64,000 nucleotides of DNA. Origin: an uncultured delta proteobacterium (GTDB lineage: Bacteria; Desulfobacterota; Binatia; UBA9968). The notes below the pieces were generated by a model, which saw only the letters and a list, made by a program, of their open reading frames with translations, searched no databases and was not told the origin of the DNA. Both the position numbers and the translations under genes were made by a program. Where the stretch lies: positions 32,001 through 96,000 of the forward strand of contig CAVUZH010000015.1 of assembly GCA_963745835.1 (NCBI GenBank). The letters run 5' to 3'. Numbering within the stretch: the first letter of the stretch is position 1; every line of letters begins with the position of its first letter. This document shows, one piece after another, positions 1-64,000 of the stretch.

Positions 1-180
1 CTTTGGCTCGCAGCAGCAGCACCACCCGGGCGCTGGTCGCTTCGTTGGGTCACGAGCAGTAGAGAACGACGTGGCGCTCTTCGATCTCTTCCATGGCTAT
101 ACGAAGCGCACCTGGAATCATCTGAGCAGATGTTTGCCGATCGGCGCCACTCCGTTCGTTCAGATCATTCGGAAGTCATG
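1..180 (-). pseudogene. Rhodanese-like domain fragment with in-frame TGA (candidate selenocysteine); 5'-degraded and running off the window edge
   Basis: Manual translation of the minus strand gives QMIPGALRIAMEEIEERHVVLYCS*PNEATSARVVLLLRAK, with TGA at 52-50. This matches the VVLYCxCPNExTSARVA motif of DedA-fused rhodanese domains. No clean start codon, and the segment looks shortened relative to that family. Confidence 0.7.
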
Positions 181-194
181 CGCGATGGCTCGCG

Positions 195-1217
195 TCACTT
201 GCGCACGCGCATGCCGAGCGTGGCGTCCCATTGAAGAATCTTGTCACTCCTGGGCAGCGGCGCTTCGGCAACTTCGCCGACTGACACGCCGTATTTCCAG
301 TCCGCCGGGCAGATGGCGACGTAGCGCGCGTAGCCGCCCAGGCCGGCGGCGAATTTCGGATAGCCGATCGTAATTAAACAACCCTTCTCGGGGACTTTGT
401 CCAAGTTCGCCACCCCTTCCGCCTGAGCGTAGCCGTTGTGCATCAGCCAAGCCTCTCCTTCGAGGGTGGGAGTGGTGTCGGTGTCGAGCGGCTCGTGGCC
501 GTGAAATAGGATGTGACGTTCCTCGTGGAGAAATTGCAGCGCTTCCAACGAGACGCCGGGAAAAACGGTCTGGTTTGCCAGCGCCGGATCGGGCCAGCGC
601 TTCGACCAATCCGAGCGCACCATCACCACCGAACCGGCCGGAATCTTGCCATTCCCTTTCTCCCAGCTTTCGATATCAGAGCGCTGGAGATGATAACCGG
701 GATCTTTGGCCACCTGAGCGACGATGGAAATTACCGCCAGCGGGCGCACGGCATAGGTCGCCGGCAGCTCGTCAATGGCGGGAAACTCCGGCGCCCAGTG
801 CGCCGGCGGATCGAGCTGGGTGCCGAATTGGTCGGTGGGCAAATTGTAGTGCGTCGCCTCGAAGCCGTCCTTTTCGTAAGTGTAAGGCTGTTTGGTTTCA
901 GGATTGATCGTCGGAGCGAATTTCGCCGGCGCAAAGCCCTTCCACACCGGGATCGATGGCGTAAGGGTGTGTGTCAGATCGATGTACTTGGCTCCTTTAA
1001 GGGACCGATCGTAGACACGCCAAAGGTCGGACCGCGCTGAACCCCGCGATTCGTTTTTTTGGGCCGACGAAGCTTCACGTCCACAACCGGTCGTGAAGAC
1101 CATCGGACCCAAGACGAGAAACAAGAGAAACGACCTAAATGCCATAAGTGCACCCATAAAAACTCTCCGCTGCATATTGTTGTTTTGTCTCGGCAGAAAC
1201 AGTTCGCGATTGCGCAT
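195..1217 (-). CDS. Cyclase family (kynurenine formamidase-like) metal-dependent hydrolase, probably exported/lipoprotein
   Basis: IDLTHTL, QFGTQLDPPAH (variant of HxGTHxD), GHEPLDTD and EGVANL motifs; hydrophobic N-terminus ending VFTTGC. True start likely near 1154. Confidence 0.85.
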   Translation of the reverse strand: MRNRELFLPRQNNNMQRRVFMGALMAFRSFLLFLVLGPMVFTTGCGREASSAQKNESRGSARSDLWRVYDRSLKGAKYIDLTHTLTPSIPVWKGFAPAKFAPTINPETKQPYTYEKDGFEATHYNLPTDQFGTQLDPPAHWAPEFPAIDELPATYAVRPLAVISIVAQVAKDPGYHLQRSDIESWEKGNGKIPAGSVVMVRSDWSKRWPDPALANQTVFPGVSLEALQFLHEERHILFHGHEPLDTDTTPTLEGEAWLMHNGYAQAEGVANLDKVPEKGCLITIGYPKFAAGLGGYARYVAICPADWKYGVSVGEVAEAPLPRSDKILQWDATLGMRVRK

Positions 1218-1321
1218 TGATGGCTCGTCCTAGGAGTCTCGACTATCGCCGTTTTTAGGCTGAATAGTACAGCCATGAATTGCAAATAATCTTTTGATTC
1301 GCAATGGACGCGAACGCGATT

Positions 1322-1359
1322 GAAAAAACGAAAAGGGCGGGTTAACGATCCGCCCTTTC
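1322..1359 (-). terminator. Rho-independent terminator
   Basis: Minus strand GAAAGGGCGGATCGTTAACCCGCCCTTTTCGTTTTTT: GC stem plus U-tract, downstream of the cupin gene. Confidence 0.7.
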
Positions 1360-1430
1360 ATTTAGAAAGAGAAAGAGGAGCAAAAAAGGATTCAAATCTT
1401 CGTCCTTCTGCGGAGACGGCAGAAATAGTG

Positions 1431-1850
1431 TTACCCCCTCTCGTGGACGGTATTGTGGCCCGGCGTAATCGCAATCAGCACGGATGTTTCGTGCACGATC
1501 AGGCGATGCCAGAGTCCGGCCGGAACGATAAGTGCCGATCGCAACGGCAAAGGCGCGGTCCGTTCAAAGCCTTCCTTTCGAAACTCCACAGTGAGGGAGC
1601 CAGAAGACAAAATGAGGAGTTCGTCTCCCTCCGGATGCATTTCCCAATCCGGATAGTGCACATCCCGCGGCGTGCTCACCTCGTGAAGTGTCAGGATGAG
1701 TCCATCTATCAGATCGGGATTTGTCCCGGCGTTCCTGAAGAATTCAGCCGTTTTCGCATGAGGCCGCATGGACCCGTCCCGTGCCAGATAAATGCAACTG
1801 CCCGCCAGGCTGATGGAGGTCGGGGTTTAAGAGTGCAGTTCCGATATCAT
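1431..1850 (-). pseudogene. Cupin domain protein with premature TAA near the N-terminus (residual ORF 1431-1769)
   Basis: WEMHPEGDELL...IVPAGLWH cupin motifs. An upstream in-frame ATG at 1850 is followed by TAA at 1829-1827, then coding-like sequence continues into the ORF. Confidence 0.6.
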
Positions 1851-1903
1851 GTGTTTGGTTTCTTTTTTTTCGACAAATGCTTACGCGGAGCGAACACCCC
1901 GTT

Positions 1904-2373
1904 TCAGGTCGCCGTTTCGAGAAAGTCGGTCATCCGGTCGTCATTGGGTGCGATACCGTTCTTCTGGAGAACGATGCCCGCATTGCCCCGGTGATAGGTG
2001 CCGTGTAGACACACATGCAGAATGATCTCGCCGCGCTGCATGCGGGCCGGGCTTCCGTTGGTGAAGACGAAATCGATGGGTTGTTCAAAATCCTGTTCCG
2101 GCAAATTGCCGACATAGAAAGTGTACCAGTCGTCCACTTCCTTCACTCCGGTCGCTAGGGTCTGGAAATCCGGCATTTCTTCCGAGCGCGGCGCATGAAA
2201 CGCGTGCGGCAAGCCCTGCAGGTGATGCTGAAACACCTTGTCGACGACATGGATGTGGTCGAGGAGAATCGCCACATCCTGGGCATCTAGCCGATCAAGG
2301 TTCTCGGCAACCACATCGTAAAGGCCGCCCATTGTTTGTAACGAACGAGCTGCGAAAAGGGATGAGACGTCAT
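1904..2373 (-). pseudogene. DinB family protein, frameshifted near 2330
   Basis: LLDHIHVVD and HVCLHGTYHRG DinB motifs. The likely real start, ATG 2373 (RBS GAAAGG), reads MTSHPFSQLVRYKQWA in a different frame from the rest. Confidence 0.7.
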
Positions 2374-2943
2374 GAGGGCCGCCTTTCCGTAATGGCGGCG
2401 TCGCGACACGCGCAGCAACGCCTCTTAAATACACCCTAGAACCATGAGCAGGCAGGTCAAGAGGCACAGACGTTCCTATGAGAATTCTTCTTATTTCTGC
2501 AGCGCCGGTGTTAGCTCCGTATCTTCGGCGCTAATGAAAGTTCATGACGTATCTGCGTTAGTCAATAAGCCGGAGAATGAAAGAGCCGATTGTATTACTC
2601 CTGTTGCCGATCGACAGTTTGTGGAACTTAATCCTTTGAACCTCGTCAGCCGCTTTCATTGTCACCGCTTCATCGCAAATGACCAACCCTTTTCCGCTGT
2701 TGACATCCTTCGCGTTCCAGGACTAGAGTAGGTTCTCTTCGCTAGTTGCATTTTGACCAACCGGGTCAGTCAGGGCCGGACCTCCGAGCTAGAGGAGTGT
2801 TCCAATGGCATCTACATACGACTTCGTCTCATCGTTTACATCAGTTCATCGCTGCTTCGTTTGCTTCTCGTAGTTACGGCCAAGTGGGTTAATCTCAGTT
2901 CTGTCACAGTAATACTGGCCTGATAATGAGTTAGGAGGTGAGT

Positions 2944-3204
2944 ATGAGAGCGGAAATTATCTTGAAGCGCGAGGAGAAGGAACGCCTACTTGCCTGGACT
3001 TCCAGCAAATCACCGGCACGTTCGGTTCTTAGCAAAGCTGAGCCGAAACGTAATCAACGACAACTCGTCACGATAAGCTGCGATGAGCAAGCGGCTGCCG
3101 ACATCTTAAGAGTTGCCAAACGGCATCATGGCACTACTTGGAGAGTGATGTACAGTCAGATGAAGAGGCTTGGTCTACTGAAATCGACGCTTAACGAGAG
3201 ATAA
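2944..3204 (+). CDS. Small basic hypothetical protein
   Basis: AGGAGG RBS 5 nt before ATG 2944; 86 codons. Confidence 0.6.
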   Translation: MRAEIILKREEKERLLAWTSSKSPARSVLSKAEPKRNQRQLVTISCDEQAAADILRVAKRHHGTTWRVMYSQMKRLGLLKSTLNER

Positions 3205-3420
3205 GGCTAGTATGACGATCGAGTACGACCCGCCCTTAGACAGTGTTGAATATGGACAGAACAGCGGCGTCGTAGCCAACATCGATAGACAGCTCCAAAC
3301 AAGGCACCTATCTCCACGTTATCAGAAGCAAACCATAGGCGAGCAGAATCTGATGCCGAAAGCGAAGCTGATGATGTACGTCTATACAGGTAGTGCTGAG
3401 CGGGGAGGCCGAAGGGAGGA

Positions 3421-3639
3421 ATGTTGCCGCCGATGATTGCTTCAGAATACCAAGCCAATATCATACTTCATAAAGCAGTCCTTCATACAACAAGCGTTGG
3501 TTACGAGCTGAGAAAAACACTGAACGAAAGTCGCAAAAATGTCGAACACAGTCGGCGACTGATCGAAGAGACAGGAGTTATCTTGGATCAGTCGAGATTG
3601 CTTATCCTTGCTAGTCAACGGCTGACGTTGAAGGGTTAG
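3421..3639 (+). CDS. Small helical/coiled-coil hypothetical protein, paralogous to the C-terminus of 5842-6249
   Basis: GGGAGG RBS; ungapped similarity (about 20/52 identical by manual alignment) to the C-terminus of the 5842-6249 protein. Confidence 0.6.
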   Translation: MLPPMIASEYQANIILHKAVLHTTSVGYELRKTLNESRKNVEHSRRLIEETGVILDQSRLLILASQRLTLKG

Positions 3640-4185
3640 CGCCCAGTGACTCACCGTGATCATTGAAGTTTGCAACCGGCTTACTTGTGAGAAATTGCCG
3701 CTTCATCTGCCAATCCACAACTCCTCACGGCGGGTGCTACTCATGAGTTTTGCTGATAGTAGCCGGTAGCCAATCAAGTTTTTTCTTTCTTGTCGGTCCT
3801 CGCTTACTGCTAACCTCTCGCGCAAGCGGTTCAGATGGCGGTGTGCCTGCTGAAAATTCTGCAACTTCACTAAAGGCAAAGAACGAAGCTCAACATCGCG
3901 TCGCAACATACTACAAGACTACTTTCTGTCGTAAAATTGTAATAAGCCCTTTTTGTAGCAACTTTTTGAGTTAGCAATCTGTCGCGAGATTCTTCTGGTT
4001 CATACTTCAGATTCCCTTTCAATCTGGCATACTTTAATAACAGTCGGAAAAATTTCGGCACGACTGTCCTAAAAGCGCTCGCTCATTCGTCGCGCTATTG
4101 AGTGAGGCATTCGGTGTCTGGCGGGGGAATGCAGCAGCAATGTCTCCAAAACTATTTTGGCGCAAAGCTTAAGGAGGTATGAACC

Positions 4186-4920
4186 ATGGCACAGGAGAAA
4201 ATCAATGCGACACGTCGACAAACCAATTTGCCGAACGAATCCGACGAATATCTGTCCAAGCGAGAAGAACTTCGACTGGCGGAAATTGAGCTGATGCGCC
4301 AGCGAGAGCGAGTAGCAGAACTTCGCCGGGGACTTCCGCAAGGCGCGGCGCTTCAGGATTATGCATTCGAAGAGGGTCCGGCGGACCTCGATGCCGGCGA
4401 CACGCCGATCCGCACCGTCCGCCTGAGCGAACTGTTCAGCGCGCCTCATCGTTCCTTGGTCCTCTATCAGTTTATGTTCGGCAAGAAGAACACCACCCCG
4501 TGCCCAATGTGCACGCTCTGGATCGATGGTTGGAATGGTGTCGCTCATCATCTGGCTCAGAACGTCGACGTCGCGATCGTGGCCGCGGCCGATCCGATGG
4601 CGTTGCGAGCACATGCACGCGCGCGCGGGTGGCACAAGCTTAGGCTACTGAGTTGCGGCGCCAATACGTTCAAATACGATCTCGGCAGCGAAGACCGCGA
4701 GGGGAATCAGGATTCGACCATTTCCGTTTTCACTCGAGATACGGACGGAACCCTGCGCCACTTCTACTCGGTTCATCCGTCTCTCGCGGGCGACATCGAG
4801 GAGCGCGGTATCGATCTTTACTCTCCCGTGTGGCATGTTTTGGATCTCACTCCACAGGGGCGCGGTGACTGGATGGCAGACCTTGGTTACGGCACTAACG
4901 TAAGCGCACCGCGTCGTTGA
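4186..4920 (+). CDS. DUF899 family thioredoxin-like protein
   Basis: ELRRGLP, LSELF, CPMC and LDLTPQGR motifs; AGGAGG RBS. Confidence 0.9.
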   Translation: MAQEKINATRRQTNLPNESDEYLSKREELRLAEIELMRQRERVAELRRGLPQGAALQDYAFEEGPADLDAGDTPIRTVRLSELFSAPHRSLVLYQFMFGKKNTTPCPMCTLWIDGWNGVAHHLAQNVDVAIVAAADPMALRAHARARGWHKLRLLSCGANTFKYDLGSEDREGNQDSTISVFTRDTDGTLRHFYSVHPSLAGDIEERGIDLYSPVWHVLDLTPQGRGDWMADLGYGTNVSAPRR

Positions 4921-4934
4921 GTTTTCGTCAAGCC

Positions 4935-5195
4935 CGTCCTCTCTTGGTCAAAGACACAGGCGGGGGATGTCATGGCCCAGTGCATCCCAGTAATCGCCGC
5001 GCGGACGGCGCAAGAATAAATCGGCGCAAGAACCGCCACGGCACGTTCTGGGAGGACGGCTATCCAAGCCGATTATCATTGCATCAGTGCGTTGTCTATA
5101 TCGATTTGAACATGGTGCGCGCCGGAATGGTCAAGCATCCGCGCGCACGGGAACACAGCGGGTATCGCGAGATTCACAAGCCGCCTAGCCGCTAT
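4935..5195 (+). mobile_element. Degenerate Y1/REP-associated tyrosine transposase (RAYT-like) remnant
   Basis: Frameshifted pieces LLVKDTGG-DVMAQ..ARTAQE-NRRKNRHGTFWED...YIDLNMVRAGMVKHP..HSGYREI, typical of the C-terminal half of Y1 transposases. Confidence 0.75.
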
Positions 5196-5250
5196 CTATC
5201 CGATACGTTTGCTGCCCATTGCCGGTCTCTATCGAATCACATCAGGTGTC

Positions 5251-5532
5251 TCAAAATTCGATCTTCAAGGGCTGATGCACTAGCCAAGCAAGAATCTTCT
5301 GATCTTTTAAACTCCACGTACCCGACTTGAAGATCAGCATCACCAGATAATCGTCAGGGTCAGTTTGAGCTTTAAGCTTCTGCCAGACGTCTCTCGCCGG
5401 CTCATCTGCAGTGATCGCGTAATTTGATCCGTATAGCTTCACCCACTGATAGCTTCCGAGGACTTTGTAAAAAGCCTTATCTGCTTTGGACGTTTCCGCG
5501 TTACATTTGTAGGTGATGAGCAGAACAGCCAT
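5251..5532 (-). CDS. Small ferredoxin-like-fold protein (Cas2-like / so-called SinR-family)
   Basis: Pattern MAVLLITY...YKVLGSYQWVKL..SNYAI...VWQKLK..DPDDYLV resembles stand-alone Cas2-like small proteins. Confidence 0.55.
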   Translation of the reverse strand: MAVLLITYKCNAETSKADKAFYKVLGSYQWVKLYGSNYAITADEPARDVWQKLKAQTDPDDYLVMLIFKSGTWSLKDQKILAWLVHQPLKIEF

Positions 5533-5841
5533 TGGCGCATACCATAGCACACGACGCATAGACGGTGGGGAAAAAAAATTGCGGCCATGCTGAGGCGCTA
5601 CTCGGTTACTTCGTCATCGCTGCAGGTGCGGGTACTGTCGCTTCGGCCTTCGTCGGGTTTGTCCCCGCCAACTTACTGATCGCTCATAGGGCTTCTCTTG
5701 ATAACTCGCAGGGTGTAGAGGATTTTTGCGTCAGCCCGAGAAATCGACTTTAGCAGGGGCTTAGGAGGTTTATGAGGGTAAGTTGTTTAGGTATCAGTTT
5801 TTTGCAGAGCGTAGTTCCGATACTACAGCTACGAACCCGCC

Positions 5842-6249
5842 TCATCCGTTCCGTTTACGTTCCCTGGCAAGGAGCGCCCGCCTTGATTGTTCCAACACCC
5901 GGTCCATCTCCGCACGCAGCACTCGACTGCGCTCCATTGTGTGACAACTTCGCTCAAAGGCAGTTCTTAGCTGATCGAGAACCCGTTCGGATTTAAAGAT
6001 TGCCTGATGAAGGATGGTGTTGACCGCAGGTTTGCCGTCGTCTATCCACTTTCTGACGATTGCAATGCCCTCCATCCGGGCTTCTTGGGGAGTCATGAAA
6101 GTGCGGTTACAAGTGTATCTGGTAAATTCTTCTTTGTTACGTTCGACCCAATGTATATCAGAGAAAAACGTGCAGGCGTGGCCGGGATGAACCGGCTGAG
6201 TGGTGATGCTAAACTGATGACCTTTGTACCGATAGTATCTTGCGTCCAT
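5842..6249 (-). CDS. Hypothetical protein: small alpha/beta N-domain (YKGH...TF.T..EA...G....RKWID) plus helical C-terminal module
   Basis: GAGG RBS, 135 aa; the N-domain resembles the 20588 protein and the C-terminus resembles the 3421 protein. Confidence 0.7.
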   Translation of the reverse strand: MDARYYRYKGHQFSITTQPVHPGHACTFFSDIHWVERNKEEFTRYTCNRTFMTPQEARMEGIAIVRKWIDDGKPAVNTILHQAIFKSERVLDQLRTAFERSCHTMERSRVLRAEMDRVLEQSRRALLARERKRNG

Positions 6250-6333
6250 CCGTCCTCGGCAAAAGCCGTCCGTTACCGTGTAGTTGTTGCGGCCTTCGAT
6301 GATTGCACGATCAGCGGAGACTTTCCATGAAAA

Positions 6334-6354
6334 TGTGGATAACCCTGTGGATAG
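6334..6354. promoter_or_regulatory. Tandem DnaA-box pair
   Basis: TGTGGATAA (perfect reverse complement of TTATCCACA) at 6334-6342 and TGTGGATAG at 6346-6354. Confidence 0.5.
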
Positions 6355-6927
6355 ACTTCGCCTATTAAGCCTCAGAGCCTAAGTAGAAGCGGCGCTGACC
6401 AAATTGCCTAAAAATTCAACTAAATTTCCGGTGATCGTACAGACAGTTTCTCTCCTTCCACTCTGTCATACGCTTTACCCTGTAAGTTCTCAGCTTTCGC
6501 AAAACGGTTCCGCATTTTCTGAAAATGCACTGTACGGGCTCCCGGAGCACTGGCAGTCCTTTACTATCTTTGTCATTTTTCCACCCTCCAGCCAACCAGT
6601 AGATGTCAGTTATCAACAGCTCTTTTTTGTCATCCCGGGCCTACCCTACGTTGCGAGACGTTGTGCGTGAAGCCCGAATGGAACCGCGTTGCTTTCTTTT
6701 GTGAACTCTTAGCCCGTGTGCGCTACGTTCTTTTCCTAAGGCGTAGACTCAGCAGCAGCCTGGCAAAGTCGGAACTTGAGTTTTCCAGCCTGCCTGCCAT
6801 AGGAAAAAAGAGATCGCTGGGATGATGTAGAAGCCAAAATAAACACAAATAAAGAAAATAGGTACGCCATTCCGCTATACGTGAAGACTTAACGAACGGA
6901 GCGAGGAGCCGAGTCTTCAGCGGCCTG

Positions 6928-7476
6928 CTAGCGGACGCTCGCTGGATCCTTGGCCTCGCGCGGGAACCAGCCGCCAAGGCGGTGATAGGCTTTCAGATAA
7001 CTGATCTGCCCCTCGTTGGTCATGGCATTCTCCAAGACGCTGACCAAGCGCACAGCTACCGTTGGCCGCGGGTCATATCGGGGTTCATCGAGCTCTCGTG
7101 CGAGCTCGTCGGCCGCGACTGAGCTAAGGTAGGTTTTCATCCGCTCAAACGTCGTATCGTGGTAGTCGAGGAGTTGCTGGGCGGAAGCGCGGAAAGAGTT
7201 GACTTGTTCGCGCGTGTGTCTGGCCGATCGCCCATAATCCGCCGGTTCGGGCGGCATACCGAACCGGACAGCCCATCCTGCGCCGATCCACAGCTGCTCG
7301 CGGCCGGAAAGTCCGGAGACATTGCTGTCCATGACTCGACTGATGCGCCAGGCAAGCCACCCGATCGACGGATGCGGCTCTTTAACCAGTTCCTCCGGCG
7401 TAATGTCACCCAACGTGCGGTGCAGCGACTCGTGGACCCGTGTAAACGCGTCAAGCAAGATATCGTTCGCGATCAT
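6928..7476 (-). CDS. DinB superfamily protein
   Basis: SIGWLAW, EQLW..GW..RFG and GQISYLK pattern; GGAG RBS. Confidence 0.85.
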   Translation of the reverse strand: MIANDILLDAFTRVHESLHRTLGDITPEELVKEPHPSIGWLAWRISRVMDSNVSGLSGREQLWIGAGWAVRFGMPPEPADYGRSARHTREQVNSFRASAQQLLDYHDTTFERMKTYLSSVAADELARELDEPRYDPRPTVAVRLVSVLENAMTNEGQISYLKAYHRLGGWFPREAKDPASVR

Positions 7477-7619
7477 GAAGGTGTCCTCCGTAGCTTGCGC
7501 TTACTACTGACCTGTCAAACAATCAACATTCAAAAGATCAGGTAAAGGGCATGCGCCACGATGTCAGGCTTTGATTGTTTGCTTAGAAGAGCAAGGCGTG
7601 CAGGGTCCTTGATGAATGT

Positions 7620-7832
7620 CTAACGCGCTTTCTCCAACTCCGCCAAACGAGTCTTCGCCTGATTCGCGTAGGGCGAGTCGGGATATTCTTCTACGATCTG
7701 CCGGTAAAGTTTCGTCGCATGCGGCTTGTTGTTCTGTTTCTCTTCGAGCTGCGCGGTATCGTATAGATCCTTCGCTTTATCACCGCAGCCCGCGAGCAGC
7801 AGGAGCAGGCAACCGGCAAGAAATCTTCGCAT
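7620..7832 (-). CDS. Small TPR-like lipoprotein
   Basis: Lipobox LLAGC; YRQIVEEYPDSPYA TPR-like tail; AGGAG RBS. Confidence 0.85.
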   Translation of the reverse strand: MRRFLAGCLLLLLAGCGDKAKDLYDTAQLEEKQNNKPHATKLYRQIVEEYPDSPYANQAKTRLAELEKAR

Positions 7833-7856
7833 GAAAATTCTCCTAAATTGCTGGTG

Positions 7857-8782
7857 TCAGGCTCTGACGAGCGAGGTTGGGTAGCTCACACCCTGAAGGT
7901 CCGCTGCGTGCTCTCTGTATTCAGGGCGCCCCCAGGTGCTGGACAAAAAATCTACTACAGTTCGACGCGAGTCCTCCGCTACTTCGCGATTGGGAGTCAT
8001 GCGAACCTTGCCTCCTATACCGAGCGCAGCCGAGTCGTCATTGAACACTCTAGCTCGCTCTTGAGAGTCCCAACCGTGAGTAGCTTTCGGATAGTATTTG
8101 AGCGAAACATGATTCCGCGCCGCTTCGGGTAGCGAAGCAACGAATTTCTGGCAACTGTCCGGCTCGTCATAATCGTCCTCACCGCCCGCGAATATTAGGA
8201 CGGGAGCACCCGTGAGTGTTTTGTACCTCCCATAGCCTGATGCTTTGGGCTCAGACGTTACCCTTAGGTGGGACCAGCAGACGGGATAGAACGGTGCGTG
8301 AGCGGCGAAGCGGACCTGCCCTTCCGTGAACAGCTGAGTAAACTATCCGAGGCTGCAGCGAGAGAGAGCCCGCCTCCCCACGAAAAACCCATTACGCCAA
8401 TGCGCCGTGGCTCGATTTCCGGTCGGCTTGCCAGATACTTCAACGCGCCATACATGTGGGTAAAGTTCTCGCGGGTACCGGCACGGGGTCGGTTGCTGCG
8501 GGAAAACATGAAGATTTCCAACGTACCAATCCCTGCCGCATTGAGTGTCTTTCTATGAAACTCGCCGCGGCCATCAATGCCGCCGCTCCCATGTAGAACT
8601 AGCACAACCGGGAGCTTGCCTCTCACCTTTGCTTCGGCAAGCTCGAGATCTCCCTTCACCTCTGAAACCGCCGAATAGCCCTTCGCCACAGCCCCAGGAA
8701 AAGTGACTACATCTGCGGGAGTCTTAGCAGGGCCAATCAACAAACAGGCCAAGGCCAGTAGATAACGCATCCTGATTGACAA
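7857..8782 (-). CDS. Dienelactone hydrolase family alpha/beta hydrolase, split by a 1-nt deletion near 8340
   Basis: Signal peptide, LHGSGG and GFSWGG nucleophile elbow. After a frameshift it continues TQLFTEGQVRFAAHAPFYPVC...GGEDDYD...YPKATHGWD into the 7857-8048 ORF. Confidence 0.8.
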
Positions 8783-9058
8783 TCCTCAAAGTGTGGGGTT
8801 TTGAGGCGTAGGTTCACTGTCGCATAACGCACTCACAGATAAGCCACGATCTCGTAGAATCGATAGCCATGCTGCCGATAGCAACGTGTTCTGACAGCGG
8901 TTAATGGCAACGGGAGGGGGCTCGGGGTAAGGTCTTGAATCTTAATGTTTCTGTTCTAGCTTTGTTCCCCAAAAAGCACAGCAAGAAACCTCGCTCGTCA
9001 GTAACTGACTCCGTAGGGTTCGATGAGACTTCCATCGATACCCCATAAGCATTCTGCT

Positions 9059-10141
9059 TTACGACAAGCCGTAAAATTTCCGCGGGTTGTCCTCGACTAT
9101 TTTTCGGTGCATCTCGGCACTGATGCCGCCGCTCTCCTTCAATGTCGAAAGCGCCGATAGCTCGGTAGAAGAATCGGCATGGCCATAGTCCGTGCCGATC
9201 ATCAGGGTATTCTCGCCCATGCAGCTTTTGATCAGATAGGGCACGTCGTCACCGATCTGACAGGTTACGAAGATGCCGGAGCGTTCCAAAATATCATCCG
9301 GCAACTTGCTATTCCGTGTATCGAGACGGCGGCGCAACTCATAAATTACCCAGGGCACCCATGACGCCGCGGTCTCGATGAAGCCGAAACGAAGCTCAGG
9401 AAAAGTTTTTGGGATACCCGCGTTCATGATGCGAAATAATGCGCCGACATTAAAAATTCGGTACTGATTGAAAAAGTCACGGCTGCCGTCAGGATTGACC
9501 ATCATGTCCACGGCCGCCGCGCTGCCATTGGCTTGGTGCAGTCCAATGCAGAAATCGATCTTCTGTGCCTGTTCATACAAAGGGAAGAAATACGGGTCGG
9601 TGATCTGGCGTGTCCCCTCAAGCGGTCGCATGAAAATTCCGCACGCGCCGTTCTCCTTGGCAAATTTCAATTGATCGAGCGCGTCGGGCATGCTCAGCAG
9701 CGGCAGGGTGCACATCCATCGCAAACGCCCTTCGCTTTGCTTCCAGACATCCGCCAACCAACGATTGTAAGCGCCGCATAAAGCGACGTCGGTATCCGGT
9801 CTTTCCGTGCACTGATCAAGAAAGATGCTCGGGTAAAGAACCTGCACGTCGATACCAAGCTCATTCATGTGCTTTAGCCGCGCCGAGACATCGGCGAGAT
9901 CACGGGTCGCCATTGTGGTAGCCATATCGCGGCCGATTTCGGCGGATTTTCTCTCCAGATCTTCTTTGCTGAACGTGAAGCGAAACAAGCCGCGAATTTT
10001 ACCGTCAATCACCCAGTGAGCTCTTTGCGTGTCGCCCTCGGGTTTAAACAACATCGGGCGATATCTACTTTCCGAAGGAGTGAGATAATCCCACGTATGG
10101 GGACTTTCGACCACATGAGCATCTGCGTCTATCCATCCCAT
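9059..10141 (-). CDS. Amidohydrolase family protein (amidohydrolase_2 / decarboxylase-like)
   Basis: IDADAHVVE, AYNRWL and GTDYGHAD motifs. Confidence 0.9.
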   Translation of the reverse strand: MGWIDADAHVVESPHTWDYLTPSESRYRPMLFKPEGDTQRAHWVIDGKIRGLFRFTFSKEDLERKSAEIGRDMATTMATRDLADVSARLKHMNELGIDVQVLYPSIFLDQCTERPDTDVALCGAYNRWLADVWKQSEGRLRWMCTLPLLSMPDALDQLKFAKENGACGIFMRPLEGTRQITDPYFFPLYEQAQKIDFCIGLHQANGSAAAVDMMVNPDGSRDFFNQYRIFNVGALFRIMNAGIPKTFPELRFGFIETAASWVPWVIYELRRRLDTRNSKLPDDILERSGIFVTCQIGDDVPYLIKSCMGENTLMIGTDYGHADSSTELSALSTLKESGGISAEMHRKIVEDNPRKFYGLS

Positions 10142-10163
10142 AAGGCAACTCCTTAAAGCAATT

Positions 10164-10194
10164 TTTTGGATTTTCGATTTTGGATTTTAGATTG
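10164..10194. repeat. 7-bp periodic tandem repeat (ATTTTGG/ATTTTCG/ATTTTAG)
   Basis: ttttgg-attttcg-attttgg-attttag-attg, just upstream of the amidohydrolase RBS. Confidence 0.7.
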
Positions 10195-10264
10195 AAACTC
10201 AACCCGCGATGCCCGGCTTTCGAATTGTATCTTCTTGCTCGCGCCACGCGTCAAGCCACTCGCC

Positions 10265-11029
10265 TCAATGAAGCACCGCCCCGCCGTTTACCAGTATCGT
10301 TTGTCCGGTCACAAACGTGCTTAAGTCCGATAATAGATAAAGAGCGGTGCCAACCAGGTCTTCCGGCTGCTCGATCCGTTTGAGAATCCTCGTCGATGCC
10401 GAGCGCTGGTAATTCTTCAACGCCTCATCGCTGGCTCTTTCCTCGCTCATGGTGGCGCCGGGCGCCAGAGTATTGACGCGAATATTGTCAGCGCCGAGCT
10501 CGCGCGCCAGCACCCGGCTGAAACCAACCACCGCCGCTTTCGAGGTGACATAATGCATCATCGTAAGTCCGCCGTTGAACGCCATGTTCGAGGAAATATT
10601 GACGATGCTTCCCTGCTTTCGCTGCTGCATAGCTGGCACCACCGCGCGGCTGGTTAACCACAACCCTTTGACATTGACGGCCATGACCCGGTCCCATTCG
10701 CATTCGTCGATGTCTTGCCAGCCGCCTTTGGTTACTGGCACACTCATGAAAATCGCGGCATTGTTGATCAGTCCATCGATTTTACCGAAGCTCTCCAGCG
10801 CTATCTTCACCATCTCCGAGCAGCTTGCCGAATTTGCCACATCGACTTGCACGCTTAGGGCTTTACCGCCGCTATCCGCAATTGCCTTTGCAACGCCTTC
10901 GGCGGCAGCACCATTGATATCAGCTACAACGACTGCCCCGCCTTCTTTAGCGATGCTCTGACAGTAAGCCCGGCCGATGCCATTGCCGCCGCCCGTGACC
11001 ACAACAACCTTTTCGTCCATTAAACCCAT
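10265..11029 (-). CDS. Short-chain dehydrogenase/reductase
   Basis: TGGGNGIG, NNAA and YVTSK motifs. Confidence 0.95.
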   Translation of the reverse strand: MGLMDEKVVVVTGGGNGIGRAYCQSIAKEGGAVVVADINGAAAEGVAKAIADSGGKALSVQVDVANSASCSEMVKIALESFGKIDGLINNAAIFMSVPVTKGGWQDIDECEWDRVMAVNVKGLWLTSRAVVPAMQQRKQGSIVNISSNMAFNGGLTMMHYVTSKAAVVGFSRVLARELGADNIRVNTLAPGATMSEERASDEALKNYQRSASTRILKRIEQPEDLVGTALYLLSDLSTFVTGQTILVNGGAVLH

Positions 11030-11298
11030 ATTCTTGACCTCTGGTGATCCAGAACTCTCGCTATCATCGCATCATGACAACTGTCAACAACGGCTGGCAC
11101 AAGGATCACCTGGAATGAAGATCCTCGTCTGTCGCGAGCCGTAAGCGTAAACTAAACAACCATATAGACAGCAAAAGCGGATTTGCGATAATCACGCAGG
11201 AAAACACGGTCGTTAGCGAATGACTGCCGGAAACATCACTATGTAGCCGTGTTCTGTGGTATGAACAACAGGAAGACAACGGACCAGGAGGTTCCCTG

Positions 11299-12294
11299 AT
11301 GAACAGCCGTTTAATTCATCTCCTATCATTCGGTTTGATTAGTTTTATTCTCGCCATGCCGCAACATCTTCAGGCAAAAAGCTACATCGCCTACATCTCC
11401 GACTCGACGAATTCTTCTGTAATTTACTGGATCGCCAAAGAGGCGGGTATCTTGAAAAAACATGGGCTTGATCTCGACCTGATTTTCATCAACGGCAGCG
11501 TCCGCGGTATCCAAAGCTTGATCGCCGGCGATTTAAGTTATAGCGGCGCCGTCGGCACCGCAGTGATCAACGCCAAACTGGCGGGAGCAGATATCGCAAT
11601 TATCCAGAGCCAGATGAATACGTTGCCTTACTTCATCATCGGCAATGCCAACATCAAGTCGCCTGAAGGTTTAAAAGGACGATCGGCGGCAGTGCACATT
11701 CCCGGAACCTCGGCGGATTTCGCCATGCGACTTGCCCTGTCTAAGGTCGGCATCCCCTACTCGGATATCAAAGCCGTTACGGTTGGCGGCGCACCGGCCC
11801 GGCTGGCCGCGGTCACGAACGGGCAGATGGATTTCACGGTCGTCACCGATGGCGAACGGATTCAAGGAGAAAAAATGGGGCTGAAAGTCATCATCGACAT
11901 GGCGAAGCTAAACGTGCCTTTTCAGTTTAACTGCAGCGTGACCACCCGTACAAAGATTCGCGACAATCCCGACGAAGTGCGGCGAGTCGTCTGGTCGATG
12001 GCGGAATCGATCCATTTTTTTAAGACTCGTAAAGAAGAGTCGATCAAGATCATGCAGAAGTACACACGCGGGTTACCTCGCCATGTCTTGGAAGGAGCTC
12101 ATGCGGCAAATTCCGAGCTGCTCGTCGAAGATACCTATCCGACTATCGATGGACTCAAAAATACCTTGGAGGTTCAGGCGGCGACCGATGCGCGCGCCGC
12201 CAAATTCAAGGCTGAAGATATGGTCGAGCTGCGTTTCGTTGACGAAATGAGAAAAAGCGGCTTTATCGATAAGCTCTACGGCCGAAAAAAGTAA
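11299..12294 (+). CDS. NitT/TauT-family ABC substrate-binding protein
   Basis: Signal peptide; WIAKEAG..KKHGLD and C-terminal FVDEMRKSGFIDKLY pattern. Confidence 0.9.
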   Translation: MNSRLIHLLSFGLISFILAMPQHLQAKSYIAYISDSTNSSVIYWIAKEAGILKKHGLDLDLIFINGSVRGIQSLIAGDLSYSGAVGTAVINAKLAGADIAIIQSQMNTLPYFIIGNANIKSPEGLKGRSAAVHIPGTSADFAMRLALSKVGIPYSDIKAVTVGGAPARLAAVTNGQMDFTVVTDGERIQGEKMGLKVIIDMAKLNVPFQFNCSVTTRTKIRDNPDEVRRVVWSMAESIHFFKTRKEESIKIMQKYTRGLPRHVLEGAHAANSELLVEDTYPTIDGLKNTLEVQAATDARAAKFKAEDMVELRFVDEMRKSGFIDKLYGRKK

Positions 12295-12312
12295 CTTAGG
12301 TTACGTCACAGG

Positions 12313-13176
12313 ATGATCTTTCCTCAGGTCTCGGCCGCGGACGTTGCGGCGGTCGCCGCCCACTATGACGATCTCGATCTCTTCTATCGCACCATCTGGG
12401 GCACCCATGTTCATCATGGCTATTGGCGGACTGGAAAAGAAAGCACTGAAGAAGCGGTCGAGAATCTGACCCATCTCGTCGCCGATCGCGCCGGCATTAA
12501 ATCCGGGACTTGTGTTTGCGATATCGGCTGTGGCTATGGCGGATCGGCGAAAATTTTCGCCGAGGATTACGGCGCCCGGGTCATCGGAATTACTGTTTCA
12601 AAAAAACAATACGAGCTCGCCCAAGTATTCCATGCCGGTTTAGCCGATGTCGATTTCATGAATTGTGACGGGCTTGCTAACGGCTTGCCAGCCGGGGCCT
12701 TTGACGCAGTGGTTTCTGTGGAAAGTTCTGAGCACATGCAGGATAAAGCGGCATTTTTCGCCGAAGTCAGCCGCTTATTGCGTCCGGGCGGGCGATTTGT
12801 CGTAGTAGCCTGGTTAGCACGAGAGCAACCTGGCGCAGCCGAGACGAAGTATTTGCTGGAGCCCATCTGCGCCGAAGGAAGGCTCCCGAGTATGGCTTCG
12901 GCACGGGAATATGAGCACATGCTTGTCGCTGCCGGTTTTCAAGATCTTGGATTCGAAGACTTAACTCGCAAAGTGAAAAAAACCTGGCGCATCTGCGCGC
13001 TACGCTGCTTGACGAGAGTCAGCAGTCATCAATTTTTGCGGCAACGCTTTCTTGATTCGACGTTTCCCAATCGAGTGTTCGCAAAAACCGTATTGCGCAT
13101 CTGGCTGGCCTATACCGTGGGCAGTATGCGTTATGGGCTTTTCTCCGGACGTAAACCCTGGGTCGATAAGTTATAA
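12313..13176 (+). CDS. Class I SAM-dependent methyltransferase (tocopherol/sterol MT-like)
   Basis: WGTHVHHGYW, DIGCGYGG and ESSEHM motifs. Confidence 0.9.
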   Translation: MIFPQVSAADVAAVAAHYDDLDLFYRTIWGTHVHHGYWRTGKESTEEAVENLTHLVADRAGIKSGTCVCDIGCGYGGSAKIFAEDYGARVIGITVSKKQYELAQVFHAGLADVDFMNCDGLANGLPAGAFDAVVSVESSEHMQDKAAFFAEVSRLLRPGGRFVVVAWLAREQPGAAETKYLLEPICAEGRLPSMASAREYEHMLVAAGFQDLGFEDLTRKVKKTWRICALRCLTRVSSHQFLRQRFLDSTFPNRVFAKTVLRIWLAYTVGSMRYGLFSGRKPWVDKL

Positions 13177-13244
13177 CTTGTGATCTCCAGCAAAGCGAAG
13201 CTAACCGTCAATCAAACGAACCATTGAATTTTTAAAGGAACTTT

Positions 13245-13787
13245 ATGGCGCGGGTACGCTTAATCGATGAAAGGGATGCGACCGAGCATTCCGACTTAAT
13301 CCGCAAAATCAAGGGAGCGCGCGGCGGCCGGCTCATCAACATCTATCGTCTGATGATGCATAGTCCATCGCTCGCCAGCGCCTGGTTCGATCTAAATCAG
13401 GCGGTACGCTATGGCACGGAGATCGACGGACAAAGCCGCGAAATCGCGGTAATCCGGGTTGCCGTTCTGAACGATGTCGAGTATGTGTTGCGTGCCCACG
13501 GGCCGGCTTATGCATTGAAGGAAGGGCTCACACCGTCGCAGGTGGAGGCCTTGGCTGATTGGCAGAAATCGGATCTATTCAGTGGCAAACAACGCGCCCT
13601 GCTCGCTTATACGGATGCGATCACCCGTGATATCGATGTGCCTGACGCAGTGTTCGATGAAGTAAGGACTCATTTCACAGAACGTCAGACGGTCGAGCTG
13701 ACGTTGCTGATCAGCGCATATAACATGTTGACCCGATTTCTTAAAGCGCTGAAGGTCGATCCGGAACCTGCTTCCGAAACAAGCTAA
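13245..13787 (+). CDS. Carboxymuconolactone decarboxylase/AhpD-like family protein
   Basis: HSP.LA, REIAVIRVA, EY...H and YNMLTRFL pattern. Confidence 0.85.
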   Translation: MARVRLIDERDATEHSDLIRKIKGARGGRLINIYRLMMHSPSLASAWFDLNQAVRYGTEIDGQSREIAVIRVAVLNDVEYVLRAHGPAYALKEGLTPSQVEALADWQKSDLFSGKQRALLAYTDAITRDIDVPDAVFDEVRTHFTERQTVELTLLISAYNMLTRFLKALKVDPEPASETS

Positions 13788-13792
13788 GCTCG

Positions 13793-14884
13793 ATGGCGTC
13801 TCCTCGTCCGATTATTGTTGTCGAAGATGATCGTTTTCTCCGGCTGGTTCAGATCATCCTCGATCCAGCGACCCCCACCGAACGACTCTCGGCTTTCACT
13901 CACTTCATGGCGCACGACGAACCGGATTTTAAAGGTTGGTGTCAACGCCTGCGGACACGGCTCGGCAAACTTTATCCGGCCGAGGTTCGCCTGGTGGCGG
14001 ATCAAGGCGATCTCCATTCAAATCTTTTAGGCGCCAATGTCGCAATCGTCGAGAGTTTTCCAATGGCGGAGAAAGAAATTCTGGCTGCAGGTGGCTCGGT
14101 TCAAATCGTTCAAAAGTACGGCACCATTGCGACTCGCATCGACGTGGCTACCTGCCAACGATTGGGCGTACGCTTGCTTACAATCAGACGCCGGGCAAAT
14201 ATCGCCACCGCGGAACAAGCCTTCGCTTTGATTCTCGCCCTCGCTCGGAGGATAACCGACACGGCCAACCTGATCAGCGTGACCCAGTTGCGCAGCGCCG
14301 GTTATTCACCGACGCACTTCGATAGAAGCCAAACTCCAAATGGAAATTGGGCGCGCATCAATCGCTTGCGAACTCTCTACCAACAACAGTTGGGAGTGGT
14401 GGGTTTTGGTGAAATCGGTAGAGAAGTCGCGCAGCGAGCCGCCGCTTTCGGCATGCGCGTTGTTTACTGGCAGCGCCACCGGTTGGATAGAGCCGAGGAG
14501 GATCGATATCAGGTTAACTATTGCAGCCTGGACGAGCTGCTTGCGACTTCAGATTGCATCAGCCTGCATATGCCCGGTGGAGAAGGAACACGAGGCATTA
14601 TCAGCCGGCGCGAGCTAGGCATGATCAAGCCCGGAGCTTTGCTGATCAACGTTTCGCAACCTCAGCTGATCGATCGTGCGGCGCTGATCCAAGCTCTCGC
14701 CGCAGGACGGCTAAGTGGTTTCGGCCTGGATACTTTTTACGATGAGCCCGGCCAAGCGCACGACCCGCTTCTCGGCTTCCGCAATGTGCTCATCACCCCG
14801 CATCTCGCCGGCTCGCCGCGGTTCAACGCTCTCCGAGATTTTGAAGAGATGCTCATTAATATCGATCAGGTGCTGAGGCTATAG
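13793..14884 (+). CDS. D-isomer-specific 2-hydroxyacid dehydrogenase family protein
   Basis: GVVGFGEIG, SLHMP, LDTFYDEP and TPHLAG motifs. Confidence 0.9.
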   Translation: MASPRPIIVVEDDRFLRLVQIILDPATPTERLSAFTHFMAHDEPDFKGWCQRLRTRLGKLYPAEVRLVADQGDLHSNLLGANVAIVESFPMAEKEILAAGGSVQIVQKYGTIATRIDVATCQRLGVRLLTIRRRANIATAEQAFALILALARRITDTANLISVTQLRSAGYSPTHFDRSQTPNGNWARINRLRTLYQQQLGVVGFGEIGREVAQRAAAFGMRVVYWQRHRLDRAEEDRYQVNYCSLDELLATSDCISLHMPGGEGTRGIISRRELGMIKPGALLINVSQPQLIDRAALIQALAAGRLSGFGLDTFYDEPGQAHDPLLGFRNVLITPHLAGSPRFNALRDFEEMLINIDQVLRL

Positions 14885-15238
14885 GATAGGGCACCAGCCA
14901 TCCTGCTGATCCGATTTTGGGCAAAGATGCGCTGTGATAAGAAATACTGCGGAGCCGAATTATTCGAGCGATACTATACGCATTGAATGAGTTGACCTGA
15001 TGGCATTCTGTTTAATAGTTGCAACGTTTTTTGCTTGCCATGCCGCAAGGTTGGTTCCATCTAAAATAAGATTGTTCACGGTGCGCAGCGCTAAACATAT
15101 GATCATCTCATTTGCCGATTGGCAAATCTTTAGAAGGCAAACGTGCTGTGCAGGCCACATTGGATCACGCCGCGCAGCAACCCAAACGATAATAGAAGTT
15201 TCGTTTCACAATTTATTGCACGACACGGAGGCTTTTCG

Positions 15239-16291
15239 ATGGCAATCTCGCTCGTTAATTGCAGGTCAGAGTTTTCCATGACTCACTGGAACAGGTTTCA
15301 TCACGCCTGGATGTTCGCGCTGGGGCTCGTCCTTTCAACTCTTTGTGTTAACCCTCCCTCTCACGCTCAGGAGGGACGACGGCTTCGCGCCGGCTACACG
15401 TCGCTTTCGGGAAATATGTTGCCGCTGTGGGCTGCGCGGGAGGGCGGCTATTTCAAAAAACACGGGCTCGAATTCGATCTGATTTCAATGCCGAGCGGCA
15501 ACGAGGGAATGAGCGCATTGATCGCCGGTGAATTGGAATTCCTGGCCATCGCTGGAAGCACGACCGCATCGGCCGCCATCGGCGGCGCCGATGTCGTCGC
15601 CCTTGGCACAACGGTCGAGCGTCTGGTTGCGTTTCTTGTTGCCGCGCCGTCGATACAGAAGCCGGAAGATCTCAAAGGAAAGTCGGTGGGTATCAGCCGC
15701 TTCGGCACCTCCATCGATACCGGCGCGCGGTTGGCGATTCAGCACTATGGCCTTGAACCGATCAAGGATGTCTCGATTGTGCAAATCGGCGCTGTCGCAT
15801 CGATTCTGAGCGCCATGCGCGGCGGCCGTATTCAAGCGGCGATTCTAACTTACCCTTCGATCATACAAGCCCGGCGCGAAGGTTATCGTGAATTACTGGA
15901 CATCGCCTCGCTCGGGATGCCCTATGCCTCCACTGGAATTACCGTCCGGCGCAGTTACATGCAACAGCGCCGGGATCTGGTGACTAACTATGTCAGAGCG
16001 ATCGTCGAATCCATCGCGCGCGTGAAAAAAGACAAAGCGTTTGCTGTCGATGTCATGAGCAAGTACCTGCGCACCACCGACAAGGAGGTGCTGGAAGGAA
16101 CCTACGACATTTCTGTGACGAAGTATCTCAAGCGGGTTCCTTTACCGACACTCGAAGCTTTCCGTTCCGTGGTGGACGAGCTGGCGCAGGTCAACCCCAA
16201 GGCAAAGGGACAAGACCCGAAAAAATTCTACGATGACAGCATCCTAAGAGAACTAGAAAAGAGCGGGTTCATCAGCGCGCTGGGTAGTTGA
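15239..16291 (+). CDS. NitT/TauT-family ABC substrate-binding protein
   Basis: GGAGG RBS before ATG 15239; LWAAREGGYFKKHGL, DLKGK.VGISRFG and ELEKSGFI. Confidence 0.9.
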   Translation: MAISLVNCRSEFSMTHWNRFHHAWMFALGLVLSTLCVNPPSHAQEGRRLRAGYTSLSGNMLPLWAAREGGYFKKHGLEFDLISMPSGNEGMSALIAGELEFLAIAGSTTASAAIGGADVVALGTTVERLVAFLVAAPSIQKPEDLKGKSVGISRFGTSIDTGARLAIQHYGLEPIKDVSIVQIGAVASILSAMRGGRIQAAILTYPSIIQARREGYRELLDIASLGMPYASTGITVRRSYMQQRRDLVTNYVRAIVESIARVKKDKAFAVDVMSKYLRTTDKEVLEGTYDISVTKYLKRVPLPTLEAFRSVVDELAQVNPKAKGQDPKKFYDDSILRELEKSGFISALGS

Positions 16292-16298
16292 TAGCAAC

Positions 16299-16334
16299 CG
16301 TTCAATGTTCAAGGGTTCAAACGTTCAAGGTCAA
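16299..16334. repeat. GTTCAA periodic repeat cluster
   Basis: cgttcaa-tgttcaa-gggttcaa-acgttcaa-ggtcaa, immediately after the stop codon. Confidence 0.7.
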
Positions 16335-16459
16335 ATAACGGAGTAGCCGCGTTCTTTGTGTCGCTATGGCGCGAGGTATGCATATGGGGAGCCGAACCCA
16401 GATAAGTTTCCACAGCCCAACCTTTCACTCCAACTTTCCGCTTTGATATTTGTCCCAGG

Positions 16460-17278
16460 TTAGAAGTACATCCCGGGGTCGCCACTGGCGCGCGGAAGCG
16501 GCGAGACGATTGCGAAGAGAAATTTCAATGTCCAGTTTGCGATTGCGGCGAGGATGAAGATGAATAGCAATAACGAATACATATCGGCGATACGGAATTG
16601 GCCGTAATACTCGACGATCATGAAACCCAATCCCGCTTTGGCGATCTTGGTTTCCGCCAGGAGCGCGCCGGTCACCGCCGCCCCCATGCCAAGTCTTATG
16701 CCGGTAAAGACCTGACCGGCGATGGCGGGTAAATAAACGTGGGTTGCGATTTGCAGCGCGCTTGCGCCCGCGGTGCGCGCAACGTCAACGTAAACTTTCT
16801 TGACTTCGCGCATACCGGCAATCGTCAGCAGCGAAATCGGAAAGAACGCCGCGATAGCGCCCACCGCAAGCTTGGAGTGAACGTCAATTCCCAGAAACAA
16901 AATGAAAACGGGAAAGATCACGATCTTGGGGACCACCGCGGCATAAAGGATCAACGGTTCGACGATTTCCAGCCAACTGCGCCGGCTACCCCAAACAATC
17001 CCGAGTGGGATGGCGGTAAGCATCGCCAATGCGAGCGCGCCGCCGACTTCATAAAAACTGGCTTTGAGGTGCGGCAACAGCAGCGGTGTGGTGACGAATC
17101 GCCAGAGAGATTGCAGAATTTCGAGCATAGGCGGGAACAGTTCGTCAAAGAGGATGCCGGTGCGGCCGATGAATTCCCAAATCGCGATGACGACGACGAG
17201 GGTCAGCGCTTGAACGCTAAATGGCGTTTGGATCTGCGCTGCGAACAAAGTGCTGTTTGGCCGCCGGTTCATCATCAT
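16460..17278 (-). CDS. NitT/TauT ABC permease
   Basis: Multiple TM segments; EAA-like loop DVARTAGAS; in an operon with SBP and ATPase. Confidence 0.9.
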   Translation of the reverse strand: MMMNRRPNSTLFAAQIQTPFSVQALTLVVVIAIWEFIGRTGILFDELFPPMLEILQSLWRFVTTPLLLPHLKASFYEVGGALALAMLTAIPLGIVWGSRRSWLEIVEPLILYAAVVPKIVIFPVFILFLGIDVHSKLAVGAIAAFFPISLLTIAGMREVKKVYVDVARTAGASALQIATHVYLPAIAGQVFTGIRLGMGAAVTGALLAETKIAKAGLGFMIVEYYGQFRIADMYSLLLFIFILAAIANWTLKFLFAIVSPLPRASGDPGMYF

Positions 17279-17347
17279 TCTTGATTGAAAATCGTCCGAA
17301 TTCGCGACGTCAACTCCTAGCCCTGAGATTCCGCGAGGTGTCTATGG

Positions 17348-18061
17348 CTATTTCCGAATGAAAACCTCAAGACGATTGATCGCATAAAGAAATACAATTG
17401 AGAGCACGATCGTCCCCAACAACCCCGCATACACCTCTTCAACTTCGAATTTGAAAGCCGCGTCGGACAGCCACATGCCGACGCCGCCAACCTGCGCAAC
17501 GTATTCGAGACCGAGAACGGATTTTAGAATGTAAGTGAGCGCCAGTCTAAAGCCACTGAAAATTGCCGGCGCAACGGCGGGAACGAGAATATACCGAAAC
17601 ATCTGCTTGCGATTCAGGTTCATGCTGGCGCCGACCTGAAGCAAGATCGGATTGACGTTCTGGAAGGCTCCTTTGGTGTTGATTATGATCGGAATCAACC
17701 CGAAAATCGAAGAAAGCGCGACCACTGCTGCGCTGGTCCGGCCGAAGGTGACGAGAAATATCGGATAGGCAAGAATCACCGGCGAAGAGAACAGCGCGGC
17801 GAGAAACATCTCGTAACTATTGCCGATCAGTTTGTATCGCCAGAGTAAGAACCCGGCGAAGACTCCAACCATCGTCGCGATACACAAGCACGCGGCGATC
17901 TCGAAGATAGTAATGCCGGTCAGCCGGAGCGCATTGCCGTGGGCGATCTGCTCCCACAGCACGATCAATGCCCGCGTGGGAGCGGCGAGAAAGAAACTGC
18001 TGATCCATCCCAGTCGCACCGCGGACTCGGCGATGACGACCACACCTAAGATAATCCCCAA
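17348..18061 (-). CDS. NitT/TauT ABC permease
   Basis: Multiple TM segments; IFSGFRLA; start uncertain. Confidence 0.9.
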   Translation of the reverse strand: MGIILGVVVIAESAVRLGWISSFFLAAPTRALIVLWEQIAHGNALRLTGITIFEIAACLCIATMVGVFAGFLLWRYKLIGNSYEMFLAALFSSPVILAYPIFLVTFGRTSAAVVALSSIFGLIPIIINTKGAFQNVNPILLQVGASMNLNRKQMFRYILVPAVAPAIFSGFRLALTYILKSVLGLEYVAQVGGVGMWLSDAAFKFEVEEVYAGLLGTIVLSIVFLYAINRLEVFIRK

Positions 18062-18269
18062 ACGCCAAGCGTTCAGTCTCGTGCTTTCGGGCGTAAGAAA
18101 CTCCGTTCGTTCAAGCTAAAACGTTCAAGCCGTTCTATCGCGAGCAGAACCCCGCCACAGATCTGCAAGGAACGGGATTGCTCCAACAACTCAGCTTGAA
18201 CGGAAAATAGTCGATCTTTCGACCTCCAAACATTGTCCTGAGCTTAGTCGAGGGAGTCATCTGCGAACT

Positions 18270-19280
18270 CTAAGGCAAGAAGCTCAAGTCAATCAGGCTC
18301 TTGATCTCCGCTTCGGTCAGCGGCTGCGTCAAAAATTTGTTCCTGATGCCATCTTCGATGGTGGCCTGCAGGCCGCGAATCGGTTTCAGTGTCATAGCCG
18401 CACGATTGTAATAGTCCCAGGTTTTGAGCACGGCGGCCTCCGGATATTTCATCTCGGCGCGACGTATCCAGATCTTCGCCGTGTCCTCTTTGTGTTCGAA
18501 CATATAATCGAGGGCGCGTTGTTGGGCTCGAAAAAAGCCGCGAACGGCGTCAGGATTTTTCGCGGCAAAATCGTTATTGAGGAAATGCACCCGGGGAGTG
18601 ATTTCTCTCATCGCCGTGATTTCGTCGCCTTTTACAACGACGCGCAGCACGCCTTTCTCCACGAGGTCCAATTGAAACGGCGCCACCGACCACCCGGCGT
18701 CGGTTTGCCCGGTGCGCACGGCGGTATAAACCTCGGGTATGCCGCCTAGTGAAACCGGTTCGGCCGGTTTGAGTCCTTTGGCCTTGATCTGATCCGCAAT
18801 GGCGAGCACCGCCATGTGGCTCGACGCGCCGGGACGGCTGTAGGCAATTTTCTTACCGGCAAGATCTTCCATCTTGCGGATCGCAGTATTGCTCTGTACG
18901 TACCAAAAGGCGTCCATGCCGGTGATCTCAGCGGCGGCGATCGTGATCGGGGCTTTCTTCACGAAAGCGCTGATCACGGCTAGCGTCCCCGTGCCCAATC
19001 CTATCTGAGCATCGCCTGAGACGACTGCTTGGACGTTCTCACCGCCGCCGCGCGTGAAAACAGCATCGACGTCGATATTGTTTTCTTTGTAGAAACCTTT
19101 TTCTTGAGCGACGTAAATCGGCAGCGCGACCGTAAACAGTATCCGATGAGGAACCACGACGATGATTTTGGTGCGCGCCGCGGCGGCCCATGAAGAAGAA
19201 GTCACTCCGAAAAGAATGAGCAGGACCAATAAACCTAAGAAGACATTTTGTCTTACAACTGACAGTCGCTTCTTCATCAC
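18270..19280 (-). CDS. NitT/TauT ABC substrate-binding protein
   Basis: Signal peptide; YVAQEKGFYKE and DLAGKKIAYSRPG. Confidence 0.9.
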   Translation of the reverse strand: MMKKRLSVVRQNVFLGLLVLLILFGVTSSSWAAAARTKIIVVVPHRILFTVALPIYVAQEKGFYKENNIDVDAVFTRGGGENVQAVVSGDAQIGLGTGTLAVISAFVKKAPITIAAAEITGMDAFWYVQSNTAIRKMEDLAGKKIAYSRPGASSHMAVLAIADQIKAKGLKPAEPVSLGGIPEVYTAVRTGQTDAGWSVAPFQLDLVEKGVLRVVVKGDEITAMREITPRVHFLNNDFAAKNPDAVRGFFRAQQRALDYMFEHKEDTAKIWIRRAEMKYPEAAVLKTWDYYNRAAMTLKPIRGLQATIEDGIRNKFLTQPLTEAEIKSLIDLSFLP

Positions 19281-19289
19281 TTGACCTCC

Positions 19290-20084
19290 TCAGTGTAGTT
19301 GTTCTGTCTGTTTGAAGCTCTTGATCGATTCCTCTCTGAGCGCGCTCCAAACTAGCGCAACCAACCGGCCGAATCTTTCCGACGTGATTATTGAGGAATC
19401 TCGAGGATGAGGCAAGTCGATGTCGACGATTGTTTTGACCTGTCCCGGACGGGCGGTCATCACCATCACTCGATCCGAGAGCTGCACCGATTCGTTTATG
19501 TTATGCGTCACTAGGACGATGGTCTGCCGGAGCTGATCACGGATTTTGAGAAGTTCCTCGCCGAGGATGATTCTTGTTTGTTCGTCCAGCGCACCGAAGG
19601 GCTCGTCCATAAGGAGGATCTTAGGCTCCAAGACTAGGGCTCTTGCAATGGCTACACGCTGCTTCATGCCGCCGGACAGCTCCGAGGGGTAGCGCTGCTC
19701 GAACCCGCCAAGGCCGACAAGACCGATCATATCGAGCGCTGTCTTGCGGCGTCGTTGTTCGGGGACCCCGCGCATTTGTAGACCGAACTCAACGTTGGCC
19801 AGGGTTGTCCTCCAGGGAAAGGTGGATTCCTCTTGAAATACCATGGCGATCGACGGATGAGGCCCGCTAACAAGTTCTCCAGCAACAGTAAGTTCGCCGC
19901 TGGAAGCGCGCAGTAATCCGGCGATGATTCTCAACAGCGTCGACTTGCCGCATCCGGATGGACCGATGATCGAGAAGAATTCGCCCTCGCGAACTTCGAA
20001 CGATACCGCGTCGACCGCCGGAACTGCAGTAGATCCGTCATCCACGCCGCCAAAGATTTTGCTGACTTTTTGAAGGCTCAGCAT
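19290..20084 (-). CDS. NitT/TauT ABC ATP-binding protein
   Basis: GPSGCGKST, LSGGMKQR and LLMDEPFGALD motifs. Confidence 0.95.
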   Translation of the reverse strand: MLSLQKVSKIFGGVDDGSTAVPAVDAVSFEVREGEFFSIIGPSGCGKSTLLRIIAGLLRASSGELTVAGELVSGPHPSIAMVFQEESTFPWRTTLANVEFGLQMRGVPEQRRRKTALDMIGLVGLGGFEQRYPSELSGGMKQRVAIARALVLEPKILLMDEPFGALDEQTRIILGEELLKIRDQLRQTIVLVTHNINESVQLSDRVMVMTARPGQVKTIVDIDLPHPRDSSIITSERFGRLVALVWSALREESIKSFKQTEQLH

Positions 20085-20501
20085 CTAAGGAGGCAGTTAT
20101 CCCAGATCAATGTTGGGGGTCAAGGGCTGTCCCCTGATCTGGCCGGATCGTCAATTAGCGCGTCGCCGATACAGCACGCGTAAGTTTCAAAGACAGACAG
20201 GCTAGGAAGGAAACTGCGGGAATTGTTATTGGAAGATCCGTCGGCGCTAGGAGCCCGATGAGTTTAAAAAGCTTGTCGATAATCGTTTTAACTCTAAGCT
20301 GATTGTCGCGGCACTGAACTAGTGATGTGTTGAGCTGGGCGTTGCGCCAATCGAAACTCTGCAAGCTGAACGAAAAGCGTCGTCAAGTTCGACCGCGGGA
20401 AAGATGTGGAAAAAAGAGGTTGAGCGATACTTAATCGAACATTTTTGCGCTCTCCAACGACCGTTCTTGCGCATTCTCTCGCCACCAGGCGTCAGAAATA
20501 C

Positions 20502-20518
20502 CTGGTATAGGTTTTGCC
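20502..20518 (+). promoter_or_regulatory. Putative sigma-54 promoter (-24/-12)
   Basis: CTGGTATAGGTTTTGCC: GG-N10-GC with TTGC, about 70 nt upstream of the 20588 gene. Confidence 0.55.
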
Positions 20519-20587
20519 AATTTTTTACCTAAATTCTAAAGTCGTAATCGGGACAATAATCGATTTACCCGGTAGAGGAGATCGCCC

Positions 20588-20986
20588 ATGCTTCAAGAGA
20601 CAATGAAAGAGAAGGATACCGGAGCGATCTTTCGCATCAAAGAGCATAAGGGGTGCGGTATTCGAGCCGCCTCATATCAGATCAAGCCCGGCAAATGGGT
20701 ACCGGAGGCTTGCTTTTCAGTCTACACGGAAGCCGGTTGGCGGCAGCTGTGGCTTCAGAGCTTTGCGCATTGCTTTTCGATGCCCGATCTTACCTGCAGC
20801 AATAAGATCGAGGCCGACAACTGGGCTTTCCGCATGGCTCGAACCGTTATCGATAAAACCTTACCCGAGTTCGATAAACATGAACCACCCGCCGCCGCCA
20901 AGTCCCACCTGCTCACCTGCTTCAGCAAAATTTGGGGCATCGCTCGCCGCCCGTTTTCGACGCGGGATATTTATAGGGAACATTAA
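20588..20986 (+). CDS. Small hypothetical protein (CV_2116-like alpha/beta pattern)
   Basis: GAGGAG RBS; EHKGCGIRAASYQ..GKWVP...EAD..AF.MAR..ID. Confidence 0.7.
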   Translation: MLQETMKEKDTGAIFRIKEHKGCGIRAASYQIKPGKWVPEACFSVYTEAGWRQLWLQSFAHCFSMPDLTCSNKIEADNWAFRMARTVIDKTLPEFDKHEPPAAAKSHLLTCFSKIWGIARRPFSTRDIYREH

Positions 20987-21039
20987 GCCGCTCATCTATT
21001 CGGTCCCCGCATCCTCGCCTCGGTCGCACTAACCAGACA

Positions 21040-23577
21040 TCAAGCTTCCAGTCTAAAAGCCTCTAGAGTAGAGCGCCCAAACATGCCCCAGCATCCGATT
21101 ACACCTGCAAGCACCGTTGCCCCTGTAACTATTATGCCGATAACAATGATAGGCGTCCACGAGACGCTAGCGATGGTGCCAAGGAAATAAAAGCTCAGGC
21201 CCCAGGTTGCCAGGGTTGCTAAGATCGCGGCGGTGCCGCACGAGATCGCTCCCAGAAACAGATACTCGGCGACTATCGCAGTGATTATCTGACGTCGCGG
21301 CGCGCCCAGTGTCTTCATTAAAATACTCTCCTTCAGCCGCTGACTACGGCTGCTCAACACCGCGCTGATCAATACCGCGACACCCGTGAGAATCGTAAAC
21401 ATCGCGACGAAGCGAATCGCGCTTGCCACCCGACCCAAAATGGAATCCAGCGTGTTGAGCACCAGGGTGAGATCAATCATCGAGACGTTTGGAAAGCGTT
21501 CCACCACCGCCCGCTGCAAGGCGGCGGAAACTTCACTTGAATCGGTGCGGGTCACCACCGCATAAAATTGCGGCGCGGTTTCCAGCACCCCCTCGGGAAA
21601 AACCGCGAAAAAGTTGGGTTGGATTCGTTGCCAGTCGACCTCGCGAATGCTCGCGATTTGAGTCGGCAAAGAAACGCCTTGCAACTCAAATTCGAGATTA
21701 TCGCCCAAGCCGACTCCGAGGTTTTCGGCGATGCTTTTTTCCAAAGAAATCGGGATCGGCTGAGTGTCGGCAGAAACTTTCCCGCGCCAGGTTCCTGCGA
21801 TCATCTTTTCCGTATCGGCCAAATGACTCCGATACGTCGACCGATACTCCCGTCGCAACGCCCACCGGGGAATTCTCGAAGTTGTGTCGGCGCGAATCTC
21901 TTCCACCGGCCGATTTTTGATGGCGGCGAGTCGCATGGTGACAATCGGCACTTCTTCATGGCTACCGAGTTTGAAGGACCGCAACAGTGCGGCGAGGTCC
22001 TGACGTTGATCCTTTTGCACATCGAACAACACCAAGTTGGCGTCACCCCGGCCACCCCGTTGCACGACTTGGTTAACCAGCATGTTGCGAACGCTATAAA
22101 GGGTAATCAACAGGAATGCGCCGAGACCAATGGAGAGCATGACGGCAGTGGTTTGATTATTGGGCCGGTGCAGACTGGAAAGGCCTTGGCGCCACGGAAA
22201 CGGTAAAGAGTAAGGCATAAATTTCTTCAACAGCATCGAGACGCTGCGAGAGATTAAGGCGAGTAAACCAAAAGCCGCAAGAATCGCTGCGGTGAAACTC
22301 AACCCGTGCAACCACTGCCGGGTCGTGGTCAATGCAAAAGCAAAAATAGCGAGAAGAATAGTCAGATAAATCGCCCAAAGAACGCGGTCATGAGAGCGAT
22401 CAGTGCGTTCATAGGAGGCCCGCAATGCAAAAAGCGGCGAGATTTTTCTTAGCGATACAATCGGAATCAAGGCAAACAGGAGCGTGGTCCCAAGACCGGT
22501 GCCTATGCCAGCCAAAATGCCGCTGATGCTGTACGAGATCACCGCGTCGACCGGCAAAAAATCCTTCAGGACAACCGGCAGCAGAGTTTGGGCGCCGGCG
22601 CCCAGCGCTGCTCCGAGCATGGAACCGGCGAGCGCAATCAGCACTGCTTGAACCAGGTAGACGTAGACGGTTTCCATCGGCGTGGCGCCGATGCATCGCA
22701 GCACGGCCACCGATGCGGTCTTTTCTTTGACGTAAACATGAATGGCGCTGGCGACACCGACACCGGCAAGAAGAACGGCGATAAATACTGCGAGCTGCAA
22801 GTAGCGCGATAGATTGTCGGTAAATCTCGAGATGGTCGCCATCCGTCGGGTTACGGTATCGGTTTCAAGACGCAGGCGCGTGAGCTCCGGACCAAGACGT
22901 TGTGCGATCTCATCCGGATTGACTTCCGGGGGCAGTTTAAAAAAGACCCGATAGAGAACCCGGCTACCTTTTTGAATCAATTGTGTTTGCTGAAAATGAT
23001 CGAGGGGCACATAGATGCGCGGATTGAGCAGCGAGAAAGCCAGCGTTTCGCCGGGAATTTTTAACAGCTTCGCAGCGATGCGAAACTCCTGCTCGCCGAT
23101 GCGCAGCCGATCGCCGATGCGCGCGTTGAACTGCAGCATAACCGTTTCATCGACGAAGGCATTGGCGCCGCTTTGAAAGTCCTGGCGTGCTGACATCGGA
23201 TCGGTCTCCAGAGCGCCATAGTAGGGAAAATCGCCGCGAACCGCACGCACTTCGACTAGCCGCGATCTTCCGCTTCCAAGAAAAAAGGCCATCGAGGAAA
23301 ACCCAATTTGGCGCGACTGCTCGCCGCCGATCGATTTCAGCAAGTCCTCGGCTTCGGGTGAGAACGGTTCGCGGCTTTGAATCACCAGATCTGCGCCGAG
23401 CAAACTCTTGGCACGGGCACTTACGCTGGTCTGAAGATTGTCACGGAATGAAAATGACGCGACGATCGCGGCGACTCCCAGAACAACGCACGACATCGCC
23501 AGCAACATCGGTTTGATGCGACGGCGCGCGTCCCTGAAAGCCATCTTCCAAATCCACCCTCTAAGCATTGGCGACAT
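21040..23577 (-). CDS. ybbP: ABC transporter permease, FtsX-like YbbP family
   Basis: 845 aa with two FtsX repeats; overlaps ybbA and is divergent from tesA (conserved arrangement). Confidence 0.85.
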   Translation of the reverse strand: MSPMLRGWIWKMAFRDARRRIKPMLLAMSCVVLGVAAIVASFSFRDNLQTSVSARAKSLLGADLVIQSREPFSPEAEDLLKSIGGEQSRQIGFSSMAFFLGSGRSRLVEVRAVRGDFPYYGALETDPMSARQDFQSGANAFVDETVMLQFNARIGDRLRIGEQEFRIAAKLLKIPGETLAFSLLNPRIYVPLDHFQQTQLIQKGSRVLYRVFFKLPPEVNPDEIAQRLGPELTRLRLETDTVTRRMATISRFTDNLSRYLQLAVFIAVLLAGVGVASAIHVYVKEKTASVAVLRCIGATPMETVYVYLVQAVLIALAGSMLGAALGAGAQTLLPVVLKDFLPVDAVISYSISGILAGIGTGLGTTLLFALIPIVSLRKISPLFALRASYERTDRSHDRVLWAIYLTILLAIFAFALTTTRQWLHGLSFTAAILAAFGLLALISRSVSMLLKKFMPYSLPFPWRQGLSSLHRPNNQTTAVMLSIGLGAFLLITLYSVRNMLVNQVVQRGGRGDANLVLFDVQKDQRQDLAALLRSFKLGSHEEVPIVTMRLAAIKNRPVEEIRADTTSRIPRWALRREYRSTYRSHLADTEKMIAGTWRGKVSADTQPIPISLEKSIAENLGVGLGDNLEFELQGVSLPTQIASIREVDWQRIQPNFFAVFPEGVLETAPQFYAVVTRTDSSEVSAALQRAVVERFPNVSMIDLTLVLNTLDSILGRVASAIRFVAMFTILTGVAVLISAVLSSRSQRLKESILMKTLGAPRRQIITAIVAEYLFLGAISCGTAAILATLATWGLSFYFLGTIASVSWTPIIVIGIIVTGATVLAGVIGCWGMFGRSTLEAFRLEA

Positions 23578-24274
23578 GGGACGCCCCGGTCTCCTTTCGC
23601 GTATCCGAGAGGACTCGGCCGCCTTTAAGGCTGATGACCCGATTGGCTTGCTCGGTCAACTCCCGGTCGTGCGTCACCAGTACCAGGGTTGTTCCGGCTT
23701 GGGCGTTGAGCTGAAAAATCAACCGAACGATCTCCCTGGCGGTTTCGCTGTCGAGATTGCCAGTGGGTTCGTCGGCAAAGAGAATTCTCGGACGGTTCAT
23801 AAATGCGCGTGCGATGGCCACGCGCTGCTGTTCGCCGCCGGAAAGCTGAATTGGATAGTGATGCGTTCGCGCGGCGAGCCCAACCTGCCGCAGTAAATCT
23901 TCGGCGCGGCTGCGCGCGTGGTTTTCGCCGCGGATTTCAGCCGGCACCATGACGTTTTCCAGCGCGGTGAGCGAAGGAAGCAGCTGAAAGCTTTGAAAAA
24001 CAAAACCGACCAACTGGTTTCGCACGCGGGAAAGCTCTTCTTCGCTGGCTGAATGCATGGCAGTGCCGTTTAGAAGCACAGCTCCATCGCTAGGCCTTTC
24101 AAGGCCGGCGCAAATTGCGATCAAGGTCGTCTTGCCGCTGCCGGAAGGACCGACGATAGCGCAGGCGCTGCCCTCTTCGATTGCCAACGAGATATCGTGA
24201 AGAATGGTTACGGATTGATCACCGCTCTTAAAAAGCTTGTTTAAATGCTCTACGCTTAAAATAATCTTTTCCAT
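23561..24274 (-). CDS. ybbA: ABC transporter ATP-binding protein YbbA
   Basis: [17 protein letters not shown] and [10 protein letters not shown] motifs. Confidence 0.85.
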
Positions 24275-24294
24275 GGGCCAATGTTTCGTAATCA

Positions 24295-25044
24295 GTGGTC
24301 GAGGTAAGGAACGGCGGGATGAATCGTGACAGCATTTATCGATCAGTCAGGTCTCACTTTAGAATTTTAGAGCGCTTAACACAACGCGCCTCGGCTAGCC
24401 GCGGGCTGTGGCTGGCGTGCCTGGGAGGTGTGCTGCTGTTCGGGATCGCCGCCGCGGCGCCTTCTCCGCAGACCGTTTTGTTCCTCGGCGACAGCATCAC
24501 TGCCGGCTACGGCCTCGAATTGTCGCAAGCCTACCCCGCGCTTATTCAGCAACGGATCAAGAAAGAAGGGTTAAATTTCAAGGTCATCAACGCGGGTCAA
24601 AGCGGCGATACCAGCGCCGGCGGTTTAGCCAGGATGGACTGGTTGCTGAAGAACAAAATCGATGTCCTGGTGCTTGAGCTCGGCGGCAATGATGGATTGC
24701 GAGGCTTACCTGTGGAAGTCATCCGCAAGAATCTCCAGGCGATTATCGATCGCGCGAGAAAACAGTATCCTCAGATCAAAATCGTCGTTGCGGGCATGAA
24801 GATGCCGCCCAATATGGGCGGCCAGTACAGCCGTGAGTTCGAGGCAATGTTTGCCGCGCTGGCAAAGAAGAATAACGCCACACTTATTCCGTTCATTTTA
24901 GAAGGCGTCGGCGGCGTGCGCCAGATGAATCTGCCAGACGGTATTCATCCCACTGCCGGCGGGCATGAAATTGTCGCGGAGAATGTTTGGACGGTGTTGG
25001 CGCCGGTGCTGCGCTCGCTCCAATCGCCGACGATCCGCAGCTAA
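24295..25044 (+). CDS. tesA: Arylesterase / acyl-CoA thioesterase I (SGNH hydrolase)
   Basis: GDSITAGYG, ELGGNDGLRG and DGIHP motifs. Confidence 0.9.
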   Translation: MVEVRNGGMNRDSIYRSVRSHFRILERLTQRASASRGLWLACLGGVLLFGIAAAAPSPQTVLFLGDSITAGYGLELSQAYPALIQQRIKKEGLNFKVINAGQSGDTSAGGLARMDWLLKNKIDVLVLELGGNDGLRGLPVEVIRKNLQAIIDRARKQYPQIKIVVAGMKMPPNMGGQYSREFEAMFAALAKKNNATLIPFILEGVGGVRQMNLPDGIHPTAGGHEIVAENVWTVLAPVLRSLQSPTIRS

Positions 25045-25095
25045 GAGGTTGATTGACGACAGTTCGTTGTAGTTATACCGATCAAGGAGGCCCTT

Positions 25096-25380
25096 ATGCT
25101 ATCCGCAATAGTTTTGCTAACCACCGAAAGAGACAAAACCAAGAGAGTTGCGGAAGCGCTGGCCGACACCGAGGGCGTCAGTGAAGTTTACTCGGTGGCC
25201 GGCCGCTATGATCTTGCCGCAATCGTCCGCGCTTCAGACAATGATCAGCTCGCCGACATTGTCACCGAACATATTCGCGCATTGCCGGGTATCACCAGCT
25301 CCGAGACTCTGATCGCTTTCCGCGTTTATTCACGACATGATCTCGAGCGCATGTTTTCCATCGGCCTGGAGAAAGCGTAG
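25096..25380 (+). CDS. Lrp/AsnC ligand-binding domain protein
   Basis: EVYSVAGRYDL and SETLIAF; AAGGAGG RBS. Confidence 0.9.
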   Translation: MLSAIVLLTTERDKTKRVAEALADTEGVSEVYSVAGRYDLAAIVRASDNDQLADIVTEHIRALPGITSSETLIAFRVYSRHDLERMFSIGLEKA

Positions 25381-25512
25381 CAGGCTGCTGAAAGACTCAT
25401 ATACTTTCGAAAGATGAATTATGAAAGCTGAAAACTGAATTCCGCTTTCAGATTTCCGCTTTCATCCTTCGTAATTCGCGCGCCTCGCCTGTGAGATCTT
25501 TTGAGCAGCCTG
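25381..25512. repeat. REP-like inverted repeat element
   Basis: CAGGCTGCTGAAAGA ... TCTTTTGAGCAGCCTG termini with internal (A/C)TGAA and TTCA(G/T) units, between convergent genes. Confidence 0.65.
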
Positions 25513-25584
25513 ACAGAACCACTTTTCCGCAAGCTGATCTAAGTTCTTCAGCAATTTACCAGAACGGAAATTGTGGCGAGGGAT

Positions 25585-27081
25585 TTACAGCGATCTGTTG
25601 CGCTGCGCAACCCTGACAACGACCGGGACAATCAGCAGCAGCAAAGAAACACCCAAGATTGCTGCTGAAATGGGCTGGGTGAGAAATACCATCGAATCAC
25701 CCTGGCTGATGGCCAGCGCGCGCCGCGCCTGCGTTTCAGCCAGTGGGCCAAGGATCAGTCCGATCACTGCCGGTGCAACCGGAATGTTCCAGCGGCGCAT
25801 CACAAAGCCGAGCAGTCCAAAGATATAAAGAATCACCAGATCGACCACCGACTGGTGCAAACTATAAGCTCCCAGGGTAGCGAAAACCAGGATTCCGCCA
25901 TAAAGCAAGGGCCGTGGAATCGCCAGCACCTTTACCCAAATACCCACCAGCGGAAGATTGAGGATCAGCAAAAGAACATTGCCGACATAGAGACTTGCGA
26001 GTAATCCCCACACGAGATCAGGCTGGCTTTGAAAAAGCAGCGGACCTGGCTGGATGCCGTAGTTCTGAAACGCGCTGAGCAAGATTGCCGCGGTGGCCGA
26101 GGTCGGAATGCCCAACGTGAGCAGCGGCACCAACGCGCCGGTTACCGACGCGTTGTTTGCGGCCTCGGGACCGGCGACACCCTCGATGGCGCCCTTGCCG
26201 AATTCGCCGGGATGCTTGCTCAATTTTTTTTCGGTTGCATACGATAAGAATGTTGGAATCTCGGCGCCGCCTGCCGGTATGGAGCCGAACGGAAAGCCGA
26301 TAGCGGTCGCCCGCAGCCATGCCGGCACCGATCTTTTCCAGTCCTCTTTGGACATCCACAGCGAACCTTTCAATTGTTCCAGCTTTTCTTCCAACCGGCT
26401 GGTGTATGCGGCAACGTAGAGCGCTTCGCCCACCGCGAACAATCCGACTGCGAGCACGACGACGTCGATACCATCGAGCAATTCGGGTACGCCGAAGGCA
26501 AATCGGGACCTGCCGGTCTGGCTGTCGATGCCAATGACGCCGAGCAGCAGCCCGAGAAACAAACTGGTCAAGCCGCGCACCGTCGAACTGCCGATCACCG
26601 CCGCTACCGTGGTGAACGCAAAGATCATCAATGCAAAATACTCGGCAGGCCCAAACTTCAGAGCGACCTCGACAACCAAGGGAGCGAGCAAGGTCACCAG
26701 CACGGTCGCAATAGTGCCGGCGACGAATGAGCCGATGGCAGCGGTGGCAAGCGCGGGTCCGGCGCGGCCCTTTTTCGCCATCAAATTGCCCTCCAGAGCC
26801 GTGGCGATGGAGGCCGATTCTCCGGGGGTATTTAGTAAAATCGTAGTGGTCGATCCGCCGTACATAGCGCCGTAATAGATGCCTGCAAACATGATCAGCG
26901 CGCCGGTGGGATCGAGTCTGACGGTCAGCGGCATGAGCATCGCGACGGTGAGAGCGGGGCCGACTCCCGGCAGCACGCCGATAAACGTCCCGAGCATCAC
27001 CCCGATGAATCCCCATAAGAGATTGAGCGGCGTCAGTGCGACACTGAAACCCTGGAGAAGTGAGCTGAAGGTTTCAGCCAT
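25585..27081 (-). CDS. tctA: Tripartite tricarboxylate transporter large permease
   Basis: [24 protein letters not shown] and LTLGIP motifs. Confidence 0.95.
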
Positions 27082-27087
27082 CGGAGG

Positions 27088-27589
27088 CTAAATCCCCGCG
27101 CCGCGCATAATCGGAGCCAACCAACCCGGCGGCAGGTTCACGTTTAGGAATTTCACGAAGAAAAGAAAGACTGCAAGGCCAAGTGCCAGGCCGATGGCGA
27201 AATCTCGCGGGTATCGCCTGCTGCCGAAGCCTCGGGCAACGCAAGTGAACAGAGTCGCCTGCGCCAGCACGAAGCCTGCGCGGTGAATCAACAGCATCTG
27301 CGCGATCAGGCCGATGCTGACCCAGATGAAAGCGGAGGGAGAAAAGTCGTGCTCGCCGCGGGCGTCAGGGCTGTCCGGCACGGCGTTGCGCCAGCCGCCA
27401 AAGACAGCCTCATAGAGCAGCCACAATCCCAGGACAATAAGTCCCCCGGCAATCACGGCGGGGGCGACGTTTGGTCCGATCCGCGCGTAGCCGCCCGCCC
27501 CTGACAGGCCTGGCAGTGCCAATGGCCACCGCAATCCCCAACGACAAGATGGCCAGAGATAGCACCAGCTCGGCCGGTTTGGCTTTCAT
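27088..27589 (-). CDS. tctB: Tripartite tricarboxylate transporter small permease, +1 frameshift near 27510
   Basis: ATG 27589 gives MKAKPAELVLSLAILSLGIAVAIGTA; removing one base joins it to GLSGAGGYARIGP...LNVNLPPG. Confidence 0.85.
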
Positions 27590-27601
27590 GGGTCGAGCCG
27601 G

Positions 27602-28552
27602 CTACTTATTCTTGATGCCCAGCGAATCGATGATCCCACCGATGCGTTTGGTGTCCTCATCGATGAATTTTTTATACTCTTCGCCGCTTAAGAAAATCGG
27701 CGACCAGCCGAGTTTCTCCAGGGTCGTTTTCCACGTTGCCGATTCGGTGGCGCCGCGAACGATCTTGATCAGAGCATCGCGTTGGGCCGCGGTGATCGCC
27801 GGCGCGCCGAAGACGCCGCGCCAGTTGGTAAGTTCGACAGCCAAGCCCTGTTCCTTGAGTGTTGGGACGTTATCTATCGGCGATGCGCTCGATACCGCCA
27901 GAGCGCGCATGCGGCCGCCCTTTACGTGTTCGGCAAATTCGCCGATCCCTGACACACCGGCGGTCACATGCCCGCCGACGATGGCGGCGATCGCCTCGCC
28001 GCCGCCTTTGAACGGCACGTAATTTATTTTGGCTGGGTCGACGCCGGCGGCTTTGGCGATCAAACCGACGAGTATGTGATCAGTGCCACCCGCAGAGCCG
28101 CCGCCCCAAGAGACGCCGCCTGGATTAGCTTTGAAAGTTTTGACCAGATCGCCCATAGTTTTGTGCGGCGATTTTGCCGGCACGACAATCATTTCATATT
28201 CACCGGTAAGGCGCGCCACGGGTGTCACCTTGGTCAAATCCACTGGCGCATTCTCAAGATATATGGCGCCGACCATCACCATCCCGCCGATCATGACGGC
28301 ATTCGGATCGCCTTTTGATGAGTTGATAAATTGCGCGAGGCCGATTGTCCCGCCGGCGCCGCCCTTATTCTCAAATTGCACGGACGAAACCAGTTTCGCG
28401 CTCTGCATCGCCGCCGCTAAATGACGGCCGGTCTGATCCCAACCGCCGCCGGGATTGGCGGGAATCATCATTTTCAGCGCTGGCTGGGCGTGTGCCGCCG
28501 TCGAAATCGTTACGATTGCGAAGGCGAGAAAGTTGAAGAGCCATTTACGCAT
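27602..28552 (-). CDS. tctC: Tripartite tricarboxylate transporter substrate-binding protein
   Basis: PANPGGGWDQTGR, GAGGTIG and NWRGVFG motifs; GGAGG RBS. Confidence 0.95.
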   Translation of the reverse strand: MRKWLFNFLAFAIVTISTAAHAQPALKMMIPANPGGGWDQTGRHLAAAMQSAKLVSSVQFENKGGAGGTIGLAQFINSSKGDPNAVMIGGMVMVGAIYLENAPVDLTKVTPVARLTGEYEMIVVPAKSPHKTMGDLVKTFKANPGGVSWGGGSAGGTDHILVGLIAKAAGVDPAKINYVPFKGGGEAIAAIVGGHVTAGVSGIGEFAEHVKGGRMRALAVSSASPIDNVPTLKEQGLAVELTNWRGVFGAPAITAAQRDALIKIVRGATESATWKTTLEKLGWSPIFLSGEEYKKFIDEDTKRIGGIIDSLGIKNK

Positions 28553-28646
28553 AATGCCTCCTTGATTTCCGGCTGCGGGAGCCGTGTTCACGATCTATAG
28601 TAAAGGATGGGTAAATTGACAAGCTGAAACCCCCGAGCAATAGAAT

Positions 28647-28685
28647 CGTTCAAAAGGTTCAAGCGATTTAGACGGTCAAATCGTC
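28647..28685. repeat. GTTCAA periodic repeat cluster
   Basis: cgttcaaaa-ggttcaagc-gatttagac-ggtcaaatc-gtc. Confidence 0.55.
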
Positions 28686-28805
28686 AGAAGCAATGCGGCG
28701 TCCGTCACCTGGATGAAACGGATCCATTCGGAGCCTTCACTGCGGTATGATGCTGGTTGTGGCGGAACTTGCTGCGTAAAAAGTTATTCCCAGACTTTTA
28801 GAATC

Positions 28806-28881
28806 CGTCATTCGCCAATGCTTCTATCGGGAATCCAGGCAGACTGGAACTAGAACCCCGATTAAAACGTTCGGGGTAACG
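28806..28881. repeat. REP-like dyad element
   Basis: CGTCATTCGCCAATG...CGGGAATCCA followed by the CCCCGATTAAAACGTTCGGGGTAACG hairpin. Confidence 0.5.
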
Positions 28882-28985
28882 CCTTCTAAATTCTCATCGC
28901 TATGTTCTGATAACGCAGCAGGTTGCTGGGAATTAAGTCAATTCGTCCGTTACTGATTCGGCACCTCGGAATTTTAATTATTACA

Positions 28986-29843
28986 TTACCCATCTGGATT
29001 CTTTTTCAGCCGCCTCGGCTTCGATCCTTTATAATTCCACAACAAGTGTCGTGGAATCGGGCCTTTGTTGCGCTCGCCCGATTGGCTTTCTTCCCAGGCG
29101 TGTGCCAGAGCGCCGACGGAGCGCGATAATACAAACAGACCACGGCAAAGCGGCGGTGGAAATCCGAGCTCCGCGAAAACGACGCCTGTGGCGCCGTCGA
29201 TGTTCATCGGAATTTTTCGTCCCTGGCGCTTGGCTAGCAGGTTTTCGACGCCACGGCCGATCATTGCAAAAATTCCAGAGACATGGCCAGCACGGGTTGC
29301 ATCATCGACGAGTTTAAGTAATTTCGGCGCGCGGGGATCGATGGGATGAAAGCGATGACCGAAGCCGGGAATGTGCTGAATCCCTTTGTTGGCCAGGATA
29401 TCCATCTCCTTTTCGATAGCCGTCTCGAGCGCATGTCGATCTTTTGCAGCTCCGGGCTCACCATTCAAACGGCTGGCGATGGCATTGTAAAACTGCACGC
29501 ACTGTTCGCCGGCGCCGCCGTGAATATCGCCCAGGACATTGATCGCGGATGCCATGGCGTTGTTGATATGAACGCCGCAGGTCACGGCCATGCGCGCGAT
29601 CGCGATGGACGGCGCCTGGGGACCGTGATCGACCGCGGCCACGAGAGCCGCTTCAAGAAGCTTAGCTTGGACGGGTTGCGGCAAATCGCCGCGCGTCAGT
29701 AGCCATATCATATTGACGAATCCTACGCCTCCGATCAGGTCCTCGATCGCGTACCCACAATAACGAATGACACCCGGTTCCATTTCGATGATCGAGGTCG
29801 ACCACCACTCTTCCGGTGTTACGTGCTTCTTGCTTTTAGCCAT
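28986..29843 (-). CDS. Citryl-CoA lyase / citrate synthase-like protein
   Basis: WWSTSII, VDHGPQAPS, HGGAGEQ, PGFGHRFHP.DPR and NIDG motifs. Confidence 0.9.
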   Translation of the reverse strand: MAKSKKHVTPEEWWSTSIIEMEPGVIRYCGYAIEDLIGGVGFVNMIWLLTRGDLPQPVQAKLLEAALVAAVDHGPQAPSIAIARMAVTCGVHINNAMASAINVLGDIHGGAGEQCVQFYNAIASRLNGEPGAAKDRHALETAIEKEMDILANKGIQHIPGFGHRFHPIDPRAPKLLKLVDDATRAGHVSGIFAMIGRGVENLLAKRQGRKIPMNIDGATGVVFAELGFPPPLCRGLFVLSRSVGALAHAWEESQSGERNKGPIPRHLLWNYKGSKPRRLKKNPDG

Positions 29844-29959
29844 GTTCGCCTCGAATCCTGCTTCGGGCAATGCGAAAAAGCCCAGATCCAACAACATCAT
29901 TGCAAGTTATCATCCCGCAGGCATGCAGCACATCCGCCGCCAGCAAAATGGTTTCTATT

Positions 29960-30066
29960 CACCACGAAAGCGCACGAAGGACACGAAGAACGGACAATCG
30001 AGCTAGAACACGACCGGACTTCAATATGTTTTCTCTTACTTCGTGCACTTTGTGTCCGCCGTGGTG
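29960..30066. repeat. CACGAAG 9-bp periodic inverted repeat
   Basis: caccacgaaagcgcacgaaggacacgaag ... cttcgtgcactttgtgtccgccgtggtg; a related copy lies at 61242-61321. Confidence 0.7.
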
Positions 30067-30129
30067 GCATACTGCGGATAAACTACCAACACAGGAGACA
30101 CTGCACTAGATCGGGCGCGACTCTTCGCC

Positions 30130-31329
30130 TCATAGAGCGCCGCTCTGCTTAAGCTCATGGATCGCGTCCTGATCGTAACCAAGCTCGATGAGAATTTTTT
30201 CTGTGTCGGCGCCGAGAACCGGCGGAGGCGTGACTGCTTGCGGATCTCCGCTGGCCAAGCGAAATCCTGATCGCAGGACGGCGATGTCTCTGTCGATTCC
30301 GGGGGTTGCCCCGAATCGCTGGATCAGATCACGTTCGATCGTCTGTGGATGTTGTAACACTTGAGGGATGGAGAGGACCTCGCCGCTTGGAACTCCGTTC
30401 TTATTGAAAAGCTCGGACCATTCCTTGGCGGATTTCGCCGCCAGGGCCACCTCGATCTCGCGATTAAGCTCGTGGCGTCGTATCTTGCGGTCTTCACGGT
30501 TGACGAAGCGAGGATCATTGGCGAGCTCTTTGCGGCCGATGATCTCACAGAGCCTGTTGAACTGCTCTTGTTGGTTGGCGGCAATGTTAAGAAGTCCGTC
30601 TCCGGTCTTGAAAGTTCCCGACGGGCTGGCCGTCACGTTTTCATTGCCCATCGGTTCCGGCGTTATGCCGGCGATCAGCCAATTTGAAACTGCCCAGCCC
30701 ATGGTCACGAGGGTAGCCTCGAGCATCGACACGTCGATGAGTTCACCTTCCCTATTACGCTGGCGCCGAAAAAGCGCCGCTGCCACCGCGAACGCGGCGG
30801 TGATGCCGCCAACGGTGTCGGCGATTGGATAACCGACGCGCAGCGGCGCGGAGTTTTTGTCCCCGGTTACGCTCATCACGCCTGATAGACCTTGAACAAT
30901 CTGATCGTAAGCTGGGTTATCTTTCAACGGTCCGGTTTGGCCGAAGCCCGAAATCGCGCAATAGATCAGATCACGCTTAGACTTCTTGAGCGCCTCGTAA
31001 CTGAGCTCGAGGTGATCCATGACCCCGGGGCGGAAATTTTCCACGATCACATCGGCGGTAGCCACGAGGCGACGGAAAACTTCTTTTCCCGCCGGATTCT
31101 TGAGATTGATCGTCAACGATCGCTTGCCGGCATTCTGAGCCAGGAAGGAGGCGCCCATCAGATGTTTGTTGAGCTCCGGATCGGCGCCCAATTGTCGCGC
31201 CAGATCTCCCGATTTGGGCACCTCGATTTTGATGACGTCGGCGCCAAGCTGCGCGAGCTGGTAACAGCAAAAAGGGCCGGCGAGCACATTTGTCAAATCC
31301 AGAACTCGTACGCCTTCGAGAAGCTTCAT
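30130..31329 (-). CDS. CaiB/BaiF family class III CoA transferase
   Basis: VLDLTNVLAGP, GADVIKIE, ENFRPG and ISGFGQTGP motifs. Confidence 0.95.
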   Translation of the reverse strand: MKLLEGVRVLDLTNVLAGPFCCYQLAQLGADVIKIEVPKSGDLARQLGADPELNKHLMGASFLAQNAGKRSLTINLKNPAGKEVFRRLVATADVIVENFRPGVMDHLELSYEALKKSKRDLIYCAISGFGQTGPLKDNPAYDQIVQGLSGVMSVTGDKNSAPLRVGYPIADTVGGITAAFAVAAALFRRQRNREGELIDVSMLEATLVTMGWAVSNWLIAGITPEPMGNENVTASPSGTFKTGDGLLNIAANQQEQFNRLCEIIGRKELANDPRFVNREDRKIRRHELNREIEVALAAKSAKEWSELFNKNGVPSGEVLSIPQVLQHPQTIERDLIQRFGATPGIDRDIAVLRSGFRLASGDPQAVTPPPVLGADTEKILIELGYDQDAIHELKQSGAL

Positions 31330-33047
31330 ATAAAACTGGAGTCAAAGAACTGCTGATTTGTGATTGACCGATTAGGAGTCCGCGCCGTTTCTTCAAACTT
31401 CGACAGGTATCCCTCGAAGAACGAGTCTACAAAGTTAAGGCCGATCGATCGGCCGTTCTGACAAGTTATGATTTGCGCCTGTGAAAGCACCCGCCGGAAG
31501 AGTTCCGTGCGAAACCGTTTGTTCTCGATCAATCCGTGTTTAGTCCAAAAATACATGCGGCCGGATTCGGCAAATTCTCTGAGTAGCTCAAAGCCGATTT
31601 CTATTCTGGGTGTGAAACTTCGCTGCTTCATCAAGGTTTCGAAATCCATGGAAGTCTGAAGCGGCAAGCCCTTGAGAAAATTCACAATCCGGGTTGTGAC
31701 AAAAAGCGTGTAGATTTCATCTCGGCAAAAACCTTCGGTTTCGATTGCCATTGCCGTCAGGCGCGCTCGAACGTAGTCTGTCTCGGTGAGCTCGAGGCCG
31801 CGCGCAATCGGCGCATCGGGAGTTCGATAAAAAGGCGATGCGCCGAGCAGGACCGGCAGCTGTGCGTTGAACGCAAGAGTTTGGATCATGCTGTCCAGGC
31901 TTTCATTGGGCAGGCCGAGAATCTGATAGGAGACCACTTTAAAGCCGAGCGCATGCGCTTGGCGAACGATCTTCAAATAAGCTTCCAAGGTGTGCGGCCG
32001 CTTGGTGGTTTCGCGCACGGTTTTGTCCGAAGAGACCAGCGCCAAATTCAGATGAGAAAAGCCGGCGTGATACATCAACTCCAACAGCTCGTTGTCGAGG
32101 CTTAGATAACTGATGCCGTTCATGGCAACGAACTCCAATTCGCGATCGGGAAACCGCACGATCAGCCGGCGGCAGAGTTCTTTAAAAGTCTTTTTGTAGT
32201 AGGTCAGATTGTCGTCTTCGAAATCGATCACGCGATAACCTTGCTGATAGCGGAACTCGATTTCTTCAAGCACGTTCTCCAGTGAACGCCGGCGATAATT
32301 CGTGCCGAAAGTGGTGTGCACGGAACAGAAAGAACACTTGTGCGGGCAACTGCGCGAGCTAATCATGAAGGTCATCGGTTTGTCGGCAAACTGATATGCC
32401 GAAGGAGCCGTGTCGCTTAGGTCTGGAAACGGCAGCTCGTCGATGGGGAAGTTTTCGCCCATCGGATTGGAGCAGTGCCGGTCGTTTCTTTTGTAGCTCA
32501 GATTCGGCACGCTAGCGATGCCGTTTTCGCCTCTGAGATAACGCAACAGTTCCACCAAAGGTTTCTCACCCTCGCCGCGAATGACGTAATCCACCGACGG
32601 CGAAGCCAGCATGGATTCAGGCACGGCCGAAGCATGGGAGCCGCCGACGACGATCGGTATACCGAGGTGTTTCTTAACCCGCGCAGCAATCTCCAACACC
32701 TCCCGAAAATACGGCGTGAACAGCGAAGATATGCCGACGACATCGGGCCTTATTTCCGCAATCTCTTTTTCGATCGCCTCGAAAGGCTTGCCGAAATGGT
32801 AGTACCTGTCGAAAGTCGAGAACGGCGATTTGTCCGCTACCGGGTAATAACCTTTAAGGTAAAGCAGCTCTTTGGGGATCGCCACCGTCCGGCGACCGCA
32901 GCCGGCGTGATAATCTTTGATGATGACGTCGACTCCGGGCAGATGCTTGTTTACCGCAGCTTTAAGATAAGCAAGCCCGATCGGCTGGAGGCGCACGTCG
33001 GTGTCGTAGAAATCTTGAACCGGTGGTTGGATGAGCAGAAGCTTCAT
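31326..33047 (-). CDS. Cobalamin-binding radical SAM protein
   Basis: N-terminal B12-binding domain (DVVGISS, VGGSHAS, GEGE) and CPHKCSFC motif. Confidence 0.9.
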   Translation of the reverse strand: MKLLLIQPPVQDFYDTDVRLQPIGLAYLKAAVNKHLPGVDVIIKDYHAGCGRRTVAIPKELLYLKGYYPVADKSPFSTFDRYYHFGKPFEAIEKEIAEIRPDVVGISSLFTPYFREVLEIAARVKKHLGIPIVVGGSHASAVPESMLASPSVDYVIRGEGEKPLVELLRYLRGENGIASVPNLSYKRNDRHCSNPMGENFPIDELPFPDLSDTAPSAYQFADKPMTFMISSRSCPHKCSFCSVHTTFGTNYRRRSLENVLEEIEFRYQQGYRVIDFEDDNLTYYKKTFKELCRRLIVRFPDRELEFVAMNGISYLSLDNELLELMYHAGFSHLNLALVSSDKTVRETTKRPHTLEAYLKIVRQAHALGFKVVSYQILGLPNESLDSMIQTLAFNAQLPVLLGASPFYRTPDAPIARGLELTETDYVRARLTAMAIETEGFCRDEIYTLFVTTRIVNFLKGLPLQTSMDFETLMKQRSFTPRIEIGFELLREFAESGRMYFWTKHGLIENKRFRTELFRRVLSQAQIITCQNGRSIGLNFVDSFFEGYLSKFEETARTPNRSITNQQFFDSSFI

Positions 33048-33089
33048 AGACGCTTTTGAGCTATAGACGATTCGCGTTCGGCACCAAAG

Positions 33090-33830
33090 TTAGGTCATGA
33101 TCCTCCCGCCGTTCACATGGATCGTTTGTCCCGTTATGTGCTTGGCTGCATCGCTGGCTAAATATGCCACGGCTTCGGCGACGTCTTCCGGCCTGCCGGC
33201 ATGACCCAGTGGAATTCTCTTGGCTGCGGCTTCCCATTCCGCATCGGTGTAGTTTGCTCTGACGCGAGGCGTCGCGATTCGTCCGGGCGCAATGGCGTTG
33301 ACGCGAATGCCGATGGTTGCGAGCTCAAGGGCCAAGGATCTCGTCAGGCCCAATATACCGGCCTTTGCGGCCGCATAGGCGGAGCGGCTGGGATCGCCGC
33401 TGAAAGCAATATCCGATGAAATGTTTACGATCGAACCGGATTTTTGGGTCTTCATTATTGGTATAGCAGCCCGGCAACAAAGAAACGTCGATGTCAGATT
33501 TGCATCGATGACGGCTTGCCACTGTGCGAGCGGAAACTCATCGAGCAGATGCCGGTGCATGCTCCCACCGGCAACGTTGACCAGAACATCGATCTGGCCA
33601 TGTTCGGCTTTGATCTTATCGAAAGCTGACTGCACTTCGCTTTCTTGCGTTACATCAACGCGTGAAAACGCGACAGGTATGCCGCGTCTGCGAAATTCGG
33701 CAGCAACTTTAGCGCCCGCCTCATCATTGATATCCAAAATGCCCACGATTTGTTTCTCTCTCGCTAGGCATTCGGCGACCGCCTGGCCGATGCCACCGGC
33801 TCCTCCTGTTATCACCGCGATTTTGTTCAT
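33090..33830 (-). CDS. Short-chain dehydrogenase/reductase (FabG-like)
   Basis: TGGAGGIG and YAAAK motifs. Confidence 0.95.
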   Translation of the reverse strand: MNKIAVITGGAGGIGQAVAECLAREKQIVGILDINDEAGAKVAAEFRRRGIPVAFSRVDVTQESEVQSAFDKIKAEHGQIDVLVNVAGGSMHRHLLDEFPLAQWQAVIDANLTSTFLCCRAAIPIMKTQKSGSIVNISSDIAFSGDPSRSAYAAAKAGILGLTRSLALELATIGIRVNAIAPGRIATPRVRANYTDAEWEAAAKRIPLGHAGRPEDVAEAVAYLASDAAKHITGQTIHVNGGRIMT

Positions 33831-34315
33831 ACGGATCCCCTTCAGGTTACGTTAACCGTCCACTATCGCGTGCATTGGCTGTGCATCAATGTATTGCGAT
33901 GCCTTTCCGGCCAAACTGGTTATGGCGGCGCAGTCCTTCTCAACGGCGACGACAGCGCCACAGTCACGAATAAACATTTTAGGGGTTCTTAATCGGTTTT
34001 GGCACCCTTCACGGAGCACTGTCAACGCGTCCATCGCTTCGGCAGTAATCACGGCTGTTATCCGCGTGTGAGCTGCCAGACGCGTGCTGGCGGCTGCAAC
34101 CTAACGGTCGAGCTTTCAAGTCAATGAAATTCGCTTAAAGCAAAGCCTCGCTAGGCAATCATCAACCAGCAACATTCCACTATGTTCCCTTTCTTGAATG
34201 CACCGGTTGTTCGTCTCGTCTTAATCCTTTTTCCCCTTGACAGTAAGTCGCGGTTCGTGATGATTTACCGCGGCGGCAAATCCTTTTAACGATCGACCCA
34301 TTCCACGGAGGAGCT

Positions 34316-35632
34316 ATGAGGCATTGGAGCTTGTGGTGTGTTAGCGCATTGATTTTCGTGTTTGCTGATTTCGCATCGGCGAAAGAAGTGGTGATCGTCA
34401 CATCTTTTCCCAAGGAACTCTTCGAAACCTACAAAAAAACCTTTGAGGCCAAGCATCCGGGCATCAAAGTCATCATCAACAGCAAACAAACCAATGCCGG
34501 AGTCACTTACCTGCGCGAAACCAAGGCGAGACCTGAGGCGGATATTTTTTGGGTCAGCGCTCCCGATGCTTTCCAGACCCTGGAGTCCGACGGCTTATTG
34601 GAGAAGTATGCGCCACCCAAGGAAATCATGGGCCGAATCCCGGCAAAGATCGGCGACTATCCGATTCACGATCCGGACGGCAACTACTTCGGTTTTGCCA
34701 TCAGCGGCTACGGCTTGATGTGGAATAAAAATTATCTCAAGGCGCACAAGCTCACGGCTCCCAAGGAGTGGACGGACCTCACCGACGGAAGATATCACGG
34801 CCATCTGGTGATCAGCGCGCCCTCGCGCAGCGGCACGACGCATTTGACGGTGGAAACCATTCTCCAGGCCTACGGCTGGGACAAAGGTTGGGCTTTGTTA
34901 ATCAATTCCGGCGGCAACATGGGCAGTATCACCGAACGGAGTTTCGGCGTCCCTGAAGCAGTCATCAGCGGCCAGTATGGCATCGGTGTGGTGATCGACT
35001 TCTTCGGGTTATCGGCGATCGCCAGCGGCCAGCCGGTGGAATTTGCTTATCCGTCTTTGACCTCGGTGGTTCCGGCCAGCGTTGCTATCGTCAAGGGCGG
35101 GCCTAATCCGGAAAATGCGCGGGCATTTGTCAATTACCTCCTCAGTGAAGCGGGTCAGACGGTGCTTTTTACACCGGAGATTGCCCGGTTGCCGGTGATC
35201 CCCGAACTCTATTCGAAAGCGCCGAAAGATTACCCGAATCCATTCAAGACAAAGATGGGCGGAGTCAGTTTCGACGACAAACTATCATCCGGACGGCGCG
35301 ACGTGGTGAATTCTCTGTACGATCATATCATCACCTTCCGGCATAACGAGTTGAAAGACGCATGGGCCGCTATCTACCGGGCCGAAGCGGCGCTCGCCAA
35401 GAGCAAAAGCGCCAATGCCGCTCAAGGGAAAACCCTCGTTGCCGAAGCCAGGAAAGTCGCGAGCCAGGTGCCGATCAATGATCAGCGAGCCAGTGACAAG
35501 GAAGTCACGGGTGCGTTTAGATCGAAGTCAGGTCTCAAGGCGCAACTTGAAACGGAATGGGAAAACCTCGCCAAGGCGAACTACGCCAAGGCAAGAGAGC
35601 TGGCAGCTAAAGCGCTCGCTTCAGCCAAGTAA
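34316..35632 (+). CDS. ABC substrate-binding protein (Fe3+/phosphoglycerate PgtC-like)
   Basis: Signal peptide; VIVTSFPKEL, PSRSGTTH and IDFFG; GGAGG RBS. Confidence 0.85.
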   Translation: MRHWSLWCVSALIFVFADFASAKEVVIVTSFPKELFETYKKTFEAKHPGIKVIINSKQTNAGVTYLRETKARPEADIFWVSAPDAFQTLESDGLLEKYAPPKEIMGRIPAKIGDYPIHDPDGNYFGFAISGYGLMWNKNYLKAHKLTAPKEWTDLTDGRYHGHLVISAPSRSGTTHLTVETILQAYGWDKGWALLINSGGNMGSITERSFGVPEAVISGQYGIGVVIDFFGLSAIASGQPVEFAYPSLTSVVPASVAIVKGGPNPENARAFVNYLLSEAGQTVLFTPEIARLPVIPELYSKAPKDYPNPFKTKMGGVSFDDKLSSGRRDVVNSLYDHIITFRHNELKDAWAAIYRAEAALAKSKSANAAQGKTLVAEARKVASQVPINDQRASDKEVTGAFRSKSGLKAQLETEWENLAKANYAKARELAAKALASAK

Positions 35633-35689
35633 ACGCAATTTGGAATTCGCGCGCGGATGTTCGGCAGCTGAGCTGGCTACGAGAGTCCT

Positions 35690-37396
35690 ATGGAGCTGAC
35701 TCAAGTCGGCGTTGCTGCGCGCTGGCGCGCAGGCGTAGACTGGTGGCAAAACGGCATTCTTCTAGTGCTGCTGGTCATTCTCACGGCGTTTATTCTTTAC
35801 CCGGTCTTGAGTGTCCTGTGGATCTCGCTTTCCGATGATCAAGGCAGCCTGACCTTTATTCACTTCGCTAATTTCTTTCATCGCCCGCTTTTTCGCGAGG
35901 CCTTGTGGAACACCTTGCTCAGCGGCGCTCTGGTGGTTTTGTTTGGCGCGCTTTTGGGAGTTCCGCTGGCTTACATCATCGCGCGTTATGATTTTAGGGG
36001 GAAACTGTTACTGCAAACCGCGGCGACTCTCCCTTTGGTGGTGCCGCCGTTTGTTGGCGCGGTGGCGCTGCAGCTGATTCTGGGTCGCAGCGGCATGGTC
36101 AACCTGCTCCTGATGAGCTGGTTCGATACCACGATTCCTTTTATGGAAGGGTTGACCGGCGTCATTCTCGTGCAAACCTTGCACTTCTTCCCATTCATTT
36201 TACTCAACACGGTTGTGTCGCTGTCGAACGTCGACTCCTCTCTCGAAGAGGCGGCGCAAAACCTCGGCTGTAAGGGTGTTCGCCTTTTCCGGCGCGTGAC
36301 CCTGCCGTTGATGCTTCCCGGCTTTACCGCCGGCGCTCTCCTGACGTTTATTCGAGCGATCGACGATCTGGGCACGCCGTTGATGCTGAACTACAAGAAC
36401 CTGCTCGCGCCCCAGGCTTACCTGAGAATCACGACCATCGGCATGGACGACGTCGACGGCTATGTCGTCTGCGTCGTGCTGGTGGTGATTTCTCTGGCTT
36501 CGCTGCTGGCGGCCCGCAAGTATCTAAGCCTCGCCGAATACGCCACCGTGCAGCGCTCCGCTTCCAGCGCCAAGCCGCTCTACGGCAAAAGGCTGGCGCT
36601 CGTCTGGCTGATCAGCGCGCTCATTTTGGCCGTGAGCCTGTTGCCTCACATCGGCATCGTTTTGCTGTCGTTCTCCAAGATCTGGAGCTTTACGCTGCTG
36701 CCGTCCACGTATACGTTGGACAACTATGCGGATATTTTTTTTCGAGTGCCTCACTTCGTGGTCAACACGTTGATCTATACTATCCTCGCGGCAACGCTCG
36801 ATGTGATTCTTGGCGCCGTGATCGCGTTCCTGCTGTTGCGCAGTCGGGTGCGGGGAAGGAATGTTCTTGACGCCATCGCGACGATGCCGCTGGCGATTCC
36901 AGGCGTGGTTCTCGCTGTCGGCTATCTGCGCGTTTTTCACGGGTGGGATTTCCCCGGAATCGGCGCGCCGTTGACCTCATCCTGGCTGATTCTGGTGATC
37001 GCTTACACGATGCGGCGACTGCCCTACACCGTGCGCGCCAGCTACGCCGCTCTCCAACAAGTTCATGTCACTCTCGAAGAATCGGCGCAAAGTCTCGGAG
37101 CGAACCGGTTTGGCACTTTCAGGAAAATTACCCTGCCGATGATCACCGGAGGTTTGCTGGCCGGCGGATTGATCGCTTTCGTCACTTCATCCGTGGAGCT
37201 CGCATCCACTATCATGCTCGTGCCGCGGATTGAATTGGGACCGATTTCCTATGGGATTTACCTGTACATGCAGAGCCCGCTCGGCCGGGGCGCGGGCGCT
37301 GCGCTGGGAGTGATAGCGATTCTATTAGTGGCTATCGGAACTTATCTGACGCACCGAATCTTCGGCGGCCGCGCCGGTAACGCTTTTCGTATCTGA
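35690..37396 (+). CDS. Iron(III)-type ABC permease
   Basis: Two EAA loops (LEEAAQNLG, LEESAQSLGA); about 12 TM segments. Confidence 0.9.
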   Translation: MELTQVGVAARWRAGVDWWQNGILLVLLVILTAFILYPVLSVLWISLSDDQGSLTFIHFANFFHRPLFREALWNTLLSGALVVLFGALLGVPLAYIIARYDFRGKLLLQTAATLPLVVPPFVGAVALQLILGRSGMVNLLLMSWFDTTIPFMEGLTGVILVQTLHFFPFILLNTVVSLSNVDSSLEEAAQNLGCKGVRLFRRVTLPLMLPGFTAGALLTFIRAIDDLGTPLMLNYKNLLAPQAYLRITTIGMDDVDGYVVCVVLVVISLASLLAARKYLSLAEYATVQRSASSAKPLYGKRLALVWLISALILAVSLLPHIGIVLLSFSKIWSFTLLPSTYTLDNYADIFFRVPHFVVNTLIYTILAATLDVILGAVIAFLLLRSRVRGRNVLDAIATMPLAIPGVVLAVGYLRVFHGWDFPGIGAPLTSSWLILVIAYTMRRLPYTVRASYAALQQVHVTLEESAQSLGANRFGTFRKITLPMITGGLLAGGLIAFVTSSVELASTIMLVPRIELGPISYGIYLYMQSPLGRGAGAALGVIAILLVAIGTYLTHRIFGGRAGNAFRI

Positions 37397-37397
37397 C

Positions 37398-38491
37398 ATG
37401 CAAGCGGCTAGTGTCAGACTGGAAAATGTCGGAAAACGTTACGGCGATCACTGGGTAGTTTGCAGTGTCACCCTGGATATCAAGCAGGGAGAGTTCTTCA
37501 CCTTTCTCGGACCCAGCGGCTGCGGCAAAACGACCTTGTTGCGGATCGTTGCGGGATTTGTTGCATCCGACCAGGGGGTCGTCTATTTGGACGACCAACC
37601 GATGAACCATGTGCCGCCCTGGCGCCGGGACATCGGCCTGGTTTTTCAAAACTATGCCCTGTGGCCGCACCTGAGCGTCTTCGAGAACGTCGCCTTCGGT
37701 TTGAGAGAACGGAAAGTTGCGCGCGGCGAGATCGAGCGCCGCGTCGCTGCGGCTCTCAAGCAAGTTGATCTTGCCAGGAGCTGAGAAACGACGTCCATCA
37801 CAGCTTTCCGGCGGCCAACAGCAAAGAGTCGCTCTGGCGCGCACACTGGTGATCCAGCCGCGAGTGCTGCTTCTTGACGAGCCTCTCAGCAATCTTGACG
37901 CTAAACTGCGCATAGAAATGCGCCTAGAGCTGCTCAAGCTGCAACGGGACCTCGGGCTGACGACGATTTATGTGACGCATGATCAGGAGGAAGCTTTAGC
38001 CATGTCGACCCGCATCGCCGTTATGAGGGACGGCAAGGTCATACAACAAGGTAAGCCGCGCGAGATCTACGAGCAACCCGCCGATAAATTTGTCGCGGCA
38101 TTTTTGGGGCATGCCAATCTATTTTCAGGTCAAGTCATCTCCTCCGGCGAGGGGTCGATCGACGTTGATGTCGGCGGCGGCCTCGCCATACGCGCCGGCC
38201 GCGTGACGGCCTCGATTCCTCCTAGAGGTAGAAAGGCTCTTTCTCAGTGTTCGTCCCGAGGCCGTCGAGCTCCAGGAGATCGGCAAGGTTTGCAACGGCG
38301 TCAATCACATCAAAGGACACGTGATCGCGGCTGCGTACCGAGGATCGCTTATCGAATATGAGATTGCTGCCGGTGATCACGCCATCAAAGCTCACGTCGT
38401 CAATCCCAAGGGAAAACCCTTGTTTGAACGAAATCAGCCAGTGTGCCTCCGCTTCGCTCCCGAGGATGTAACTTTAGTCAGCGGTGATTGA
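37398..38491 (+). CDS. ABC ATP-binding protein (FbpC/PotA-like) with two +1 frameshifts (near 37775 and 38230)
   Basis: GPSGCGKTT in the first ORF; LSGGQQQR and [10 protein letters not shown] in the second; TOBE tail LSVRPEAV...FAPEDVTLV in a third frame, ending at TGA 38489-38491. Confidence 0.85.
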
Positions 38492-38633
38492 CAGCATCAT
38501 GATCATCACCCGTCTGCCCGGATTTCGCGGTCGAGTTGGGAAAGGCGGAGAAAAGAGGTTATGTATTCTGATGCGCCTGGCTTGATGCCGCCCAGGGCCA
38601 AAGACGAAATTCCAAAGCTTAGGCTGGGATCCT

Positions 38634-39242
38634 ATGAAAAAACGAAAATACCTTTTGATAGTGCCATTCACTGTGGTGTTCATCTCAGCCATATCGGCGT
38701 TGATTTACACCCAAAGATTCGCCCAAGAGGCGGCAATTCTAAAAATAAATCAACAGTACGAAAAAAAGACGGTAATAAAAACATCAACAATTCCCGGTGC
38801 CGGCAATGGATTATATGCGGCAGTGAAAATCAACAAGGACGAAATTATCGGTGAATTGGGTGGCCGCCTGGTTTCTGATGACGATGAGTCCCATGGCAAT
38901 CACTATATCGCATCAATCCCTGAATGTGCTTGGGAAAAAACTCACCCCTACAAGTATATCGACTCTAAAGAGCATGGCGGGCATGTCAGCCGCATCAATT
39001 TCGCCCCAAGCGAGATCAACGGAATAGCAACGCATCTGCAAAACGCTACGATCAAACAAATCTGCGAATATCCGTATTTTATCTATATTGCCGTGAGAGA
39101 TATCGAACCCGGAGAGGAAATCTGGTCGAGTTACGGCCCGGATTATGGCTACAACCACTTCATGAACATTCCCGAGGTGCGAGATTTTTTCTGCGGGCTG
39201 GTAAAGCTTGACTGCCGCGATCGATTTACCTTCTCTCATTAG
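38634..39242 (+). CDS. SET-domain protein with N-terminal membrane anchor
   Basis: STIPGAGNGLYA, SRINFAP, AVRDIEPGEEIWSSYG SET motifs; MKKRK followed by a hydrophobic stretch. Confidence 0.85.
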   Translation: MKKRKYLLIVPFTVVFISAISALIYTQRFAQEAAILKINQQYEKKTVIKTSTIPGAGNGLYAAVKINKDEIIGELGGRLVSDDDESHGNHYIASIPECAWEKTHPYKYIDSKEHGGHVSRINFAPSEINGIATHLQNATIKQICEYPYFIYIAVRDIEPGEEIWSSYGPDYGYNHFMNIPEVRDFFCGLVKLDCRDRFTFSH

Positions 39243-39444
39243 AACCGGCACGAGATCGGCACGACGAGCTGCATGCCTAGCGCTGTCGGCGGCAATTAGC
39301 ACCAGTGATAACCGAGTTCCTACGCCTTACATAAGCTTCTCAGCCGCGAATATGTCTGATCAGAGTGGCGGATCTCGGCGCCGTTGTGATATCGCTCAGG
39401 CGAGACTTTCATTCTAAGCTGCGCGAAATCGGGGGCAGTAGTCG

Positions 39445-40512
39445 ATGAAGATAGAGACCGTTGAAACCACCGTGCTCGAGATGCCGTACACCAAGCCATT
39501 GATTACGGCGACCAATCATTTCACCGTCGCTCGCGGGCTGCTCGTCAAAGTCGTTACCGACGGAGGCGCCCAGGGCTATGGCTATTCGGATCTTTTTCCG
39601 CGCACCGGTGAGACGCCGGAGACCGCGCGCCACGTCATCGACGCGGTGCTCAAGCCGAAAATCAATGGGCGTGAATTAGAAGATTTGGCTCGCATAAGGG
39701 CGGACGTGGATCACACGCTGACCGGCAACCCAAGAGCCAAAGCCGCATTAGAATGCGCTTTGTACGATGCGCTGGCGCGCAGCGTCCATATTCCGTTGAA
39801 TCTGCTGTTGGGCGGGCGTTATCGAAATGAAATCAGAGTGATCAAAATGATCAGCGTCGGCCAGCCGGAGATGATGGCCAGTGAAGCCAAACAGGTGGCC
39901 GATGAAGGACTCGCGCTAAAGCTCAAGATGAGCGGCAGGATTGGCCTGGACCTGTCCCGTGTCGCCAAAGTGCGCCAGGCCGTCGGCGATGATGTATTCA
40001 TCAAGGTCGATGCCAACGAAGCCTACGATGCCAAGACTGCGATCCGTCTTGCCAAGGGCTTGGCCGACCATGGCGTGGAAATCTTTGAGCAACCCGTGCC
40101 GCGCGATCAACTCGGCGCGCTCTGGGAAGTTAAAAAACATTCGCCGATAAAAATTGAAGCGGATCAGTCGGTGCGCACCGTAGCCGATGCCGCCTACTTG
40201 ATCAAAGAGCGCATGGTGGATTCGATCAACACCGGTATCCAAAAGATCGGCGGCATCCAGGAGGTAAGGAAAATTGCCGAGTTGTGCGAACAGACCGGCA
40301 TAAGCTGCGCGCTCTCCAATACCGCCGGTAGCATGGTGGGCGATGCTGCCGCGGTGCATCTTGCCGCGAGCATGCCGGGGATCTCGCCTCTGTGTGAGCT
40401 CGGAGAATTTGAGGTTGTTTCCGGAGACCCATTCTTTGGCCTCGCGGTCGAAAAAGGCGCCATAGAAATACCCAAAGGGGAGGGCTTGGGTGTAAGTCTC
40501 AGAGGATTGTAA
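39445..40512 (+). CDS. Enolase-superfamily (muconate cycloisomerase/epimerase subgroup) enzyme
   Basis: KLK, VDANE, EQP and ADQS metal/catalytic pattern. Confidence 0.9.
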   Translation: MKIETVETTVLEMPYTKPLITATNHFTVARGLLVKVVTDGGAQGYGYSDLFPRTGETPETARHVIDAVLKPKINGRELEDLARIRADVDHTLTGNPRAKAALECALYDALARSVHIPLNLLLGGRYRNEIRVIKMISVGQPEMMASEAKQVADEGLALKLKMSGRIGLDLSRVAKVRQAVGDDVFIKVDANEAYDAKTAIRLAKGLADHGVEIFEQPVPRDQLGALWEVKKHSPIKIEADQSVRTVADAAYLIKERMVDSINTGIQKIGGIQEVRKIAELCEQTGISCALSNTAGSMVGDAAAVHLAASMPGISPLCELGEFEVVSGDPFFGLAVEKGAIEIPKGEGLGVSLRGL

Positions 40513-40522
40513 CTGCGGTGAG

Positions 40523-40585
40523 GGAGTAATGGAGTGGTGGAGTAAAGGGCTTGGGAATCGCGATACTCCAATCCTCCAACTCCAG
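40523..40585. repeat. 8-bp periodic inverted repeat (TGGAGTRR / ACTCCA)
   Basis: ggagtaa-tggagtgg-tggagta ... tactcca-atcctcca-actcca. Confidence 0.65.
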
Positions 40586-40607
40586 CTTTTTGTTCCGGGA
40601 GATTTTA

Positions 40608-41315
40608 ATGAGCCAATCTGAATTTGCCGCGGCCATCGACAAGATCGTCGGCGACTATAATGATCGCCTGAAGTGGGTGTTATTTTCCAAAGATCATCTA
40701 ACCCGTGAGGCGGCTCAAGTATTGATCGAGCAATGGTCAAATTTCACGCGGCACAGCCGGCAGTGCTGGGCGCATGTCGTTGGTAACTGTCCGATTATCG
40801 AGGTGCGTAAATTTATCGTCACAGAAAACCTTTACGAGGAAGAGGCGCAGGAGGGCCACTCGCATTTTGAAATTCTCGTGCGCATGGGAATGGCCGTGGG
40901 GCTGACGCGGCACGACATTGAATTCGCCAAGCCATTGCCGACCACGGTAGTGGCGATGAATGCGTGGGAAGCGATGACTAAAAATCGCTCCTGGTATGAG
41001 GGCCTTGCGTCCAAGTCAGTGCTCGAGCGAACCAACAATCCGAACTGCGGCAACTTTTCCCATCATCAGGCCGATTACTGGACCCGCCAGTTAAATCTGT
41101 CCAAAGCGGACACGGAGTTTTGGTGGATGCACGATTCGGTGGATCAGATTCACGGCGACGGCTCGTTGAAACTTTTGGAAAAATATTTGACACGGGACGA
41201 CCAGAAGCAGGCGGCGCTGCGCGCGGCGGAAGAATCGATGATGGCCTGGACGGTCTACTTCGACGGTTTTTACTATGAAGGGGTCCGAAGAAGCGGGGCG
41301 GGCCCATTAAAGTGA
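40608..41315 (+). CDS. Heme-oxygenase-like diiron oxidase/oxygenase (CADD/PqqC/TenA-like)
   Basis: ENLYEEE...SH and HDSVDQIH metal-ligand pattern; all-helical, about 235 aa. Confidence 0.85.
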   Translation: MSQSEFAAAIDKIVGDYNDRLKWVLFSKDHLTREAAQVLIEQWSNFTRHSRQCWAHVVGNCPIIEVRKFIVTENLYEEEAQEGHSHFEILVRMGMAVGLTRHDIEFAKPLPTTVVAMNAWEAMTKNRSWYEGLASKSVLERTNNPNCGNFSHHQADYWTRQLNLSKADTEFWWMHDSVDQIHGDGSLKLLEKYLTRDDQKQAALRAAEESMMAWTVYFDGFYYEGVRRSGAGPLK

Positions 41316-41320
41316 AACGT

Positions 41321-41449
41321 GTTCCAATCGTTCAAAACGTTCAAGTCGTTCAAATCGTCTAGGAGTTGACGCACGATAACCGGATAGTTATCCGATTAAA
41401 CGGTTTGAACGTTTTGAACTAATTGAACGGTTGGAACGGGAGCGAAGCG
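41321..41449. repeat. 9-bp periodic GTTCAA inverted repeat (long hairpin)
   Basis: GTTCCAATC GTTCAAAAC GTTCAAGTC GTTCAAATC ... GGTTTGAAC GTTTTGAAC TAATTGAAC GGTTGGAAC, then GGAGCGAAGCG. Confidence 0.85.
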
Positions 41450-41467
41450 ACGATTTAGGAGTGAGCT

Positions 41468-42562
41468 ATGGCAAAAGCCGAAACCAACAAAACCCTTCAG
41501 CAATTCGACGAGGAACTCAAGCGCCAGCACATGAGCGGTCAGTGGCTTTACGAAGGGCTTTTGACCGGGTGCATCGGCGGGCCCAAGCCGCGCGGCGAGG
41601 CCTTCATCTGGCCGTGGAAAACGGTGCACGAGAAATTACTCGAGGCCTGCGACGTCTTGGAGGAGAGCTTCACGGCCCGGCGCAGTCTGTTATTCAACAA
41701 CCCCGGTCTACCAACAGGCGGCACGACTCATACCTTGCTCATGGGTATTCAGATGATCAAGCCCGGCGAGATCGCCTGGGCACACCGCCATACGTTGGCG
41801 GCGATTCGCTTCGTCGTCAAAGGCGATGGCAAGGTCTTTACTGTCGTCAATGGCGAGAAGTGTCCCATGGAGCCAAATGATTTGATTCTCACGCCGCAGT
41901 GGACGTGGCACGATCACCAGAATCCCACGGGGGAAAGCGCCGTATGGGTCGACGTGCTCGACGTGCCCTTTCTGCTTGGCCTCAACCAACCCTTTTACGA
42001 ACCCTATCCGGGCAACAAAGTACAAGCCGTTCGCGAAAAATCGAGCGACCATCTGCAGCATCGCACGGGGTGGGTAAGGCCGTCCTGGGAAGATACCAAG
42101 CAACGAAATATCCCGTTGCGCTACCGCTGGAAAGACATCGAGCCGCAGCTGCGCGTATTGGCGGATAGCCCTGGAAGTCTCTACGATGGCGTGGCTTTGG
42201 AATATGTCAATCCGATGACCGGCGGTCCGACCCTGGCGACGCTCAGTTGCTGGATTCAATTACTGCGACCTGGCGAGCGCACAAAAAAACATCGTCATAC
42301 TTCGAGCGCGGTTTATTTCGTAGTCGGCGGCAATGGCACGACGATTGTCAATGAAAAGGCGATGGACTGGACGAAGCACGATTCCTTTGCGGTGCCCAAC
42401 TGGGCATGGCATGAGCATGCGAACCGTTCGAAGTCGGAAGAGGCGATTCTGTTTTCAGTTAACGACACGCCGATTGTCCGCGCCTTTCATTTGTACCGTG
42501 AAGAACCGGAAGATTCCTTGCACACATTGGCGCCGCCACAAGTCCCGGCGATAGAAAGATGA
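41468..42562 (+). CDS. Bicupin ring-cleavage dioxygenase, gentisate 1,2-dioxygenase-like
   Basis: AWAHRHT, WTWHDH, EYVNPMTGG, HRHTSS and WAWHEH motifs. Confidence 0.9.
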   Translation: MAKAETNKTLQQFDEELKRQHMSGQWLYEGLLTGCIGGPKPRGEAFIWPWKTVHEKLLEACDVLEESFTARRSLLFNNPGLPTGGTTHTLLMGIQMIKPGEIAWAHRHTLAAIRFVVKGDGKVFTVVNGEKCPMEPNDLILTPQWTWHDHQNPTGESAVWVDVLDVPFLLGLNQPFYEPYPGNKVQAVREKSSDHLQHRTGWVRPSWEDTKQRNIPLRYRWKDIEPQLRVLADSPGSLYDGVALEYVNPMTGGPTLATLSCWIQLLRPGERTKKHRHTSSAVYFVVGGNGTTIVNEKAMDWTKHDSFAVPNWAWHEHANRSKSEEAILFSVNDTPIVRAFHLYREEPEDSLHTLAPPQVPAIER

Positions 42563-42566
42563 CAGC

Positions 42567-42640
42567 CGTTCAAATTGTTCCAGACGTTCGCAAACGTTTT
42601 GAACGGAGCGAAGCGGTTGAGCGGCTTGAACCATTTGAAC
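42567..42640. repeat. 9-bp periodic GTTCAA inverted repeat
   Basis: cgttcaaat-tgttccaga-cgttcgc ... ttgaacggagcgaagcggttgagcggcttgaaccatttgaac. Confidence 0.75.
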
Positions 42641-42664
42641 TTTTAAAGTGGAAGAAGAATACCC

Positions 42665-44092
42665 ATGGCAGATTTAAGAACATGGCTTGAAGAAGTCGAC
42701 AAGCTGGACCAACTGATAACCGTGAACGATGCCCACTGGGATCTTGAGCTGTCGACTTTGACGGAAATTATCAACGAGCGATCCAAGATTCGTCCGGCCA
42801 TTGTATTTAATAGGATCGAAGGATATCCCGACGGCTACCGCGTCGCCGTCAACCTGCTCTCGTCGCTTCAACGTCTCGCTCTTACCATGGGCATGGATCC
42901 GGGCATCAGCGAGTTCGATTTCGTTCAGCAATGGCGCCGCCAGGTCAAATCGATCGAACCGATTGAGCCGCGCAAACTTACGCATGCGCCGCTGTTTGAA
43001 AATGTTCAAAAAGCCGGCGACATCGATCTTCTCAAATTTCCGGTGCCGCGCTGGCATGAGCTTGACGGCGGGCGTTATGTCGGCACGGACGATCTTGTCG
43101 TTACCCGGGATCCTGAAGAGAACTGGGTCAATGTCGGCACCTACCGGATTATGATCCACGGACGAGATCATCTGGGTCTGCACATGTCTCCGGGAAAACA
43201 TGGGCGCGTCCATCGCGACAAATACCACCAAGCGGGCAAGCCCTTGCCGATTGCGGTTTCCTTCGGTCATCATCCGATCAACTTTTTGGTTGCCTCAACC
43301 GACGTGCCGAACCGGATCAACGAATACGCTTACGCCGGAGGCATTACCGGCAAAGCGCTCGACATCGTCGAAGGACCCTTGACCGGACTGCCGCTGCCGG
43401 CGGATGCCGAAATCGCCATCGAAGGCGAAGTGCTGCCGAACGATTTCATGCCGGAAGGGCCATTCGGTGAATGGACCGGTTACTACGCGAGCAATCAACC
43501 GGCGGTACCGGTGATTCGTGTCAAAGCGGTCTACCACCGCAATGATCCGATTCTTTGCGGCTTCCCATTGTTGAAGCCTTCCAGCGGCGACAATCTGCAC
43601 TTTTCGCTGATGCGCTCGGCGCTCATCTGGAATGCGCTGGACGAAGCCGGAGTTCCGGACGTGCAAGCGGTATGGGCGCACCCGTCGGGCGGCCGCTTCA
43701 TGACCGTGTTGTCGATCCGCCAGCGGTATCCCGGCCACGCGAAACAAGCTGCGATGATCGCCAGCCAGTGCCGCTCCGGCGCATATCTCGGCCGCTACGT
43801 CATTGTCGTTGACGACGACATCGATATCACCAAAACGGAAGAAGTCATCTGGGCGATCAGCTCGCGCTCGGATCCGGCTCAGTCGATCGACATTTTGCGG
43901 CGCTGCTGGAGCGGACCATTGGACCCGCGAATTCCCGCCGAAGAGAAAGGTTTAAGCTCGCGCGCCATCATCGATGCGACCCGCCCCTATGAATGGCGCG
44001 AGAAATTTCCCAAGGTGAGCGGCGCCAGCCGAGAGTTAAAGAGTGAGATAGGTAAAAAGTGGAATGGCTTCCTCGATGATAAGATCCGCTAA
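42665..44092 (+). CDS. UbiD-family (prFMN-dependent) decarboxylase
   Basis: NVGTYR, EGPFGEWTGYY, VVDDDID and IIDATRP motifs. Confidence 0.95.
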   Translation: MADLRTWLEEVDKLDQLITVNDAHWDLELSTLTEIINERSKIRPAIVFNRIEGYPDGYRVAVNLLSSLQRLALTMGMDPGISEFDFVQQWRRQVKSIEPIEPRKLTHAPLFENVQKAGDIDLLKFPVPRWHELDGGRYVGTDDLVVTRDPEENWVNVGTYRIMIHGRDHLGLHMSPGKHGRVHRDKYHQAGKPLPIAVSFGHHPINFLVASTDVPNRINEYAYAGGITGKALDIVEGPLTGLPLPADAEIAIEGEVLPNDFMPEGPFGEWTGYYASNQPAVPVIRVKAVYHRNDPILCGFPLLKPSSGDNLHFSLMRSALIWNALDEAGVPDVQAVWAHPSGGRFMTVLSIRQRYPGHAKQAAMIASQCRSGAYLGRYVIVVDDDIDITKTEEVIWAISSRSDPAQSIDILRRCWSGPLDPRIPAEEKGLSSRAIIDATRPYEWREKFPKVSGASRELKSEIGKKWNGFLDDKIR

Positions 44093-44187
44093 CTAAAAGG
44101 CTGCGGACACCGACTAAACACCAGTTTCAAGAAAAAACATACAGTGGATGAGAGCGGATCGAAACGCGTTCTTAGACAGCTCAGAAG

Positions 44188-45195
44188 ATGAATACGTTGG
44201 GAAGGGCGGATGCAGTTATGAAGATTCGAGCTTTCATGATTATTTCAGTTCTGCTGTTGGCAGTTTTCCCGTTTCAACCTGCGGTCCTAGCACAAGGCGC
44301 GCCTGAGCGGATTCGAATTAGTTATTCCAGCGGCGGGATGACCTCCATCGATCTCTTCATCGCGCGCGATCGAAAGTATTTCCAACAGCAGAATCTAAAC
44401 GGCGAGTTGATTCGAATGTCGGCCAATCTCGCCATCAGCGCCGGCATTTCCGGAGACGTTGATGTTCTCGGTTCCATCGGCAGCGCGATCCGTTCGATTC
44501 AGCGAGGCGCGCCTTTACGGGTTATTTCGGTAACCTTGCGCCGACCGCTGTTCTTTCTCGTCGCCCGCCCGGAGTACAGCACGGTCAAAGATCTCAAGGG
44601 TAAGACGTTGGGCATCGTCACCTTCGGCGGCAGCCAGCACACGACTGCCAAACGCTTGATCGCGCTGCACGGCCTTAATGCCGACAAGGAGCTTACTTCG
44701 ATTCAGGTTGGCGAAGAATCGATGCAGCTGCAGGCTTTGACGACCAATGCGATCCAGGTAGCGGCCATCAGCCCGCCTTATGCACAAATTGCCCGCGACA
44801 AGTTCAACATGAAGATTCTCGAAACGTCCACCGATAAGTTTGCCAGCATCCAGAATGGCGCCGCCGTGAACCTGAAGATGCTCCAGGAGAGACCGGACTT
44901 TTTAAAGCGCTTTCTGCGCGCCCGCGCTCAGGCAAACAAGTATTTTTTGGAGCGAGAAAAGGAGGCCAGCGAGCTTCTCGCCAGCATCTGGAATTCCGAT
45001 TTTAAAATCGCCAACGAAAGTTACCGGGCCTCAAAAGCAGCGTTCACCGGCACCGGCATTCCCACCGATGATGAGATCAAAGAGTACCTTGCGCTCGACG
45101 CGCAAATCATCGGCCTGCCGCAGCCGGTTCCGGCGTCGAGCGTCTTCGACTTCACCTTGCAGCGAGAAATCAATAAAGAGTTGGGAGTCAAGTGA
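44188..45195 (+). CDS. NitT/TauT-family ABC substrate-binding protein
   Basis: Signal peptide; DLKGKTLGI and VFDFTLQRE; start may be 44218. Confidence 0.9.
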   Translation: MNTLGRADAVMKIRAFMIISVLLLAVFPFQPAVLAQGAPERIRISYSSGGMTSIDLFIARDRKYFQQQNLNGELIRMSANLAISAGISGDVDVLGSIGSAIRSIQRGAPLRVISVTLRRPLFFLVARPEYSTVKDLKGKTLGIVTFGGSQHTTAKRLIALHGLNADKELTSIQVGEESMQLQALTTNAIQVAAISPPYAQIARDKFNMKILETSTDKFASIQNGAAVNLKMLQERPDFLKRFLRARAQANKYFLEREKEASELLASIWNSDFKIANESYRASKAAFTGTGIPTDDEIKEYLALDAQIIGLPQPVPASSVFDFTLQREINKELGVK

Positions 45196-45242
45196 GTCAA
45201 TTGCCCGAATGCCGTCGCAGCGCGCGAGACCCATCGCCGAAG

Positions 45243-45818
45243 CTATCTTGACTCCTTGAACCAAGTTGACGGTTCACTCTTGAATCGAATGTCGGCGAAA
45301 TTCTGATCTGCCTCTAACTCCTGAAGTTTGCGGCGCTGTTCAGCGCTCAACTGCGCTTTTGCTTTTTCGATAGAACGAATGCGCGCGATCCGTAAATCGG
45401 CGCGAATCCGTTCGATATCGCGGATCTTGGCCTCGACTCGTGGCATGTCGACCGGTTGCGCCTCAAGCAAACTGGTCAGATCCAATTCGGCGATGCGAAG
45501 ATTTGCCTCGCTTCGAATCGACTCTTTGGCAAAATCACTGCGAAGGTGCTCCAAGTGTTTAACCTGATCCGCGGTTAAACCCAGCCGTTCGCGATTGCGC
45601 AGCATCAGTGAAATAGGCGCTCGGTCTTCCGCCGAAATTTCAAAGCTAAAATTTTCTTTCAATCGGTCCAGCAGTTCGCGCAATCTGCGGCCGATACTCT
45701 CCGGCGTTAAACTTCGATCCTCTGAGCTAAAATTCGACTCACTGGCCGCCGGGAGGTTATTGGGCTGAGCTATCAAAATTAACGCCAGCAGCAATCCTAG
45801 ACTTGCGTATATCTTCAT
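45243..45818 (-). CDS. Spy/CpxP-like periplasmic helical protein
   Basis: Signal peptide; LGLTADQV and LSAEQRRKL (LTxxQ) motifs; AGGAGG RBS. Confidence 0.85.
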   Translation of the reverse strand: MKIYASLGLLLALILIAQPNNLPAASESNFSSEDRSLTPESIGRRLRELLDRLKENFSFEISAEDRAPISLMLRNRERLGLTADQVKHLEHLRSDFAKESIRSEANLRIAELDLTSLLEAQPVDMPRVEAKIRDIERIRADLRIARIRSIEKAKAQLSAEQRRKLQELEADQNFADIRFKSEPSTWFKESR

Positions 45819-45968
45819 GGTCCCTCCTTGGGCACTCGACGAAGTTAAATCTGAGCTTCTACGCGCTCGATGTCAAACCTCCCCCGGCTCACAGAGTAAA
45901 TGTGAGCGCCGTTCTTTTAGCGGTCCAAGATTCTCAAAAAAGAATTTTTGATCGCACGAAATTATCGC

Positions 45969-45997
45969 TTGACAAATCATCCAGTCAGTAACAGATT
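45969..45997 (+). promoter_or_regulatory. Putative sigma-70 promoter of the 46.0-46.4 kb unit
   Basis: TTGACA at 45969-45974, 17-nt spacer, weak -10 CAGATT. Confidence 0.4.
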
Positions 45998-46002
45998 ATA
46001 AG

Positions 46003-46366
46003 TGGATCCACTGAGCGCCGCCGGGCGCAGGGGCCAGGTGGATTGCAGATCAGAGGGCCCCACGGGAAAAGGAGGTCTTCGCTATGCAAGACGAAACTCC
46101 ACCGGGTCATCAAAGCCCGCTGCTTGCGGGCCAAGCATCCTACCGGACGAAGAAGTTCTCGCGGTAGAGCTACTGTCCGATCGCTTCAACAAATTGCCTG
46201 AAGGCAAATAGTCGCCCAGCGACTCAATAGGCGCTCATCGGCAAAATGCTCAATAGCGAGTCTGTCCGAGGATGCTCGAAGATGCGAACAGCGGGCAGTT
46301 AAAAAAGTTTTGAACGTTAGCGTCAAAAGCGCAAAAAGGCGCCCTCCCCTGAGAGGCGCCTTTTTT
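46003..46366 (+). ncRNA. Candidate structured non-coding RNA of unknown class
   Basis: A nested series of helices between 46115 and 46296, with promoter upstream and terminator downstream; no convincing long ORF. Confidence 0.55.
46333..46366. terminator. Bidirectional rho-independent terminator
   Basis: AAAAAGGCGCCCTC-CCCT-GAGAGGCGCCTTTTTT. Confidence 0.85.
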
Positions 46367-46445
46367 ATATGCCACGTTCGAGTCGATCACCTCGGTCCTG
46401 CAAGATCTTCAAATTGCTCGCGCCATTGAATCGTCTGAACCTTGA

Positions 46446-47687
46446 TCAATCCCGTGGATCCTTGAGCAACGTTATCAGCCCAACAATACCCACCGTTAGA
46501 AATGCTCCCAGCACCTGCCAGGCGATTGCATACGATCCGGTGCGATCGACGATGTAGCCAAAGATCGGTGTGCCGAGAGTTGCACAGCCGGCATTGATCG
46601 TGATCATCAGTCCCAAACCCGCGCCGGTTCTGGCTTTGCCGGCAATCTCACCGATAAGCGCGTAAGAAACTCCCTGATACCCGACCAGGCAGACGCCTGC
46701 TAAAAACAATAGAGGCAGGAGGAGATAAATCGGTGATTCCGGCTTCATCAGGCTCAGGGCGAGAATCGTGAGCGCGGACGATACACCGATGACAACCAAA
46801 ACGATTTTGCGCCGGCCGCCAAACAGCCGGTCGCTGGCAACACCCCAACCGATGCGTCCGACCATGCCGCCGGCCTGTGTTAGGGCCAAAGCCTGGCTTG
46901 CCCAGTACGGGGAAAAGCCCATCGCATCTTTCAAATAGAGCGGTGTGTAGGTGATCAAAGCCATTTGCCCGACCAGGTAAATAGCGGTGCCGCAGCTGAC
47001 CGGAAGAAGACTCCAGATGTTGAGCGGCGCTGCCGCATCATTTGCGGCACGCTCAGGAGAATCATGTTTGAACGAATCCCCGACCGGGTCGCGCCAGAAA
47101 AACCAGAACAAAAAGCCGAATAGAAAATTGATCATGCCCAGCGCAGCCAGTGCACCGCGCCAGCCGATGAGCAAGACTAGCGCAGGCGCGAGCATCGCGG
47201 TCACGACACCGCCGGCCGGTACTCCGGTCTGCTTGATGCCCATCGCCGTGGCGCGTTCGTCGCGATGAAACCAGGACATCACGCCTTTGGTCGATGCAGG
47301 ATTAAGAAAACTATAGCCAAACCCGGCAAGAAAAAAGCTGGCAAAGGCCCAAGTGAAGGAAGGCGCAAGCGCGGCCGCAAGGGTGCACAAACCTAGAATT
47401 AGATGCCCCTGCAAGGACGTCTTGCGCACGCCGAGCCGGTCGGCGAGCCATCCTGTGCCAAAGGAAGCGCCGGTCATCGCCAGGTAAAACGCCGAGAAAA
47501 ATAATCCGACTTGCGCGCGCGACAAACCCAGTTCATCTTTGTAGAAAGGCGCTAAAGTATTGATGCCGTATTGCGCGGCCGCGCCGATCACGTGAGAAGC
47601 GCTGATCAACGCGAGAATCGCCCAGCGAAAACGATCTCGCTTTGCGGATTCATCCACCGATGAATCTGCTTTCAGCCCAGGCTCCAT
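46446..47687 (-). CDS. MFS transporter
   Basis: GWLADRLGVR and GVASDRLFGGRR motif A; about 12 TM segments. Confidence 0.95.
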   Translation of the reverse strand: MEPGLKADSSVDESAKRDRFRWAILALISASHVIGAAAQYGINTLAPFYKDELGLSRAQVGLFFSAFYLAMTGASFGTGWLADRLGVRKTSLQGHLILGLCTLAAALAPSFTWAFASFFLAGFGYSFLNPASTKGVMSWFHRDERATAMGIKQTGVPAGGVVTAMLAPALVLLIGWRGALAALGMINFLFGFLFWFFWRDPVGDSFKHDSPERAANDAAAPLNIWSLLPVSCGTAIYLVGQMALITYTPLYLKDAMGFSPYWASQALALTQAGGMVGRIGWGVASDRLFGGRRKIVLVVIGVSSALTILALSLMKPESPIYLLLPLLFLAGVCLVGYQGVSYALIGEIAGKARTGAGLGLMITINAGCATLGTPIFGYIVDRTGSYAIAWQVLGAFLTVGIVGLITLLKDPRD

Positions 47688-47904
47688 CGGTCGAAGTGAC
47701 AGCGAGAAACCCACTAACCCTGAGGCGCCAAAGCAATGGGTCTGTGGCCGATAGCCGCCTAGAAACTGCACCCGCCGCAGCAGGTGACACGAAAACTATG
47801 AACCCTGAACCATGCACCATAATGAATTGGATACTATTGATTCTATGCCGTTGCGCCACCGGACCCGTCGCTTGGTAGTAGTTGCTGATTTCTAATACGA
47901 GGAT

Positions 47905-49500
47905 TCAGTCGAAGACGGTCTGGGAGTAAGGCTCGACATCGATGAAAGCTTCGATGACGCTGGGACCGTTCAGTGTCAACGCCCATTGCAGCGCGTGACT
48001 GAATTCATCAGGAGTTTTAGCCGGCCGGCATGGCACACCGAAATAATGTGGCGGCGACTCCGGCGGCGGACCGAGATGAACTCCCGAGAGATGGTAGTGC
48101 TTGCGTTCCTGCTTCACTTTCATCAAGCCCAGCCAGCCGTCGCTCAAAACGATCACCGGCACTTGCAAGCGCAAGCGGCGTGCAAGCGATAGTTCGCCCG
48201 CGGTCATCTGAAAGCCGCCGTCGCCTACCACCGCAACAACTTCTCGGTCAGGGAATACCAGCTTGGCCGCATACGCCGCCGGCATGCCATAGCCCATGGA
48301 GGACCAGCCATTGGTGGCAAGCAAGGACTTCGGACAATCGGTGCGCCATTGACTGGCGATTTGATGCGTATGCGCGCCGACATCGTAGGCAAGGATGCCA
48401 TCGGATGCGACCTTCTCACGCAAAATATCCAATACGTGATGCGCGGCAAACTGGCTGCCGGCGGGACGCAGCGCGCGATCGAATGACACACGATGTTCGC
48501 GCCAATCCTCGATAGACCATATGTTGGAAACTGGCGGAGTCTTTGCCATCGCGGTAACCGCTGCATCGAAATTACAAGCTTGATTCCAGATAAATATGAT
48601 GCTGCCATCATCCTCAGCTGCTTCGGTGCTAATGTGGATGACCGGAGTTTGGCCAACCCATTCCTCATAATTCATCTCGATCGGATCGTAACCCACCGCA
48701 ATAATCAGGTCGGCCTGATCGGTGAAACGTTTGACGTCGGTTCGGCGCGCGCGTCCGATGACGCCCGCCCAATTCAAATGGCTCTCCGGTAAAAAGCCTT
48801 TGCCATGAAGCGTCGACACGAAAGGTATCTTTTGTCGTTCGATAAACTGCAGAAGCTTGTCGGACTTGTTATGGCGGGCGAAAGTAAGTCCGGTGACCAC
48901 CAGCGGCCGCTGCGATTTATGGAGAGCTTGCGAAAGCGCTTGAGCGATCGATTCGGAACAATCCGCAAGGAGTTTCGCCTCAATCGGTTGATTGCACTCC
49001 TCGGCTCCACTTGCTAGAGCCACGTCCTCTGGCAAATCCAGATGAACCGGTCCCGGCGGTTCGTCCCCGGCAATCGCCAATGCCTGCGCCAATAATTTGC
49101 TGACCTGACGATCGCTAAAAGAAAAAGTTCTCTTGGTAATCGGCTTGAATAAGGCTTGATGATCAATGCGCATCTGAATGCGGCGGCCGAGCCAGGCGCT
49201 CGAAACATTGCACGTCAGCGCCAGCACCGGCGCGCGGTCGAGCCAGGCGCAACCCACGCCAGTGGTAAGGTTGGTCGCTCCGGGTCCCACCGTGGAAACG
49301 CACACTCCCGGACGCCCGGTCAAGTATCCAACCACCGATGCCATAAACCCTGCCGACGTTTCGCTCGCCGTCAGAATGAATTCAATGGAACTTCGCTGCA
49401 ACGATTCGATCAGCGGAAGGACCGGACCGCTGGGTACGCCGAAAACCCAGCGCACGCCTGCTTTCTCCAGCATGCCGACAATGACATCGCTATTGTTCAT
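47905..49500 (-). CDS. Thiamine-pyrophosphate-binding enzyme (acetolactate synthase-like)
   Basis: VFGVPSG, GPGATN, SSMGYGMP and GDGGF motifs. Confidence 0.9.
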   Translation of the reverse strand: MNNSDVIVGMLEKAGVRWVFGVPSGPVLPLIESLQRSSIEFILTASETSAGFMASVVGYLTGRPGVCVSTVGPGATNLTTGVGCAWLDRAPVLALTCNVSSAWLGRRIQMRIDHQALFKPITKRTFSFSDRQVSKLLAQALAIAGDEPPGPVHLDLPEDVALASGAEECNQPIEAKLLADCSESIAQALSQALHKSQRPLVVTGLTFARHNKSDKLLQFIERQKIPFVSTLHGKGFLPESHLNWAGVIGRARRTDVKRFTDQADLIIAVGYDPIEMNYEEWVGQTPVIHISTEAAEDDGSIIFIWNQACNFDAAVTAMAKTPPVSNIWSIEDWREHRVSFDRALRPAGSQFAAHHVLDILREKVASDGILAYDVGAHTHQIASQWRTDCPKSLLATNGWSSMGYGMPAAYAAKLVFPDREVVAVVGDGGFQMTAGELSLARRLRLQVPVIVLSDGWLGLMKVKQERKHYHLSGVHLGPPPESPPHYFGVPCRPAKTPDEFSHALQWALTLNGPSVIEAFIDVEPYSQTVFD

Positions 49501-49508
49501 CAGCCGCT

Positions 49509-50321
49509 CTAGTTGCCGATGCGCACGGGATCTACGACATCCCGCAGCGCGCGAATGATCGACAGCACGGTCAATTTTCCGGTTTTCGGATTTTCGCTGG
49601 GAACATTTTCGATGTGCATCAGCATGCGGCCGAACTCGCCTTCGATTTCGATGTCATGACAATTCCGCTTGAGCCCCGGGACGGCAAGGATGCGAATTCG
49701 CGTTCGATCAGGACCAATGCCGGCCAGGCTCACCGCGGCCGAAACGTTCACATTGGCCGGAAATCCTTTGCACGCCTCGCGGGCGGTGCCGGAGAAGACC
49801 TCCGTCTCTTCAGCCAGTCCGTCAAGCGAGATCTGGTTTTGTACAAGATGCGGCGCGCCTGCCAGTCCGCCAGGCGGCTTGCGCGTGGTCATCGTGACAT
49901 GCGTGATCTGCCCCACACAAGCCGATTTGATGCCGTCCAAACCCACGATGGCTCCAGATGGGATATATAAGCGGCAACCGGTGCGCCGGGAGGTTTCGAT
50001 GATCTCCGGATGGTCGAGCAGAGCGCCAACGCTGATCACCATGAGATCCTTGCCCGCTGCAAAGACATCCTTCGCCAATCCAGGCACGACCGGGCCGCCG
50101 GCCGCCTCGACGAGCAAATCGGCAGCGTCGATCAGCTCGGGCAACGACAGGTACGGTGGAGGGCTTTTGAACCTAGAGAGAAACTCAATCGCATGCTGCT
50201 CGCTTCGACTGGTAATCCCCGCGATGCGCACAGGCAAACTGCCGCTTTCCGTGGCCGCAACCAGCGCGCGACCGATGGCGCCGCAACCGACGATTCCAAT
50301 AGTTTTCACGAAACCCTCCAC
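49509..50321 (-). CDS. nadX: L-aspartate dehydrogenase family protein
   Basis: GCGAIG, SVGAL, SGAIVGLD, TRKPP, FPANVNV and NPKTG motifs. Confidence 0.85.
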   Translation of the reverse strand: MEGFVKTIGIVGCGAIGRALVAATESGSLPVRIAGITSRSEQHAIEFLSRFKSPPPYLSLPELIDAADLLVEAAGGPVVPGLAKDVFAAGKDLMVISVGALLDHPEIIETSRRTGCRLYIPSGAIVGLDGIKSACVGQITHVTMTTRKPPGGLAGAPHLVQNQISLDGLAEETEVFSGTAREACKGFPANVNVSAAVSLAGIGPDRTRIRILAVPGLKRNCHDIEIEGEFGRMLMHIENVPSENPKTGKLTVLSIIRALRDVVDPVRIGN

Positions 50322-50430
50322 AATCTCGAGATCAAGAATATTGATGCGAAGGCGGACTCCGCATTCTAGGTGATGTCGCTCATCTGTACTGCGGATCCCG
50401 CGCGGAACACAACCGCCGCTAGATCAGCAA

Positions 50431-50859
50431 TCAACGAGATGGAACCAACCAGTAAAGCATCCAATAGACGATTACGCCGGTGACGGAAACATACATCCAT
50501 ATCGGAAAGGTCCAGCGGGCGATACGACGATGCTTGATGAAATTTTCCTGCAGGCCTCGAAGTAAGGTGATGATCGCCAGCGGCACAACCGCGGTCGCCA
50601 GGATGGTATGCGAAATCAGAATCGTAAAATAGATTGGCCGGATCAAGCCTTGACCTTTGAAAGCCACGGAACCGACATGAAAGTGGTAAACCAGATAGGA
50701 AATCAAAAACAGGGTCGAGGAAGCGCATGCTGCGAGCATGCTGGCGCGGTGCGCTGATTGATTGCCAGCTCTGATAAACCGATAGCCGGTTAACAACAGA
50801 ACGGCGCTGAGTGAATTTAGCGCCGCGTTAAGCGCCGGCAAGGAAGTGATTTCAATCAA
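50431..50859 (-). CDS. DUF420 family membrane protein
   Basis: LPALNAALN, ILISHTILA and W.YVSVTG; lies in the oxidase operon. Confidence 0.9.
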   Translation of the reverse strand: MIEITSLPALNAALNSLSAVLLLTGYRFIRAGNQSAHRASMLAACASSTLFLISYLVYHFHVGSVAFKGQGLIRPIYFTILISHTILATAVVPLAIITLLRGLQENFIKHRRIARWTFPIWMYVSVTGVIVYWMLYWLVPSR

Positions 50860-51134
50860 GCGGGACGGATATCGGGCAGCAGCATCAAAATCAAGAACAG
50901 ACAGAGGACAAACGGCACAATCGCGATCATTGCCAGAGTTTTTCGCTCAAACTTCAGATGCATGAAATACATCGCCACCAGCGCGGCTTTCCAGACCGCC
51001 AGGATCACGAGCAGAGAACCCAGCAACATTTTCGGCAGTCCTAAAAAGGTAAGCCCTACCTCCACCACCGTGAGCACCAGAAGCACCCAAAAAATTCCCA
51101 TGTAATTTGGATGGGTATGAGTTGTCGTAGCCAT
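50856..51134 (-). CDS. Cytochrome c oxidase subunit IV family protein
   Basis: LTVVEV and KAALVAMYFMHLKFE. Confidence 0.9.
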   Translation of the reverse strand: MATTTHTHPNYMGIFWVLLVLTVVEVGLTFLGLPKMLLGSLLVILAVWKAALVAMYFMHLKFERKTLAMIAIVPFVLCLFLILMLLPDIRPA

Positions 51135-51151
51135 GTCGTTCCCCTAAGAAC

Positions 51152-51760
51152 CTACAGTAAGTAAACAAACGTAAAGATCAGAATCCACACCAGGTCGACG
51201 AAATGCCAATAGAGACCGGCAATCTCGACGTGATTGGCGCCCCATCGGCCCTTGCTGACCAATGTCAGCACCACTGTGTTGTAGATGACACCACCGGTTA
51301 CATGCAGACCGTGGAATCCGGTCAGAACGAAGAATGTCGTGGCAAATAGATGACTCGAGAACGAAAGCTTATGGTGGGGCAGTGTCTCATGTATCAAGTG
51401 CGTCCACTCGTAGGCCTGACAGCCGAGAAAGAGCGCGCCGCCGAGAATAGTAAACGCCATAAACTTCTTGAACCTGGCCTTGTCGCCTGACTGGACCGCG
51501 GCCAATGCCAAAACCATCGTCACACTGCTGATAATCAGCAACAAAGTCATCAGGGCGGTCAAATTAATCCCCAGGACTTCCGAGGGCGGCGGCCAACTGG
51601 AACTCGAATAACGGAGGATCCCGTAGCCGACGATCAATCCACCGAAAGACATCGCATCACCGGCGAGAAAATTCCACATGCCGAGTTTGCCCCAGCTGTC
51701 GGGAGTCAAAGGCGACTCGGCTGGTTCAACTCCGGGATGCGCCGCAGCAGCTTCACTCAT
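51152..51760 (-). CDS. ctaE: Cytochrome c oxidase subunit III (second part)
   Basis: GKLGMW, TGFHGLHV and GLYWHFVDLVW motifs. Confidence 0.9.
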   Translation of the reverse strand: MSEAAAAHPGVEPAESPLTPDSWGKLGMWNFLAGDAMSFGGLIVGYGILRYSSSSWPPPSEVLGINLTALMTLLLIISSVTMVLALAAVQSGDKARFKKFMAFTILGGALFLGCQAYEWTHLIHETLPHHKLSFSSHLFATTFFVLTGFHGLHVTGGVIYNTVVLTLVSKGRWGANHVEIAGLYWHFVDLVWILIFTFVYLL

Positions 51761-52038
51761 CTTGTTGCACTCTCCTTCTGAATCGTTGCTAAAGGCATTG
51801 CCGGCTCGCCATCCGGTTCCGTTTTAACGTCCGCGGCCTTGCCCCGCTTGACATAAATCAGGCAACTGACAATCCCGCCGACAACGGCATAGGGTGTCGC
51901 CATCAAGAACAACACGCTCATGTTGAACGCTTCCGTGACCGAGTCATCACCTGCGCCGGTCAGGCAAACCGCGCAAGCATGCGCCAGGGTCGGCGCCAAA
52001 AGCGCCAGACAAGCAAGCGGCAGAATCCTTTTCATCAA
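51757..52038 (-). CDS. Small membrane protein with CxxC after the signal peptide
   Basis: AHACAVC followed by one TM helix; lies within the oxidase operon. Confidence 0.75.
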   Translation of the reverse strand: MMKRILPLACLALLAPTLAHACAVCLTGAGDDSVTEAFNMSVLFLMATPYAVVGGIVSCLIYVKRGKAADVKTEPDGEPAMPLATIQKESATR

Positions 52039-52101
52039 TGCAGTCATCGTTAGATAACGAGCCGAAGCTAACGGATCATCTTTTCGCTGTCAACAAAACC
52101 C

Positions 52102-52764
52102 TCAATACAGGTAAACCAATCCATAAAGAATCGGCCACAGGGCGACAACAAACGTCCAATACATGGCACAGACTTGCACGCCGGTGTGCTTTTGTCGTGA
52201 GAAGTAACCCCGGTTTGCTCGCACAAACACCAAAGTCAACCAGGCCAGCGCGCCGGCCACATGGAATGCGTGAAATCCGATCAAAGTATAAAATAGCCCG
52301 CCGTAAATACTGCTCGAAACCGTCAGCCCGAAGTGAATCAGCCGAGCCCACTCGTACCCTTGGATCAGCAGGAACACACCGCCGAGCGCGGCAGTCGTCG
52401 CCAACATACGTTTTAGACGGCGCATCGCTCCGGCACGAACCGAGCGGAGTGCCATATGCATGGTCACCGCGCTGGCAAGCAAAACAATTGTATTCACACC
52501 GGTGATACCGACCGGCAATCTGGGTTGAAACGGTGGCGGCCATATCGAACTGCCGATTCGAAAAACGATGAACGCGCCTATGAGCCCGGCAAAGAACATC
52601 GCCTCAGCGCCAAGAAACATGACGGTTGCGAGCCAAGCATTACTAGCAATTGGCGCATTGGGTTGCACCGGAGGCGCCGGCGGATCACCGCCGCCAAACT
52701 CGAGCCGGGTCGCTGGAGTAATCGGCGCTTCCTCGAGTCGTCGTGCCGTCGAAGTTCGTGCCAT
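52102..52764 (-). CDS. Cytochrome c oxidase subunit III family protein
   Basis: EAMFFAGL, GFHAFHV and YWTFV motifs. Confidence 0.9.
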   Translation of the reverse strand: MARTSTARRLEEAPITPATRLEFGGGDPPAPPVQPNAPIASNAWLATVMFLGAEAMFFAGLIGAFIVFRIGSSIWPPPFQPRLPVGITGVNTIVLLASAVTMHMALRSVRAGAMRRLKRMLATTAALGGVFLLIQGYEWARLIHFGLTVSSSIYGGLFYTLIGFHAFHVAGALAWLTLVFVRANRGYFSRQKHTGVQVCAMYWTFVVALWPILYGLVYLY

Positions 52765-52830
52765 AATCGTCGCGAATAAAGACTACGAAATGCTCCCGCT
52801 CGTCAATCAGCTCTCGCCGATCCGGTTTTC

Positions 52831-52950
52831 TCAATATGCAATGATGAAGGCGATAACCGCGCCGATATAGAGCACCAGAGCTATCGCTAACAAAGATCCA
52901 AGACGCCGATTCTTTCCCCGATTTTCTCTTATTGAAAAAATACTGTTCAT
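52831..52950 (-). CDS. 39-aa single-TM peptide (below the ORF-track cutoff)
   Basis: MNSIFSIRENRGKNRRLGSLLAIALVLYIGAVIAFIIAY*, starting 8 nt after the ctaB stop. Confidence 0.7.
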   Translation of the reverse strand: MNSIFSIRENRGKNRRLGSLLAIALVLYIGAVIAFIIAY

Positions 52951-52958
52951 CGTCTTAC

Positions 52959-53873
52959 TCATGACGGCACCCGGTCCAAGGCCATCATTAACAACAGCAC
53001 CGGCAGATAAATCAATGAAGCGTATAATAGCCGGCGAGCGCCAATCAAGGTCGATTCCATTGCCAAGCGGAGCCCACTGACGAGAAATCCAACGCCAAGA
53101 ACGAACGCGACTACAAAATAAATTGCACCCGCTAAGCCTAGAAGGGTCGGCAACAGACTGACGGCGAGCAAAGCCGCGCAGTGAGAAACGATCTGGCGAT
53201 TGGTGCTGGAGCTTCCAGGCTCAATGACCGGTAGAAATTGAATTCCTGCTTTCGCATAATCGTCACGGTACAACCAGGCGATCGCTAGTGTATGCGGCAC
53301 CTGCCAGAGAAATAGAATGGCAAACAAGACCCAGGCATCGACATCCAAGATGCCTCGGGCGGCTACGCAGCCGATCACCGGGGGCAGGGCGCCGGGGATT
53401 GCGCCGATGATCAAGCACAACGGGCTCTTTCGCTTCATCGGCGTATAAAAGAGTAAGTAAGTCACCGTGATCAGCGCGGTAATTGCGGCACTGATGGCAT
53501 TCACCGCTACAGCGAGATAGGCAAGCCCGGCGATAGTCACCGCCAAGCCAAACCAAAAAGCTTCTACCGGCGTGACCCGTCCGTCCGGGATTGGCCGGTG
53601 GCGCGTCCGCGTCATCAGAGCATCGCTTCGACGCTCGATAAACTGGTTCAGCGCCAATGTACCGCCGGCAGCCAGCGCGGTGCCGAGAAGCATTTTAAGT
53701 AGCCGAGAATAATCCGGCACATCGGAAGAGCCGACGTAAAAACCGACAAATGCCGTAATCAGCACCATGAGCACAACCCTCGGCTTGGCAAGCTCGCAAA
53801 AATCCGCTACCCGGCGAATCACACGCGCCGTCGGCAAGTCGAGGGTTTGAGTGTTCGAGTTCATACTGAGCAT
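52959..53873 (-). CDS. ctaB: Protoheme IX farnesyltransferase (heme O synthase)
   Basis: KPRV, DALMTRTRHRP, YTPMKR and WQVPH motifs. Confidence 0.95.
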   Translation of the reverse strand: MLSMNSNTQTLDLPTARVIRRVADFCELAKPRVVLMVLITAFVGFYVGSSDVPDYSRLLKMLLGTALAAGGTLALNQFIERRSDALMTRTRHRPIPDGRVTPVEAFWFGLAVTIAGLAYLAVAVNAISAAITALITVTYLLFYTPMKRKSPLCLIIGAIPGALPPVIGCVAARGILDVDAWVLFAILFLWQVPHTLAIAWLYRDDYAKAGIQFLPVIEPGSSSTNRQIVSHCAALLAVSLLPTLLGLAGAIYFVVAFVLGVGFLVSGLRLAMESTLIGARRLLYASLIYLPVLLLMMALDRVPS

Positions 53874-54805
53874 TGCTCCGTAAAAACTTCTTGCCCTGCG
53901 GCAGTTGCCACGGTTGGGTAACGATAAGATCGCAATGTCAGTATCAGACTTGTCACGAGCATAAGAGCGCCTGCCGCCAGATGCGTCGTGGTAAGAAACA
54001 CCGTCGCATCAATGGGTATTCTTAGTATGGTGGTAAATTTCGCGAGATACGAGACCGTCCCCAAGAATAGCTGCAGCAACAACATTGCACTGAGAAACAG
54101 CGCCGGACGAGTAAGCCGACGATGATCACCGTGGTCTTTGAAAATCCTGGCGGTGAGAAGGATGACGTGCAACGTTACCAGGGCGGCAAAAAACAAATGG
54201 GCATCGAGCCGCTCCCCGGTATGCCGCAGCACCGCGCCAAACAACACTTGCAGGTAGATGAGTCCGGTTGTCACGGCGGCAAGACGGCGCAAACGTCCAT
54301 AAGCGGCAAGCGGCGGTTCGGCGATCCTCTCGCGCCACTCTGGAGAGGTAAACAGAGCCAGGCTTACCGTAAGCGCAAAGAACGCTTGGGCCAATGAGGC
54401 GTGAACAATCGCCAGGGATTGTTCTAATAAGGTCACCCGTAAACCGCCGAGCACGCCTTGTACGACGACCAGCGCGAGCGCGATCACTCCCAGCCAACGC
54501 AACCATTTGCGGCGCTCCTGTAACCATAGCGACAAGGCTAAGGCAATGGTCAGGAATCCCACGGCTGAGGCAACCAGGCGGTGGCTATGCTCATAGAAGA
54601 TGTTGCCGACCATCTTCGACCAGGGATAAAGAAACATGTTGTAGCCAAAGGTGGTGGGCCAATCAGGGACCGCCAACCCTGCGCCCTTGCTGGTAACGAG
54701 GCCGCCGATAAACAATAACGGAAATGTCGCGCAAGCCGTGATCACCGCCAGCCGATGGGGCCACACCGAAACCAGTGACCCGTTGCCTGCCCGTTCAGCT
54801 TTCAT
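53861..54805 (-). CDS. ctaA: Heme A synthase (COX15/CtaA family)
   Basis: GLAVPDWP, EHSHR, QGVLGG and conserved His residues. Confidence 0.9.
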   Translation of the reverse strand: MKAERAGNGSLVSVWPHRLAVITACATFPLLFIGGLVTSKGAGLAVPDWPTTFGYNMFLYPWSKMVGNIFYEHSHRLVASAVGFLTIALALSLWLQERRKWLRWLGVIALALVVVQGVLGGLRVTLLEQSLAIVHASLAQAFFALTVSLALFTSPEWRERIAEPPLAAYGRLRRLAAVTTGLIYLQVLFGAVLRHTGERLDAHLFFAALVTLHVILLTARIFKDHGDHRRLTRPALFLSAMLLLQLFLGTVSYLAKFTTILRIPIDATVFLTTTHLAAGALMLVTSLILTLRSYRYPTVATAAGQEVFTEQCSV

Positions 54806-54816
54806 CGTTCGTTTTC

Positions 54817-56568
54817 TCAATGCGCCCGAGCGGCCGTTTTGACAAGCGGCTTGTCCTGCGGCAGCCAATCCTCTTGGACCTCGGGCGAGCTATACTCGTA
54901 GGGGCCGCGGTAAACCGTCGGTTGAACCTCGAAATTGCCGTGCGGCGGCGGTGTCGGCGCAGACCACTCCAGGGTGTTGGCTTGCCAAGGGTTACGCTCG
55001 GCTTTCTTTCCGGCAAAAAGACTCCAGAAGAAATTGATCAAGAACGGCAGCTGAGAAAGCCCCAACAGCAAGGCGTTGATGGTAATGAAAACATTCCAGT
55101 CCTGTAGCGGCTGGAGAAATTCATACTGCGTCGGATTATAAATGCGCCGCATATGCCCGCCGACACCGAGAAAATGCATCGGAAAGAAAGTTAAATTGAA
55201 GAAGATATAGGTCAGGACAAAATGAATTTTTCCCAGAGGCTCGCTCATCATCCGGCTGAACATTTTGGGAAACCAGTAATAGACTGCGGCAAACAGCGCG
55301 AAAATGATGCCCGCGACCACGTAGTGAAAGTGAGCAACGATGTAATAGGTGTCATGAATAAAGATATCGACCGGGGTCGAGGCCATGAAGATGCCGCTCA
55401 AACCGCCAATCAGGAAGTTTGAAACAAAACCCAGGGCAAACAGCATCGGTGAAGTAAGCCGAATACTTCCACCCCAAAGAGTTCCGAGCCAATTAAACAC
55501 TTTGATCGCCGATGGAACCGCGATCACCATCGTCGTCATCATGAAGGCGGTGCCGAGCAGCGGGTTCATGCCGCTGATAAACATATGATGGCCCCAGACA
55601 ACCCACGAGAGGAAGGCGATCGCGATCATGGAGAAGGCCATCGCATGATAGCCAAAGATTGGCTTGCGCGAAAAAGTCGAAAGCAAATCGGAAGTCACTC
55701 CCATGGCGGGAAGAACCAGAATGTAGACCTCCGGATGGCCGAAAAACCAGAACATATGCTGCCAGAGAAGCGGTTGCCCGCCGCCAGCAGGAAGAAAGAA
55801 GCTCGTACCAAGGGTCCGATCAAACAGCAGCATGGCCAATGCAGCGGTCAATACCGGCAAAGCCAACAAAAGCAGGATGGCCGTGACAAAAAGCGACCAA
55901 ACGGTTAGAGGCATGCGGAAGTAGGTCATCCCCGGCGCCCGCATGTTGACGATGGTCGTGATGTAATTGATCGAGCCCATCAGAGACGAGATGCCGAGCA
56001 CGAGCAAACTGATAATCCAGAGATCCTGGCCTAGATCCACGCCCGTGTATGCGGCCCTCGCTGAAAGAGTTGCATAACCGGTCCATCCGGCCGCGGCCGG
56101 CCCGCCCGGTACCAAAAAACTCGCTAGCATGATCACACCAGCGACCGCGCCGACCCAGAACGAAAGCATGTTCAAGAGCGGAAAAGCCATATCCCGCGTG
56201 CCGATCATCAATGGAATAAGGAAGTTGCCGTAGCAGCCGACCATGATCGGCATGACCACGAAGAAGATCATGATGGTCGCGTGCATGGTAAAGAGCGCAT
56301 TGTAGGTCTGCGGCGGAATGATGCCTTCGTACATATAAGGCTCAGGAATAGCGCTCAACCCGGGAACGGCGGTTTCCGGCCACGCCAATTGCCAGCGCAT
56401 CATCATCGCCAGCAATCCACCGATGATCAACATCAATAAGCCCATAAACAAAAACTGGCGGCCGATCATCTTGTGATCCGTAGAAAAGATGTAGGTGCGC
56501 CAAAAGCCAAGCTCTTCATGATGCGCGTGCGCTACGTGCGCGGCGCCGGCCGCTACTGTCTGACTCAT
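54817..56568 (-). CDS. ctaD: Cytochrome c oxidase subunit I (type A1)
   Basis: TDHK, HATIM, FWFFGHPEVY, WGHHM and VAHFH motifs. Confidence 0.97.
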   Translation of the reverse strand: MSQTVAAGAAHVAHAHHEELGFWRTYIFSTDHKMIGRQFLFMGLLMLIIGGLLAMMMRWQLAWPETAVPGLSAIPEPYMYEGIIPPQTYNALFTMHATIMIFFVVMPIMVGCYGNFLIPLMIGTRDMAFPLLNMLSFWVGAVAGVIMLASFLVPGGPAAAGWTGYATLSARAAYTGVDLGQDLWIISLLVLGISSLMGSINYITTIVNMRAPGMTYFRMPLTVWSLFVTAILLLLALPVLTAALAMLLFDRTLGTSFFLPAGGGQPLLWQHMFWFFGHPEVYILVLPAMGVTSDLLSTFSRKPIFGYHAMAFSMIAIAFLSWVVWGHHMFISGMNPLLGTAFMMTTMVIAVPSAIKVFNWLGTLWGGSIRLTSPMLFALGFVSNFLIGGLSGIFMASTPVDIFIHDTYYIVAHFHYVVAGIIFALFAAVYYWFPKMFSRMMSEPLGKIHFVLTYIFFNLTFFPMHFLGVGGHMRRIYNPTQYEFLQPLQDWNVFITINALLLGLSQLPFLINFFWSLFAGKKAERNPWQANTLEWSAPTPPPHGNFEVQPTVYRGPYEYSSPEVQEDWLPQDKPLVKTAARAH

Positions 56569-56625
56569 CGTGTTATAATCCTCCGTGAATCTGCTTCGGA
56601 TGAATCCGATCTAGAATGGAAGTGT

Positions 56626-57300
56626 TTACTGCTGCTTGGCGGCCAAATTTTCTGCCGCCCATTTGGCGTAATCTTCGGCGCTGTGGACGTGCAGCCACCC
56701 CTTCATACCGGAGTGGCCGAAGCCGCACAATTCTGCGCAAGGGAGTTCATACCTTCCGGGTTTAGTCGCTTCGAACCAACCCGTCACTGTGCGTCCCGGA
56801 ACCATATCTTGCTTGAACCGAAGGTTGGGAATGAAAAAGCTGTGAATCACATCTTCGGATCCGAGATGGACGTGGACGACCTTATTGACCGGCACATGAA
56901 CATCGTTGTCGAATTTGATGTCATCCTCGGTGCCGAGTTTGCCGTCGGCGCCCGGGTAAGCAATGCCCCAGTTAAACTGTTTGGCGGTAACTTGGATGGC
57001 GAAATCACTGGGCGGCACCGTATTTTTCAACTTTGCCCAGGTGTTCACACTCATGAACGAAAGAACGATCAGTATAGCGGCTGGAATAATCGTCCAAATG
57101 ATCTCAAGCGTCGTGTTGCCGTGACTATAGGTTGCGCGCCGGCCGGGCCGTTCGCGGTACATCACTAAGAACAAGACCATTAACACCGTGACTAGGATAA
57201 AAGTGGCGGCCGTGATGTAATAGATAAGAAAAAATAACGAGTCTATTTCGTGACCATAGGTCGATACATCTTCTGGCAACCAGCGCATCATCTCTAGCAA
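56626..57300 (-). CDS. ctaC: Cytochrome c oxidase subunit II (CuA)
   Basis: LEIIWT, DVIHSF and CAELCGFGHSGM motifs. Confidence 0.95.
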   Translation of the reverse strand: MLEMMRWLPEDVSTYGHEIDSLFFLIYYITAATFILVTVLMVLFLVMYRERPGRRATYSHGNTTLEIIWTIIPAAILIVLSFMSVNTWAKLKNTVPPSDFAIQVTAKQFNWGIAYPGADGKLGTEDDIKFDNDVHVPVNKVVHVHLGSEDVIHSFFIPNLRFKQDMVPGRTVTGWFEATKPGRYELPCAELCGFGHSGMKGWLHVHSAEDYAKWAAENLAAKQQ

Positions 57301-57678
57301 TCCATCCTTGTGTTTGGGGCAATGGGCAGAAAAACTTCAATTTAGCTAACATAGGCACCTGGCCATTTCAAGGGGAAAGCCGCCCCACATCGCGACGCCA
57401 ATGCCACTTTGCCGCGCTTGCTTTTGCTCCAATCCATGTCAGCTCACGCAGATCTCCGAGGCTAAGCAAATCAAGATGATCAGACGGCAATGGATTGCCT
57501 AGAAAAAATTTTAGAGCCGCAAACGGATTGGGTCACCGTTCATCGGTAGTATCGGTGTTCGGTATTGCCATTGGAGCGACGCTGGCATAAAGCGTGAGTT
57601 GAGTTCAATGAATGCTTCGATACCGCCGAGGCATTGTCTCGTCGCGAAATAGATCGTCACTAGCAGGAGAGCTTCACA

Positions 57679-59357
57679 ATGAATCAAAGTGAAACATTGA
57701 GTCGGTTGCATCCGCCAACGGAAAAGTTAGCGCTTTGAACCCGATGGGGTACCCGCCAATCATCGAACAACTGGGTATGGCGCCGCGGTTTGAGAGTCTA
57801 AACGACAAAACGATTTATTTGGTCGATGTTCATTTCGTCGATGGCGACAAACTGCTGCAACAGATGCAAGCTTGGTTCGCCGAACACTTGCCCAAAGCAA
57901 GAACGATCTTGGCGAGCAAAGCGGGTGTTTACACGGAAGATGATCCAAAGCTCTTTAGCGAAATCCGCGAGCACGATGCTGCCGCCGTTATGGCGGTCGG
58001 GCATTGAAGCACGTGCGCGCCGGCGGTCGCCGTGCATTGTATTACTCTGGAAAGCCAGTATGGCGTGCCGACGGTGGGTGTCCACGCCAAACCTTTCGCT
58101 TCGGTCGTAAGATCCGTCGCTTATACCAAAGGAATGCCGCATCAGAGGTTCGCCTTTGTCCCGATGCCTGTGATGGGCAAAACCTCTGCCGAACTGAAAG
58201 CCTATATCGACGGCATCGATCCGGTAACCGGCAAACCCTTAATGGAGGAAATCGTTGAGGCGCTGACAAGGCCGCTGAGCGATCAGGAGAAGCAGAAGAT
58301 CAAGATCGATCGGTCAACGCCGAGGCTGATTGATCCCGACAACGAGAGTAATCTGCAGCGTTTGTTCTTGGATAACGGTTGGACCGACCATTTGCCAATC
58401 GTCGTCCCGACCGAAGAGACGGTGGCAGCGATGCTGTCTGGCACCCGCCGCAAAGCGGATGAGGTGGTGGGCACGATGCGCCCGACACGCACCCGGGAGG
58501 GATGGCAGTTCACCGTGGAGAAGGTTGCGGTGAACGCGGTCATGGCCGGCGCTAAACCTGAATACCTCCCAGTCATCCTGGCGCTTGCGGCCTCAGAAGT
58601 CACGGCCCGACCGAGCACCACCACTTCCGGCGCCACCATGGCAGTAGTAAATGGACCGATCCGGCATCAGATCGGCATGAACTGGGGAATTGGCGCGATG
58701 GGACCTTACAACCACGCGAACGCCACCATCGGTAGGGCTTTCGGACTGCTGTCGCAGAATCTGCAAGGCGGCTCCGTGCCGGGCGAAACCTACATGGGTT
58801 CCCAAGGGAACAACTATGCGTATAACAGCATCACCTACGCGGAAAATGAGGAAAGAAGTCCCTGGACGCCGCTCCACGTCCAGCATGGCTTTAATACCAG
58901 CGACAGCGTTGTCAGCCTATTTAGGCATTGTCGCACGACGTCGTTCCAGATGGGACTTCGAGAAAAACATTGGCGCAACCATGTTCAGTATCTGCTTCGA
59001 GGTCTAAACCCACACACACCGCCCACTCTCATACTCGATCCGATCGTGGCGCGGCAATTTATTGATAGGGGCGGCTTCGATACCAAAGATAAATTGATTC
59101 AATGGATCTACGAGCACGCCACTATACCGGCCGGCATTTATTGGGATGATCAACTTATTCAAAACTACATTCACCCAAGGGCCGTCAAGGGCGAGGAGCC
59201 CTACGCCACCAAGCTCAAAGCGGCTGCCGATGAACTCGTACCGATGTTTCGCTTAGACGAAATAGAGGTGGTGGTCGGCGGCGGCGAAACCAACGGCTAC
59301 TGGCGAGTGATGGGTTGCAACTACGACAAGAGCGTCTCTATCGACGCATGGAGATAG
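57679..59357 (+). CDS. Probable selenoprotein (UxxC; UGSC-family-like) of unknown function; TGA 58005-58007 recoded
   Basis: ORFs 57735-58007 and 58032-59357 share a frame and read VMAVGH*STCAPAVAVHC, with a hairpin after the TGA. The RBS (AGGAG)-ATG at 57679 needs one extra base near 57734 to join; otherwise the start is 57735 or 57744. Confidence 0.85.
58014..58036 (+). promoter_or_regulatory. Candidate bacterial SECIS element
   Basis: TGCG-cgc-CGGC[GGTC]GCCG-TGCA; the G-containing loop begins 18 nt after the UGA. Confidence 0.65.
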
Positions 59358-59395
59358 CCCGGATCGATCACGATCACATTCACGATTGCGCAACC

Positions 59396-60424
59396 CTAGC
59401 GCAAGCTAAAGATCTGCTTCCAAAGCTGTTCGTACCTGGAGAACTCCCGGTATTCTTTCTCGCCCAGGCCGTAGACGGTTTTGAGCCCGATAGCCTCGGC
59501 GGGCTCGACTTTCGGATTCGCCGGCACCCGCCCCTCGATACCGAACGCCTTTTGCCCTTCGTCCGAAGCCGCCCAGCGATGAAACAACCACGCGGTGTTT
59601 GGGTGAGGCGCGTTTTTGAAGACGGCGGTGGCGCTGATCAAGCCGACGCCGAAACTGCGCATGTAATTCAATGGCGCTCCCTTCTGCATTCTTGGCAGCA
59701 GATGATGGGTGTAACAGGTTAAGCAGACCGCGCCCTGCCCAGCCGTCAGCAGTTCCGCCAACTGCGGGTGGCCACTATGAAACTCGACATTATTGGCGGC
59801 AATTTTTTTAAACAACTCGATCGCTTTATCGCTGCTTTTATATCTCTGTTCGGCAAAGGCGATCAAAAATTCGGCGTCACGAGGTTCGGCCAACAGCTTG
59901 CCTTTCCATTTCGCATCGGCAAACTCTTCGAAACTCTTAGGCTCGTCCGATTTACTCACCAGTTGCGTATTCCAGGCCGCCACCAACGTGTTGAAACGGG
60001 TCGCGATCCAATAGGAACCCTTGAGATGATTTGAAAACACGTCGGCTTCCGCCGGCAGCTTCTCCAGCACCAAGCCTTGCTCATGCAGCTGCATGATGTT
60101 TTCCAGGTTCATGTGAAAAACATCGCCAATGGTTCTGCCGCCGCGCGCCTCGGAAATCGCCCGGGCGACGATCTTGTCGGAACTTGCTCCGGTGTTGACC
60201 GTCTTGAGACCGGGAAAACGTTTCTCGAATAGCGGCAGAACTTTAGCCGCAGTGTCCGGGGTTAAAGTACCGTAGACGTTGAGCGCGCCGCCCTCCTTCA
60301 ACGCCCGTTGATAAGTCTCTTCGATACTCTGGGCATTGACCGGCAAAGAGTAGATCAGCGTCGCCGCAGAAAGGATGATGCAAAACAATAATTTCCGTAC
60401 CGCTGCTTGGCCGATTAGCCGCAT
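59396..60424 (-). CDS. Extracellular solute-binding protein (Fe/thiamine-type)
   Basis: Signal peptide; ALKEGGALNVYG, AWNTQLV, APHPNTA and SDEGQ. Confidence 0.9.
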   Translation of the reverse strand: MRLIGQAAVRKLLFCIILSAATLIYSLPVNAQSIEETYQRALKEGGALNVYGTLTPDTAAKVLPLFEKRFPGLKTVNTGASSDKIVARAISEARGGRTIGDVFHMNLENIMQLHEQGLVLEKLPAEADVFSNHLKGSYWIATRFNTLVAAWNTQLVSKSDEPKSFEEFADAKWKGKLLAEPRDAEFLIAFAEQRYKSSDKAIELFKKIAANNVEFHSGHPQLAELLTAGQGAVCLTCYTHHLLPRMQKGAPLNYMRSFGVGLISATAVFKNAPHPNTAWLFHRWAASDEGQKAFGIEGRVPANPKVEPAEAIGLKTVYGLGEKEYREFSRYEQLWKQIFSLR

Positions 60425-60700
60425 TGGCGTCTCCTATTTGAAGAATGAGACTTCGTAACAGAGGGTGTTTCAAGTTGTCAAGATAAGAACCGTCAGATGG
60501 TCAATCGTCAACAGGACATCGGCGTTTGTGATTGCAATCTAATACGAGCTGAATTTTGAAAGTTAAAGGTCAAAAGACGGCAACGAGCTTTTTGATACAA
60601 GCGCCAGATTGCAGCCACCACCAGTCGGCGGCTCAGGTTTGCAAAGCCTACGGAGCGATGTTAATCACAGTGCGACTGCTTGAATTCGCTACTTCAATCC

Positions 60701-61198
60701 ATGACCCGACTACATTCTGTGAGTCTCCTGCTGCATCTCCTGGCGCTGGCCATGTGGCTCGGCGGGATAGCTTTTTTTCTGATCGTTTTTGGACCGGCGG
60801 TGCACGATTTAAAGGCTGGGCTGGGTTTAAGACTTTTGAACCGCGGGCGGATAACCTTTGAATTGCTGTCCTGGACAGCGATCGGGCTGTTAGTCGTTAC
60901 AGGAATACTGAACCTGGTCCTGCGCAGCCAAATGACCGGCGCTCACCTGGGACAGTATTATCTGACGATTCTGTCAGTCAAGCTGCTGCTCTTTGTCGCG
61001 ATGGTGGTTCATCATGCGCTGCAAGTGTTCAAGTATGGCCCTAAGATCGCTTCCAATACCAATCAGGCAGCAATCACCACAGACTCGTGGCCGGAAGCTT
61101 TACGCGCGGACTGGCAAAAATGGTTTATGCTGCTAAAGATCAACGCTACGATCGGCCCAATCGCAACCTTACTGGGCCTGGCACTCGTCAGGCGTTAA
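60701..61198 (+). CDS. CopD/DUF4149-like 4-TM membrane protein
   Basis: LHLLALAMWLGG, VTGILN and VKLLL..HH. Confidence 0.8.
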   Translation: MTRLHSVSLLLHLLALAMWLGGIAFFLIVFGPAVHDLKAGLGLRLLNRGRITFELLSWTAIGLLVVTGILNLVLRSQMTGAHLGQYYLTILSVKLLLFVAMVVHHALQVFKYGPKIASNTNQAAITTDSWPEALRADWQKWFMLLKINATIGPIATLLGLALVRR

Positions 61199-61241
61199 AC
61201 GCGGTATGCGAGCATAACGGGCGCTCTACAAATTACGAACT

Positions 61242-61321
61242 CACCACGAACCGCAGGTCACGAAGGCTTTGACGGGTACCGGATATTCTTAAGCTTCGTG
61301 CTGTTCGTGACCTCGGTGGTG
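61242..61321. repeat. CACGAA periodic inverted repeat
   Basis: caccacgaaccgcaggtcacgaagg ... cttcgtgctgttcgtgacctcggtggtg, between convergent genes. Confidence 0.6.
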
Positions 61322-61386
61322 AAAGTCATGTCCTATTTACTTCCGTCTGATATCTCAACTGTCATATCTTTCGTCAAATCGGTTCG

Positions 61387-62361
61387 CTACTTCCGGTTCA
61401 ATTCCTGGATGAATCCGCTGTCCTCGAGTTGCTTTACAAACCGCAGATCCATGAAAGTCTCAGGATTGAAGTTCTTGGCGCGGGGATCGCGAGTCGCGAC
61501 CTGATCCAAGACAAATCGTATTCCGCCGATTGTCGGATAGGGCACGCTGGCTAGCTTGGGCGCGTAAAAATCCACCGTGGAGTTCAGAATTTCAGGATCT
61601 TTGATGCCGGTGTATTTGCTGGTTACCTGCTTCGCCAGCTCGCGATTGTTTTTGTATAGGGCGATAGACTCGGTATAGGCGCGCACGAATCTCTGGACAA
61701 GATCCGGCTGTTCTTTGATGAAAGTTTTCTTGGTGACAATCCCGACAAAGGGGAACTCCAGGCCCAGCGCGGCGATGTCGGCGATTTCCTTATAGCCCAA
61801 CTTCTTGGCATGATCCGTAAACGGATCAGCCAATGCGCCGGCGGCAATCCGCCCGGATTGAATGCCGCCCATAATCCCCGCATAGTCTTCCAACTGGACT
61901 AGAGCCACATCTTTCTCCGGTTGCAGCCCCGCTTTTCTGATCGCGAAACGCGCGGATATATCGGTGTTGGAACCGTAGCGCGTCACCCCGATTGCTTTGC
62001 CCTTGAGCTCTTCCATTTTGGAAACCTTGCCCATGATCACGATGGGCGTAGTGTTCAGAGCAACGGCGACCATCGTGACGTCAAAGCCAGCGACACCTGC
62101 CGCGAGAGCGGCCGGACCCCCCATTTGCGCTAACTGGATCTCTCCGGCGACTAACGCCTGGCCCATTGTCGACCCGCTACGTATGTAAGCGACCTCAGTG
62201 CGCAAACCATTTTTCTCGAACAGACCAGCTTCACGAGCCAGCCAAAGGACTGCATGCGGTCCTGACGTGGCAGCGTATCCCGACATCACCCGAGTTAATG
62301 GTTGCGCTGTGACATCGCTGGTCGATAGCAGCAAAAAAAATGCTATCCAGAGTCGGCTCAT
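61387..62361 (-). CDS. NitT/TauT-family ABC substrate-binding protein
   Basis: LWLAREAGLFEKNGL, LKGKAIGVTRYGS and LEDSGFI. Confidence 0.9.
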   Translation of the reverse strand: MSRLWIAFFLLLSTSDVTAQPLTRVMSGYAATSGPHAVLWLAREAGLFEKNGLRTEVAYIRSGSTMGQALVAGEIQLAQMGGPAALAAGVAGFDVTMVAVALNTTPIVIMGKVSKMEELKGKAIGVTRYGSNTDISARFAIRKAGLQPEKDVALVQLEDYAGIMGGIQSGRIAAGALADPFTDHAKKLGYKEIADIAALGLEFPFVGIVTKKTFIKEQPDLVQRFVRAYTESIALYKNNRELAKQVTSKYTGIKDPEILNSTVDFYAPKLASVPYPTIGGIRFVLDQVATRDPRAKNFNPETFMDLRFVKQLEDSGFIQELNRK

Positions 62362-62460
62362 TTTGCCCTCCCTTACTTGATTCTCAGGTCTCTATCGCAG
62401 TATAGGATTAAGCCATCAGCGTCAATCTTGTTGCCGGGCATACAAACAAAGGAGCTGCGA

Positions 62461-63447
62461 ATGAAATACGGCCGTCACTTTTTAGCCGCGAGCCTAATTG
62501 CTCTCGGAGTGCTGTGCCAATCCGCCATTGCTCGTGCGGCAAACATCAACGTCGTTTGGACCAGCGAAGTCGGCCAGTTCGCGCCGCTCTGGATTACCAA
62601 GGAAGCCAAACTGTTTGAAAAGTACGGCAATCAAGTTCAGCTCATTTTCATCCAAGGCGCCGCATCAGCCGCTGCCGCGTTGTCTTCCGGCGACGCTCAA
62701 GTCGGCATGTTCTCGCCGCAGGTAGTAATTTCGACGCCGGCATTGGAACTGGTCATGTTCGGCCGGCTTGGCAACACCATGGACAATCGTATTTACGCCA
62801 GGAAAGGCATCAAGAGCCTCAAGGAAGTCAAACGCATCGCCATCAGCCGCTTCGGCAGCAACGCCGACTTTGCCGCGCGTTATCTCTTGCAGCGCGAAGG
62901 ACTCAGACCCGATACCGATGTGGCGTTACTGCAGGTCGGCAATCAGGCCAATCGAATTGCCGCAGTCGAGACCGCCAACGCCGACGCCGCCATGCTCACC
63001 CCGCCGATGACCTTACAAGCGCGCAAGCTCGGATTTTCCCTGATCGCCGACGCATCCAAGCTCGGTATCCCTTATTCCAGTCTGTTCTTCGTGTCACGCC
63101 GGCCTTATCTTGCAAAGAATCGCGCCGATCTGGTGAATTTCACCAAAGCCATGATCGAAGGGGTACACTATTATAAAGCCAACAAAGAATTCAGCATGAA
63201 AGTCATCGGCAAATACATGAAAGTCCAAGACCGGGAAGTGATCGAAGAAAATTTCCGCGAATATGATTTCCCTTTGAAACCTTACCCTGCCAAAGAATAT
63301 TATGATTTGCCGATCCAGGAAGTCGGCAAGAAGGATCCGAAAATCCTCAAGGAAGATCCTGAGCGTTTCGCCGACCAGTCTCTGGTCAAAGAACTCGATG
63401 CCAGCGGCTTTATCGACAAGTTGACTAAGGAATATAAAGTCAAATAA
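62461..63447 (+). CDS. NitT/TauT-family ABC substrate-binding protein
   Basis: AGGAG RBS before ATG 62461; LWITKEAKLFEKYG, ISRFGS and ELDASGFIDKL. Confidence 0.9.
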   Translation: MKYGRHFLAASLIALGVLCQSAIARAANINVVWTSEVGQFAPLWITKEAKLFEKYGNQVQLIFIQGAASAAAALSSGDAQVGMFSPQVVISTPALELVMFGRLGNTMDNRIYARKGIKSLKEVKRIAISRFGSNADFAARYLLQREGLRPDTDVALLQVGNQANRIAAVETANADAAMLTPPMTLQARKLGFSLIADASKLGIPYSSLFFVSRRPYLAKNRADLVNFTKAMIEGVHYYKANKEFSMKVIGKYMKVQDREVIEENFREYDFPLKPYPAKEYYDLPIQEVGKKDPKILKEDPERFADQSLVKELDASGFIDKLTKEYKVK

Positions 63448-63501
63448 CGAGCCAACAGAGTAGCCGGTTGTATCACACAGCGGAAATCTGAGGAGGATCC
63501 T

Positions 63502-64000
63502 ATGGCGACAGTTCGAGGCGCAACGCTTCTCGGTCCGGATAAGCTGGAGCTTCGCGAGTATCCCATGCCCGACATCCCTGCCGATGGGGGGCTGGTCAAA
63601 GTGGAGATGGGCGGCGTTTGCGGCACGGATGTGAAGTATCTGCACGGTAAGCTCAAAATCGATTATCCAATCATTCTTGGACACGAAATTCTCGGTCGGG
63701 TGGAGAAGCTCGGCAAGAACGCCGCGGCGATTCACCACGTCAAAGAAGGCGACCGCATCATTCTAAAGGGCGCTCTGGGCTGCGGCCGCTGCTCGGATTG
63801 CCGGCGCAACAACCAGCGCTTTTGCCGTCAGCGGACCAACTACGGCGGCCGAACCAAATGCGATCAACCGCCACACCTGTTCGGCGGCTTTGCGGATTAC
63901 ATTTACCTGGCCCCTGACGTTCTTGCCACCAAGGTAAGCGATGCGTTGCCCGCCGAAGCGGCGGCGCTAATCGGCTCGGTGATGGCCAACGGCTTTCAAT
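63502..64000 (+). CDS. Zinc-dependent alcohol dehydrogenase (partial, runs off the window)
   Basis: AGGAGG RBS; GVCGTD, ILGHE, GDR and CGRCSDC...C motifs (manual translation). Confidence 0.9.
   Translation, partial: MATVRGATLLGPDKLELREYPMPDIPADGGLVKVEMGGVCGTDVKYLHGKLKIDYPIILGHEILGRVEKLGKNAAAIHHVKEGDRIILKGALGCGRCSDCRRNNQRFCRQRTNYGGRTKCDQPPHLFGGFADYIYLAPDVLATKVSDALPAEAAALIGSVMANGFQ

Follow-up and report, generated by a model that had tools for sequence, protein, structure and literature searches.

Positions 46003 to 46366 of the window (the whole 64,000-nt stretch of DNA that was analysed) had been read in an earlier note as an orphan transcription unit whose RNA folds into a long rod with a branched tip. 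The locus raises the question of what kind of RNA is made here and what such an RNA could do. In this study, we found that it is a free-standing gene for a conserved structured RNA of ~360 nt in soil Binatia.

Locus, transcription and distribution

A -35 box, TTGACA, was found at 45969-45974 (+), followed at 17-nt spacing by a -10 position at 45992-45997 (+). The -10 box is a poor match in the window's genome, and the promoter was therefore not called by a consensus scan. TTGAC was present 5' of the RNA in 75/77 non-redundant members and in 20/20 further loci, and the -10 box of the homologues mostly had TA at positions 1-2 (T in 47/75, A in 68/75). At the other end lies an intrinsic terminator, probably bidirectional, at 46333-46366 (+). 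The terminator scan listed this hairpin solely on the minus strand, and the fold gave a hairpin with a U-run on the plus strand. Many double changes were found in its stem among 45 homologues, which is strong covariation. Promoter spacing and terminator give a predicted transcript of ~363 nt at 46004-46366 (+). In sequence terms, the RNA has a sigma70-type promoter and a terminator to itself, the two boundaries that the earlier note had named.

The RNA is flanked by a divergent gene for a Spy-like periplasmic protein (PF13801) and by a convergent MFS gene ending at 46446. In several genera, many members have the Spy-like gene, here at 45243-45818 (-), next to the RNA. A promoter-like site on the minus strand (45961-45988) overlaps the RNA's own promoter. 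The genes 3' of the RNA differed in kind and direction among the members and were often convergent; therefore, no gene appears to be regulated in cis, and a leader of the downstream gene was ruled out on the same ground. One truncated copy (L209, G098:C521) has neither the 3' rod strand nor a terminator and leads directly into the Shine-Dalgarno (SD) site and start codon of the next gene, for which it may now serve as a leader.

Transcription is supported by contigs from RNA runs. Twenty runs from 13 studies in all contained part of the stretch, 10 of these runs being on record as RNA, and the RNA-run contigs covered the element in 7/7 runs compared, between 46006 and 46330. Two of the covering RNA assemblies hold just 10 million letters, and high abundance is therefore inferred. 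In the first RNA-run comparison the flanks were uncovered, and a run of unrecorded type crossed the promoter; covered bins numbered 4, 6 and 14 of 30 in RNA runs and 30/30 in the run of unrecorded type. This is a weak hint at the transcript ends, because the runs were chosen for holding the sequence and were represented by contigs alone, without strand. Contigs X3, X5 and X9 from RNA runs also held a second sequence that shares only the tip (46191-46225) and has different flanks, and it appears to be another family member in the same RNA libraries.

Homologues were found in 72/89 genomes of the family, in 2/5 of a sister family and in 0/28 of a third family. The 72 combine the matches of a covariance model of the tip (R2, 50/89) with those of a model of the 5' part (R3, 66/89); BLAST matched 13/61 relatives. 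A search with a tip pattern gave homologues among the collected genomes, and of the 81 metagenome loci that it matched, 80 were confirmed by profile. The weak matches that were inspected directly (13, 18 and 20) had the same layout except for the truncated copy described above and one cut by a contig end; for R3, this statement covers the inspected weak matches. The layout begins with the TTGACA promoter, an optional 5' domain, the SD site, a start codon, 3-5 free codons, Pro-Pro and an 11-nt spacer. It continues with the rod and its branched tip, an A-rich linker with a small GCGC-type hairpin (46297-46332 (+) in the window, the hairpin at 46320-46332) and the terminator. Several genomes had two copies, and the window's genome has one.

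Outside the family, the corrected tip model matched 0 of ~132 genomes from other orders of the class. A phylum sample gave 0/150 genomes with model R1, a weak result as the structure line of this model was mis-registered. Among 401 phylum genomes, a pattern search had 13 matches outside the family, about the number in the reversed-pattern control, and none had the tip. The tip model misses true distant members (9/20 at E ≤ 1), so more distant relatives may exist. No copy was found in viral contigs, plasmids or phages, and a mobile or viral element was rejected on this ground and on the single copy in the window's genome. Full-length copies were also present in two genome records titled Syntrophobacter (L033 and L054), next to Spy-like and CBS-domain genes as in the Binatia loci, and these titles may be wrong.

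When the window was searched against Rfam with cmscan at E ≤ 10, just two sub-threshold matches were obtained, the better one on the terminator, and neither the window nor any of 21 homologue loci gave a real match. The earlier note had seen no signature of tmRNA, RNase P RNA or SRP RNA; in agreement with this, no such family model matched at the RNA, and all three genes were present elsewhere in the genome. The rod RNA was not described in Rfam 15 or in the literature searched, a scope outside which lie the supplementary tables of structured-RNA surveys, which could list it. As far as Rfam 15 and this literature reach, it is a family-wide, previously unlisted RNA class, and the view of a stand-alone, conserved, structured RNA without an Rfam family is supported.

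Structure of the rod, the tip and the 5' domain

The predicted fold contains a long imperfect rod of 182 nt with ~50 long-range pairs at 46115-46296 (+). All eight rod helices that had been listed from the letters were in the sequence, with every pair standard. The two tip hairpins were also present, at 46194-46207 and 46210-46224, and they form with a closing helix a three-way-junction tip at 46182-46233 (+). The MFE of the 364-nt stretch was -150.7 kcal/mol versus a mean of -123.0 for strict dinucleotide shuffles (z -4.54), and 0/100 shuffles were as good. One member from each of 12 clades (57% mean identity) folded into a rod, 11 of them with 47-63 long-range pairs. The z-scores of these 12 used strict dinucleotide shuffles, and those of the 21-member fold set and the further-loci set used shuffles of two-letter blocks, which are not strict dinucleotide shuffles. 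Among the members, the predicted rod measured 150-210 nt and its length differed by more than 20 nt per strand. The two main classes, of 62 nt and 84 nt, differ by 22 nt on the 5' strand, which is about two turns of an A-form helix.

Covariation in homologues, the check suggested for the fold, was seen in the 5' part, the tip and the terminator, and the mid-rod was not recovered by RNAalifold on a plain alignment of 45 homologues. In the tip, 91% of cells were paired and double changes occurred at 9/18 pairs; distant members kept the tip shape with different hairpin sequences. In the 5' part, both-side changes were found at 9/29 pairs against 3.0 expected from column shuffling, and slid controls paired far worse. 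The six closest sequences had no rod pair with a double change. When rod strands were compared with swapped ones, own strands paired better both as a whole (-67.9 vs -53.7 kcal/mol) and in the mid-rod alone (-34.8 vs -24.8 kcal/mol; own partner best in 12/30 rows, ~1 expected). A 10-member short-rod clade had 7 long-range pairs with double changes; as kin are not independent, the figures of the strand-swap and clade tests are not probabilities. The observation of the structure is confirmed; its mid-rod, which diverges too fast for plain alignment, is supported by the 12-clade folds, the strand swaps and the short-rod clade.

The first 110 nt had been described as separate hairpins. The hairpins were found, and the region also holds a predicted pseudoknot, an SD site and a start codon. 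The optional 5' domain at 46005-46061 (+) is a predicted H-type pseudoknot made of P1 (46005-46012/46037-46044), the P2 hairpin (46015-46028) and P3 (46030-46035/46056-46061). P1 and P2 covary: P1 had both-side changes at 3/8 pairs with 98% of cells paired, and P2 at 2/4. P3 was conserved and had no double change, so it is complementarity that speaks for the crossing helix. The pseudoknot type was present in 46/77 members and a GCGCGC-loop type in 9/77, and the domain was absent (leader <45 nt) in 15/77. The second type is a hairpin with a self-complementary GCGCGC loop, found in L009, L186, L192, L205, L212-L216 and several of L238-L256. It resembles the kissing loops of retroviral dimer initiation, and its loop might pair with the small GCGC-type hairpin near the terminator.

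A possible conformational switch had been seen in the pairing of 46012-46019 with 46230-46237. This pairing is present and standard-paired, and as a switch it was not conserved: its 3' partner differs in the three nearest relatives and is missing from more distant ones, making the pairing peculiar to the window's genome. A local hairpin at 46115-46131 (+), pairing 46115-46120 with 46126-46131, competes with the rod base, and at least 5/6 of its pairs were kept in 61/77 members. Several other arrangements were dropped. Loop-loop kissing of the two tip hairpins was complementary in some members only, and the hairpin B loops were often of the stable UNCG type. A hammerhead or HDV-like ribozyme did not fit in junction sequences and helix order, judged by eye against the familiar patterns. 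Pairing of the RNA 5' end with the 16S tail was abandoned as P1 covaries inside the RNA. Pairing of the SD site with the tip closing strand, judged by eye, was good in the main clade and weak in others, including the window's genome. In one member (L242), tip hairpin B carries an insertion of ~90 nt, so the length of this hairpin is not fixed.

A short reading frame with a Pro-Pro site

An SD site with a 9-nt match to the genome's 16S tail lies at 46068-46076 (+), and GGAGG was present in 68/77 members. It precedes a short ORF of 27 aa (MQDETPPGHQSPLLAGQASYRTKKFSR) at 46084-46167 (+). SD and in-frame start were found in 165/178 loci, 12 of the other 13 being cut by contig ends; the count was 165/166 among loci with an intact 5' part and 20/20 among the further loci. 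The loci came from an independent profile, and the start search was limited to in-frame starts 4-7 codons before a Pro-Pro-like site. In one metagenome locus (L069), a short deletion, which may be an assembly error, has removed SD and ATG and left an in-frame GTG. The start, ATG and twice GTG, stood in frame 4, 5 or 6 codons 5' of Pro-Pro.

Codons 6-8 of the window's ORF (46099-46107, +) encode Pro-Pro-Gly, a predicted pause site. Pro-Pro was present in 76/77 non-redundant members, with Ser-Pro in one, and in 20/20 further loci (97 in all, the 20 not de-duplicated). From the second Pro codon to the rod-base CCCG runs an 11-nt spacer (46105-46115, +) of varying sequence and fixed length: it measured 11 nt in 76/77 members (10 nt in one) and in 20/20 further loci, that is, in 96/97 under a search that allowed 9-12 nt. 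Among 35 cluster representatives, the Pro-Pro codons showed a pN of 0 and a pS of 0.53 with free third positions, and the peptide outside Pro-Pro was near neutral (pN/pS 0.8-1.4). The frame was open to codon 16 in 33/35 representatives versus 23/35 and 19/35 for the other frames. Length among the homologues ranged from 8 to 54 aa, with modal lengths of 33, 26 and 31 aa. A profile of the peptide gave 38 matches among 1.84 billion proteins, about 33 of which belong to the rod RNA family, and NCBIfam had no family for it. As Pro-Pro carries the only coding signature and the rest is near neutral, translation seems to be selected and the product not. The call of a non-coding RNA was therefore half right: SD and in-frame start are conserved, and the peptide is not under selection except at Pro-Pro.

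The residue after Pro-Pro was mostly Gly, Asp or Asn, and Thr preceded it in 45/77 members. A third Pro, at codon 12, is kept in place by the rod base; the sole member with a 10-nt spacer has lost it. The first Pro was encoded by CCA, the genome's rarest Pro codon, in 55/76; CCT was never found there (0/76 and 0/20) and occurred at the second Pro in 26/77. The stop codon lay 13-15 nt before tip hairpin A in 35/75 members, in both the 62-nt and the 84-nt rod class. The TAR triplet at this place was in frame in 19/28 clusters having it, a count without a valid p-value because the clusters are kin. Twelve of 75 members read into or beyond the tip; in 3 members the stop is at codon 19. In each of two genera, a second copy (L192 and L212) stops right after Pro-Pro-Gly, giving an 8-residue ORF, with rod and tip intact.

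SD and start codon are covered by a weak hairpin at 46071-46103 (+), in which 46075-46079 pairs with 46088-46092 and SD with the Pro-Pro codons (4/5 pairs). The Pro-Pro codons pair with SD at 4 pairs in 98.5% of cells, and the one change from Pro to Ser (L007) is a compensatory A-U pair in this helix; RNA pairing can therefore explain part of the Pro-Pro conservation. EF-P is present in the window's genome, and Hfq was not found there.

A proposed translation gate and its alternatives

We propose, tentatively and with slightly less than even confidence, a gate-and-release mechanism in which a pause at Pro-Pro leaves the rod folded and read-through unzips it. The RNA would be transcribed from its sigma70-type promoter to its terminator, and a ribosome would load at the weakly masked SD and start, as their conservation suggests. 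A ribosome with the second Pro in its P site would have the first rod pair just outside its mRNA channel. A pause at this point, longer when EF-P activity or Pro/Gly-tRNA is short, would preserve the folded rod with its tip and protect the RNA's 5' end. During fast elongation the rod would be unzipped, and the ribosome would usually stop at the tip base; the junction would probably be opened and the 3' strand freed for decay. The gate would thereby set how much folded rod RNA there is, and this RNA would act in trans on a protein partner; the peptide would be a by-product.

The argument for this gate is mainly one of geometry. The mRNA channel holds ~12 nt and extends 11 nt past the first base of the P site (PMC7282821). 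When codon 7 (46102) occupies the P site, the first rod pair (46115) falls at +14, and therefore the rod would be intact; the next step would start to open it, so the pause would be the last position before unzipping. This coincidence of position, kept by a spacer whose length is constant and whose sequence is free, forms the core of the argument. The rod, moreover, is kept across clades that are ~57% identical. Among the residues common after Pro-Pro are Asp and Asn, and in E. coli PPD and PPN were seen only among pausing motifs (PMC4140641). Against the gate, we counted that the tip sequence is not universal and that some members stop at codon 19 or read past the tip. L192 and L212, which stop right after Pro-Pro-Gly, could therefore never unzip their rod. 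Hairpins inhibit the ribosome at 11-12 nt (PMC7282821), and +14 is one to two bases beyond this position. Strong pausing is reported at only 2.8% of PPX motifs (PMC4140641), and Thr or Ser before PPP is reported to weaken stalling (PMC4176338). In a wider reading, possible and rather doubtful, the ribosome sets the shape of the RNA, which would be a stand-alone, abundant sensor of EF-P/proline-tRNA status through a Pro-Pro pause at the rod foot, signalling in trans or holding a paused ribosome, with no gene behind it.

Known systems share parts of this design. The mgtL leader of Salmonella senses proline and controls the gene behind it through Rho-dependent termination (as described in PMC5021804); like the rod RNA, it has a short Pro-containing ORF, whose translation speed picks between RNA folds. 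The rod RNA, by contrast, ends in a constitutive-looking terminator and is followed by unrelated, often convergent genes. As in attenuators of the mgtL and trpL type, the sensing codons overlap alternative helices (Pro-Pro, the SD helix, and the local hairpin versus the rod base). However, no consistent same-strand gene lies downstream, in the window or among the varied, often convergent neighbours elsewhere, and for this reason the RNA is not an attenuator. By analogy, it would work most like a proline-sensing leader without a gene behind it. The rreB/rreR mini-mRNAs of Alphaproteobacteria are also small stand-alone transcripts with their own promoter and terminator, an SD masked in a hairpin and a short ORF (PMC5711450). 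They have at least 16 nt complementary to the 16S tail before that ORF and clade-conserved peptides; they engage the ribosome through a long SD, are found mainly on ribosomes and are not known to have a function. The stability of rreB is set by ribosome engagement, and the word 'proline' is absent from the main text of PMC5711450. The rod RNA is not of this kind because its anti-16S match, measured against the 16S tail of the window's genome, was 4-10 nt in 77/77 members, 10 nt at most against the 16 required. Its peptide is unconstrained, its length is double that of the rre RNAs, and it carries a branched-tip rod and a Pro-Pro site. At the stem-loops of dnaX and HIV gag-pol, a helix likewise meets the mRNA entry channel at a defined codon (PMC7282821, PMC8861025). 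Those are hairpins of 11-12 bp behind a slippery site in a long ORF, acting at 11-12 nt, whereas here a ~50-pair rod starts 13 nt beyond the first base of the P site, and no conserved slippery sequence was seen. Dual-function sRNAs such as SgrS, RNAIII and SR1 are small RNAs with an ORF of <60 codons, and the 3' region of RNAIII folds back to restrain translation (PMC12310071). They have base-pairing targets and functional peptides, whereas the rod RNA lies in a genome without a detected Hfq, is mostly locked in the rod, and encodes a peptide of 8-54 aa that is not conserved. A further RNA with such a double role is rnTrpL. We file the rod RNA as a variant of ribosome-engaged mini-mRNAs and leader switches.

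The Pro-Pro site and the rod could also serve a ribosome that stays. One ribosome would then be held at Pro-Pro, with rod and tip contacting, storing or modulating it and unzipping incidental. The spacer fixed in 96/97 fits this reading, as do the paralogues that end after Pro-Pro-Gly and keep rod and tip; with a ribosome standing at codon 7, the start region would be covered and the complex would be 1:1, the main rod classes differ by about two helical turns, and the RNA was assembled even from 10 million letters. We nevertheless consider it unlikely: read-through is suggested by a frame that usually stays open until a stop at the base of the tip, clades differ in their tip sequences, and ribosomes far outnumber rreB-like RNAs, as the rreB authors argue (PMC5711450). 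A control at initiation can also be envisaged, in which CCNCC is a deliberately imperfect anti-SD, Pro-Pro is incidental without any pause in elongation, and the rod is a stable RNA body. The SD:CCNCC helix was kept at three pairs in 33/33, the compensatory change destroys Pro6, and the perfect anti-SD codon CCT is avoided at the first Pro and common at the second. This account has a low probability in our view, since it explains neither the Gly/Asp bias after Pro-Pro nor why the stretch between Pro-Pro and the rod has a constant length when that from start to Pro varies by whole codons, and since Pro-Pro was kept in 8/9 members whose SD lacks GGAGG.

That the RNA might be a divergent 6S RNA had been raised from its shape, and it does share with 6S (RF00013) a long imperfect rod of similar length (150-210 nt), abundance and a stand-alone gene. 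It differs in having a branched tip, a translated 5' strand and another locus, and no central bubble: the longest unpaired run on the 5' strand was 2-8 nt in 20/21 MFE folds and 13 nt in one. RF00013 matched neither the window region nor 21 homologue loci (22 members scanned), and the model does find canonical 6S in 37/123 genomes of the order. 6S RNA binds RNA polymerase holoenzyme and templates a product RNA, and its usual locus lies between zapA and ygfA/rny. This locus is on a different contig from the rod RNA and gives the RF00013 match in G002, G003 and G007. Canonical 6S coexists with the rod RNA, at another locus, in 27/74 other carriers, so that the idea of a divergent 6S did not hold and orthology was ruled out. 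A second 6S-like decoy, whose rod would bind RNA polymerase holoenzyme until translation of the short frame releases it, is quite improbable given the same observations and rods that differ by more than 20 nt per strand. In its favour, the window's genome has no RF00013 match, and its clade lacks ~110 nt of canonical 6S; this shortening keeps a substitute role open and does not explain the other carriers. A peptide product, either a small regulator or a type I toxin silenced by the fold-back rod, is the least probable of the readings. Type I toxin mRNAs encode a conserved hydrophobic toxin and are paired with an antisense antitoxin RNA. A strong SD, the modal lengths and the gene callers that predict these peptides speak for a product. 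However, pN/pS is ~1 outside Pro-Pro, frameshifts occur and lengths vary; no hydrophobic stretch was seen in the alignment and no NCBIfam family was found. A promoter scan of both strands found none inside the element for an antisense RNA, and the element is absent from plasmids, phages and viral contigs.

Proline-pause leaders known so far control a gene behind them, and the rod RNA would be a free-standing gene joining the ideas of pause leader and mini-mRNA; a ribosome-gated rod of this design was not found in Rfam or the literature searched. It is near-universal in a soil bacterial family, and its geometry is unusually sharp and testable. If the gate is true, the RNA would be a trans-acting, RNA-built readout of translation-elongation status and could help to explain why bacteria retain very small ORFs with peptides of no consequence. 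Pause and unzipping are testable in standard cell-free translation, for which culture of the host is not needed.

Two further loci were observed in the course of these comparisons. The zapA-ygfA spacer measured ~510 nt, with canonical 6S intact and matched by RF00013, in G002, G003 and G007. It was ~400 nt, ~110 nt shorter and without an RF00013 match, in the window's genome G000 (G000:C1:25950-26350; L065:1765-2162), in G004 and in G006. In all six genomes, a second conserved element of ~250 nt follows; its long ends are complementary, and it contains an open frame and a CCCAC motif like that of 6S. This element may be a diverged second 6S; in G000 it folded no better than shuffles (z -0.14). 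Elsewhere in G000 (G000:C25, near 68874, +), 13 nt match the complement of the 16S tail exactly and a short frame follows, possibly an rre-type mini-mRNA.

What the first reader, a model, noticed from the sequence alone, without database searches (positions are those of the whole stretch)
57679..59357. Hidden ~550-aa selenoprotein: in-frame UGA forming GH-U-STC, followed by a SECIS-like hairpin
Seen in sequence: the 90-aa and 441-aa ORFs are one reading frame broken only by TGA 58005-58007. Readthrough gives VMAVGH-U-STCAPAVAVHC, a UxxC redox motif after a beta-strand and before a helix. A stem-loop CGGC[GGTC]GCCG has its loop starting 18 nt downstream. Established: bacterial SECIS elements are such hairpins with a loop G shortly after the UGA, and the E. 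coli fdhF loop also contains GGUC. Inference: this is a member or relative of the uncharacterised UGSC (seleno)protein family, fused to a large C-terminal domain (GWTDHLPIVVPT, EKVAVNAVMAG, ANATIGRA, AENEE.SPW). It is transcribed divergently from the cytochrome c oxidase operon. Its function is unknown and it may be an undescribed selenium-dependent redox enzyme that gene callers split in two.
Basis: partly seen in the sequence, partly recalled or inferred. Interest (0 to 1): 0.85.

Follow-up and report, generated by a model that had tools for sequence, protein, structure and literature searches.

The report
Selenoprotein gene split by gene callers
This is one real 540-residue selenium-containing protein gene of the known but functionally unexplained UGSC family, fused to its usual partner domain, which gene callers cut in two at the selenocysteine codon.

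Summary
Window 57735-59357 (+) is one frame interrupted only by TGA 58005-58007. Read through, it matches Pfam UGSC (PF24696) across the TGA at 72.3 bits, against 25 and 27 bits for the halves. In 91 homologous loci the column is TGA in 63 and Cys in 28, never anything else.

The hairpin downstream is a SECIS element. Its GGUC loop is present in 63/63 Sec forms and 8/28 Cys forms. The core stem pairs in 220/220 cells, with compensatory changes. The genome has selA, selB, selD and tRNA-Sec.

The roughly 350-residue C-terminal domain has no Pfam family and no convincing solved relative. In this genome it is a separate gene directly after each of 5/5 short UGSC genes. A thioredoxin-reductase-like gene lies within the flanks of 40/91 loci, though not beside the window copy.

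The ATG at 57679 is out of frame because of a 1-base deletion after 57696, not at 57734.

The family, and a UGSC/"Unknown_1" fusion, were reported in 2007-2008. This scan has noted the module on other genomes 41 times. Verdict: real and ordinary for its family; function still unknown.

The parts
57665..57669 (+). AGGAG Shine-Dalgarno-like motif ahead of ATG 57679
   Evidence: Read from the sequence. Conserved in the three close same-genus orthologues (G004, G006, G001) of A3; G003 is diverged here.
57679..57738 (+). Remnant of the ancestral 5' end. It now forms a 19-codon leader frame (ATG..TGA) whose stop overlaps TTG 57735.
   Evidence: Orthologues read from this ATG in frame into the gene. 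The window lacks one base after 57696. Contigs of two studies share the window's length, and others carry one more base.
57735..59357 (+). Selenoprotein coding sequence as it can be read in the window: TTG 57735 (or ATG 57744) to TAG 59355-59357, 540 residues with Sec at 91
   Evidence: dN/dS against orthologues is 0.05-0.18 overall. For the 90 codons before the TGA alone it is 0.066 and 0.069, with one low-divergence comparison at 0.69.
57762..58205 (+). UGSC-family domain (residues 10-157)
   Evidence: Pfam PF24696, 72.3 bits, E 7e-20. NCBIfam NF041046, 55.6 bits, below its cut-off of 125.
58005..58007 (+). UGA read as selenocysteine (U91)
   Evidence: TGA in 63 and TGC/TGT in 28 of 91 loci. 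Cys in 84/84 full-length database relatives. No difference listed at this place in the contigs of 4 runs.
58014..58016 (+). Codon of Cys94, second residue of the U-x-x-C motif (likely resolving cysteine)
   Evidence: TGC/TGT in all 55 rows of A2. The role is inferred.
58017..58035 (+). SECIS hairpin: outer pairs 58017-58019 with 58033-58035, bulged C58020, core stem 58021-58024 with 58029-58032, loop GGUC 58025-58028
   Evidence: It meets the published bacterial SECIS constraints (passage read).
58302..59354 (+). Partner domain (residues 190-540): no Pfam or NCBIfam family and no convincing solved relative
   Evidence: It is a stand-alone gene after each short UGSC gene elsewhere in the genome.

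Best explanation
Window 57735-59357 is a single functional selenoprotein gene.

During translation, the hairpin at 58017-58035 (GGUC loop, bulged C) is bound by SelB carrying Sec-tRNA(Sec), and UGA 58005 is read as selenocysteine 91. This step is inferred from comparative evidence, not shown biochemically.

The product has two parts. The first is an N-terminal UGSC-family alpha/beta domain that carries U91-S-T-C94 at a strand-to-helix junction. The second is a roughly 350-residue partner domain of unknown fold class with no conserved cysteine.

The most likely working (inference, about even odds) is a two-part reductase. The partner domain holds a small-molecule or protein substrate. Sec91 attacks it and ends as a Se-S bond with Cys94. 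That bond is re-reduced with NAD(P)H electrons through a thioredoxin-reductase-like flavoprotein or the general thioredoxin system.

The window copy has lost its ancestral first 18 codons through a 1-base deletion. It probably starts at TTG 57735, whose first bases overlap the leader's stop, or at ATG 57744.
For: One frame and one domain across the TGA.

TGA or Cys in 91/91 loci. This counts three pairs of identical DNA, all Sec forms, so 88 are distinct.

Synonymous sites are frozen only in Sec forms. The codons CCG GCG GTC GCC occur in 51/51 Sec forms that share the residues STCAPAV. In 23 Cys forms with the same residues, CCG occurs in 10, GCG in 7 and GTC in 15.

Loop GGUC occurs in 63/63 Sec forms against 8/28 Cys forms.

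The core stem is paired in 220/220 cells of 55 distinct sequences. There are 11 cells with both sides changed (GC>AU 8, CG>AU 2, GC>CG 1) and one CG>UG, probably about four independent events.

The diverged Sec clades fold into the same GGUC hairpin with z -3.1 and -4.7.

Sec machinery is present: selA 608.6 bits, selB 394.3 bits, selD 383.4 bits, tRNA-Sec 74.2 bits with anticodon tca.

All 7 UGSC-domain genes of the genome carry one TGA.

dN/dS is 0.05-0.18, and for the part before the TGA 0.066 and 0.069.

Module evidence:
- 5/5 short UGSC genes are followed directly by a partner-domain gene.
- A TrxR-like gene lies in the flanks of 40/91 loci. It is the nearest downstream ORF in 20/84 and the nearest upstream ORF in 9/83.
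- That gene scores 313.6 bits on TIGR01292, and its sequence holds the motif CASC.

The AlphaFold model has pLDDT 95.2 and pTM 0.93, with U91 between strand 83-89 and helix 94-109.
Against: There is no direct evidence of selenium incorporation or of any activity.

The window's own thermodynamic optimum is a different fold, and the region does not fold better than shuffles (z -0.39). Rfam finds nothing. bSECISearch itself was not run.

The window copy has no TrxR-like gene beside it. Its neighbours are cytochrome oxidase genes and a solute-binding protein.

The 5' deletion could mean the copy is decaying. One comparison of the 90 codons before the TGA gives dN/dS 0.69, on few changes.

The compensatory changes come from few clades, and related sequences inflate the shuffle controls.

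The link to glycine-reductase protein B is one weak hit of a paralogue (19.6 bits, E 3.6e-4, cut-off 602.2). The window protein itself gives none.
Confidence: 0.9

Rival explanations
1. The TGA is a true stop. There are two separate genes, a 90-aa fragment and a 441-aa protein that starts at GTG 58032.
For: Table 11 gives these two ORFs. Public gene calls of close relatives are 436-441 aa.
Against: The Pfam domain runs across the TGA and nearly triples its score when read through. Cys stands at that column in 84/84 full-length relatives. The SECIS element is conserved only in TGA forms. The Sec machinery is present. The 90 codons before the TGA are under purifying selection.
Confidence: 0.02
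2. The window copy is a decaying pseudogene, with a 5' frameshift in addition to a stop.
For: There is a 1-base deletion after 57696 relative to three same-genus orthologues. The same length is seen in contigs of two studies, so it is probably real and not an assembly slip. A 63%-identical paralogue exists on contig 20.
Against: There is no other frame break in 1,620 bases. dN/dS is 0.05-0.18. The lost 18 residues lie in an N-terminal stretch that varies in length and sequence among homologues. TTG 57735 overlaps the leader's stop, which allows re-initiation (sequence). The SECIS element is intact.
Confidence: 0.06
3. It is a genuine selenoprotein, but not a substrate reductase. It could be a general thiol/selenol oxidoreductase or peroxidase-type antioxidant, or a carrier of selenium, sulfur or a metal.
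For: The literature treats the family as a probable thioredoxin-like redox protein of unknown function (passages). The U-x-x-C motif fits any of these roles.
Against: The fixed pairing or fusion with a large conserved domain lacking conserved cysteines and the many paralogous pairs per genome (7 here) look like a family of substrate-specific enzymes. This argument is indirect.
Confidence: 0.3

Closest known systems
UGSC-containing (seleno)protein family (Pfam PF24696; NCBIfam NF041046; Zhang & Gladyshev 2007, PMC1976440, and 2008, PMC2398784; passages read)
   Same: The domain matches over the Pfam threshold. Sec or Cys stands at the first position of a U-x-x-C motif, and the window's U aligns with the U of a canonical GD-U-GSC paralogue. 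The function is unknown. A UGSC/Unknown_1 fusion is mentioned in the 2008 paper.
   Different: The motif is U-S-T-C, not U-G-S-C. The score is below the NCBIfam equivalog cut-off (55.6 against 125). The protein is 540 aa and fused, not about 150-200 aa. I could not check whether 'Unknown_1' is this partner domain, because it is in a supplementary figure and supplements are closed.
Enterobacterial fdhF SECIS element (passage read in PMC4489274) and the bacterial SECIS consensus (passage read in PMC13188914)
   Same: A hairpin directly after the UGA, with a GGUC loop and a bulged pyrimidine on the 5' side of the upper stem. The loop has 4 nt, G is in loop position 1 and is followed by G, the spacing is 17 nt (allowed range 16-37), and the energy is -10 to -11.5 kcal/mol (required: -7.5 or lower).
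   Different: The bulge is C at the 16th base from the U of UGA, whereas fdhF has U18. GGUC starts at base 21 rather than 22. The stem sequences are unrelated. SelB binding has not been tested.
Selenoprotein B of glycine/sarcosine/betaine reductase and D-proline reductase (GrdB/PrdB; TIGR01917). The chemistry is recalled, not read here.
   Same: Sec in a U-x-x-C context (Table 2 of PMC2398784 lists PrdB as UxxC). It works with a separate substrate-binding partner. It has a genomic link to a thioredoxin-reductase-type electron supply. A short UGSC paralogue of this genome gives a weak hit to TIGR01917 over the Sec region.
   Different: The hit is far below the cut-off (19.6 against 602.2 bits), and the window protein gives none. 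The partner domain shows no similarity to any described family. No pyruvoyl-forming site has been shown.

Membership tests
UGSC family (Pfam PF24696) | Match to the family HMM over the gathering score | tested here: met
   72.3 bits against a cut-off of 25, residues 10-157 on profile positions 12-158 of 172.
UGSC family (NCBIfam NF041046, equivalog) | Score over the curated equivalog cut-off | tested here: not met
   55.6 bits against a cut-off of 125. A short paralogue of the same genome scores 141.9. The window protein is therefore a diverged, fused subfamily and not an equivalog.
UGSC family | Sec (or Cys) at the first position of the U-x-x-C motif | tested here: met
   The window's U aligns with the U of GD-U-GSC. 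TGA in 63 and Cys in 28 of 91 loci.
UGSC family | Literal U-G-S-C motif | tested here: not met
   The window has U-S-T-C.
Bacterial SelB-dependent selenoprotein gene | In-frame UGA aligned with Cys in homologues | tested here: met
Bacterial SelB-dependent selenoprotein gene | SECIS hairpin meeting the published constraints (loop 3-9 nt, G in the first two loop positions, 16-37 nt from UGA, -7.5 kcal/mol or lower) | tested here: met
   Checked by hand against the passage with the energies. Covariation. bSECISearch itself was not run, and Rfam has no match.
Bacterial SelB-dependent selenoprotein gene | selA, selB, selD and tRNA-Sec in the genome | tested here: met
   All are over their cut-offs. 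ARAGORN calls tRNA-SeC with anticodon tca.
Bacterial SelB-dependent selenoprotein gene | Selenium in the protein | not testable with these tools
   Needs 75Se labelling or mass spectrometry.
GrdB/PrdB selenoprotein B (TIGR01917) | Match to the family model | tested here: not met
   The window protein gives no hit at E up to 1. A paralogue gives 19.6 bits against a cut-off of 602.2.
Thioredoxin-disulfide reductase (TIGR01292), for the associated flavoprotein and not the window gene | Score over the equivalog cut-off | tested here: not met
   313.6 against 343.45 bits for the copy next to the paralogue on contig 20. It is TrxR-like but not an equivalog.

The most novel reading that the evidence does not exclude
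The UGSC domain, its partner domain and the recurrent TrxR-like flavoprotein form an undescribed class of selenium-dependent, NAD(P)H-driven substrate reductases. The class would be distantly akin to protein B of the glycine and proline reductases. The partner domain would be a fold without a solved relative that holds the substrate, and each of the 7 paralogous sets in this soil bacterium would serve a different substrate.
Probability: 0.4. Interest if true: 0.75.

Novelty: new member of a known kind. Interest (0 to 1): 0.42.

Why it matters
UGSC proteins are among the most abundant predicted selenoproteins in aquatic metagenomes (255 Sec forms in GOS). A 2026 review still lists them as uncharacterised.

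This locus adds no new kind. It is a clean, well-supported example of three things:
- Annotation pipelines cut the gene at the Sec codon.
- Its SECIS element copies the enterobacterial fdhF design (GGUC loop and bulge). That element freezes about 40 bases across phyla.
- The selenoprotein is tied to a fixed partner domain and often to a dedicated flavoprotein. That suggests a concrete in-vitro assay: flavoprotein, NAD(P)H and the two-domain protein. Cys forms in the genome records of cultured alphaproteobacterial strains could supply the protein.

Tried and rejected
**Single-sequence folding.** The 81-nt and 41-nt windows do not fold better than shuffles (z +0.38 and -0.39), and the MFE fold is not the conserved hairpin. 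I relied on comparison instead.

**An unbulged 8-pair stem.** It fits only the diverged clade, with 61% of cells paired. The bulged version gives 81%.

**Rfam.** No family matched 57600-58300 at E up to 10.

**PDB by sequence profile.** 0 hits at E up to 1.

**Foldseek against PDB.**
- Full-length model: 0 hits at E of 0.001 or lower.
- Partner domain alone: 2 hits at E of 0.001 or lower, both class I fumarate hydratase. TM-scores were only 0.23-0.25 and rmsd about 16-17 Å, so I do not count them as a fold match.

**ESM Atlas.** For a database Cys-form relative (residues 200-546), 29 of 30 hits were unnamed clusters without a Pfam family.

**Neighbour scan.** Apart from the TrxR-like gene, nothing recurs in more than 4 of 84 nearest neighbours. 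I draw no substrate hint from the solute-binding proteins.

**Promoter and terminator scan.** Counts were at shuffle level.

**RNA run X15.** Its contigs cover parts of the gene at 90-99% likeness. DNA can be present in such libraries and contigs cannot show expression, so I make no claim of transcription.

**Complex prediction.** Not used. The only binding claim is flavoprotein to carrier domain, a kind the tool advises against, and it does not concern the window copy.

Full report
**1. The observation**

Table 11 gives a 90-aa ORF (57735-58007) and a 441-aa ORF (58032-59357) on the plus strand, in the same frame. Translating 57735-59357 with TGA=U gives 540 residues. The only non-standard step is U91 at 58005-58007, in the context ..AVGH-U-STCAP... 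The stem CGGC/GCCG with loop GGUC lies at 58021-58032.

**2. It is one gene**

- Each half alone barely reaches Pfam UGSC (PF24696): 25.1 bits on profile positions 13-92 and 27.1 bits on positions 105-158.
- The read-through matches as one stretch at 72.3 bits, E 7e-20.
- NCBIfam's equivalog model NF041046 gives 55.6 bits, under its cut-off of 125.
- A database search found 7,933 relatives among 8,000 scored candidates.
- Of the 120 best, 84 are full length (540 aa or more), and all 84 have Cys at the column of the TGA. The other 36 are 445 aa or less and begin just after that column, which is what a gene caller produces at a Sec codon.
- A search of cluster representatives gave 4,612 clusters at E up to 0.001 and 526 at E up to 1e-30.

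**3. The TGA column at DNA level**

I collected 91 loci:
- 11 from the genome search, covering the window, four same-genus orthologues, a 63%-identical paralogue on contig 20 of the same genome and five family or order relatives.
- 80 from genome contigs.

The column is TGA in 63 and TGC/TGT in 28, with nothing else. Three pairs of these loci are identical DNA (L035=L064, L036=L068, L037=L078), so 88 are distinct. One locus (L033) is from a genome marked unpublished, and no count depends on it.

By their record titles, Sec forms occur in MAGs labelled Chloroflexota, Latescibacterota, Rokubacteria, Binatia, Gemmatimonadaceae, Thermoleophilaceae and others. Cys forms are mostly Alphaproteobacteria.

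**4. The SECIS element**

Among loci with the same residues STCAPAV after the U or C:
- The four codons that make the hairpin (CCG GCG GTC GCC) are invariant in 51/51 Sec forms.
- In the 23 Cys forms they vary: CCG in 10, GCG in 7 and GTC in 15.

The loop reads GGTC in 63/63 Sec forms and in 8/28 Cys forms.

On 55 distinct 48-mers (A2), the four core pairs (window 58021-58024 with 58029-58032) are standard pairs in 220/220 cells. There are 11 cells with both sides changed (GC>AU 8, CG>AU 2, GC>CG 1) and one CG>UG. These come from roughly four clades, so there are few independent events.

An outer stem with a bulged C58020 is kept in part; the whole structure has 81.4% of cells paired, against 18-58% for slid controls. 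An unbulged register fits only the diverged clade.

Sequences of the diverged clades fold on their own into the GGUC hairpin with z -3.1 and -4.7. The window's own sequence does not stand out: its MFE is a competing register at -15 kcal/mol with z -0.39, and the GGUC hairpin is -10 to -11.5 kcal/mol.

Against the published bacterial SECIS constraints (loop 3-9 nt, G in the first two loop positions and often followed by G or U, 16-37 nt from UGA, -7.5 kcal/mol or lower; passage read), the hairpin passes on all counts. [quoted passage not shown] The window has a bulged C at base 16 and GGUC from base 21. Rfam has no match.

**5. Sec machinery**

- The own genome (7.28 Mb, 25 contigs, 97% complete, 9% contamination) has selA (608.6 bits), selB (394.3 bits) and selD (383.4 bits, itself with one TGA) side by side on contig 22.
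- It also has a tRNA-Sec (Rfam 74.2 bits; ARAGORN tRNA-SeC, anticodon tca).
- All 7 UGSC-domain genes of the genome carry one TGA.

**6. Public reads**

In Logan contigs of three DNA runs and one RNA run from four studies, no listed difference falls on 58005-58007, and listed pieces cross it in each run. One of these runs may be the window's own source. Depth jumps several-fold to more than ten-fold, depending on the run, over 57996-58037. Contigs of other organisms share just these 41 bases and then run on unlike. This is what a frozen Sec-codon-plus-SECIS segment would give.

**7. The 5' end**

- Three same-genus orthologues start at the ATG that corresponds to 57679, behind AGGAG, and read in frame into the gene.
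- The window lacks one base after 57696. That ATG now opens a 19-codon frame ending at TGA 57736-57738, which overlaps TTG 57735.
- Contigs of two studies have the window's length there; others have one more base. The deletion is therefore probably real in a lineage and not an assembly slip.
- The lost residues lie in the N-terminal stretch that varies among homologues.
- dN/dS against orthologues is 0.075, 0.183 and 0.053 overall. For the 90 codons before the TGA it is 0.066 and 0.069, with one low-divergence comparison at 0.69.
- I read the copy as functional, probably starting at TTG 57735 or ATG 57744. I leave 6% for decay.

**8. The protein**

AlphaFold2 with 59 sequences gives pLDDT 95.2 and pTM 0.93. 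The N-terminal domain alternates strands and helices, and U91 sits between strand 83-89 and helix 94-109. The window's U aligns with the U of the canonical GD-U-GSC motif of a short paralogue.

Residues 190-540 have:
- no Pfam or NCBIfam family;
- no PDB relative by sequence profile;
- no convincing Foldseek match. The full-length model gives 0 hits at E of 0.001 or lower. The domain alone (pLDDT 94.4) gives class I fumarate hydratase as best hit at E 7e-4, but with TM 0.25.

Atlas look-alikes of a Cys-form relative's partner part are unnamed clusters in 29 of 30 hits. No cysteine is conserved in this domain. The invariant or nearly invariant residues include D218, T226, E262, N306, N329, R334, E370 and E372.

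**9. The module**

- In the own genome, each of the 5 short UGSC genes is followed directly by a stand-alone gene for the partner domain. The other two copies, the window and contig 20, are fusions.
- A TrxR-like gene (Pyr_redox_2; TIGR01292 at 313.6 bits, under its cut-off of 343.45; motif CASC) lies directly beside 3 of the 7 sets and 2.7 kb from a fourth.
- Across the 91 loci, tblastn finds it in the flanks of 40.
- It is the nearest downstream ORF in 20/84 and the nearest upstream ORF in 9/83. It occurs beside both Sec and Cys forms.
- The window copy has none. Its neighbours are cytochrome oxidase subunits (divergent) and a solute-binding protein.
- A short paralogue gives a weak hit to glycine-reductase selenoprotein B over its Sec region (19.6 bits, E 3.6e-4). 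This is a lead, not a membership.

**10. What is known**

- The 'UGSC-containing protein' was named as a selenoprotein of unknown function in 2007 (passage).
- In 2008 it was counted as a major family (255 Sec and 21 Cys forms in GOS, motif UxxC), said to have a likely Trx-like fold, and reported fused to a conserved domain 'Unknown_1' (passages). That figure is a supplement I could not open.
- Reviews of 2022 and 2026 still list it without a function (passages).
- A full-text search for 'UGSC' found 17 papers, 9 of which also hold 'selenoprotein'. In the five I opened I saw no function, partner or flavoprotein link; the others I saw only as listings.
- This scan has 41 earlier notes on the same module in other genomes. 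My results agree with them and were obtained independently before I read them.

**11. Verdict**

This is a real selenoprotein gene and a new member of a known family. Its interest lies in the unsolved function of that family rather than in this locus. By the record titles of contigs identical to loci from three genomes of the same family, the host is probably a Binatia-type soil bacterium.

Noticed in passing
G000 contig 22: 65479-70161 (loci L001, L004, L005): selA, selB and selD lie side by side, and selD itself has one in-frame TGA. It is therefore probably a selenoprotein form of SelD.
   Followed up: no
G000 contig 17: 19076-19936 (L132): A TrxR-like gene 2.7 kb from a UGSC/partner pair has one in-frame TGA. 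It may be a Sec-containing flavoprotein or a broken gene.
   Followed up: no
window 57996-58037: In soil and rhizosphere metagenome runs, depth rises several-fold to more than ten-fold over these 41 bases. Contigs of other organisms match only this stretch and then diverge. It is a nucleotide-level island made by the active site plus the SECIS element.
   Followed up: partly
window 57679-57738: A 19-codon leader frame was created by a 1-base deletion. Its TGA overlaps the TTG at 57735 (TTGA), an arrangement that could allow termination-reinitiation.
   Followed up: partly
window 59396-60424 (-), 61387-62361 (-), 62377-63447 (+): Three ORFs for putative periplasmic solute-binding proteins lie without adjacent permease genes in view. 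The first matches SBP_bac_8/6; the other two were not scanned. A similar pair of binding proteins flanks the UGSC/partner pair on contig 17 (L025).
   Followed up: partly
L119: 1490-1537 and 3262-3309: One contig, from a MAG labelled Hyphomicrobiales, carries two tandem fused Sec-form genes of the diverged clade.
   Followed up: no
P0194, P0212, P0232 (709-741 aa): These long relatives match the partner domain in two stretches and have no Pfam family. They may be tandem partner domains or a fusion to another unknown part.
   Followed up: no
L080: A contig from a MAG labelled Candidatus Nitrosocosmicus (an archaeon) carries a Sec form with the bacterial-type hairpin directly after the UGA. This is probably a binning error and was not examined.
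   Followed up: no
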